Made by a program: the position numbers and the translations under genes
Origin: a virus
Lineage: Duplodnaviria > Caudoviricetes
Length of the DNA: 37,247 nucleotides
Reading direction: 5' to 3' (one strand)
IMG/VR virus record: IMGVR_UViG_3300048058_000015
Span: 1 to 37,247 of that record
Notes under the pieces: model-generated
The model's database searches: none
The model's input: only the letters and a program-made list of their open reading frames with translations
What the model was told of the DNA's origin: nothing
In this document: positions 1-37,247 of the stretch, piece by piece
Layout of the letters: each line of letters opens with the position of its first letter
Numbering within the stretch: position 1 is the stretch's first letter

Positions 1-157
1 TGAGTACATAAAGGGGGAATAAGGAGGCTTGCTTGTCGGCAATCCAGGACTGGGTAATGATTGTTTCAAAAGGTGTCTCCCGGGGGTTTTGATAAGATCC
101 TTCATTTCAACCTAAATTACCCTAAGACTGACATTCCGGAAAGACGGAAATAATCAG

Positions 158-206
158 AAAGGCGGTAACAATTGTTATTGATGGATTAGTAGTTGCCGCC
201 TTTTTT
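158..206 (+). terminator. Intrinsic terminator-like hairpin
   Basis: AAAGGCGGTAAC (158-169) pairs with GTTGCCGCCTTT (192-203, one G-U), followed by a T run. Confidence 0.6.
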
Positions 207-235
207 AAAAAAGTAACTTAAAAATCAATATAAAA

Positions 236-433
236 ATGGAACCAATAAGATGCATCACTTTTGATAAAAAAGCACAGGATTCGCTTCCTCAACACATCAA
301 AGATAAAATGAAAGCGGACAGAAAAAAAGCTGAATCTGAACAAAAAAATAAACAGTGTATTTGTAATAAACCGGATTTAGAATGGATAAACTCTAATATT
401 AGAATATGCACGCAATGTGGTAAACAAAGATGA
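236..433 (+). CDS. Small hypothetical protein with C-terminal zinc-ribbon-like motif
   Basis: 65 aa ORF, CxC...CxxC, A-rich leader shared with the ORF at 34498. Confidence 0.6.
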   Translation: MEPIRCITFDKKAQDSLPQHIKDKMKADRKKAESEQKNKQCICNKPDLEWINSNIRICTQCGKQR

Positions 434-495
434 AATTAACAAAAGAAATATTGCGTGCATATTCTAACTAATGAATATGTTATGATTTTATTTTG

Positions 496-503
496 TATAT
501 TTG
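496..503 (+). promoter_or_regulatory. Bacteroidota sigma-A -7 element (TATATTTG)
   Basis: Exact TAnnTTTG in intergenic DNA; no clear -33 TTTG. Confidence 0.45.
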
Positions 504-555
504 TTTGTGCAAAAATTTGTTAGTAATTCACAACTAAGTCGAATCAAGACTAAGT

Positions 556-594
556 AAAAAAGTCATTAAACCATTATAGTTTAATGACTTTTTT
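556..594. terminator. Bidirectional intrinsic terminator
   Basis: Perfect 16-bp inverted repeat AAAAAAGTCATTAAAC / GTTTAATGACTTTTTT with 7-nt loop. Confidence 0.75.
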
Positions 595-751
595 GATTAT
601 AATAACTAAGGGAGGAGTTATAATCTTTTTAAAGATAGGGAAAGTTTTATAAAGACACTTACGGTTTTTCCGTAAAATGTGGATAACCACAGAGATAAAA
701 ACATGAAAAAAAAGTAAAAGACTATTAATAATAATTCACTACCTTTAAATC

Positions 752-1255
752 ATGGCAGCACCAAAAGGAAATAAGAACGGAATAGGACACGGGCGTCCTC
801 CGATCTATGAACAAACACCGGAAAATGTTGAAATAGTAAGCAATCTTGTTGATGACTATTTTGAGTACATAAAGGGGGAATATGAAGAAAACGACGGAGA
901 AGAAACAATTAAAGATCCTCAAACAGGATTAGAAGAAACACGTAAATATAAGTACCAACACTGGATAAGAAAATCAGAGCCACCAACGGTAACAGGACTT
1001 ACTTTACATCTTGGTTTTGCAGACAAAAGCACTCTCTATGACTACTCTAAAAAGGATTGCTTTTCACACTCGATAAAAAGAGGACTTGTAAGAATAGAGC
1101 AACATCACGAGTTTAAAATAGCTGATGGAGACAGGTGTACCGGTAACATATTTGCTCTGAAAAACTTTGGCTGGGTTGATAGAATTCATCAAGATATATC
1201 GTTTCAAGAGCAGCCTTTACTTGAACAAGCTGAACAAGATGAAGAAGAAGAATAA
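752..1255 (+). CDS. terS: Terminase small subunit (P22 gp3-like DNA packaging protein)
   Basis: N-terminal MAAPKGNK..GRP, PTVTGLTLHLGF..LYDY segment, IFALKN; directly upstream of terL. Confidence 0.85.
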   Translation: MAAPKGNKNGIGHGRPPIYEQTPENVEIVSNLVDDYFEYIKGEYEENDGEETIKDPQTGLEETRKYKYQHWIRKSEPPTVTGLTLHLGFADKSTLYDYSKKDCFSHSIKRGLVRIEQHHEFKIADGDRCTGNIFALKNFGWVDRIHQDISFQEQPLLEQAEQDEEEE

Positions 1256-1287
1256 AAGTAAAACAGGTTCGAATCCTAAGACCCTAT

Positions 1288-2460
1288 TTGCAAGTGTACA
1301 AGAAAACGACTGCATGTACTAAGATACGACAACTACGAAAGCCTATTACCGGAATACAGGGGGGTACCGGAGCAGGAAAGACAACAGCTATTCTCATAAA
1401 TGAGATTGACCACCTCATAAGACATCCTTTGACAGAGACATCCTTTGTCTCAGAATCTGTACCACACCTTAAAAGAGGAGGTATCAAGGACTTTAAGAAG
1501 ATCATGAAAACAACCGGGCGTTGGAACCCTTTATCCTGGCACGGAGGTGATAAGAAGTACACGTTTTACAACGGCAGTTACCTTGAATTCTTTGGTGCAG
1601 ATGATGATTCTAAGTTGAGAGGTGCACGGAGAAACAGGCTAATAATGAATGAGGCTAATAACATGCCCTTCAAAGTGTACACTGAATTAGCGTCCAGAAC
1701 AGATCAAAAGATAACAATGGATTGGAACCCTACTCACAAGTTCTGGTTCCATAGGGAACTTATGGAGGATCCTGACGTAGATTTTCTTATCCTTACATGG
1801 TTAGATAATGAACTGTGCCCAGATAGAACTAAAGACTTTATACTTAAAGCTAAGTTTAAGGCCGCTCATTCTACGTTTTGGAAGAACTGGTATCAAGTAT
1901 ATGGCTTAGGTCAGATAGGTTCCTTAGAAGGGGTTGTCTTTCAGAACTGGGATACGATAGATTCAGTTCCTGAAGGTGCCAAGCTCTTATGTTATGGTCT
2001 TGATTTTGGTTTTACTAATGATCCGACAGCTATTGTTGCTTTATACAAGTGGAATAATTATATTATTTTAGATGAGGTTTTATACAGGAATGGACTACTT
2101 AACAGTCAAATAGCACATATACTAAAGAAAGAGAACAAGCGCACCGTATGGGCCGATTCAGCGGAACCTAAGAGCATCAAGGAAATTAAGCGTTACGGGC
2201 TTGATATAAGAGGAGCTAAGAAAGGCAAGGATTCAATCATGTACGGAATCAATCTTATGCAGGAGAAGAAGTTTTTAATAACTAAAAGGAGTGCCAACCT
2301 GATTGAAGAATTTAATAATTACACATGGCAGGTTAATAAGGAGGGAGATAAGATCAACAAGCCTATTGACGATTTTAATCACGGCATAGATGCTATCAGG
2401 TATGGGGCAGTATCAGAATTATCTAATAAGAAGCCGTATGTAAGAGCAAGAGCACAATAA
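1288..2460 (+). CDS. terL: Terminase large subunit, PBSX/SPP1-like family
   Basis: Walker A GGTGAGKT, Walker B IMNEA, WNP motif, nuclease motifs YGLDFGFTNDPTA, DSAEP, HGIDAIRY; TTG start. Confidence 0.95.
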   Translation: MQVYKKTTACTKIRQLRKPITGIQGGTGAGKTTAILINEIDHLIRHPLTETSFVSESVPHLKRGGIKDFKKIMKTTGRWNPLSWHGGDKKYTFYNGSYLEFFGADDDSKLRGARRNRLIMNEANNMPFKVYTELASRTDQKITMDWNPTHKFWFHRELMEDPDVDFLILTWLDNELCPDRTKDFILKAKFKAAHSTFWKNWYQVYGLGQIGSLEGVVFQNWDTIDSVPEGAKLLCYGLDFGFTNDPTAIVALYKWNNYIILDEVLYRNGLLNSQIAHILKKENKRTVWADSAEPKSIKEIKRYGLDIRGAKKGKDSIMYGINLMQEKKFLITKRSANLIEEFNNYTWQVNKEGDKINKPIDDFNHGIDAIRYGAVSELSNKKPYVRARAQ

Positions 2461-2477
2461 TGTTATAAATAATAGAT

Positions 2478-3029
2478 TTGGAAATTGACAACATATCAAT
2501 CAGGGATTATTTTGCACTACAAGACACAACGGCTTATGATGTGTTTATAGACTGCATGAATCCTCGCAACGATTTTGCCGGAAAGAGTTGTAATGTTTCT
2601 AAACTCACCTTTGATGAGGTTGAATTTATGAAAGGTGTATTCCGGGAGCCCACCTTTGATAATATTAAAGAGTTGTTCATCCACTTATTTAACATAAAAG
2701 GATGCATCAAAAGATCAGCAATTGATCAATACTTGTCAACATCTATATTTGACCTGTTCAGGGCCAAGACTTTTTTCCAAAACTTTATTAAGGAAATTAT
2801 TGACAAAGAGATTCTTCAGTTTTCAGAATCAGATTATAAGATGGACCTACTTAATGCAGGTGAAAGACTAAGGCCGTTCAATCATTTATTAACAAAAATA
2901 AGATTAGCAGAGCAATTTTCTACTACACCTAGCGAGATCGGGGGGTGGAAATATTCAAATACATTCACTATCTTAGTGGCAATAAAAGCGAGGGAGGACA
3001 TCCTTGAGGAGTACAGTCAGATAAAATAA
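2478..3029 (+). CDS. Hypothetical protein, possibly a tail assembly chaperone
   Basis: 183 aa ORF in the late operon; C-terminal LAEQFSTTPSEIGGW is chaperone-like (weak). Confidence 0.5.
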   Translation: MEIDNISIRDYFALQDTTAYDVFIDCMNPRNDFAGKSCNVSKLTFDEVEFMKGVFREPTFDNIKELFIHLFNIKGCIKRSAIDQYLSTSIFDLFRAKTFFQNFIKEIIDKEILQFSESDYKMDLLNAGERLRPFNHLLTKIRLAEQFSTTPSEIGGWKYSNTFTILVAIKAREDILEEYSQIK

Positions 3030-3134
3030 TAGCTGATAATGCTAGATAGCGCAGAAGAATTGTATTGTACCAAAGGTGATTTTATAAGTGGCTTAGAACA
3101 TGGCATATCATTAACAGACGGAACACATTAAACT

Positions 3135-3776
3135 ATGATTACAATTACAAACGAAGACAACATGGGCTTAATGTCCCGCTATGAAGATAATTATTTTGAC
3201 TTAGCGATAGTCGATCCGCCCTATGGAATGCCGAAAGATTCAACTCATGGTAGGGGGAAGCTCAAAAATAGAATGCTTAATAATGGTTCAGTTGAAAAAT
3301 GGGATATAGCACCTGATCAATCATATTTTAAAGAGTTATTTAGGGTGTCTGTTAATCAAATTATTTGGGGCGGGAACTATTTTAGTCTGCCTGGTTCTCG
3401 TGGTTTTGTTATTTGGGACAAACAACAACCATTTAATAATTTTTCTGCTTGTGAATTTGCTTGGATGTCTTTTCAGTGTGTATCTAAAATTTTTGTTCAA
3501 GCAGCAACACGAAGCACCGACAACATAAAAATCCATCCAACCCAAAAACCTGTTAAGCTGTATGAGTGGCTTTTAAAGAACTACGCAAAAGAGAATGATA
3601 AAATCCTAGACACTCACTTAGGAAGCGGCTCAATAGCCATAGCAATTGACAACGTAAATAGGATTGAAAAGATGAACCTCACATTAACGGCTTGCGAATT
3701 GGATAAAGATTATTACGACGCAGCCATGAAAAGACTCGAACAACACCAATCGCAATTAGTTATTCTTTATACTTAA
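3135..3776 (+). CDS. DNA methyltransferase (N6-adenine/N4-cytosine, beta class), orphan
   Basis: Catalytic DPPY before HPTQKP and SAM-binding DTHLGSGS; no cognate endonuclease nearby. Confidence 0.92.
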   Translation: MITITNEDNMGLMSRYEDNYFDLAIVDPPYGMPKDSTHGRGKLKNRMLNNGSVEKWDIAPDQSYFKELFRVSVNQIIWGGNYFSLPGSRGFVIWDKQQPFNNFSACEFAWMSFQCVSKIFVQAATRSTDNIKIHPTQKPVKLYEWLLKNYAKENDKILDTHLGSGSIAIAIDNVNRIEKMNLTLTACELDKDYYDAAMKRLEQHQSQLVILYT

Positions 3777-3794
3777 CCTATCAAATTAATATAT

Positions 3795-3902
3795 ATGGCA
3801 GACCCAAAAGAACAAGAAACACAGAATTCAGCGATAACGCTTACGGAATCACAAGAATCTGATTTGACAACTTCAGACAATCAAGAATCTGATCTATTTT
3901 AA
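3795..3902 (+). CDS. Possible 35-aa acidic micro-ORF (MADPKEQETQ...QESDLF)
   Basis: ATG to TAA filling the intergenic gap; internal QESDL repeat; below the ORF-track cutoff. Confidence 0.3.
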   Translation: MADPKEQETQNSAITLTESQESDLTTSDNQESDLF

Positions 3903-3904
3903 TT

Positions 3905-4195
3905 ATGGAAAGACGAAAATTTATTAAGAAAACGTCAGTTGCTACAATAGGAGCAACAATCGTTCCTTTAACTTTAGCAAACGATATATACATGAGTGAC
4001 GTGGAGGTGTGCACCAACATTAAGCCTGGTATCGAATTATATGAGAAGTGCTGGAGTCCAGAATTAATCGGGGAAAGATATGTACAGGCAGTTACATTTT
4101 TAACTAAAGCTATCAAAGAATCAAAAGGTAATTACGAAAAATTTTATCAAATAACTCAAAATCAAAATGATACGAAAACTAATTCATTCTATTAA
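3905..4195 (+). CDS. Hypothetical protein with twin-arginine (Tat)-like signal peptide
   Basis: MERRKFIKK followed by a moderately hydrophobic stretch ending LTLA. Confidence 0.55.
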   Translation: MERRKFIKKTSVATIGATIVPLTLANDIYMSDVEVCTNIKPGIELYEKCWSPELIGERYVQAVTFLTKAIKESKGNYEKFYQITQNQNDTKTNSFY

Positions 4196-4406
4196 AAAGG
4201 ACACACACTACTTTAAAGAGGGTGATATCATTGCTAAAGGTGCTGACGTACAGTGCATCTATTGTGGTTTAGCATTGGTAAACTATAAAAAACCTTTACG
4301 ATATAAAGAATTAATCAAGAAAAAAACCTCTATTCGAGAAAGGTTTCACAGAATTAGAATTAAAATAATGTGTTTTTTATTCTTAAAAAAAATAGAACAA
4401 TCATAA
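4167..4406 (+). CDS. Hypothetical basic protein
   Basis: 79 aa ORF; stop overlaps the next ATG. Confidence 0.45.
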   Translation: MIRKLIHSIKKDTHYFKEGDIIAKGADVQCIYCGLALVNYKKPLRYKELIKKKTSIRERFHRIRIKIMCFLFLKKIEQS

Positions 4407-4702
4407 TGGGTAAGATTCACCAGTTTCAAACAGCAGTAACGATTACCAGGGTTTTAGGGGTTGACATAACAGGAGCTACCGAAACCCTTTTAAAGTTCAA
4501 GAAACCCAGTTTAACGGAGGGTCAATTTACAGCCGTAGTGGATGACGCTACCACGGGAAAAATTTCTTTTACACCTACCAGTGCTGCGGATTTAGATGAA
4601 TATGGCAGATGGATTATATGGGGTAAGGTGACTTTTTCGGATGGTAGCGTAGCAGAATCAGAGGCAACAACAACGATGATATGGAAAGCGGGGCAATTAT
4701 AA
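4406..4702 (+). CDS. Virion structural protein, BppU N-terminal/Ig-like domain
   Basis: KFKKP..G...A.V.D...G.I.F.....DLD..G.W...G.VTF pattern; start placed at coupled TAATG (4406). Confidence 0.6.
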   Translation: MGKIHQFQTAVTITRVLGVDITGATETLLKFKKPSLTEGQFTAVVDDATTGKISFTPTSAADLDEYGRWIIWGKVTFSDGSVAESEATTTMIWKAGQL

Positions 4703-4703
4703 T

Positions 4704-5141
4704 ATGGACATAGTAGAATATTTTCAAACAGAAACGGAGAAACTAGGATGGGAGTTTTCCTATGGTATTAAGTCCAATCAAAACCTCCTGATTTCTACAC
4801 TGGAAGAAAATAAGATATTCTTTCTTCTGGATCCCGTAAAAGAGGATGAGCCTAAATCAGAGTTTGGCGGTTCCGGGGCTTTTGAATATACAGGCATGTT
4901 TATGCTTGCCGTATTATCGAATATAGATAACGTATATCATAATCAGAAAGGTCAGGAAGAAGATAAAGGCAAGTACAATAAGAACATAAAGCCTTTAAAA
5001 GCGGAGTTGGATAGGCTCAGGGATGTTATTGACTGTAGTGATTATGAACGTGAGAAATGGTCTAAGATTGAAGCTATTAATCCTCTTGACATGAATATAG
5101 ACGGATTTATTGTTACCTATAAGTTGAACACTGTACAGTAA
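4704..5141 (+). CDS. Putative tail terminator/completion protein
   Basis: 145 aa, position in tail module. Confidence 0.45.
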   Translation: MDIVEYFQTETEKLGWEFSYGIKSNQNLLISTLEENKIFFLLDPVKEDEPKSEFGGSGAFEYTGMFMLAVLSNIDNVYHNQKGQEEDKGKYNKNIKPLKAELDRLRDVIDCSDYEREKWSKIEAINPLDMNIDGFIVTYKLNTVQ

Positions 5142-5611
5142 TGGCAACAACCAAAGAGATATTTGACAGAGAGTTTAACAGCTTGATGGAAGATTTGATA
5201 AAAGAATATGATCGCTTAGGAATGAGAGCTTCCGGTAATTGGGAGGATTCTTTAGAGGTCCAAACTACCGAAGAATCAGGAAAGATAATTGGGGAGAAGT
5301 ACAGTGAGCAATTGGAATATGGGCGGCGTTCCGGGGGATTTCCTCCTGTACAAGCTATAGAAAAATGGATTATTGATAAAGGAATTGTCTCTAAAATACA
5401 AGGAGAGATAAGTGTAAGCTCATTGGCTTTTTTAATAGCCAGAAAGATAGCAAGAGAAGGGTGGAATCGTGAAGGGTTCGGAGGTGTTGAGCTTATAAGC
5501 AATGTAGTGACTGACCAGCGTATGCAAAAGATAATTGATTTATTGGGGCCAGAAATAGCCACAACATTTAGTGATAAATTGGAAAAAGAATTGGTAACTA
5601 TGTTTAATTAA
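5141..5611 (+). CDS. Putative neck/tail-completion protein (HK97 gp10-like)
   Basis: ASG....SL, LEYGRRSGGFPP...I..W, AFLIARKI motifs typical of this morphogenesis family. Confidence 0.6.
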   Translation: MATTKEIFDREFNSLMEDLIKEYDRLGMRASGNWEDSLEVQTTEESGKIIGEKYSEQLEYGRRSGGFPPVQAIEKWIIDKGIVSKIQGEISVSSLAFLIARKIAREGWNREGFGGVELISNVVTDQRMQKIIDLLGPEIATTFSDKLEKELVTMFN

Positions 5612-5617
5612 AAGATA

Positions 5618-6814
5618 ATGACACCGAGTTTGCAACTAAGGCCAAGCGCATATAAGACCTCAAAGCTATACAGTCAACTACCTACGGATGGGGTGGGTGA
5701 TTTTACGTTTGCCAGATCAAGCCTTGCAACAAGAGTGAACAGCGAAGGGCTTATTGAGGAAATGGCAATCAATATCCCAAGACTGGACTATTCGAATGAT
5801 TCTTGTCCTGAATTACTTTTAGAACCCACAAGAACAAACTTGTTACAAAGAAGTGAGGAATTTGACAATGCATATTGGACTAAAACGAATTCAACAATTT
5901 CTGCTAATGCCATTATCTCACCTGATGGAACTAAGACAGGAGACAAGCTAACTGACAACTCCACAAATGGGTCGCACGATGTTAGAAGAACTATAACAAA
6001 CAACATTGCAATACATACGCTTTCTGTATTTGCCAAAGCGGGTAGCTTGAATTGGCTAAAAGTGTTTAACGGCTACACAGTGAGTTATTTTGATTTATCA
6101 ACAGGCACAATCGGCACTTCAGGGGCTTCATCATCTAAAATCGTTGATTATGGGAATGGGTGGTATAGGTGTAGCGTTACAGACAATTATTCATCCGCTT
6201 CATCCCTTCAATTAATCGGAATAACAAATGATGATAATGTATCAAACTATTCAGGTTCAGGAGATACTATATATCTTTTTGGAGCGATGATTGAAGAAGC
6301 AGATTACCAGACAAGCTACGTTAAAACAACATCTTCAAGCGTAACCAGAGCAACGGAAACGTGTAATAGTTCGGGGGACGCAACTACATTCAATGATTTA
6401 GAAGGGGTTTTGTATGCTGAGATTTCAGCTTTGTTTGATGACTTAACAAGCAGGGTATTGTCTATTAGTGATGGAACCACCAGTAACAGGGTTTACATAA
6501 GCTATTCGACAACCACAAATCAAATCCTTGTTGATATAATTGATGGAGGCGTAAGCCAGGCCGCCATGACATACACCTTATCAGATGAAACATCCTTGTC
6601 TAAGATAGCGGTTAAGTACAAAGTTAATGATTGCGCTTTATGGGTTGATGGAGTGGAAAGAGATACAGACACAACAGCCGTAATGCCTAGCGGCTTGAAT
6701 GAGTTTATGTTCGACGATGGTGCGGGAGATAATGATTTTTACGGCAGATGCAAAGAAATCAAAGTTTTTAAAACGGCATTAACAGACACAGAACTTGAAG
6801 AATTAACGACATGA
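5618..6814 (+). CDS. Virion fibre/spike protein with concanavalin/LamG-like C-terminal domain
   Basis: FTFARSS.ATRVN..G.IE, PRLDY, LLLEP.RTNL, NGWYRC, TSY..T and ALTD.EL..LT motifs; Ser/Thr-rich. Confidence 0.7.
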   Translation: MTPSLQLRPSAYKTSKLYSQLPTDGVGDFTFARSSLATRVNSEGLIEEMAINIPRLDYSNDSCPELLLEPTRTNLLQRSEEFDNAYWTKTNSTISANAIISPDGTKTGDKLTDNSTNGSHDVRRTITNNIAIHTLSVFAKAGSLNWLKVFNGYTVSYFDLSTGTIGTSGASSSKIVDYGNGWYRCSVTDNYSSASSLQLIGITNDDNVSNYSGSGDTIYLFGAMIEEADYQTSYVKTTSSSVTRATETCNSSGDATTFNDLEGVLYAEISALFDDLTSRVLSISDGTTSNRVYISYSTTTNQILVDIIDGGVSQAAMTYTLSDETSLSKIAVKYKVNDCALWVDGVERDTDTTAVMPSGLNEFMFDDGAGDNDFYGRCKEIKVFKTALTDTELEELTT

Positions 6815-7212
6815 TAAATATAATATTAGAATGGATAGGCGATTGGGAGTTATTGATTAATAACAATGTTCTCCCATTTTATGTAACCATCACAGAGGTT
6901 ATTGAAATGACCGATAACGTGTATATGATCGGGCTGCAACAACCGGACGACTTCGATGCATTAGAACTGGCAATGGAAGCACAGGAGGATGTTTTTGTGA
7001 TCGGCACCTATAATATGGATGGAAGCCAGTATTTGTGGGGTAATGAGGTTAGCAGGAATCATACAAAAGCTAAGTATCACAGTAAGCTTAGAAATAAAAA
7101 AGAGTACGACCAGGACGGTAATTTGGTAGTAGACGAGCCCTATACCCTATTAGAGGCCGAGAGCGTGCAGGTGAATAAGTTTTATGGATGGAATGATAGG
7201 GTGTTAAATTAG
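6811..7212 (+). CDS. Hypothetical protein (tail module)
   Basis: 133 aa ORF, ATGA overlap with upstream gene. Confidence 0.6.
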   Translation: MINIILEWIGDWELLINNNVLPFYVTITEVIEMTDNVYMIGLQQPDDFDALELAMEAQEDVFVIGTYNMDGSQYLWGNEVSRNHTKAKYHSKLRNKKEYDQDGNLVVDEPYTLLEAESVQVNKFYGWNDRVLN

Positions 7213-7218
7213 AATATT

Positions 7219-8337
7219 ATGGCAATAACCTTTAGCAAATCAATTAGTACGACAGAACTTTTAAACACCTACAATAATAATGTGGTTGAGTTTTCTTCTG
7301 ACAACGTGCTTGACAGTAAATCTTGTAACATTAATATAGGCGGGTTTGACCTGGTTATCACGCCTGATAGTTCTAATTTGTTTCGTTACAACTTCAAAGA
7401 AATTGCCAAAGTAATCTTAGATAATAGATTTGCTGATGACATCGTAGCGGATGCAGACATAAAAGCTGATCCCAGTTTAATCAATACCTCGCTTGTAACC
7501 TACACGGTTACCTTTTCCGACGACAGCACCGAGCAGACAACAGAAACCTATTCCTTTGTTAAATCCGTGGAGCAGATCGCTAATGTAAGTAGTCGGCTGA
7601 TTGCCGAGCAACAGATTCTGGTCCCGACTGAACTAACCTTTTTTAAAGGGCTTCCTATTGATTTTGCACACTATTCAGATGGTGACGTAACCCTTATAAA
7701 TTCAGGCTTAGGAGTAACGAAAACACTTTCGGAAACCGCAACAGACACATATAGGATTTACTTACTCAACAAAAGAAGTCAATTTAAAAACAGGGTAGAT
7801 GCTGACGGAGGCATTTATGAAGATAATATATGCTGGGAGGAAGGTTATGATTACGAGCTGTTAAAAGATGGTTGGAATACCTTATGTGTAGAGGGAACTA
7901 CTAAAGAGGTCTTAACGATCAACCTTAAAGATATCTGTGATGGTGCTTATCTGAAATGGTTTAACAGGAAAGGCGGATGGAGTTATTGGCTGTTTGAATC
8001 TATATATTCAGAAACCTCAAGAACAAAAACAGTAGATCAATATACGGTAGACTTTGAAAGCCTGAAGGACACATTTGCAAGTGATTTAATAACAGGAAAG
8101 ACTTCTGAAAAATCCAGGAGAGTATCTTACAGCGGATTAACAGATGATGAAAGATTACAGGTAATAGACATCTTTAGCGCACCAAGAGTAGAGTTGTATA
8201 ATGGTGTGGTGGGCGAAGAACTAGGCACATGGAAAACAGTTAAAGTTAAAGACGGCACTTTCACAACGCTCAACACGAAAAGGAAAGCTTTTAATGTTGT
8301 GCTTGATATTGAATTAAGAGACTACACACATATATAA
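7219..8337 (+). CDS. Putative tail tip/distal tail structural protein
   Basis: 372 aa; YLKWFN..GGWSYWLF motif seen in Bacteroidota phage tail proteins; position. Confidence 0.6.
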   Translation: MAITFSKSISTTELLNTYNNNVVEFSSDNVLDSKSCNINIGGFDLVITPDSSNLFRYNFKEIAKVILDNRFADDIVADADIKADPSLINTSLVTYTVTFSDDSTEQTTETYSFVKSVEQIANVSSRLIAEQQILVPTELTFFKGLPIDFAHYSDGDVTLINSGLGVTKTLSETATDTYRIYLLNKRSQFKNRVDADGGIYEDNICWEEGYDYELLKDGWNTLCVEGTTKEVLTINLKDICDGAYLKWFNRKGGWSYWLFESIYSETSRTKTVDQYTVDFESLKDTFASDLITGKTSEKSRRVSYSGLTDDERLQVIDIFSAPRVELYNGVVGEELGTWKTVKVKDGTFTTLNTKRKAFNVVLDIELRDYTHI

Positions 8338-10532
8338 TGGAGGAGCTTTATATTAACGGATTGCTTATTGATTTACCTAAAAAATCTATTGCATATACTC
8401 TCCAGGTTAATGACTTGTCAGACGTGAAAGATAGAAACGCTCACTACACTAATAACATAAAGATACCAAAGACAGATTCCAATGTTGAAAAATTAGAGCT
8501 GCTGGCGTTGGCAGGAAATACAACAACGCTTCAATATAATTCTGTTGAGATTAAGTATGTAGTTGATGGGATTGAATTAATATCCAACGGACAGGGCCAT
8601 CTTAAGAACACTAATAACTTCTACAACCTGGTGATATATGATGGGAACATCATACTTACCGAACTACTGGGAAAATTACAACTTAATGAATTAGATTGGT
8701 CTGCACATAATCACGATCTTACAGAAGCGCAATGGACTTCTTCTTTTACCAACACGTCAGGCTATCTCTATGTTTTAGGTGCTTATTATGAGCTTGATTC
8801 ACTGGCTAATAATAGTCCTTTTGTTATTGATGTTAACACGCCGTCTTTTTATCTGCACACTCTTTTTAATATGATATTCAACCAACAGGGCCACACCGTA
8901 ACGGGTGATATCTTTAGTGATTCAGAATATCTGTCCAGGGTGATTACTATGGACAGAGGCTTTGAACGAGTTGCTACCAACACGCAGTCTTTACAGTTTA
9001 ATAAAAGTACGGTTTTGGACCCAGAGATAGATGAATCAGAAGCATATACAGGCCCGGCAACAACATTCAACGAGTATGTGAAAGGTTCTCACACTATATC
9101 GGTCAGCAGTAGTCACACTGTTCAAGTAACGGGTTTCGTAACAATTACATTCGGAATAGAGCACACTATAGCGATAAAAGTAAATAATGTTATTCGGGAG
9201 GAATTTGAATTTATAAGTGATCAGACTTTTAACTTTGAATCTGATCTTAATCTTAATGCAGGGGATGAGGTGGAGATAGTGGTTAAGATAAAAGCGCAGG
9301 AATTTTCTGAATTTAATAGAGTGCAGTTTTCAACAGCATTCAACATTAACATTTATCGAAACACTTATTCTATCCCAATAACTTTTGAGGACCTGATAGG
9401 AGACACTTTACAAATAGATTTCGTTAAAGACATTATGCAGCACTTCGGTCTTATATTCAGAAAGATAAAAAACGATACTGTATTTGATTTTATCCAAATT
9501 AAGGAGTTATTAATAGATCGAAGTGGAGCAGAAGATTGGAGTGATAAGTATACGGCTGTAATTAATGAGGCATATAAGCCTCCATATGCAAAAAATAACA
9601 TATTAAAATATTCGTATGATGATATTGGCAATTCTAACATAGACCAGACCTATGCAGATGGATTGATCACAATTGATAACAACAGATTAGCGGAAGAAAA
9701 AACGTTGTTCACTTCTCTTTTTAAAGCCGGGGTTCTTGATAATAACTTTTACAGGCACAAACATTGGATTGATGATGATAATGTTATTACAATCAATAGC
9801 GATGGATTGAGAATATATAAGGTTCTTCAGGTAACAGATTCTTTAAAGTATAAGTTTTTGTTTAAAAGTACCGGCTCCTCCACACTTAATGGAACAGTGG
9901 CTAAGTTTCAATTCATCGATTATCAGGAAATAGTGAATTCTTCTTATCTGGAATTCCAAGAGTTAATACGAGAATATAAATTAACAGGCATGGGTATCAA
10001 TCTATCAGTAATAGATATCTATAACATTGATTTTTTTAAGCTGAAATACATTAAACAGTTGGGTGCCTATTATTATCTCAATAAAGTTAGTAACTTTAAG
10101 AACGAAAGAATTACCAGGGCAGAGCTTTTACGAATAGGCCCCGATGTAGTGGAGGGCATTAGTGCTGGTTCTGCAAGTTATTCCGGTTCTTCTGATTATA
10201 GCGCAACACTAACCAAAGGAGTGTCCGGCGACATGAGCGGAAGTTATTCCGGAACATCGGCGTATATTGCAATATTGAGAAAAAACGATCCTAAAAGGTT
10301 TTCTATAGCGGTTAATTCTCAGTTGGATTCTTTCTCTTCATGTGCAGAAAGCTCTTTAGAAGATAACTGGCATGATGGGGCAGGAAGTAAACCGGAAGTC
10401 AATGACACTGTATATACTGATTCGGGAGGTACCACACCAAAGACAGGAAATAATATGCACTGGAAAATGGAAACAACGCACAGTCTTAAGATAGACAATA
10501 ATGGAAAAGTAACGCAAAAAACGGCATGTTAA
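8337..10532 (+). CDS. Putative tail hub/baseplate protein
   Basis: 731 aa; N-terminal ELYING..IDL...SI.YTLQVND.......YTN..KIPKT pattern; beta-rich central insert. Confidence 0.65.
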   Translation: MEELYINGLLIDLPKKSIAYTLQVNDLSDVKDRNAHYTNNIKIPKTDSNVEKLELLALAGNTTTLQYNSVEIKYVVDGIELISNGQGHLKNTNNFYNLVIYDGNIILTELLGKLQLNELDWSAHNHDLTEAQWTSSFTNTSGYLYVLGAYYELDSLANNSPFVIDVNTPSFYLHTLFNMIFNQQGHTVTGDIFSDSEYLSRVITMDRGFERVATNTQSLQFNKSTVLDPEIDESEAYTGPATTFNEYVKGSHTISVSSSHTVQVTGFVTITFGIEHTIAIKVNNVIREEFEFISDQTFNFESDLNLNAGDEVEIVVKIKAQEFSEFNRVQFSTAFNINIYRNTYSIPITFEDLIGDTLQIDFVKDIMQHFGLIFRKIKNDTVFDFIQIKELLIDRSGAEDWSDKYTAVINEAYKPPYAKNNILKYSYDDIGNSNIDQTYADGLITIDNNRLAEEKTLFTSLFKAGVLDNNFYRHKHWIDDDNVITINSDGLRIYKVLQVTDSLKYKFLFKSTGSSTLNGTVAKFQFIDYQEIVNSSYLEFQELIREYKLTGMGINLSVIDIYNIDFFKLKYIKQLGAYYYLNKVSNFKNERITRAELLRIGPDVVEGISAGSASYSGSSDYSATLTKGVSGDMSGSYSGTSAYIAILRKNDPKRFSIAVNSQLDSFSSCAESSLEDNWHDGAGSKPEVNDTVYTDSGGTTPKTGNNMHWKMETTHSLKIDNNGKVTQKTAC

Positions 10533-10544
10533 AAAAACAAAATC

Positions 10545-10976
10545 ATGAGTAAATCAAATCTACACGAAACGGACTATTTAAAATTAGTCTTTCAAAACAT
10601 AGCGATTGCAAACATAGGTGATGCTAGTGGATTACAACCAAGCGCAACGACCGGCAGTCTATATGTTGCATTATACACTACCAACCCGGGTGAAGATGAT
10701 AGCGGTACAGAAGCTGTTTACACGGGTTATGCGAGACAGGCAGTGGTCAGATCGGCGGCAGGATGGACTGTCTCCGGGAACGTTGTGTCTAACGCTGCGC
10801 TTATAACTTATCCTACATCAACAGGATCGGATGAAACAATAACCCACTTTGCGGTGAGAACGGCAAGTACAGGCGGTGATTTGATTGGTAGCGGTGCTTT
10901 AAATTCCAGCCTTCTTGTTCAAAACGGAGACACTCCGAAATTTCAAATCGGGGACATTACTATAAATGAGGACTAA
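10545..10976 (+). CDS. Small virion structural (tail fibre-associated) protein
   Basis: LYVALYT..PGE....TE..Y.GYARQ.V, ITHF motifs. Confidence 0.65.
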   Translation: MSKSNLHETDYLKLVFQNIAIANIGDASGLQPSATTGSLYVALYTTNPGEDDSGTEAVYTGYARQAVVRSAAGWTVSGNVVSNAALITYPTSTGSDETITHFAVRTASTGGDLIGSGALNSSLLVQNGDTPKFQIGDITINED

Positions 10977-13792
10977 TGGCTGAGAAAATCATCATAGCTG
11001 AACTTGACATCAATACGGAGGCACTCCTTAAGACAGCCACTAATACAAAAGCTGTTTTAGACGGTCTTCGTAAAGAGCAAAACAAATTAAAAAAAGACGG
11101 ACAAGCTGGCACCGAACAATTTATTAAAAATGATGTTGCCATAAAGAGGTTGAGTAGATCATACGCTCAACAAAAAACAGTTCTTCAGTCTGTAAATAGT
11201 CTAAATACAGACTTTATTTCCGTAGAAAAAGCCGCAACCAAAGCAATACAAAGACATAACGTTTCAATTTCTGAAGCACGAAAGAATAATAAAGAGCTGA
11301 CAGCTATCAGGAATGAACTTAATCTAGCTACAAAATCCGGACAGGATGCGCTTGTAAAAATTAACGCTAAGTTGGATAAAAACAATGATTTTATAAAAGA
11401 AAATGTCGATCAATACACCAAGCAAAAGATTAACATCGGTAACTATAAAAGCGCGTTGGAGGGTCTTGATCCAAGGCTGGCGAGAAATATAAAATTGTTG
11501 TTACAAATCAAAACCGCATTAGTTGCTCAGGTGTCTGCGCTTGTGGGTTCTACAACAGCAACAACAGCAGCAACATCGGCGCAAACCACCAGCACTACAT
11601 CGACATCCGCAAACACAACAGCTACGCAATCAAACACGAAGGCACAGACAGCGAATGCGGCATCAAAAACAGCGAATGCGGCAGCCACAACAACCCTAAC
11701 CGCAGCAACAACAAAAGGAACCAAAGCAACATTGTTAGGGGCTAAAGCATTGCGAATTCTTAAAATAGCACTTATAAGCACAGGAATTGGAGCTATCGTG
11801 GTAGCAATAGGTGCTTTAATAGCTGCCTTTGCTTCTACGCAGAAAGGGATTGACGCTATAAAAAGAGTGTTGGCCCCGCTTAAAGGAGCGTTTCAAGGCA
11901 TTATTGGCGTTGTTCAGAATATAGCCATTAATGTCTTTGGGCAATTAAAAGACCGATGGACTATTGTCTCGGGGGCTATGCTGCATGGTATCGATCTTAT
12001 AAGGCTGGGGTGGAATAAGTTAACAGGAGATGTCGAGGAGGCAACAGAAATTCAGGAGAGAATGAAAACACGCGTTGAAGAAATGCGAGGAGCACAAGAG
12101 CGATTGAATGAAAAATCCAAAGAATTAAGAGAAATATGGAGAGGAGCTGCTGAAGCTATTGGAGATGCAGCAAGAGCGCAACGACAGATTGTAGAGTTAG
12201 GGATTGAGATTGAAAAATCTGAAAACAAATTAATTGTTTCTCGATCTGAAAGTAATAGAATTATTAAGGAACAGAATAAAATTGCTGAGGATACAACTAA
12301 AACATTAAAAGAACGGGAAGCTGCCGCGAAACTTTCAATTTCAGAAAGCGAAAAATTGCTTAAATCAGAACAGGACATACTTGATTTAAGAATAAAAAGA
12401 TTAACCCTTGAACAACAAGCCACTAAGGATAAAAGGGCAGATGAAAAAGAATTAGCCGAATTACAAGCTAAGCGAAATGAAGCAGAAACCCAGCAGTTAG
12501 AGCTACAAACTACGCAGACAAATAAATTAAATATTATCCGGGCGCAAGCTGAAGCTGCGGCTGCCAAGGCTATTGACGCACGAATTATAAAGGCAGAGGA
12601 AGAATTAAGTTTACTAAAAGAACAAAACAGATTTGCCGGTGAAAGTCTGGAAGATCAATTGGAATTACAACGAAAATTCGCTGCTGAAGAATTGAAGATA
12701 TTGGAGCAAAAACTCGCTGCCGGTAAAATATCTCAAATTAAGTTTAATGAAGAAAAATTAAAGCTTGCCAACGACCTTCAGGAGAAGCAGAATCAAATTG
12801 ACGAACAGGAGCTTCTGCGAATAAAAGATTTTGAACAGCAAAAGAAAGATCTTGAAAATCAAATAGCTCTTAACCGGGAAGTAGAAGAAGAAGCTCGGGC
12901 AATATTAAAAGCAGAACAAGACCTGAAAAAACATCTGCTTGAGCTTGAAGACATTGAAATAAAAGAAACTGAAAAAGCAGAATTAAGAAAGAAGCTCTTG
13001 GAAAGTTTTAATCAAGAAGTTCAGTCAATTACAGACAAGGCTACAGAAAAAAGATTGAAAGAACAGGCTAAAGCTGATGCAGAAGAAATAAAGCTGGATC
13101 AATTAAAATCGAATATTCGACTTGACACGGCCAAACAACTTAGCGATTTATTACTAGGGGTCTTAGGAGATAATATAGGGGCTCGTTTTGCTGCAATTGC
13201 ATTGGATGCTATTATTGAGATTGCAAAATTAAAAATTGCAACCTCATCTGCACAACAAGTAAACCTGGCAGCGGCTACAGCTGTAAGCACATTAAATCCT
13301 TCTGCCATTCCTCTTGCAAAAGCCCGTAATGTTGCTTTGGGAGCTTCTTCTAAAGTTCAACAAGGAAAGATATTAGCCGAAGCCGTGGTCAGTGGTTTAG
13401 GAGCCGCTTTAAAATTCTATGAAGGGGGAAAAGTTCCTGAATTATCTGCCGGATTAATTACTTCGTCTCAAAACATCTCAAACCAAAGAGGCGGTGATAA
13501 TGTGCTTGCGACAGTAAAAAGAGGCGAGGTTATACTAAACAGGCAACAACAACAAAGAGCAGGGGGGAGTGCTTTTTTTAGGAGCATTGGAGTACCAGGA
13601 TTCGTTAATGGAGGGATTGCCGGGCTGGGATCTCCTAACGTTTCTGGCGCTTCCTCCGATATAGTTAATTTAGACAGGCTCGGTGAAATAATTTCTGAAA
13701 AAATTAATGATGTGAAAATAGTGGCTATCGAAGAAGAGATAACTACTTCACAAATAAATAAAGTTGATATAGTGGAGGGGGCTAGAATTTAA
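10976..13792 (+). CDS. Tail tape measure protein
   Basis: 938 aa; KINIGNY, ALISTGIGAIVVAIGAL, long coiled coil, C-terminal FYEGG and GEVILN motifs. Confidence 0.85.
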   Translation: MAEKIIIAELDINTEALLKTATNTKAVLDGLRKEQNKLKKDGQAGTEQFIKNDVAIKRLSRSYAQQKTVLQSVNSLNTDFISVEKAATKAIQRHNVSISEARKNNKELTAIRNELNLATKSGQDALVKINAKLDKNNDFIKENVDQYTKQKINIGNYKSALEGLDPRLARNIKLLLQIKTALVAQVSALVGSTTATTAATSAQTTSTTSTSANTTATQSNTKAQTANAASKTANAAATTTLTAATTKGTKATLLGAKALRILKIALISTGIGAIVVAIGALIAAFASTQKGIDAIKRVLAPLKGAFQGIIGVVQNIAINVFGQLKDRWTIVSGAMLHGIDLIRLGWNKLTGDVEEATEIQERMKTRVEEMRGAQERLNEKSKELREIWRGAAEAIGDAARAQRQIVELGIEIEKSENKLIVSRSESNRIIKEQNKIAEDTTKTLKEREAAAKLSISESEKLLKSEQDILDLRIKRLTLEQQATKDKRADEKELAELQAKRNEAETQQLELQTTQTNKLNIIRAQAEAAAAKAIDARIIKAEEELSLLKEQNRFAGESLEDQLELQRKFAAEELKILEQKLAAGKISQIKFNEEKLKLANDLQEKQNQIDEQELLRIKDFEQQKKDLENQIALNREVEEEARAILKAEQDLKKHLLELEDIEIKETEKAELRKKLLESFNQEVQSITDKATEKRLKEQAKADAEEIKLDQLKSNIRLDTAKQLSDLLLGVLGDNIGARFAAIALDAIIEIAKLKIATSSAQQVNLAAATAVSTLNPSAIPLAKARNVALGASSKVQQGKILAEAVVSGLGAALKFYEGGKVPELSAGLITSSQNISNQRGGDNVLATVKRGEVILNRQQQQRAGGSAFFRSIGVPGFVNGGIAGLGSPNVSGASSDIVNLDRLGEIISEKINDVKIVAIEEEITTSQINKVDIVEGARI

Positions 13793-14037
13793 TGGGAGCT
13801 TTAACTATAATAAAAGCATGGACAAATGTCTTAAATGGATTAACCACCAATGAGCATAGGCGGCGTGCTGATATCTGCAAGGTTTGCCCCCACGCTAAAA
13901 AAAGAAAAATATTAGATTTAATAAACGACGAGCTGCGAGAAACCAAAGGAATGATTTGCGCCCTGTGCGGGTGTCCTTTATCCGCTAAAATACGGTCTGA
14001 CGAAATGTGTTATAGATGGCAACAACCTACGAAATAA
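13792..14037 (+). CDS. Small Cys-rich protein (probable Zn-binding)
   Basis: RRADICKVCP...CALCGCPLSAK..S...C. Confidence 0.65.
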   Translation: MGALTIIKAWTNVLNGLTTNEHRRRADICKVCPHAKKRKILDLINDELRETKGMICALCGCPLSAKIRSDEMCYRWQQPTK

Positions 14038-14249
14038 TAAAGCAAATTGAGAGTAGTGAAAATTTTTCATTGCTCTTAAAAAAAAATGTGTTATCCCTGA
14101 GTATAACAGTTAAGAAAGTATATTACGAAAGATTCTTATCTGAACTTAAGTTAACAAGTAAAAGATGCCAGGCTATATCTAACACAGCGGAGGAATTCAA
14201 AGTTTCGCACAAGACTATACGTCGTGCTGTTAAATTCATGGAATCATGA
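14016..14249 (+). CDS. Small HTH DNA-binding protein (possible late regulator)
   Basis: C-terminal TAEEFKVSHKTIRRAV helix-turn-helix pattern. Confidence 0.65.
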   Translation: MATTYEIIKQIESSENFSLLLKKNVLSLSITVKKVYYERFLSELKLTSKRCQAISNTAEEFKVSHKTIRRAVKFMES

Positions 14250-14428
14250 TTCTTGTTGGTATAGGTTCACTGATATTAGTATATGCAGCTATTCAATGGG
14301 TAAGATTCTTCTACTATTGTATTAAAATTGTCTATTATCGATTATTCAGTACGGATTATGAGTATCAGGCTTTCCTTAAAAAATTCAATAAAAACTACGG
14401 GGATATTATTCGGGGACACCCAGAATAA
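14246..14428 (+). CDS. Small membrane protein
   Basis: 60 aa, hydrophobic N-terminal helix, ATGA coupling to upstream gene. Confidence 0.45.
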   Translation: MILVGIGSLILVYAAIQWVRFFYYCIKIVYYRLFSTDYEYQAFLKKFNKNYGDIIRGHPE

Positions 14429-14585
14429 ACCCGAAGAAACATTTTGGTTGAATGCGTCAATTTAATCAACAATATTATTAATTAAAGTCCTTCGGGTTTA
14501 TGCCGGTAAAGGACGTCTACACTTTAACCCGGCGTTATCTAACACTCTTTCTTCAAGGAACCAATCTCTTAAAGATCAATTAGCG
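14425..14585. ncRNA. Candidate structured RNA/terminator cluster
   Basis: 12-bp inverted repeat 14425-14436/14490-14501, internal hairpin, GCCGG..CCGGC hairpin 14502-14533; minus-strand promoter at 14591-14598 points into it. Confidence 0.4.
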
Positions 14586-14590
14586 TAAGG

Positions 14591-14598
14591 CAAATATA
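14591..14598 (-). promoter_or_regulatory. Bacteroidota -7 element (TATATTTG)
   Basis: CAAATATA on + strand; no ORF of 60 aa or more immediately downstream on the minus strand. Confidence 0.5.
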
Positions 14599-14643
14599 CA
14601 AAAATTCTGGACGGCAGTATATTTATGCAATGAAAAATGAAAT

Positions 14644-14838
14644 CTATCCAGGTTTCCTTTTCGATTTTATTAGCTCTGTCCTTATAATTCTAAATTCTGG
14701 ACGCTCATAAAACTCTCTCTTTTTCCTAATGAATTGATAATCCAATGTGTTCTTATTAATGCCGGTATTAACAGCAATAGCCTTCAAATTAGAGAAGGCT
14801 ATTAACTGGTCGTTTATCTTGTTGTGGTATATGTACAT
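14644..14838 (-). CDS. Small putative HTH DNA-binding protein
   Basis: 64 aa; FSNLKAIAVNTGINKNTL pattern; last gene of the minus-strand island. Confidence 0.6.
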   Translation of the reverse strand: MYIYHNKINDQLIAFSNLKAIAVNTGINKNTLDYQFIRKKREFYERPEFRIIRTELIKSKRKPG

Positions 14839-14866
14839 CTGGCGTCGATCAATGTTTAAAGTTAAT

Positions 14867-15298
14867 TCAGATTGAAGAGCCGTTTTCTATTAAAGCACCG
14901 TTTTCTATTAAAGCACCGTCTGCTATTGAAACGCCTTTTCCTATTGAAACGAGGTATCCTAGTGAAGCACCTTTTCCTAGTGAAGAGCCTTTTCCTAGTG
15001 AAGAGCCGTATCTTATTGAAACGCCGTCTGCTATTGAAACGCCGTCTGCTATTGAAACGCTTTCTCCTATTGAAACACCTTTTCCTAGTGAGACATAATT
15101 TTCTATTGAAACGAGGTATCTTAGTGAAACACCGTTTCCTATTGAAACATAGTTTCCTAGTGAAACATAGTCTCCTAGTGAAACGCTGTCTCCTATTGAG
15201 ATTTTTCGGCTTAAAAAATCGTCTTTTAAATCTTCAATGTTTTCATAACTGAATTTCTTCCAATTATAGTTTTCGTCTTTTAAGTAAATAGTTTTCAT
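14867..15298 (-). CDS. Hexapeptide-repeat (beta-helix-like) protein, truncated copy C1, 18 units
   Basis: Shared N-terminus MKTIYLKDEN...SRKIS plus [IL]-[GAER]-x-x-[VSA]-S repeats; stop right after TCA ATC. Confidence 0.85.
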   Translation of the reverse strand: MKTIYLKDENYNWKKFSYENIEDLKDDFLSRKISIGDSVSLGDYVSLGNYVSIGNGVSLRYLVSIENYVSLGKGVSIGESVSIADGVSIADGVSIRYGSSLGKGSSLGKGASLGYLVSIGKGVSIADGALIENGALIENGSSI

Positions 15299-15323
15299 AA
15301 TTTCTTTGTTTTAAAAAGTTAAT

Positions 15324-15827
15324 TCAGATTGAAGCACCGTTTCCTATTGAAACGCTGTCTGCTATTGAAACACCTTTTCCTATTGAAACGCCTTTTCCTA
15401 GTGAAACACAGCCTCCTATTGAAGAGCCTTTTCCTAGTGAAGAGCCGTATTCTAGTGAAGAGCCTCCTCCTATTGAAACACCTTTTCCTAGTGAAACACA
15501 GCCTCCTATTGAAACATCGTCTCCTATTGAAACGCCGCCTTCTATTGAAACACCGCATTCTATTGAAACGCCGTATCCTAGTGAAGCACCTTTTCCTAGT
15601 GAAGAGCCTTTTCCTAGTGAAGAGCCGTATCCTATTGAAACGCCGTCTGCTATTGAAACGCCGTCTGCTATTGAAACACCGTATTCTATTGAAACGCCGT
15701 CTGCTATTGAAACATAGTTTTCTATTGAGATTTTTCGACTTAACAAATCGCCTTTTAAATCTTCAATGTTTTCATAACTGAATTGCTTCCAATTATAGTT
15801 TTCGTCTTTTAAGTAAATAGTTTTCAT
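15324..15827 (-). CDS. Hexapeptide-repeat protein, truncated copy C2, 22 units
   Basis: Same N-terminus and 3' end as C1, different unit order. Confidence 0.85.
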   Translation of the reverse strand: MKTIYLKDENYNWKQFSYENIEDLKGDLLSRKISIENYVSIADGVSIEYGVSIADGVSIADGVSIGYGSSLGKGSSLGKGASLGYGVSIECGVSIEGGVSIGDDVSIGGCVSLGKGVSIGGGSSLEYGSSLGKGSSIGGCVSLGKGVSIGKGVSIADSVSIGNGASI

Positions 15828-15852
15828 AATTTCTTTGTTTTAAAAAGTTAAT

Positions 15853-16392
15853 TCAGATTGAAGAGCCGTCTGCTATTAAAGCACCGTCTGCTATTGAAAC
15901 GCCGTATTCTATTGAAACACCTTTTCCTATTGAAACGCCTTTTCCTAGTGAAACACAGCCTCCTATTGAAGAGCCTTTTCCTAGTGAAGAGCCGTATTCT
16001 AGTGAAGAGCCTCCTCCTATTGAAACACCTTTTTCTATTGAAACACAGCCTCCTATTGAAACGCCTTTTCCTAGTGAAACGCCTTTTCCTAGTGAAACAC
16101 CGTATTTTATTGAAACGCCGTATCCTATTGAAGAATAATCTCCTATTGAAACATAATTTTCTATTGAAACATAGTTTTCTAGTGAAACATCGTCTCCTAG
16201 TGAAACACAGCCTCCTATTGAAACGCCTTTTCCTAGTGAAACGCCTTTTCCTATTGAAGAGCCTTTTCCTATTGAAACGCCGTTTCCTAGTGAGATTTTT
16301 CGGCTTAATAAATCGTCTTTTAAATCTTCAATGTTTTCATAACTGAATTGCTTCCAATTATTATTTTCGTCTTTTAGGTAAATAGTTTTCAT
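15853..16392 (-). CDS. Hexapeptide-repeat protein, truncated copy C3, 24 units
   Basis: Same N-terminus and 3' end as C1, different unit order. Confidence 0.85.
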   Translation of the reverse strand: MKTIYLKDENNNWKQFSYENIEDLKDDLLSRKISLGNGVSIGKGSSIGKGVSLGKGVSIGGCVSLGDDVSLENYVSIENYVSIGDYSSIGYGVSIKYGVSLGKGVSLGKGVSIGGCVSIEKGVSIGGGSSLEYGSSLGKGSSIGGCVSLGKGVSIGKGVSIEYGVSIADGALIADGSSI

Positions 16393-16473
16393 AATTTCTT
16401 TGTTTGTTTAAAAATACGCTTCTGTTTCTTTTCAGTGATCCTCATCCTTCGATGTATGTACATCTGGCGTCGA

Positions 16474-16959
16474 TCAATGTTTAAAGTTAATTTCGATTGA
16501 AGCACCGTCTCCTAGTGAAACATAGTTTTCTATTGAAGAGCCTTCTCCTATTGAAACACAGCCCCCTATTGAAACGCCGCCTCCTATTGAAACATCGTAT
16601 CCTATTGAAACATAGTTTTCTATTGAAACGCTTTCTCTTATTGAAACATAGTTTTCTATTGAAACGCTTTCTCCTAGTGAAACGCCTTTTCCTAGTGAAA
16701 CGCCTTTTCCTAGTGAAACGCCGCCTCCTAGTGAAGAGCCTCCTCCTATTGAAACATAGTTTTCTATTGAAACAAGGCTTCCTATTGAAACGCCTTTTTC
16801 TATTGAAACACAGCCTCCTATTGAAACACTGTATCCTATTGAAACGCCGTTTCCTAGTGAGATTTTTCGGCTTAATAAATCGTCTTTTAAATCTTCAATG
16901 TTTTCATAACTGAACTGCTTCCAATTATTATTTTCGTCTTTTAAGTAAATAGTTTTCAT
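16474..16959 (-). CDS. Hexapeptide-repeat protein, truncated copy C4, 20 units plus EINFKH tail
   Basis: Same N-terminus; TCA ATC followed by GAA rather than TGA, so it reads 6 codons into the shared trailer. Confidence 0.85.
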   Translation of the reverse strand: MKTIYLKDENNNWKQFSYENIEDLKDDLLSRKISLGNGVSIGYSVSIGGCVSIEKGVSIGSLVSIENYVSIGGGSSLGGGVSLGKGVSLGKGVSLGESVSIENYVSIRESVSIENYVSIGYDVSIGGGVSIGGCVSIGEGSSIENYVSLGDGASIEINFKH

Positions 16960-16996
16960 AATTTCTTTGTTTGTTTGTTTAAAAAGTTAATTCAGA

Positions 16997-17305
16997 CTAA
17001 TTCTGTTTTTCTGTAGCTCTAAAAAGATGGGCATAATCAAACTCATCTAAACTATCCATGTCGTAAGTTACATAGCTATAATCTCCAAAGTCGAAGTCAT
17101 CTGGATAACTTGGATCGAAGACTTCACTCCCGGAAGCATCCAAAACAATGCCGTTTTCTTGTGGAAAAAAATCGTTGTCTTCAAGTGATGCCACTAAATT
17201 ATACATTTCTTTGTCGTTATTAACTTTGCCAACAAATTCAAATCCTTTTGTTGATCTGTTGTAATAACTAACACATTCGTTTACTTTTTTAAATACTGCT
17301 TTCAT
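16997..17305 (-). CDS. Hypothetical acidic protein (102 aa, MKAVFKKVNE...), first gene of the island
   Basis: Start reassigned to ATG 17305: it carries the same CAAACAAA..GAAATTATGAAA leader as the repeat genes, and the track's TTG start lies inside the promoter. Confidence 0.7.
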   Translation of the reverse strand: MKAVFKKVNECVSYYNRSTKGFEFVGKVNNDKEMYNLVASLEDNDFFPQENGIVLDASGSEVFDPSYPDDFDFGDYSYVTYDMDSLDEFDYAHLFRATEKQN

Positions 17306-17422
17306 AATTTCCGTTTGTTTGTTTAAAAATACGCTTCTGTTTCTTTTCAGTGATCCTCGCCTTGCGACGGTCGCTAGATTTGCTTTATGTTTCAGGGTTT
17401 CCGTTTGTTTTAATTTGATATT

Positions 17423-17430
17423 CAAATATA
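17423..17430 (-). promoter_or_regulatory. Bacteroidota -7 element (TATATTTG) driving the minus-strand island
   Basis: CAAATATA on + strand, about 120 bp upstream of ATG 17305. Confidence 0.6.
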
Positions 17431-17516
17431 TACATATATACGGTATAAACCTAATATAACTGTAAATACTCGATGAAATGCACTAAACTTTAACATATAT
17501 TATTTTTAAAAACTAC

Positions 17517-17536
17517 TTGGACAATAAAATGTCCAA
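17517..17536. promoter_or_regulatory. Operator-like inverted repeat upstream of the head operon
   Basis: TTGGACA-N6-TGTCCAA, 33 bp before the ClpP gene. Confidence 0.45.
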
Positions 17537-17569
17537 CGATTAACCTCTATCCGGAAGTATATTTATCCA

Positions 17570-18631
17570 ATGAAGAATGAAATCTATCTTATTGGTGAGG
17601 TTGGCTATGATGTAACACTTCAATCTGTGGTGGATTTAGTAGGCAATACCGATGAGAACGAGCCTTTAACCATTCATATACATTCGCCGGGAGGCTCTGT
17701 TTACGACGGGCTTGCAATATATAATTATCTTAAAGGGTTAGATCGTGAAATACACACTAAATCCGTCGGACTTATTGCCAGTATTGCTTCTGTTTTCTTT
17801 TTAGTAGGCAAAACCAGAGCCATAAACGAGAGCGATAAATTTTTAATCCATCTCCCAATGGGCGGCGAATGGGGTAATGCTGAAGACTTGGAAAGAACCG
17901 CTGAAGAACTTAGAGACATTGAAGATCGTTTGGCCACCATCTATGAGTTGGAAACAAATCTCTCAAAAGACGAAGCACTAGAGCTTATGAACAAAGATGA
18001 GTTTTTAGGATTAGATTTTTTACAAGAAAAGGGATTTATTAATGAAATTATAAAATTCAAAGCAGTAGCAACTTTAAACAAAAATAAAATGAGTAATACA
18101 GGAGTGACAAAGCAAGAAGTTGAAGGGATTTTCGCTAAATTTTTCAAGAAACACTTTGGAAAAAAAGAGATTCAAGCGAAAATCGTTACGGACGCAAGCG
18201 GAACAGAGATTGATTTCTTTGATTTAGAAAGTAATGACAGTCCAAAAGTTGGTGACAAAGCAACAGTTGATGGTGAGAAAGCCGACGGTGATTTTTTAAT
18301 GCCTAATGAAGACACTTTGCGGTTTGTTAGTGGAGAATTAAAGGAAATAATTGAAGCTGAGGAATCAGATGAGGAATCAGATGAGGATGCGGAGGCGGTC
18401 TTAAAGGAAAAAGTTGAAAATCTCGAACAAGAGCTGGAATCTAAAGAAACGGAAATAACTAATAGTGAAGAAGAGATAACCGAATTGAAAGAAACCATAT
18501 CTAACATGAAAAAAGACTTTAAAAAACTTAAAGCGCAAGTCAGCGGAAGGTTCGATTACAAGGCAAAAAAGAAACATAAGAAAGAAGACGAAACAGCCCC
18601 AAAAACACGAAAATTATATAAACAAGATTAA
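17570..18631 (+). CDS. Prohead maturation protease (ClpP/S14 family) fused to scaffold-like coiled coil
   Basis: IHSPGGSVYDGLAIYN, ASIAS (catalytic Ser), FLIH, KGFI; acidic coiled-coil C-terminus. Confidence 0.9.
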   Translation: MKNEIYLIGEVGYDVTLQSVVDLVGNTDENEPLTIHIHSPGGSVYDGLAIYNYLKGLDREIHTKSVGLIASIASVFFLVGKTRAINESDKFLIHLPMGGEWGNAEDLERTAEELRDIEDRLATIYELETNLSKDEALELMNKDEFLGLDFLQEKGFINEIIKFKAVATLNKNKMSNTGVTKQEVEGIFAKFFKKHFGKKEIQAKIVTDASGTEIDFFDLESNDSPKVGDKATVDGEKADGDFLMPNEDTLRFVSGELKEIIEAEESDEESDEDAEAVLKEKVENLEQELESKETEITNSEEEITELKETISNMKKDFKKLKAQVSGRFDYKAKKKHKKEDETAPKTRKLYKQD

Positions 18632-18643
18632 ACTTAATTAATT

Positions 18644-19696
18644 ATGGCATCACAAATAGACGTTGCGGCATTAACGCTTAATCCAGAAGAGGAAACAGAC
18701 GTATCACAAGCGGTATTCGAAAAAACGTTCGTTACCGGAGAGTTAGCAGACGTTCACGACATACAAACAGGTATCCAGCACAAACAGCAGATTGTTTTTA
18801 TCGATCAGTTAGATGTGAATGGGGAAGCGTTTACGGGTTGTGTACCTGTAGAACAAACAGGACTAACTTTAACTGAGAAGTTTTGGGACCCCGCCCTTAT
18901 TGGGGGACGATGGACACATTGTGCGGAAGACCTCGACCAGCTTACAAAGCTATTCAAGAAAGCAGAGCGGGCCAACCCTGACCATTTTGACAGGATTGAT
19001 TCAGAGGAGCTTGGGATTGTTATGACCAGAATTATGCAATCAATGAAGACTTCTGTTGGAGCTAAGGCATGGTTATCAGATAAAGCGGCAGCGGCACAAC
19101 CAGGGGGTAACTTCACGGCATCAGGATTTAATGCGGGGTTATGGAATCAAATTGACGGACTTTGGCAACAGATATTTGCTGACGGAAATATTCCCGTATA
19201 TACAATCAGTGAGAATGCGGGTGCATCATACGCCGCACAAGAATTATCCGTAGATGAGGGGCAAACCATTTTACGTCAACTTTATGAAAATGCCGATTCC
19301 CGTCTTTTAGGAGAAGTTGACGCCCAAATATTAGTTACACGAAGCATCTGGGACAACTATCTAATTACAACCGAAAACACCCAAGGCCAGGGCGGAATAA
19401 TTGAGCGTCAGGAGAACGGTGTTACTAAGTTAGACTTTAGAGGCATACCGGTAAAGCGTATGGACGATTGGGATAGAACCATCAGAAAATACCAGGACAC
19501 TACCACTGCATGGTATAGACCACACCGGGCCCTTTTAACTACTGAAGGTAACATTCCACTAGGAACTTTGAATGAGTCTGATCTAGAGACTTTAACATCT
19601 TTTTATTTTCAAAAAGATCTGTCAAACATTATGGATGTCGCTTACTATTTAGATGCGAAATTCGGTGAAAGTTACTTAGCATCAGCGGCTTATTAA
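18644..19696 (+). CDS. Major capsid protein
   Basis: 350 aa directly after protease/scaffold; IDGLW and FRGIPV motifs typical of HK97-fold capsids. Confidence 0.8.
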   Translation: MASQIDVAALTLNPEEETDVSQAVFEKTFVTGELADVHDIQTGIQHKQQIVFIDQLDVNGEAFTGCVPVEQTGLTLTEKFWDPALIGGRWTHCAEDLDQLTKLFKKAERANPDHFDRIDSEELGIVMTRIMQSMKTSVGAKAWLSDKAAAAQPGGNFTASGFNAGLWNQIDGLWQQIFADGNIPVYTISENAGASYAAQELSVDEGQTILRQLYENADSRLLGEVDAQILVTRSIWDNYLITTENTQGQGGIIERQENGVTKLDFRGIPVKRMDDWDRTIRKYQDTTTAWYRPHRALLTTEGNIPLGTLNESDLETLTSFYFQKDLSNIMDVAYYLDAKFGESYLASAAY

Positions 19697-19714
19697 TCTT
19701 AAAAAACAAGGACA

Positions 19715-20302
19715 ATGGCATTAAATTGTGAAGAAAAATTAACGGCAGACATACTTAAAGACTGCGACAACAAAGCGTCTGGTGGTATTGAGGTTAACGT
19801 TGTGCTTATCAACTTTGACGACATCGATAAAGCAACTAGCGTTACCGATGCAAACGGAGTTATAACTAATCTATCTACAAAATCAGGAACATCCGGATTT
19901 TTCGTAGAAGGTGTGAAACAAGTCCAGGGGGCATCAGCTGAACTAGTAAAAAAAGAAGACGGTTTTGATAAATATACTCATCTATTTTCAGGCGTGGTTT
20001 TATCACCATCGGCTGAGAATAAAAAATCTTTATCCGAAATAGCCAGCGGCAGTAGTTATGTTGCGGTTATTGAAAAAAAATGGAAAGGTGACGCGCAGGA
20101 AGATGCTTTTGAAGTGCTTGGGTGGGATGTAGGACTGGTTATTTCAACCGTTGTTTGGAACACCAAAGAATCTGACGGGGTCATTAAGTTTGAATTGGCC
20201 TCCGAAGAAGGTTTCGAAGAACCAGAATTGCCAAGAAACAATCTTGAAACAAATTACGCGACTACTAAGTTAGCTTTTGATAATAAATATGCAACGGCAT
20301 AA
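19715..20302 (+). CDS. Putative major tail tube/structural protein
   Basis: C...L..DI..DC....GGI, FEVLG...GL motifs; follows the capsid gene. Confidence 0.6.
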   Translation: MALNCEEKLTADILKDCDNKASGGIEVNVVLINFDDIDKATSVTDANGVITNLSTKSGTSGFFVEGVKQVQGASAELVKKEDGFDKYTHLFSGVVLSPSAENKKSLSEIASGSSYVAVIEKKWKGDAQEDAFEVLGWDVGLVISTVVWNTKESDGVIKFELASEEGFEEPELPRNNLETNYATTKLAFDNKYATA

Positions 20303-20305
20303 AAT

Positions 20306-20905
20306 ATGAATAATTGGGGCGATTATGACAAGCAGACTATTTGGGCAGATAAAAAGCGTGGAGGTTTGCTTGTTTCTTTTTTGACTGATTACCGGGAGAT
20401 GTTTAATCAACAGGTGAACGCTAGTTGTAAAAAGTGTTTTGAAAATTACTATAATAATTACTTAAATTCGACAGGACAAATGGAAATAAAGAAAAACGAA
20501 TGCGACTACGAGTTGCTCGCAAAATATAATGGAATGCAAATAGGCCATGGAGGAAGACCTATAAGAAATGGTGAGATGACTAATAAAATCGCTAAAGAAT
20601 TACTTGAATGGCACCCATTAGGAGAGGGGTTGTTCAAAGTAACCCCTCTAAAAACACGTCATGCCGAAGAACTAGCTGCTTCTCAGGCTGCTTTTGCCGA
20701 AAAATTCAATAGAGAGTTAGCGGAAAAACACGCGGAAACACACGGAATCAAATCAGATGAGGAATTGACACTGACTGAATTACGTGAAAAACATCCTGAT
20801 TTTAAGTCAAATAGCAAAGCCGGGTTTCTAGCAAAACTACAAGAACCAGTTAAAGCTGAAGAAGAAGAAAGAATAGCGGCAGAGGCCAAATCAGATGACG
20901 AATAA
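20306..20905 (+). CDS. Hypothetical protein (head module), CxxC motif
   Basis: 199 aa ORF in operon. Confidence 0.6.
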   Translation: MNNWGDYDKQTIWADKKRGGLLVSFLTDYREMFNQQVNASCKKCFENYYNNYLNSTGQMEIKKNECDYELLAKYNGMQIGHGGRPIRNGEMTNKIAKELLEWHPLGEGLFKVTPLKTRHAEELAASQAAFAEKFNRELAEKHAETHGIKSDEELTLTELREKHPDFKSNSKAGFLAKLQEPVKAEEEERIAAEAKSDDE

Positions 20906-20927
20906 TAATATTTAACAATTATGCTGA

Positions 20928-22358
20928 ATGCACTTCAAATTCAAGCTTTTAGATTTATTCAAACGCCGCACAAAAACGGATAAAAGAACCGAAGTAATCT
21001 TCAATGGCGAGGATAATTTATATGCTGAAGTAATAGAAAGGCTTACCAATAATTCGGTAACCGCAAAAACATCTTCTAAGATAATGGCCTCTTATATTAT
21101 TGGAAATGGGTTTGGTGAAGAAAAAGACAAAACAATTATAAATTCCGAGACCAGACCTCAACTTACTCTTAGAGGTTTTGGTAATATCATGTCCCAAAAT
21201 GTCTCCGTGCAAAGAGGCGTGTGGGTGCACGCGCAATATAACAGTAATTTTGATGTCGACAGGTATAACATATTGCCCTATAGCCACTGTCGTTTAGGAA
21301 AAGAAGATGACAATGACTATAGCGGTAAGATTGTTGTGTATGATAATTGGGACATGAGTCAGGGTAGAATTAATAAAGATGACTTTTTAATTTTCGATGT
21401 TTTCAACCCCAGCAAAGAGGTTGTAGAGTATCAAATAGACGCCGCCGGCGGAATAGATGATTATAAGGGACAGGTTCTTTATGTTAATTTAGACGCCCAG
21501 TTTGACTATGCTTTAGGGACTATTGACGCCACAATGCAGGATTGTGACAGTGAGAGACAGGCATCTATTTATAAGAACTGTTCTTTAAGACGTGGTTTTT
21601 ATGGAAAAACATTAGTAGTAACCAAGCCTCTTGCCGGAGGAATAGAAGGGGATCATGATCACGACATAAAAGAGCGAAAGGAAATAGAAAGCGAAAGGAA
21701 GAATTTTAAAAAGACAATGGAAGGCTTTTTAGGTGCTGAAAACACAGGAGGGCTTCTACATGTAGAGGTTGATCATGATGGAGATAATCTGGACGAAGCT
21801 TTTAAGGTTGAGCGCATTGATAGTGATATAGACGATAAGATGTTTGCTTTTACGGAAGGTTCTATTTTTAAAAATATCCTAATGTCCTTTAACAACATCC
21901 CCTCAGGATTGGTGCGTAGCGATAACTCTTTGTTTTCCGCTAATGGGGAATCTTTAGAAGTTATGAAGGAGACTTATCAGGAAAATACTGAATTCGAAAG
22001 AGACACGGTTGAAGAAATTATCAACATGTTAATGTCTTTTTTTAAGGATGATCTGGGTGAGTTAAAAATTATACCCCTAATCTCAACACCTAAAACACAG
22101 GCGGGAGAGGCCGGAGAAGTAGTAACCAGTGAAGACGATGACATTAAAAAGAAAGCGCAAGCGGCTTTAAAAGGAAGTGTTGGAGGAGTGACTGCGCTTC
22201 TTGAGATACAGAAAAGCGTAACAGACGGTGCTACAGATAGAGATTCTGCACTGACAATTATCGAAGAGATATTCGGCATAGACCGGGAATTAGCGGGTAG
22301 GATGCTTGGAGAAGTAAAGGAGGAACCAGAGGAACCAGAAAAAACAGAAGATGCCTAG
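20928..22358 (+). CDS. Portal protein
   Basis: 476 aa; NGEDNLY, YIIGNGF, F.GAENTG, FNNIP..L motifs; no other portal candidate. Confidence 0.8.
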   Translation: MHFKFKLLDLFKRRTKTDKRTEVIFNGEDNLYAEVIERLTNNSVTAKTSSKIMASYIIGNGFGEEKDKTIINSETRPQLTLRGFGNIMSQNVSVQRGVWVHAQYNSNFDVDRYNILPYSHCRLGKEDDNDYSGKIVVYDNWDMSQGRINKDDFLIFDVFNPSKEVVEYQIDAAGGIDDYKGQVLYVNLDAQFDYALGTIDATMQDCDSERQASIYKNCSLRRGFYGKTLVVTKPLAGGIEGDHDHDIKERKEIESERKNFKKTMEGFLGAENTGGLLHVEVDHDGDNLDEAFKVERIDSDIDDKMFAFTEGSIFKNILMSFNNIPSGLVRSDNSLFSANGESLEVMKETYQENTEFERDTVEEIINMLMSFFKDDLGELKIIPLISTPKTQAGEAGEVVTSEDDDIKKKAQAALKGSVGGVTALLEIQKSVTDGATDRDSALTIIEEIFGIDRELAGRMLGEVKEEPEEPEKTEDA

Positions 22359-22866
22359 AAGATTACTAATAAACCTTACCGATTATTCGGATTTTAAACA
22401 GATGTCACAGACCGCTTTTAACAGCACTATTGATCAATTTACCAATGATGCGCAGGAGCATGATGTTCAGGAGTTGCTAGGAAGGGATTTTTACAATGAT
22501 CTGTTAAGGAATTATGATTCGACAGAGTACCAGGCGTTGCTTAATCCAGGGGATTATGTGTTTGAAAGCACGACTTATTATAACGTGGGCTTGAAGTCTG
22601 TTATTGTTCATTACGGGTATGCCAGGTACAAGTTTTTAGGGAGTAATCAGGACACGCCTTTCGGAACGGTTGTAAAGCATTCAGAATCAAGCAGCCCAAG
22701 TTCAGATGTGACCTTAAAAAATATATGGAAAGAAAACAGGAATATGGCTTACACTTATTGGGAAAATGTCAAAGAATTCTTAGACAGGAATTCAGACGAC
22801 TACCCTCTTTATGAAAGCCAGTGCAGGACTAATAAGAATAGGTTCAGAATTTCACGAATAGGATGA
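22351..22866 (+). CDS. Putative head-tail adaptor
   Basis: AQ..DV..LLG.DFY..L helical pattern; overlaps portal stop. Confidence 0.6.
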   Translation: MPRRLLINLTDYSDFKQMSQTAFNSTIDQFTNDAQEHDVQELLGRDFYNDLLRNYDSTEYQALLNPGDYVFESTTYYNVGLKSVIVHYGYARYKFLGSNQDTPFGTVVKHSESSSPSSDVTLKNIWKENRNMAYTYWENVKEFLDRNSDDYPLYESQCRTNKNRFRISRIG

Positions 22867-22893
22867 ATTAATATTAACCATAAATAGGGAATT

Positions 22894-24330
22894 ATGGCAA
22901 CAAGAATTTTTTTAGAGGAAGGGTACTTGAACTTTGTAGATGATGACGATACAGAGGTGAGTGAAAGAGTGTTGGATGATGATTTTTTCTACCAACTTGC
23001 CAATGATTTGTTCGCGTTTTATAAGCTGCGATTAAATGACCTTATTTTGTCAATTTATTTTAGTGACATACGAGATAAAAACGGGAATTCTTACTCAAAC
23101 ATTAAGGAATTCGAAAAAGAAATTAACCAGGGAAGAAAACAAGTAGCACTTTCCAATGTACACACCAGTCCAACCGGGAATATAAGCGTCTCTGAAGCAT
23201 CACTTATCTTTAATTTGGATTTTGAATACACGGTTGACAATGACGACGTTATTACTAAAGATCTTACCGGAGGAGGAAGTGTAGTGCAGTCCAATGGAAT
23301 GGCTGTTATAAGCACGTCGATTACAACAGGCAGTCTTGCGCTATTGTCCGGGAGGGTTCCTACTATATATAATGCGGGGCAGTCAGGTGTTCTTTTATTT
23401 TCTGTTTTATTCGAATCTTCCGCCGCAAACACTGAACAGTATATCGGTTTAATCGATGAGCAGGGATCAACATCCGCCTTTAAAAACGGTTTGGTCTTGG
23501 GTTATGACGGTACTACTTTTGGGTTTCATAAATTCAAAAATGATATAAAAACCACCATACCATCAAGTCAATGGCAGGACCCTTTAGATGGGACCGGAAA
23601 AAGCGGTGCAGTCTTAGACACAACGAAGCTTAACGTTTTTAAATTGGAGTACCATAATTTGCCTGTTGGAGTTATTAACATTTTTTTTGAAACAAAAGAC
23701 GGTGAATTCATACATGTATATTCGGAGAACAACTCCGGACAAGATATAGAACCAAGGATTTTTAATGCCAATCTGTTGTTTAAAGCGTGTGCGTCCAACA
23801 AAGCCACTACTGTGGACCTGGTTTTAAAATGTTCATTTGCGTCTTACTTTATTGAAGGAAAGACTAATCTTATAGCATTGCATCAGTCACAACATTCTAC
23901 CTCTGTAGTTTCTAAGTCTACAGTGACCGCCAGGGTTCCTGTTTTGACCATTAGAAACAAAGCCACGTATGCAGGAGGCAAGAATTTTATAACAATTATC
24001 TTAGAAAGATACGGGTTTTCGGTGGAAGCCTCATCTGCTAATAATCTCGCCGAATTTATATTGATAAAAAACGGAACTTTGGGGGGCACTCCTTCCTTTG
24101 TCGATATACACACTAATAATTCAGTGGTTGAATTAGACACCTCCGCTACTAGCGTGAGTGATGGTAGAGAGCTTTTAGGATCTCCACTTGCGGGTAAAAA
24201 CGATAAATCTATAGAATCTTTGACGGAATATAATTTTCTTGTTGGTCCGGGAGAAACAATTACATTAGCAGCAGAAAGTGATAATTCAGCAACAATGCGT
24301 GGTGAGTTATTATGGAAAGAATTAATTTAA
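22894..24330 (+). CDS. Virion structural protein, beta-rich
   Basis: 478 aa; IP.S.W.DPLDGTG.SG..LD.TK and C-terminal L.WKE motifs found in phage structural proteins. Confidence 0.6.
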   Translation: MATRIFLEEGYLNFVDDDDTEVSERVLDDDFFYQLANDLFAFYKLRLNDLILSIYFSDIRDKNGNSYSNIKEFEKEINQGRKQVALSNVHTSPTGNISVSEASLIFNLDFEYTVDNDDVITKDLTGGGSVVQSNGMAVISTSITTGSLALLSGRVPTIYNAGQSGVLLFSVLFESSAANTEQYIGLIDEQGSTSAFKNGLVLGYDGTTFGFHKFKNDIKTTIPSSQWQDPLDGTGKSGAVLDTTKLNVFKLEYHNLPVGVINIFFETKDGEFIHVYSENNSGQDIEPRIFNANLLFKACASNKATTVDLVLKCSFASYFIEGKTNLIALHQSQHSTSVVSKSTVTARVPVLTIRNKATYAGGKNFITIILERYGFSVEASSANNLAEFILIKNGTLGGTPSFVDIHTNNSVVELDTSATSVSDGRELLGSPLAGKNDKSIESLTEYNFLVGPGETITLAAESDNSATMRGELLWKELI

Positions 24331-24340
24331 AAATAAAACA

Positions 24341-24721
24341 ATGGCAGTAACATTCAATGGAACAAAAAACAGTCTTGACGCTAACCAATTGCCCAGCGGT
24401 TATAGTCGTCCGGTTGTTGTAGAGATCTCTGATGCGGAGTATGTCTTTACAAAAGAAATAAGCGTGCTTAAAAGCACGGTTGAAAATGCAACAGCATCAA
24501 CAACTATGACTAATATTTTTGAAGATGTAGGAATAGGATTAAACGCTGTAATAGAAGCTGATATAACAGCTGATTTTGACGCAACCAAGACCGTTACAGC
24601 ACATGCTGACCTTACGGCTCTTAAGACTAATCTATCAAGCCTTACAGGGTCTGGTGATTGGTTAACTAACGCAGTTGTTAATTATCTTGCAACTGTTACA
24701 ATATATGTAAAAGTGGTTTAA
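24341..24721 (+). CDS. Hypothetical structural protein
   Basis: 126 aa, Thr/Ala/Val-rich. Confidence 0.55.
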   Translation: MAVTFNGTKNSLDANQLPSGYSRPVVVEISDAEYVFTKEISVLKSTVENATASTTMTNIFEDVGIGLNAVIEADITADFDATKTVTAHADLTALKTNLSSLTGSGDWLTNAVVNYLATVTIYVKVV

Positions 24722-24738
24722 TTAATAGTTGAGGGGCT

Positions 24739-25086
24739 ATGATAAGTAATAATAATAATATGATTCTTTACTTTTACACCTTTTTATTCAAGGGTATAAT
24801 GTTGTTGTTTAACCTCTGTTTGGGGTGGTTAGGGTTGATGGTGATTTTTCAAAACACCTTAGATGATAATATAGTTAATATTTTTTTGGATTCTGTTCCC
24901 TCACAATTTGGCATGTGGATAGGTTTTATTTACCTTTTTGTTATGTTAATTAGAAAAATAAGTGATACATGGAAGGCTCACAGGACTAATTTTTATGAGG
25001 TTAAAAAAGCAAAAGAATCATACAAGCAATCAAAAATCATCACTCAAAAGAAGTCGAATGAACTTAACAAGTTAGATGGGATATAA
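24739..25086 (+). CDS. Membrane protein, holin/antiholin candidate
   Basis: Two hydrophobic segments and a basic tail, overlaps the endolysin start. Confidence 0.55.
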   Translation: MISNNNNMILYFYTFLFKGIMLLFNLCLGWLGLMVIFQNTLDDNIVNIFLDSVPSQFGMWIGFIYLFVMLIRKISDTWKAHRTNFYEVKKAKESYKQSKIITQKKSNELNKLDGI

Positions 25087-25549
25087 TTACGGAAAAAATA
25101 GCGATGCGGAATTAAATGGTTGTCATTCTGATTTACAAAAAATAATGAGGCTTGCAATTTCCAGAAGTAAAGTTGATTGGGGTATCTCAGAAGGACATAG
25201 AACTGTTGAAAGGCAAAACCAACTATTTATTGAAGGAAAATCAAAGATAGACGGTGTTACCAAGCTTGGAAAGCACAACTTAATTCCTAGTGAAGCGGTT
25301 GACATCTTTGGATATCACCCGGATTTAAAAACAAGAAGAAAATTAGCTTATGATAAAACAACCTTAAGCTACATTGCCGGGATTATTGATTCATGCGCCT
25401 ATGAATTATGGGAATCAGGAGAAACCGCCCACCTAATTAGGTGGGGTGCTAACTGGGATTCTGATGGGATTATTGACTATGATCAATCTTTTGATGACTT
25501 CCCGCATTTTGAATTAATTAAGAATATTAGTCGTGGGAAAACAACTTAA
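25076..25549 (+). CDS. Endolysin, M15 family (L-Ala-D-Glu peptidase-like)
   Basis: EGHRT.ERQ..L...GKS, H......D zinc ligands, RWG..W, D.PHFEL. Confidence 0.88.
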   Translation: MGYNYGKNSDAELNGCHSDLQKIMRLAISRSKVDWGISEGHRTVERQNQLFIEGKSKIDGVTKLGKHNLIPSEAVDIFGYHPDLKTRRKLAYDKTTLSYIAGIIDSCAYELWESGETAHLIRWGANWDSDGIIDYDQSFDDFPHFELIKNISRGKTT

Positions 25550-25985
25550 AAATGACGGCAAGGGTACTTTCTTTGGTAACTTATTAAGAGGTGCCTTAAA
25601 GACAGGTGAAAAGATTGGAGTACCTTTATTAGATGCAATTAGCGGTGGTAAGGTTACTGATATCATTAAGGCGATTTCGGAAGATAAGGAGCTTACACAA
25701 GAAGAAAAAGAAATGCTAATCGCAGAAATGCAGAAAGACATTGAACACGAAAGAGAGTTAACAAAAAGATGGGAATCAGATAATAAATCTCAGGATTGGT
25801 TGCCCAGAAATATAAGACCTTTGGTAGTCGCTAACTTTACTTTACTCATTGATTATGTGATAATAGCGGGAACGCATGGAACAAAATTAGGAGAAACTTA
25901 TCTGCCTCTTTTAATGACAATGGGCGTAACAGCGGTAGGGGGTTACTTTACTTTGCGCGAATTTGGAAAAAGCAGACATTCCTGA
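25533..25985 (+). CDS. Holin (3TM/GTA-holin-like)
   Basis: RWESD..S..WL.RNIRP followed by hydrophobic helices and GGYF..R...K. Confidence 0.75.
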   Translation: MGKQLKNDGKGTFFGNLLRGALKTGEKIGVPLLDAISGGKVTDIIKAISEDKELTQEEKEMLIAEMQKDIEHERELTKRWESDNKSQDWLPRNIRPLVVANFTLLIDYVIIAGTHGTKLGETYLPLLMTMGVTAVGGYFTLREFGKSRHS

Positions 25986-26016
25986 AAAGTTAAATCTAAA
26001 CAATTTATTTAAAATA

Positions 26017-26048
26017 TTTGGTGGTTTAAAATAAGTTTTATATATTTG
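26017..26048 (+). promoter_or_regulatory. Bacteroidota sigma-A promoter for the early region
   Basis: TTTG (26017-26020), N20, TATATTTG (26041-26048): full -33/-7 consensus. Confidence 0.75.
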
Positions 26049-26076
26049 TGCTGTTAAACAAAACAAAAACAGTGAA

Positions 26077-26322
26077 ATGAACTCTCCGATAACATCAAAC
26101 ATCAAAAAAATCTCTTATGAGGTGGGTGATCCTTTTGTTTGCGTCGCTCCTTTTAAAGACTTTGAAAAAGGTGAAAAGTATATAGTATTTAAAATAATAG
26201 AATATAGATGGAGCAGTGAATGTGCTTACTACGCATACACTCATAAGGGAAAGTTTGATTTAAAGCCTCCTAAATTAACATCATTTCACGATAATGATTT
26301 TAATAAAATAATCAAGCTATAG
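26077..26322 (+). CDS. Hypothetical protein
   Basis: First ORF after the early promoter. Confidence 0.55.
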   Translation: MNSPITSNIKKISYEVGDPFVCVAPFKDFEKGEKYIVFKIIEYRWSSECAYYAYTHKGKFDLKPPKLTSFHDNDFNKIIKL

Positions 26323-26326
26323 AATC

Positions 26327-26608
26327 ATGAGAAAAAAAGAATTTAGAATATTAGAGGTCGATGGATGCTTTCGTGTTCAAAGACAATTTAAAGAGAAGAA
26401 GCTTGTGAGAAGAGGCTTGTTAAAGAATGATTATGAATTCATTATGGAATGGCAAGCTGTATGTGAAAAAGGTTGCCAAACTATTTATTTTGATTCTTTT
26501 GGGGGGTGGGTAAGCCCTCCTCAAAAACCTTTCAAATCTATGAAAAAAGCTCGGGCATTTATCATTAGGGTTTGCGAAAAACCTAAATATCATTATCCGT
26601 TTAAATAA
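26327..26608 (+). CDS. Hypothetical protein
   Basis: 93 aa, closely packed. Confidence 0.6.
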   Translation: MRKKEFRILEVDGCFRVQRQFKEKKLVRRGLLKNDYEFIMEWQAVCEKGCQTIYFDSFGGWVSPPQKPFKSMKKARAFIIRVCEKPKYHYPFK

Positions 26609-26615
26609 AACAATC

Positions 26616-26804
26616 ATGAAAACTAAAATCAACACTTTTTTAATATTGGCAATTATTTTTTTAATATCCACTATAATAGCGGTTTGGATTGACACTGATT
26701 TTGTCGCAAAAATCCTTGTAACAGAACTTTTTGGCTTTGCTTTGTATATACTTATAAAAGATCGCAAGGCTATTATTGCTATTATTAAAGAGCTTACGAA
26801 ATGA
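26616..26804 (+). CDS. Small two-TM membrane protein
   Basis: Two hydrophobic stretches. Confidence 0.55.
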   Translation: MKTKINTFLILAIIFLISTIIAVWIDTDFVAKILVTELFGFALYILIKDRKAIIAIIKELTK

Positions 26805-26952
26805 ATTTACTGATTACAATGCCTAAAGCTTGGAATCCATCCAGAAAGAACGGTTTTAATAGGTGGATTAATAAGGTTCACAATTACGTAGAACGCAAAA
26901 ACTTTAAGAAATAAAAATGGCAAATAGAAGTAGACTTTAAAGAAGTAGTATA

Positions 26953-27177
26953 ATGACAACACATCAAAGGCTTAGATCAAAGTGGAGTGCCGCCGAATTT
27001 GGAGTAAAGACGAGAGTTTTTCAAGAGCATTTGCAACAGAAAATTGAGTATATATTAAAAACCGAAACCTACTCCAAAGAGGAAGTAATGCTAGAGATAA
27101 TGGCCTCTATAGAAAAGCATTCTAAAGAGGTGGTTAAGGAGGCAAAATATATGGACAGCAAAATACAGGGCTCATGA
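26953..27177 (+). CDS. Hypothetical protein
   Basis: 74 aa, coupled to next ORF. Confidence 0.55.
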   Translation: MTTHQRLRSKWSAAEFGVKTRVFQEHLQQKIEYILKTETYSKEEVMLEIMASIEKHSKEVVKEAKYMDSKIQGS

Positions 27178-27530
27178 AAAAGAAAACAATAGCAGTAATA
27201 GCTAAAAACCGTCAAGCGTTTAATCGCTGGTGCGAATCCACTGATTTGAAATCGGACACAAAATATATGTATATATCTAATCCGTCACAAGTTTTAGAAC
27301 GAGAATATGACGAGATTATTCATACAGAAGGATGGTGGCAGAATAAAGAATCCTATAGTGCCGTACAAAACGTTAAATCAAAGCTAAAAGAGTTTCAGAG
27401 AGATTCTGATCTCGATTATATTAAGGGGTTGGAAAAAGTATCAAGACGCTATGAGATAGCTATATACATCTTAGGTGTATTATTTTTTATCACCGCCGCC
27501 TTTTTAATTATATCGATTACAAAAAAATAA
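27174..27530 (+). CDS. Hypothetical protein with C-terminal membrane anchor
   Basis: 118 aa, hydrophobic C-terminus. Confidence 0.6.
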   Translation: MKKKTIAVIAKNRQAFNRWCESTDLKSDTKYMYISNPSQVLEREYDEIIHTEGWWQNKESYSAVQNVKSKLKEFQRDSDLDYIKGLEKVSRRYEIAIYILGVLFFITAAFLIISITKK

Positions 27531-27577
27531 CTAAAAGAGACATGCTAGATATAGCCTCTTAAACAAACAAAGAAATT

Positions 27578-28393
27578 ATGAAAACTATTTACCTAAAAGA
27601 CGAAAACTATAATTGGAAGAAATTCAGTTATGAAAACATTGAAGATTTAAAAGACGATTTATTAAGCCGAAAAATCTCACTAGGATACGGTGTTTCAATA
27701 GCAGACAGCGTTTCAATAGCAGACGGCGTTTCAATAGGAGAAAGCGTTTCAATAGCAGAAAGCGTTTCAATAGAAGGCGATGTTTCAATAGAATACGGCT
27801 CTTCACTAGGAGACTATGTTTCACTAGGAAAAGGCGTTTCACTAGGAAAAGGTGTTTCAATAAGAGACGGCGTTTCAATAAGATACGGCTCTTCACTAGG
27901 AAACGGTGTTTCAATAGGAAAAGGTGTTTCAATAGGATACCTCGTTTCAATAGGATACGGTGTTTCAATAGGAAATTATTCTTCAATAGAAGGCGATGTT
28001 TCAATAGAATACGGCTCTTCACTAGGATACGATGTTTCACTAGGAAAAGGCGTTTCACTAGGAAAAGGTGTTTCACTAGGAAAAGGTGTTTCACTAGGAA
28101 AAGGCGTTTCACTAGGAAAAGGCGTTTCAATAGGAGACGAGGCTTCAATCGGAAACGAAATAAAGCTGGTTACCGGCTTTTACTTAAACGGAACCAAAGA
28201 CACTGTTACTTATGTTGGAAATAACAAGTTATCCATTGGCTGTCATTGTTTAAAAATCTCTAATTGGTTAAAGAATTATGAGAAGATGGGTAGAGAAGGA
28301 GGTTATTCAGAAGATCAAATTCAGGAATATTACGGTTACATAAAACTGGCCGAAAAATTTGTAAAAAACTTAAAAGAAATAAAAACAACCTAA
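27578..28393 (+). CDS. Full-length hexapeptide-repeat (beta-helix-like) protein: shared N-terminus, 26 units, 80-aa C-terminal domain
   Basis: Same leader and N-terminus as C1-C4; repeats end at 28150; C-terminal SIGCH....W...EY domain resembles caps of other phage repeat proteins. Confidence 0.9.
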   Translation: MKTIYLKDENYNWKKFSYENIEDLKDDLLSRKISLGYGVSIADSVSIADGVSIGESVSIAESVSIEGDVSIEYGSSLGDYVSLGKGVSLGKGVSIRDGVSIRYGSSLGNGVSIGKGVSIGYLVSIGYGVSIGNYSSIEGDVSIEYGSSLGYDVSLGKGVSLGKGVSLGKGVSLGKGVSLGKGVSIGDEASIGNEIKLVTGFYLNGTKDTVTYVGNNKLSIGCHCLKISNWLKNYEKMGREGGYSEDQIQEYYGYIKLAEKFVKNLKEIKTT

Positions 28394-28409
28394 AAAAAAG
28401 AGAGCCACT

Positions 28410-29687
28410 ATGCTAATAGTGGCAATCAATAATAACAATACAAAGTATAAAAACATGGGAAATATATTAGAAAAAGAAACCTCATTAATCCGTCTGGAAA
28501 ATATAAGCGTAGAAATGCTTCCGGAATTACAGGGGTGGAAAGAAAAGCAACTTCAGGTAGTTAAAGACAATCCATTTATTAAAATAGTGGACAATAAGAC
28601 TTATGAGGTAGCCAAAAAAAGAAGAACCAATTATGTTACAGCAAGAACTGATGTCGAAAAACAAGACAAATTAATTGCTTCTAAGCTTAAACAAGTTAGA
28701 GGTGTGGCATCCTGTGGCAAACAGGATCTTATTAATGTCACATTGCCAGGTGAAGAAAAACAACAGATCGAAGTTAGAAGGTGGGAGGATGTTAAAAATC
28801 AAGAAAAGGCTGAAAAGCAACGCTTGGAGGAAGAACGAAAAGATAAGATCAAATCCAATATTACTCGAATATTCGATATTTGGACTGACGCCATTAAAAG
28901 CACTTCTTTAGATTCCTTTGATGCAAATATAGCAGACTTTACCGAAAAGGTTTTAAAACGTGACACGGCAGATTTTGAAGAATTTGAATTCGTCTACATT
29001 GAAAAGACGAGGCTTCTTAATAAGAGGTTTCTTGATAAAAAGGCGCAATTGGATTATGCTGAAAAGCAAAGGCTAGAAGATGAGCGATTGAAAAAAGAGC
29101 GGGAAGCTTTCAAAAAACAGCAAGCTGATGCCAGAGAAAAGGAGGCAAAATTACAAGATAGGATTAAAAAAAGAAATAAAGAGTTATTCCCGTATATAAG
29201 CTACATACGTGATTATACAAAAGTTTTAAATCTTGAAGAGAAAGAATATCAAAAAGAGCTTTCTGATTTAAATGTAGTGGCTATGGAGACAATTAGATTT
29301 CAAGAAGAACAAAAGGAAAAACGCCAAAAGGAGCAGGATAAGATCGATGCTGATAATAAGAAAAAAGCTATTGAATTAGCAAAAAAAGAAGCTAAAATTA
29401 AAGAAGCCCAAGACAAGATCGATGCTGAAAAACGCAAAAAGGATGAAGCCGAAAGAGAAGCAAAAGTGCAAGTTGAAATAAAGACCACGGAATTAGAAGC
29501 TAAAAAAAGAGCTGAAGCCCTTAAGCCGGATGTTGAGAAGTTAATGACCATCATCAACGCTATTGGCATCCACGCGGAGGCCCCAGAACTCAAAGACCTT
29601 TCGGCAAAGACTTTTTACACGAATATCCAGCTGGATGTTCAGGGTTTAAGAACTGAATTAAAAAACAAATTACATACAATTAAATAA
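28410..29687 (+). CDS. Long coiled-coil early protein (alternative start 28455)
   Basis: E/K/Q-rich heptads; upstream of the putative ssDNA-binding gene. Confidence 0.7.
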   Translation: MLIVAINNNNTKYKNMGNILEKETSLIRLENISVEMLPELQGWKEKQLQVVKDNPFIKIVDNKTYEVAKKRRTNYVTARTDVEKQDKLIASKLKQVRGVASCGKQDLINVTLPGEEKQQIEVRRWEDVKNQEKAEKQRLEEERKDKIKSNITRIFDIWTDAIKSTSLDSFDANIADFTEKVLKRDTADFEEFEFVYIEKTRLLNKRFLDKKAQLDYAEKQRLEDERLKKEREAFKKQQADAREKEAKLQDRIKKRNKELFPYISYIRDYTKVLNLEEKEYQKELSDLNVVAMETIRFQEEQKEKRQKEQDKIDADNKKKAIELAKKEAKIKEAQDKIDAEKRKKDEAEREAKVQVEIKTTELEAKKRAEALKPDVEKLMTIINAIGIHAEAPELKDLSAKTFYTNIQLDVQGLRTELKNKLHTIK

Positions 29688-29742
29688 TTATAAACTCCTA
29701 AGCGGCTAGGGAAAAGTAGTCGTAAATTTAAAATTTATAATC

Positions 29743-30468
29743 ATGTCAAATAGACGAAACGCCTTTACAAACGAGAATCCAAACCCCGCTGAGTTGTTCA
29801 TTCAGTGGAAATCGGATCACCAAAAATTCTCCTATTGGGACAAAGAAAAGGAGGCTAATATTTTCATTGAATTACCATTCAAGTTTTTAACGCTGGATGT
29901 TCTTCAAACAGTGAAGGGGTACAATCCTAAGAGAAAGAGTGGGATTTACTCCAATGAAGTAAAAAAGATTTCTTCCGAAAAACTAACGGTTAGATATTTT
30001 GATGAAAAAGAACTTATCGCAGAGGGCTTATGGAATGAGATTAAGGACGATGTAGATATGTATAAAGGGCATTACGCTCTAAGTATCTATATTATGTTAG
30101 AGGACGGTAGAATGGCTAATTTAAGCCTTAAAGGGGCCGGAGTGGGCCAATGGTTTGAGTTCACTAAAAAAACCAAACAAAGACTTTACGATGAATGGAT
30201 TTCAGTTAATGGATTCAAGGACGGAAAACAGGGGTCTGTTGAGTTTACTTATCCTGTTTTTGAGTTTAGCGGTTCTTTAGCAGAAGATGATGCGGTAAAT
30301 GCTGATGGGGTTTTTGATACCTTGGAAATGTATTTAAAAAGCTATTTGGCTGCTAATGAGATTTCTCAGGAAAAAACCACTTCAGAAAACACTACTGATT
30401 CAAATGAAGATAATTGGCCCACCATTGGAGAATTATACGGAGATGAACAAGGCTATTCACCCTTTTAA
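29743..30468 (+). CDS. Putative ssDNA-binding/annealing protein
   Basis: Aromatic beta-rich core and acidic tail ending in PF, as in SSBs; function inferred. Confidence 0.5.
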   Translation: MSNRRNAFTNENPNPAELFIQWKSDHQKFSYWDKEKEANIFIELPFKFLTLDVLQTVKGYNPKRKSGIYSNEVKKISSEKLTVRYFDEKELIAEGLWNEIKDDVDMYKGHYALSIYIMLEDGRMANLSLKGAGVGQWFEFTKKTKQRLYDEWISVNGFKDGKQGSVEFTYPVFEFSGSLAEDDAVNADGVFDTLEMYLKSYLAANEISQEKTTSENTTDSNEDNWPTIGELYGDEQGYSPF

Positions 30469-30576
30469 TTATGTCGAAGGATTTGGCAGAACAATATTGC
30501 GAGGAATATTTAAACGCAAGACAGAAAGCCTCATACACCTTTCTGAAAGAGCAACAAGAATCTAAACAAAATAAAG

Positions 30577-31002
30577 ATGATATCGAACATAATAAATGAT
30601 TATTACGAAGGCAAGATAGGGCTGTTAGACGCTCTTATCTCAATGGAAAAGCAGCGATCTCAGATTGATATGGAACTGATGTTGTTAAAGAATTTTAAGC
30701 AAGAAAACAGCAATGACATCAAGCAAAAGGCCGACGAATTTCCGGAGGGTTATAAAGAACATCGTTTTGAAGTTCGGTCAGGAAGAGTTACTTACAATTA
30801 TAAAGGTATTGAAGAATGGGAAACTTATAACAAGGCTAAACAAGATTGTGAGAAGAGATATAAAGCCATGTTAAATGCTAAAATTAATGGTGCTGTTCAT
30901 GCTAATATTTCGGAAGATGGTGAGGAATTGAAGTTGCCTGAGATAAGCTACGGTAAGCCCTCTGTGATTGTTAAGGAAATGATTAAGCCAATTGAAGTTT
31001 AA
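30577..31002 (+). CDS. Hypothetical protein (recombination module)
   Basis: 141 aa ORF. Confidence 0.6.
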   Translation: MISNIINDYYEGKIGLLDALISMEKQRSQIDMELMLLKNFKQENSNDIKQKADEFPEGYKEHRFEVRSGRVTYNYKGIEEWETYNKAKQDCEKRYKAMLNAKINGAVHANISEDGEELKLPEISYGKPSVIVKEMIKPIEV

Positions 31003-31316
31003 TGCAGGAAATTTTAGAAGAAAATTCTTATTTAATAACGCTTTACGAGAGTGGGGCGTGGCAAAGCACAGAGAATTTACGTGTAATGTTAAGGGAGCTT
31101 TCTGCTAACAACTATCATTTATCAAAGTTAAACATAGATTATTTTCAGGCATACAATGCTGTTCAATATAGTCACAAAGGGAGCGTTTCTTCAGGCAAAA
31201 TCTTAGCAGAAGAACAAGTCCCGGAGCTAAGAATAATCCGCAAGATAATGGAAGCAACTGATCAGGTGATCTGGTCCATGAGAAGCGAGATATCAATAAT
31301 TAAAAATGAGCAATAA
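31002..31316 (+). CDS. Hypothetical helical protein
   Basis: 104 aa, TAATG coupling. Confidence 0.6.
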   Translation: MQEILEENSYLITLYESGAWQSTENLRVMLRELSANNYHLSKLNIDYFQAYNAVQYSHKGSVSSGKILAEEQVPELRIIRKIMEATDQVIWSMRSEISIIKNEQ

Positions 31317-31445
31317 ACAAATGGAGCTAATAATTAACCTAAAGCGTGGCACTACTACCGTTAAGTTGGACGGTAAGGAAAAGAAAATAAAAACCGCCTT
31401 TTTAAAGAAATTATATGTTAACGATTTAATTCACTATATGAAGGA

Positions 31446-31664
31446 ATGAAAACACCCATGCAAGAATTGATTAAAGAAGTAAGGGAATTGCAATTAAACG
31501 CAAGACATATCCCGGAAAAAGTAATCGATGAACTTTTAGAAAAAGAAAAGCAAATGGTTATTGAGGCTTATAATGATGGTAAATTTTATGGAAGTGGAAC
31601 AGGAAATATTGAAAAATTAGAAGATACAGGAGAACATTATTACAACGAAACATTTAAGAAATGA
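31446..31664 (+). CDS. Hypothetical protein
   Basis: KTPMQELI...EKEKQMVIEAY...YYNETF pattern recalled from Bacteroidota phages. Confidence 0.65.
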   Translation: MKTPMQELIKEVRELQLNARHIPEKVIDELLEKEKQMVIEAYNDGKFYGSGTGNIEKLEDTGEHYYNETFKK

Positions 31665-31933
31665 GTAAAGCAGAGTTCACAATAGAAAATGCCAAACATA
31701 TTGTAAAGGAAATATTTGGAGAAGAAGAAGCTGAAGACACAGACGTAGTTGACTTCTATCACAGATGTAATAAAATAGCAATGGAGGAATTTGCAGAAGC
31801 CTACCTCCAGAACAGAGTAAAGGCTATCACTGAGGAGGAGATTAAATCTACAATGTGTGGTCGTTGTTTAAGATATACAGCAATAGGAGCAATTAATTGG
31901 TACAAAGAACAACTATTAAACAAAGAATCATGA
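31661..31933 (+). CDS. MSKA-family paralogue 1
   Basis: Shares MSKA start, RVKAI and W[YF]K.QLLN end with the next two ORFs. Confidence 0.7.
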   Translation: MSKAEFTIENAKHIVKEIFGEEEAEDTDVVDFYHRCNKIAMEEFAEAYLQNRVKAITEEEIKSTMCGRCLRYTAIGAINWYKEQLLNKES

Positions 31934-32196
31934 GTAAAGCAGCAAAGGAATTTAGAAAAAAGTTTTTTCAATCAAGATATTATACTAGAAAAAGAATATG
32001 TGAATGTATGGAAGCCTACCACCAGAGCAGGGTTAACGCTATAAGTGAGGAATTAATGATTATAACTAAGGATGAATTTAGAAATAAACTGATGCAAGAA
32101 GAGGAAGTATTAGATTTAGATTTAGTTTCTTACGGTACGGGGTTTAGAAATTGTTACAGATGGTTTAAAAACCAACTATTAAACACAGAACAATGA
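31930..32196 (+). CDS. MSKA-family paralogue 2
   Basis: Start reassigned to ATG 31930 (ATGA overlap, MSKA). Confidence 0.7.
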   Translation: MSKAAKEFRKKFFQSRYYTRKRICECMEAYHQSRVNAISEELMIITKDEFRNKLMQEEEVLDLDLVSYGTGFRNCYRWFKNQLLNTEQ

Positions 32197-32241
32197 GAAA
32201 CGAAACATATAACTTAATAGGGTACAAAAATATTTTTAGAA

Positions 32242-32514
32242 ATGAGTAAAGCAGAGGAAATCTTAACAGTTGAACAAATAGCAAACTTTGCGGTTAATAA
32301 CACCAACCTACCATCGGATAATAGAAGAGTATTAAAAGCAACTTTAATGGGCTTTATAACCGCTAAAATTGAGCAAGAATTTGAGAACAGAGTAAAGGCT
32401 ATAAGTGATGAAAGAATTGATGATAGATTTTATATGGCAAATGTTAAGGAAAAAGAATTAATTGATGCGGCAATAAAATGGTTCAAAAACCAACTATTAA
32501 ACACAGAACAATGA
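32242..32514 (+). CDS. MSKA-family paralogue 3
   Basis: Ends WFKNQLLNTEQ like paralogue 2. Confidence 0.7.
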   Translation: MSKAEEILTVEQIANFAVNNTNLPSDNRRVLKATLMGFITAKIEQEFENRVKAISDERIDDRFYMANVKEKELIDAAIKWFKNQLLNTEQ

Positions 32515-32716
32515 GCTTACATGTTAATGAATGAAGAAGTAATTATAGCACCTAAGATGTACGTTACTAACGAGTACTATGTATTCAGGAGTAGTGGTGA
32601 AGAGATACCCTTTAGTATTGTAGCCGGAATAATAAGAGACCAGAAATTAAAGAGGTTAACAGAGAAGGAAAAACAATTTATTAAAGATAATATTATTTAG
32701 ATTAAAAATAATTTTG

Positions 32717-32825
32717 TATATTTACAGTGTAATTTAGTCAACGCTATTGCATTCGATAGAATAAGACAAAAAGGTTTTACCTAGTAGGCGCGTTGACTTT
32801 AGCCGAACGGTAGAACCTTTTTTGT
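32717..32825 (+). promoter_or_regulatory. Promoter plus leader RNA with terminator/attenuator hairpin
   Basis: Near-consensus TATATTTA (32717-32724); hairpin ACAAAAAGGTTTTACC / GGTAGAACCTTTTTTGT; loop complementary to 32736-32744. Confidence 0.55.
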
Positions 32826-33185
32826 TTGAAAGATCATAGTTAACGTTTTTTCAGAATGGTCTGTTAACTCACAGCTGGAGTAGAGAAGTTAACCGCTCGT
32901 CACAAGCGTTCCAGTAGTGGCTTTTTTTAGAAGTAGTTGGACGAAAAGGGGTGCAATTCCCTGTAACTATAAGCGTGTTGTGTATATGGACGTTAAGGCA
33001 TGGGAATCTTAACCAGGGGGCGCAACTAAAATCAGGCGACCGATTGACTGCGACCGATAGGGAATGTTAATTTGGTCTGACTAACTTCATTTTTTTTATG
33101 GGGTTAGGGGGGCTCCCTTATATCCTGCTCTCTCAAAGGAATAGTTAATTAATATAACACTCACTGTTAAAAAAAAGAACTTTAA

Positions 33186-33464
33186 ATGATAGAACTACCT
33201 TTTAATACGGTTGAATTTACGGAAGCGTGGACTGAGTGGCTGGAATATAAACGGCTTGAATTTAATTTTAAATATAAAAGTCCTCAATCAATGAAAGCAG
33301 CTTTAAAAAAACTTTACGGTCTTTCTAATGGTAATGAAGAAACCGCAATTGCAATCATTCAGGAAAGCATGGCTAATGGATGGAAGGGATTTTTTGAGTT
33401 AAAAGAAGAAAGAAAAATAATATCTTTAGCTGATAAAATGAGAAAAGAATATGGGATCAACTGA
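33186..33464 (+). CDS. Putative replication protein (resembles C-terminal domain of phage replication initiators)
   Basis: W.EW.EYK...LKKL...A..II..SMANGWKG.F pattern. Confidence 0.55.
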   Translation: MIELPFNTVEFTEAWTEWLEYKRLEFNFKYKSPQSMKAALKKLYGLSNGNEETAIAIIQESMANGWKGFFELKEERKIISLADKMRKEYGIN

Positions 33465-34074
33465 ATTAACAGTATTAGACCGAAGATTACCTTTAAAAGC
33501 TTATCCAAAAAAGGACTTGGATAATGTGCTTAAAACACATTTCATGTTCTGGCTTAGTAAACTTTTATCTATGAAACCTGATAAAGAAGAGCAGATAAAG
33601 GATTCATTTCCTGCTATTAAAAAACATTGTTGGTCTATGGGGCTTAGAGAAATGAAGACTATGTTTGAGATGTATGCTGATGGAGAGCTGAAAACACAGC
33701 CTAAGTCCAACCATTTTGATCGGGTTTTAGTAGGTCAGATAGTCAACGATTACAGAAAACATAAGTTCACTAAACCAAAAAGTAAAGACACCGATCAGGA
33801 GAAAGCTCAAAAAGACATGCTTTACGTGATTCAATTGTTTGATTATTTTATTCAGGAGCGCAAGATCCCGAAGGAAAGCGTTTGGGTTTACTCCTATTTG
33901 GAGAGCAAAGGACTGATAGATTATTCTGTTAAGGAAAAGCAAATAGCTTATAAAATATCGTTCGATCAATATAAGGATAAAGACAAAGCAATCAGCGCGT
34001 CAAAAAGGGTTTTGGTAAGGCGGTTTTTTGAGAAAACAGAAGCTAAAGATCAGCATATAAAAGACTTAATCTAA
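33451..34074 (+). CDS. Hypothetical protein, possibly replication accessory
   Basis: 207 aa, overlaps the replication-like gene. Confidence 0.6.
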   Translation: MGSTELTVLDRRLPLKAYPKKDLDNVLKTHFMFWLSKLLSMKPDKEEQIKDSFPAIKKHCWSMGLREMKTMFEMYADGELKTQPKSNHFDRVLVGQIVNDYRKHKFTKPKSKDTDQEKAQKDMLYVIQLFDYFIQERKIPKESVWVYSYLESKGLIDYSVKEKQIAYKISFDQYKDKDKAISASKRVLVRRFFEKTEAKDQHIKDLI

Positions 34075-34187
34075 TGTATCAAGAGAATTTGAAAGTATTA
34101 GAGCTTTTTGCTGGTAGCAGATCAATTGGAAAAGTACTCAAAAGAACTAAAAGAGTAGATAAGGGTGTTATTAAGTCGCATGTATGA
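34074..34187 (+). pseudogene. Remnant of a DNA cytosine methyltransferase (motif I only)
   Basis: 37-aa ORF MYQENLKVLELFAGSRSIGKV..., then unrelated sequence and stop. Confidence 0.6.
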
Positions 34188-34269
34188 AATCCGTAGTCGC
34201 TTCGGTGGCCTGCCTGAAACAGGAGAAACGGGATGTAGCGCACCTAAGAGTAGTACATGCGATAACACC
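34164..34269 (+). ncRNA. Candidate multi-stem structured RNA
   Basis: Outer stems GGTGTTA/TAACACC and TCGCATGTA/TACATGCGA; inner C(TTCG)G and CCTG-AAA-CAGG hairpins; GC-rich against background. Confidence 0.5.
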
Positions 34270-34497
34270 TAAAGCAGTAATAATTGAGATATGAAAACTA
34301 AAATAGTATGCTTTTGTGGTTCTACAAGAAACGAATTGGATTATGCCCAATCCTAAGTGAAAATACAATTTTGAAAGTGAAGATTTGGAATTTGAAATGA
34401 CAATAGAGAAAACCAAAATGACAATTAAAGAATTTGAATCACTTCCTGAATTTGATGGATTCAATTAAACTGTAGTTAAACTAAAATCAATATAAAA

Positions 34498-34692
34498 ATG
34501 GAAATAGACGTAAAAAAAACAAACCCAACCCCTAAAGACAGATGGGAAGCGATTAGAATGATGACTGATGCTCAACAAAAATTAGTTGAAGCGATTTTTA
34601 AAATGGAGAGCTTTATAAATGATGATGAAAAAGAAAATGTTGATTGGCATAGAATGACTATGAACGAATTTGTAAAGCAATTTAAACCGTAG
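34498..34692 (+). CDS. Hypothetical protein
   Basis: 64 aa behind the shared intergenic motif. Confidence 0.55.
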   Translation: MEIDVKKTNPTPKDRWEAIRMMTDAQQKLVEAIFKMESFINDDEKENVDWHRMTMNEFVKQFKP

Positions 34693-34898
34693 TTCTTCTG
34701 AGCTACGCAAAACAAAAAAATATGGAAGCAAGTGAATTTTTAAAACAAACGATATGAAAACAATAACATTAAATTTTAGAAGCTGGTCACACGCTGCAAG
34801 GGGTGGCAAATTAAGAAGGATTTACGATAGGGTTTTAATCAAGGGCTATAAGTGGACACCGTTTGTAATTGTTAGGTGGAAACTTTTATAACATTGTA

Positions 34899-35084
34899 AT
34901 GATAAAATGTCCAATTTGTAAAGGAAGTGGGAAAATTCCGGTTTTTAAGTCACTGTCAATTGAAAAGAGAAGGAGTATTGCTAATAAATTAAAGGAACAA
35001 AATTTATCAATACGAGAAATAATGAAAGTTCTAGGATATAAATCTCCCAGAAGCGTACAACAATTATTAACAAAAAAATTATAA
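34899..35084 (+). CDS. Small CxxCxGxG zinc-finger plus HTH protein
   Basis: MIKCPICKGSGK; LSIREIMKVLGYKSPRSVQ HTH; start reassigned to ATG 34899. Confidence 0.7.
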   Translation: MIKCPICKGSGKIPVFKSLSIEKRRSIANKLKEQNLSIREIMKVLGYKSPRSVQQLLTKKL

Positions 35085-35245
35085 TTATGAAATTAAGAAT
35101 AGCCTGGACAATGACAAAGGAAGCCTTAGAAGCACCAAAATCACTAAAACAGTAGTAATGGAAGATCAAAATTTATATCTGCATAAAGAGGAAAATCCAC
35201 CTCGAGTATATTTTTCACCGGAAAGTCCGAAGTTGAAAAAATGGT

Positions 35246-35524
35246 GTGAGAAACAAATCGAACGATCACGAAAATTGTAGTATGTGTAGAGCAATAAGAA
35301 TACCAAATGGAATTATCTGCCTTGTAGATACAAGTGATGTTGAATGTCCAAAATGTGGGCGACAAATACCTTGGGAAGAAATCGAAGAAAAATGGGTTAA
35401 AGCCAAAAATAATAATGGATTCATCCGTATAAAAGACAAATGCCAACGGTTCATTGGAATAGCAATGAGTATGACGGGTAAGTTTCATGCCTATGATTTA
35501 GAAGATGACCAAAAACTGTTGTAA
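35246..35524 (+). CDS. Cys-rich hypothetical protein
   Basis: Two CxxC motifs. Confidence 0.5.
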   Translation: MRNKSNDHENCSMCRAIRIPNGIICLVDTSDVECPKCGRQIPWEEIEEKWVKAKNNNGFIRIKDKCQRFIGIAMSMTGKFHAYDLEDDQKLL

Positions 35525-35526
35525 TC

Positions 35527-35823
35527 ATGAGTAAAAAATATTTTGAAAATGAGGATTCCGATTTCTGCTATACGGAAGATCACTTTAAAGACATAATGCG
35601 TGATGATGGGGTAACAGAAAAGGAAGTTTTTGAAGCCCAAAGAGAAACCAAAAGTGACTTTTTTTGGTGCCGTGAATTTGGTGTTGCCTGTGAAAAAAAC
35701 AACGATACGTGCGGTGTTAATAATTGTGAATCGTACGATCCTCGCAATGGTAAAAATGGTATCTGTGAGCATAATGTATATTGCTATACACCAGAAAAAA
35801 TGATAACACTAACACTCAAATAA
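35527..35823 (+). CDS. Cys-rich hypothetical protein
   Basis: FFWC...C....CG..C..Y.PRNGK.G.C. Confidence 0.65.
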   Translation: MSKKYFENEDSDFCYTEDHFKDIMRDDGVTEKEVFEAQRETKSDFFWCREFGVACEKNNDTCGVNNCESYDPRNGKNGICEHNVYCYTPEKMITLTLK

Positions 35824-35987
35824 ATTGTAATATCTATGATGGTAGAAATAAAGCTAAAAGACCTTGATAAAATCGACTTCGATAGTCCAGAATTAAAAAA
35901 GGAGTTCGATGAAATAGAGCGAAGAAACAAACTATTGATGGAATCAACTAAAGTTGATAGGGAAGCAATGAATAAAGCATTTGAAAT

Positions 35988-36215
35988 ATGAATATAGACA
36001 AAAAAGCTAATGAGTATTGGAGTAGTTTATCCAAACCTTTAGCAGACGAACAAGGTTTAGTTGAAACAGCTTATGCCGCTGGAGCATTAGACCAGCTTAA
36101 TGAATTGAAACCTTCTGATGAAGAACGAAATTTTTGGTGTGAAAATTCACCTGAAAAACCTGAGTGTAATAATCAATGTCAGTTCTGTCAAGGACGACAA
36201 AACAATCTAATTTAA
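35988..36215 (+). CDS. Hypothetical protein with C-terminal Cys cluster
   Basis: AY.AGA and C..QCQFC motifs. Confidence 0.55.
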   Translation: MNIDKKANEYWSSLSKPLADEQGLVETAYAAGALDQLNELKPSDEERNFWCENSPEKPECNNQCQFCQGRQNNLI

Positions 36216-36233
36216 TTGTGATTTTTAAAGACT

Positions 36234-36425
36234 ATGAGTTATACAAGATATTTTTTTGAAAAGGATGGAAAATGGCTTACGAAGGATTGGTCAATGACAG
36301 ACGATCCAAATAAAGCAATAGCCGTTAAAGAGCGATTAGAAGCTGACTTATTTTTAATAGGACGGCAAAAACAGGGGCTACTTGAAGTGTTTAAAGTGAC
36401 GGAACATGAATTTGTAGATAACTAA
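36234..36425 (+). CDS. Hypothetical protein
   Basis: 63 aa ending VTEHEFV. Confidence 0.55.
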   Translation: MSYTRYFFEKDGKWLTKDWSMTDDPNKAIAVKERLEADLFLIGRQKQGLLEVFKVTEHEFVDN

Positions 36426-36437
36426 AAACAAGAGATT

Positions 36438-36749
36438 ATGAACATATTTAAAGAAGCAAGACAAAGAAAATTAAAAGGAATGGGGTATAGAGCAAGAAGA
36501 TTTAAACTCCTTTGGAAAAATAAAAATGTAAGTTGGAATTGGTTGGCTGTTGAGTACGGCATTAGGTGGTCGGATAAATGGCAATTATTTCCAATCTGGA
36601 ATGCAAGCCATAATAGCCAACGAAGTTTACTATTTGGTTTTTGGAAATTATACTTTCAGATAATTTGGTATAGGAAAGAAAGTTTTAACCAAAACAGGAA
36701 ATTACTTTTTAGAAAACAGCTTTGGAAAATTTATCAACTAATCAATTAA
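36438..36749 (+). CDS. Hypothetical Trp-rich basic protein
   Basis: 103 aa between shared intergenic motifs. Confidence 0.5.
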   Translation: MNIFKEARQRKLKGMGYRARRFKLLWKNKNVSWNWLAVEYGIRWSDKWQLFPIWNASHNSQRSLLFGFWKLYFQIIWYRKESFNQNRKLLFRKQLWKIYQLIN

Positions 36750-36988
36750 TATGTAGTTAAACAGTAATATGTGGAGAAAGTATAAAAATTGGGTGAGGTT
36801 AATAAGGTTCATCCGTAAACACAGAAAAAACGGATTAGCAAGTTTTGAGATTGTAACAAATTCTGAAAAGCTGATCATTTACCCGAGCGGAACTGAACGG
36901 ACATTTGACAATAAGTTGAAAATAACAAACTTAAATCTGTAATAATTAAGATTTAAATAAATTGTAGTTAAACTAAAATCAAGATAAA

Positions 36989-37216
36989 ATGGAACATGAA
37001 TCAAAAAAACAAGACAAGACAACAGAAATGGCTCTAAAAGTTGCTGATGAATTAATTGGAAATTACACACCAGCAGAACAGAGGCAGTTTCTACACCAAG
37101 TAGAGCAAAATATTAGAGAAAACTATCAAAACCAAATAATTTCTGCTCAAAAACACGCGGAAGGGCTAAAATATAATTTTGATGAATTTATGGCAGTACC
37201 AGCATCTGGTTCTTAA
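36989..37216 (+). CDS. Hypothetical protein
   Basis: 75 aa behind the shared intergenic motif. Confidence 0.55.
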   Translation: MEHESKKQDKTTEMALKVADELIGNYTPAEQRQFLHQVEQNIRENYQNQIISAQKHAEGLKYNFDEFMAVPASGS

Positions 37217-37247
37217 TAACTGTAGATACTTTGCGGCACACATATTA

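Follow-up and report, generated by a model that had tools for sequence, protein, structure and literature searches.

The phage genome analysed here (the window, the whole stretch of 37,247 nucleotides) contains one full-length hexapeptide-repeat gene, F, and a tandem array of four truncated copies (cassettes C1 to C4), and all five copies draw on one pool of 18-bp repeat units. The reading that we prefer, while holding it with a little less than even confidence, is that the array is an amplified truncated duplicate and that the five copies would form a two-way recombining pool, trading units by ordinary in-register recombination. The secure result reaches wider: in a common phage family, solenoid repeats change between near-identical strains with both ends fixed.

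Anatomy of the five copies

The five open reading frames (ORFs) were found where an earlier note on this DNA had placed them, four in tandem on the minus strand and one on the plus strand:

27559..28393, plus strand: F gene with the shared leader (ATG at 27578; ORF 27578-28393, 271 aa)
27677..28162, plus strand: 18-bp repeat tract of F (TRF 27677-28157, period 18, 26.7 copies; unit table)
16474..16976, minus strand: C1, truncated, with leader (ORF 16474-16959, 161 aa; 20 regular units and an EINFKH tail)
15853..16411, minus strand: C2, truncated, with leader (ORF 15853-16392, 179 aa; 24 units)
15324..15844, minus strand: C3, truncated, with leader (ORF 15324-15827, 167 aa; 22 units)
14867..15315, minus strand: C4, truncated, with leader (ORF 14867-15298, 143 aa; 18 units)

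F has a three-part build of an N-cap (aa 1-33), 27 hexapeptide units, and a C-domain (about aa 196-271). The leader AAACAAAGAAATTATG stands upstream of all five copies, as the earlier note had it, and a near copy lies upstream of the ORF at 16997-17296. The 5' coding block was indeed near-identical, with 2-6 differences between copies, and measured 99 bp rather than the approximately 105 bp first proposed; the head of C4 is nearest to that of F (2 differences in 99). The tracts of C1, C2, C3, C4, and F hold 21, 24, 22, 18, and 27 units, respectively (for C1 and F, this includes an irregular final unit), and these 112 units represent 66 DNA types whose order differs from copy to copy, in agreement with the claim that number and order vary. 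Of the 112 units, 109 have TCA as their first codon and 110 have ATA or CTA as their second; the variation is concentrated in codons 3-5. The long antisense ORFs that cross the tracts are due to the repeat itself.

Among the five copies, the C-domain is present in F alone, as had been reported. C1 ends in its short EINFKH tail, and C2-C4 stop directly after the first two codons of their last unit; all four cassettes end at the tract/C-domain border and retain the leader and 99 bp of 5' homology. The array is opposite in orientation to F and makes up 5.7% of the genome, a share that argues for selection on it.

Family membership and predicted structure

F matches PHROG 5353 at E 4.7e-42 (aa 1-269; profile positions 4-254 of 256) and, on this profile evidence, is a member of that large phage family, which is characterized by an N-cap, a hexapeptide solenoid, and a conserved C-domain. 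C1-C4 match the profile only from position 4 to 148-179. Pfam Hexapep (PF00132) scored 56-77 bits in all five copies against a cut-off of 27, which bears out the hexapeptide motif recognized in the earlier note.

In the AF2 model of F, a block with pLDDT of 95-98 covers aa 201-260, and the repeats have pLDDT of 48-73. Structure comparison gave LbH matches at Z 13-19 but with rmsd of 11-12, and other solenoids with rmsd of 2.4-4; VIA-align of the model to LpxD gave Z 19.1. A left-handed triangular helix is a candidate shape for the repeat solenoid, whose handedness is not confirmed. The C-domain is better conserved than any other part of the PHROG 5353 proteins. It had no PDB sequence match and, modelled as part of F, no Foldseek PDB match at E<=0.001; we make no claim of a new fold. 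Where homologues carry an automatic 'LpxD' label, the label mirrors nothing more than the repeat.

The array in public sequence data

A run search listed one run with this DNA (X1) and no RNA run. Its contigs that were placed on the window (73/73) were at least 99% alike to it, and one of them crosses the junction between the C2 end and the C3 head. These public-run contigs support the array as real DNA, with the limit that X1 is possibly the source sample and hence not independent support.

The earlier note had itself raised the concern that variants of one locus from several strains were joined in tandem during assembly, and our check went against it. Uneven depth across the array (4.2, 5.5, 7.7, and 9.4 are listed against 14.4), public contigs that break at the array, and a fraction of 0.74 of the sampled words of 14300-17600 present in the run's contigs would fit such an artefact. 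We nonetheless consider it highly improbable, given that the junction sequences are unique, no exact repeat in the window exceeds 125 bp, the cassette ends have stops and flanks absent from F, and the cassette-specific depths add up to about 38, which is about 2.6x the single-copy depth (14.4). Bins of the array without X1 contig cover were not taken as absence. An apparent joint and insertion in the X1 contig comparison were discarded, being due to the C1 leader and F pieces matched to the wrong copy.

Tract variation among relatives

In one subfamily, 28 distinct tracts of 2-29 units occur among 30 full alleles, whose heads and C-domains are 96.6% and 97.4% identical, respectively. The tract also varies between near-identical strains in which no truncated copies were found. 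For the strain pair L018/L020, 6/7 differences in 19,891 bp fall inside the tract (the L018 record is 100% complete and has one gene copy), and for L003/L004 it is 34/54 differing positions that fall in tract bins. No paper on this family's variable tract was found in the literature. Fixed ends with changing repeats, as in fungal NLR sensors, point to a likely arms-race protein. It is possible, and we suggest it tentatively, that the protein is an intracellular binder whose variable beta-solenoid surface targets a host protein that itself changes, perhaps one belonging to a defence system. A natural allelic series of the family is available for testing.

The earlier note had suggested a search of related phages for the same pair of array and full-length gene: no truncated tandem array was found among about 100 family loci, and this genome is the only one in which we have seen one. 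A profile search gave 98 representatives at E<=1e-30, some of them long unrelated repeat proteins. The other family loci have one copy each, or two dispersed copies in 3 contigs. A separate truncated homologue in L042 ends just past its last repeat, early stops occur in 2/70 of the subfamily allele set, and a distant single homologue is present in 51 Flavobacterium phage records. With 19 types in 26 core units, the F tract is richer than those of 7/13 relatives (0.25-0.55 types per unit); the remaining 6/13 have 0.67-1.0.

No close relatives of this phage came up when viral contigs were searched with F, the C-domain of F, ORF 29743, or the protease. An N-terminal word search had no match, and a genome-contig pattern search gave 19 loci, none of which are family members. 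The protein collection under-samples the family (0/6 control repeat homologues present), so that the absence of F and C1-C4 from it is uninformative. The proteins of this phage are also encoded on another JGI contig, 37,281 bp in length, and a relative that is 87% identical, P0211, is represented by a contig of 12 kb.

Exchange among the copies

The supposition of a single unit pool behind all the copies was borne out, as Fst between F and the cassettes was -0.012 and unit vocabulary structure was not significant (p 0.06-0.88 over 6 tests). The cassettes share long blocks among themselves (125 bp in C2/C3 and 59 bp in C3/C4; 0/300 shuffles reach either), in which exchange and descent are not separated. 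Between cassettes and F, the signals modestly suggest exchange and carry no direction: the F/C2 block is 52 bp (p 0.017) and F/C1 has p 0.03, both uncorrected and 2 of 10 pair tests, and the F tract can be tiled from the cassettes for all but 1 of 468 bases with 28 pieces, compared with 31.1 for shuffled donors (p 0.02). In the heads, all four combinations occur for site 16 paired with site 30 and for site 16 paired with site 43; a C2 5' end taken from F-like sequence, or a lost cassette, are alternatives for this mosaic. Several dicodons common in C1-C3 are absent from F. Unit pN/pS is 0.303/0.127. Against the two-way pool stand the rich F tract, the share of the genome that the array takes up, and the fact that exchange with F and common descent are not separated.

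When isolation was simulated, short conversion tracts yielded an Fst of 0.019-0.022 (sd 0.024-0.031) and overlapped with the observation, and long tracts gave 0.056-0.064, a poor fit. Isolation, which the overlap allows, would fit neutral debris (a recent duplication with tandem slippage, without later F exchange or function), and so would an array seen in one genome only and the head positions at which cassettes deviate from the family consensus (N11 in C1 and C2, G26 in C3). We regard debris as quite improbable, considering that unit order is scrambled though the heads differ by so few bases, and that 2.1 kb are retained in a 37-kb genome as four frames without stop or frameshift (a weak point, since there are few point changes).

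The central idea of the earlier note was that stored tracts are swapped into F. The anatomy and the shared pool on which it builds hold; silent donors, one-way flow, and a need for the array are not supported: leaders and ATGs are kept, and relatives in which no truncated array was found vary the tract strongly. A dedicated one-way archive, with C1-C4 kept as vls/pilS-like donors that convert patches of F, would explain the common end point with its retained homology, the inversion of the array, the slightly better than chance tiling, and an F tract more diverse than in 7/13 relatives. It appears unlikely to us because the leaders, ATGs, and open frames are retained, the differences among cassettes are mosaic, and the family diversifies with no such array found at its other loci. 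No F variant was seen in the 73 X1 contigs either, which is weak evidence as contigs drop rare variants.

The island and the origin of the array

The array sits in an island that reads leftward, with tail genes on one side and head genes on the other, and is bracketed by a pair of 37-bp direct repeats. F lies in the early block; the early-region location given in the earlier note applies to F and not to the array. The features around it are:

14612..14648, plus strand: left copy of the 37-bp direct repeat, 92% alike to 17552-17588
14644..14838, minus strand: 64-aa ORF closing the island, weak phrog_28730 match (E 5e-4)
16399..16492, minus strand: C1-C2 spacer, a mosaic of two copied segments
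16997..17296, minus strand: 99-aa ORF heading the island, function unassigned by profile searches
17423..17430, minus strand: TATATTTG, weak candidate Bacteroidota-type promoter of the island
17552..17588, plus strand: right copy of the direct repeat, taking in the initial codons of the gene for the ClpP-like head protease
26041..26048, plus strand: TATATTTG, weak candidate promoter of the F-holding operon

Both promoter calls are weak and follow what we take to be the Bacteroidota-type consensus; a generic sigma-70 scan was uninformative. The 99-aa ORF had no Pfam match above cut-off and none in PHROGs, NCBIfam, PADLOC, or Atlas. The PADLOC scan gave nothing useful, and an Rfam scan of the island gave 3 chance matches far below threshold and no structured RNA.

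The C1-C2 spacer joins two copied stretches, 38 bp that repeat what follows C4 (14830-14867) and 54 bp that repeat 17314-17367, the region upstream of the 99-aa ORF, and is probably the footprint of a tandem duplication. Under the two-way pool, a copy of F would have moved to the separate island, lost its C-domain once, and then been amplified in tandem; the junction repeats suggest this course, and the mosaic spacer and shared end point argue for a single truncation before duplication. A dedicated enzyme would be unnecessary, as host RecA or slippage between units could suffice. C1-C4 are likely expressed, judging from the leader and start codon that they keep, and would then be transcribed and translated as solenoids without a C-domain, so that any reservoir role for F would be a side effect.

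It is also conceivable that C1-C4 are selected as proteins in their own right (decoys, competitors, or extra binders), with F exchange incidental. This would agree with the candidate promoter followed by four leader-bearing open frames, with the truncated homologue of L042, and with a unit pN/pS of about 2 or more in each cassette, although pairwise values among units are not an independent-sites test. The uneven depths hint at copy or tract heterogeneity, a hint that assumes Poisson cover and 150-bp reads and uses 8 unique or junction pieces of 71-73, and anti-defence segmental amplification is known in T-even phages (PMC13096335). We think such selection unlikely given that the missing C-domain is the family's most conserved part and that truncated forms are rare (L042; 2/70 early stops). 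If the truncated proteins do act alone, they would be an example of phages multiplying binding surfaces.

Comparison with known systems

The earlier note had recognized no reverse transcriptase (RT) or site-specific recombinase, and this stands: no RT or recombinase family, and no ERF, was matched among the ORFs scanned (Pfam, PHROGs, NCBIfam) of a record that is 100% complete by CheckV. A diversity-generating retroelement (DGR) was rejected, as no RT was matched and there is no adenine-only TR/VR pair; the copies differ in how many units they have and how these are ordered, with changes at A, C, G, and T alike. A shufflon or invertase was rejected for want of a recombinase match among the phage ORFs scanned and because the homology in inverted orientation extends over the entire gene (440-560 bp), not short sites. 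It seems doubtful to us that the phage has an RT-free and recombinase-free device for viral antigenic variation, in which stored cassettes supply new tracts to a combinatorial beta-solenoid binder and a crossover could also flip a segment; a purpose-built antigenic-variation archive is possible. Since array and F are inverted with both candidate promoters (minus strand, 17430; plus strand, 26041) between them and pointing outward, a 10.6-12.7-kb head/lysis segment might flip, and F would then gain the 5' tract of a cassette and still be transcribed. An array that feeds F would offer phages a way of diversifying a protein apart from DGRs and shufflons.

F shares the three-part build of PHROG 5353, whose tracts are also hypervariable, and differs in that four truncated tandem copies accompany the full gene. 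LbH acyltransferases (LpxA, LpxD, GlmU) resemble it in the Hexapep score and the Z value to LpxD; however, F falls far under the cut-off of all NCBIfam enzyme models, its repeats are pure and uninterrupted, and rmsd to LbH chains is 12. Segmental amplification of anti-defence loci in T-even phages, driven by the SegB endonuclease (PMC13096335), is likewise tandem amplification in a phage genome with possibly variable copy number, whereas the copies here are truncated and divergent and no endonuclease family was matched.

Like Borrelia vlsE/vls and Neisseria pilE/pilS, our phage has a complete locus, an array of tandem partial homologues, and mosaic patterns. There, pilS copies are without promoters and ribosome-binding sites, vls cassettes are unexpressed, and pilS-to-pilE transfer is one-way (PMC4534519); in contrast, all four copies here keep F's leader, ATG, open frames, and 5' end and are without the 3' domain, and the variation is in repeat number and order. 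The fungal HNWD NLR sensors het-d/het-e (PMC11761791), which show high internal conservation (HIC), have near-identical repeats, concerted evolution, length polymorphism, and a few hypervariable codons per repeat. They are eukaryotic proteins whose 42-aa units form WD40 propellers and whose ligand is known; the phage protein has 6-aa solenoid units without NACHT or HET domain. The F tract shows the near-identical repeats, length polymorphism, and excess amino-acid change at few codons of HIC repeat sensors, and by this analogy het-d/het-e would be the best match for how the tract works.

Anatomy of the five copies

All five copies were re-examined, and the four truncated open reading frames (ORFs) and one distant full-length ORF with a common leader, head and variable tracts, as first described, were confirmed.

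27578-28393, plus strand: F, full-length gene (271 aa; N-cap or head, tract of 27 units of 18 bp, C-domain)
16474-16959, minus strand: C1, truncated copy (cassette)
15853-16392, minus strand: C2, cassette
15324-15827, minus strand: C3, cassette
14867-15298, minus strand: C4, cassette

The unit consensus in the tracts was S-[IL]-[GEAR]-x-x-[VSA]. Codons 1-2 were near-invariant even at the silent position and variation lay in codons 3-5; pN/pS between pairs of units was 0.303/0.127, the units being non-independent and the values indicative only. Because C2-C4 stop directly after codons 1-2 of their last unit, and C1 six codons further, all four cassettes terminate at the point where the C-domain of F would begin.

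F matched PHROG 5353 (a phage family of N-cap, hexapeptide solenoid and C-domain proteins) end to end and C1-C4 matched its first two thirds. No enzyme model scored above its cut-off. AF2 (47 sequences) predicted a small beta-hairpin/helix cap, a solenoid at low confidence and a confident C-domain. The sequence of the F repeats indicates LbH; the model compared with LbH chains gave an rmsd of 12, so left-handedness is putative. In Atlas viral clusters (predicted models, leads only), the F-type C-domain occurred either alone or attached to a Hexapep, YdcK-type or pentapeptide solenoid. The C-domain of the family is exchangeable, since two related genes (L018:9134-10057 and L033:570-1115) fuse the same N-cap and repeats to a different C-terminal domain, without a match to the C profile.

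Genome context and contig support

The 37,247-bp virus record was rated 100% complete and carries terminase, tail, ClpP-like protease, capsid and replication genes. The host is probably a member of Bacteroidota, given that the capsid's named cultured matches were one Bacteroides and one Elizabethkingia phage (23-24% identity). The first 26 bases (1-26) recur at 92% in the small terminase gene (862-887), possibly an assembly end effect, and a run of small ORFs with ends in common (31446-32540; repeats D4, D6) forms a second modular duplicated region.

The single public run containing the record (X1) is a sediment metagenome and may be the source sample. The 73 contigs matched to 13.5-29.5 kb all showed at least 99% identity, and none was listed with a substitution, gap or joint. 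The longest exact repeat anywhere in the window is 125 bp. Depths of cassette-specific pieces were 9.4 (C1), 7.7 (C2), 14.8 and 17.6 (C3), and 4.2 and 5.5 (C4), totalling ~38 vs 14.4 for a single copy; C1-C4 therefore do not represent alternative alleles of a single locus. Assuming 150-bp reads, four of eight tested pieces were covered less deeply than a Poisson model predicts (p 0.0005-0.04; few of the matched pieces listed), which hints at heterogeneity within the array, although real depth is overdispersed. The concern that strain variants had been concatenated is countered by this summed depth and by one X1 contig covering the junction of the C2 end and C3 head, and we regard an assembly artefact as very improbable. 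Another X1 contig shares the leader region at 15288 and 27591 and then diverges from the record altogether; it may come from a related phage that uses this leader too.

Origin of the island

The C1-C2 spacer combines a 38-bp copy of post-C4 sequence with a 54-bp copy of sequence ahead of the island's first ORF, and the TCTGAATTAAC element containing the stop codon of C2-C4 also precedes C1. From this we infer that a single truncation, followed by tandem duplication, would have produced the array. The 2.9-kb island lies between two copies of a 37-bp direct repeat, an arrangement that suggests it was inserted ahead of the protease gene. A 26-codon ORF (14612-14710, plus strand) begins MKNEIY, as does the head protease, this start being part of the repeat. 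Upstream of both copies of the 54-bp repeat, X-X'-X patterns on the minus strand (16440-16465 and 17345-17375; GATG/CATC/GATG and GCGA/TCGC/GCGA), seen by eye, could form alternative hairpins; no Rfam match was obtained there. A TATATTTG motif, the Bacteroidota promoter consensus, lies upstream of the island as a weak candidate promoter; the 8-mer occurs six times in the window.

Possible exchange between copies

Common blocks between cassettes (125 and 59 bp) were longer than in all 300 shuffles, and C2-C4 were tiled from other copies far better than chance. Between F and the cassettes the exchange signal was modest: Fst was -0.012, the longest common block measured 52 bp, tiling gave p 0.02, and head sites showed four-gamete patterns. 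Simulated isolation with short conversion tracts could attain the same Fst; long tracts could not easily do so. The data point in no direction, and the earlier note's archive, with a one-way flow from cassettes to F, seems unlikely to us. Each of C1-C4 has F's leader, ATG and an open frame. It is likewise doubtful that the truncated proteins are selected in their own right, and improbable that the array is neutral debris. Tentatively, we favour a pool in which exchange runs both ways and the truncated copies are likely expressed.

Relatives and tract variation

Head-pattern scans, which catch two head types only, gave 8 viral loci, of which 6 belong to the family, and 41 metagenome loci, of which 23 do. 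Another 120 viral loci, 76 of them hit by an N or C profile, came from a last scan over 36 of 64 parts, and 40 of these had short flanks only. There was one match per listed locus and no tandem truncated neighbour at any. The complete records G003 and G006 have one gene apiece, as does the more distant G004. Arrays may have been lost in assembly at other loci, as the contig end falls inside the tract in 29 of 70 cases. A lone truncated homologue (L042:2660-3136, on a 5.4-kb contig) stops just past its last repeat. In three contigs (L117/L139, L109/L083, L107/L194) a pair of dispersed copies is separated by 12-45 kb, the two being alike over the gene only (284-404 bp). This could reflect movement of the gene as a module, or the joining of two prophages.

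L018 and L020 showed 7 differences in 19,891 bases, 6 of them within the tract, and L003 and L004 (partial records) differed in unit number and order. L016:2401-2997 has an entirely different tract type from L003:3327-3995, with flanks 97-99.8% identical (partial records); the allele was exchanged for one from an unseen donor. The large subfamily including L002 (L083-L200, viral_contigs) holds 28 tracts of 2-29 units among 30 full alleles, with heads and C-domains ~97% identical, an allelic series for testing repeat-dependent specificity. Since relatives vary the tract strongly without truncated copies, hypervariability can be explained without the array.

Comparison with known systems

A search of the openly accessible literature turned up neither an account of this family nor a phage cassette archive of this form. 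The arrangement is real and unusual, seen once, and the family is hypervariable and apparently undescribed. DGR and shufflon identities were rejected on feature tests of the window, in agreement with the initial reading. In its behaviour the tract resembles the high-internal-conservation repeats of the fungal het-d/het-e sensors (PMC11761791), and the tandem build of the array resembles phage gene amplification (PMC13096335). Donor copies at pilS have neither promoters nor RBS, and the cassettes of vls are not expressed (PMC4534519), whereas C1-C4 keep leader, ATG and open frame. On this feature they therefore fall outside the vls/pilS class, although the system could nonetheless operate in a similar way.
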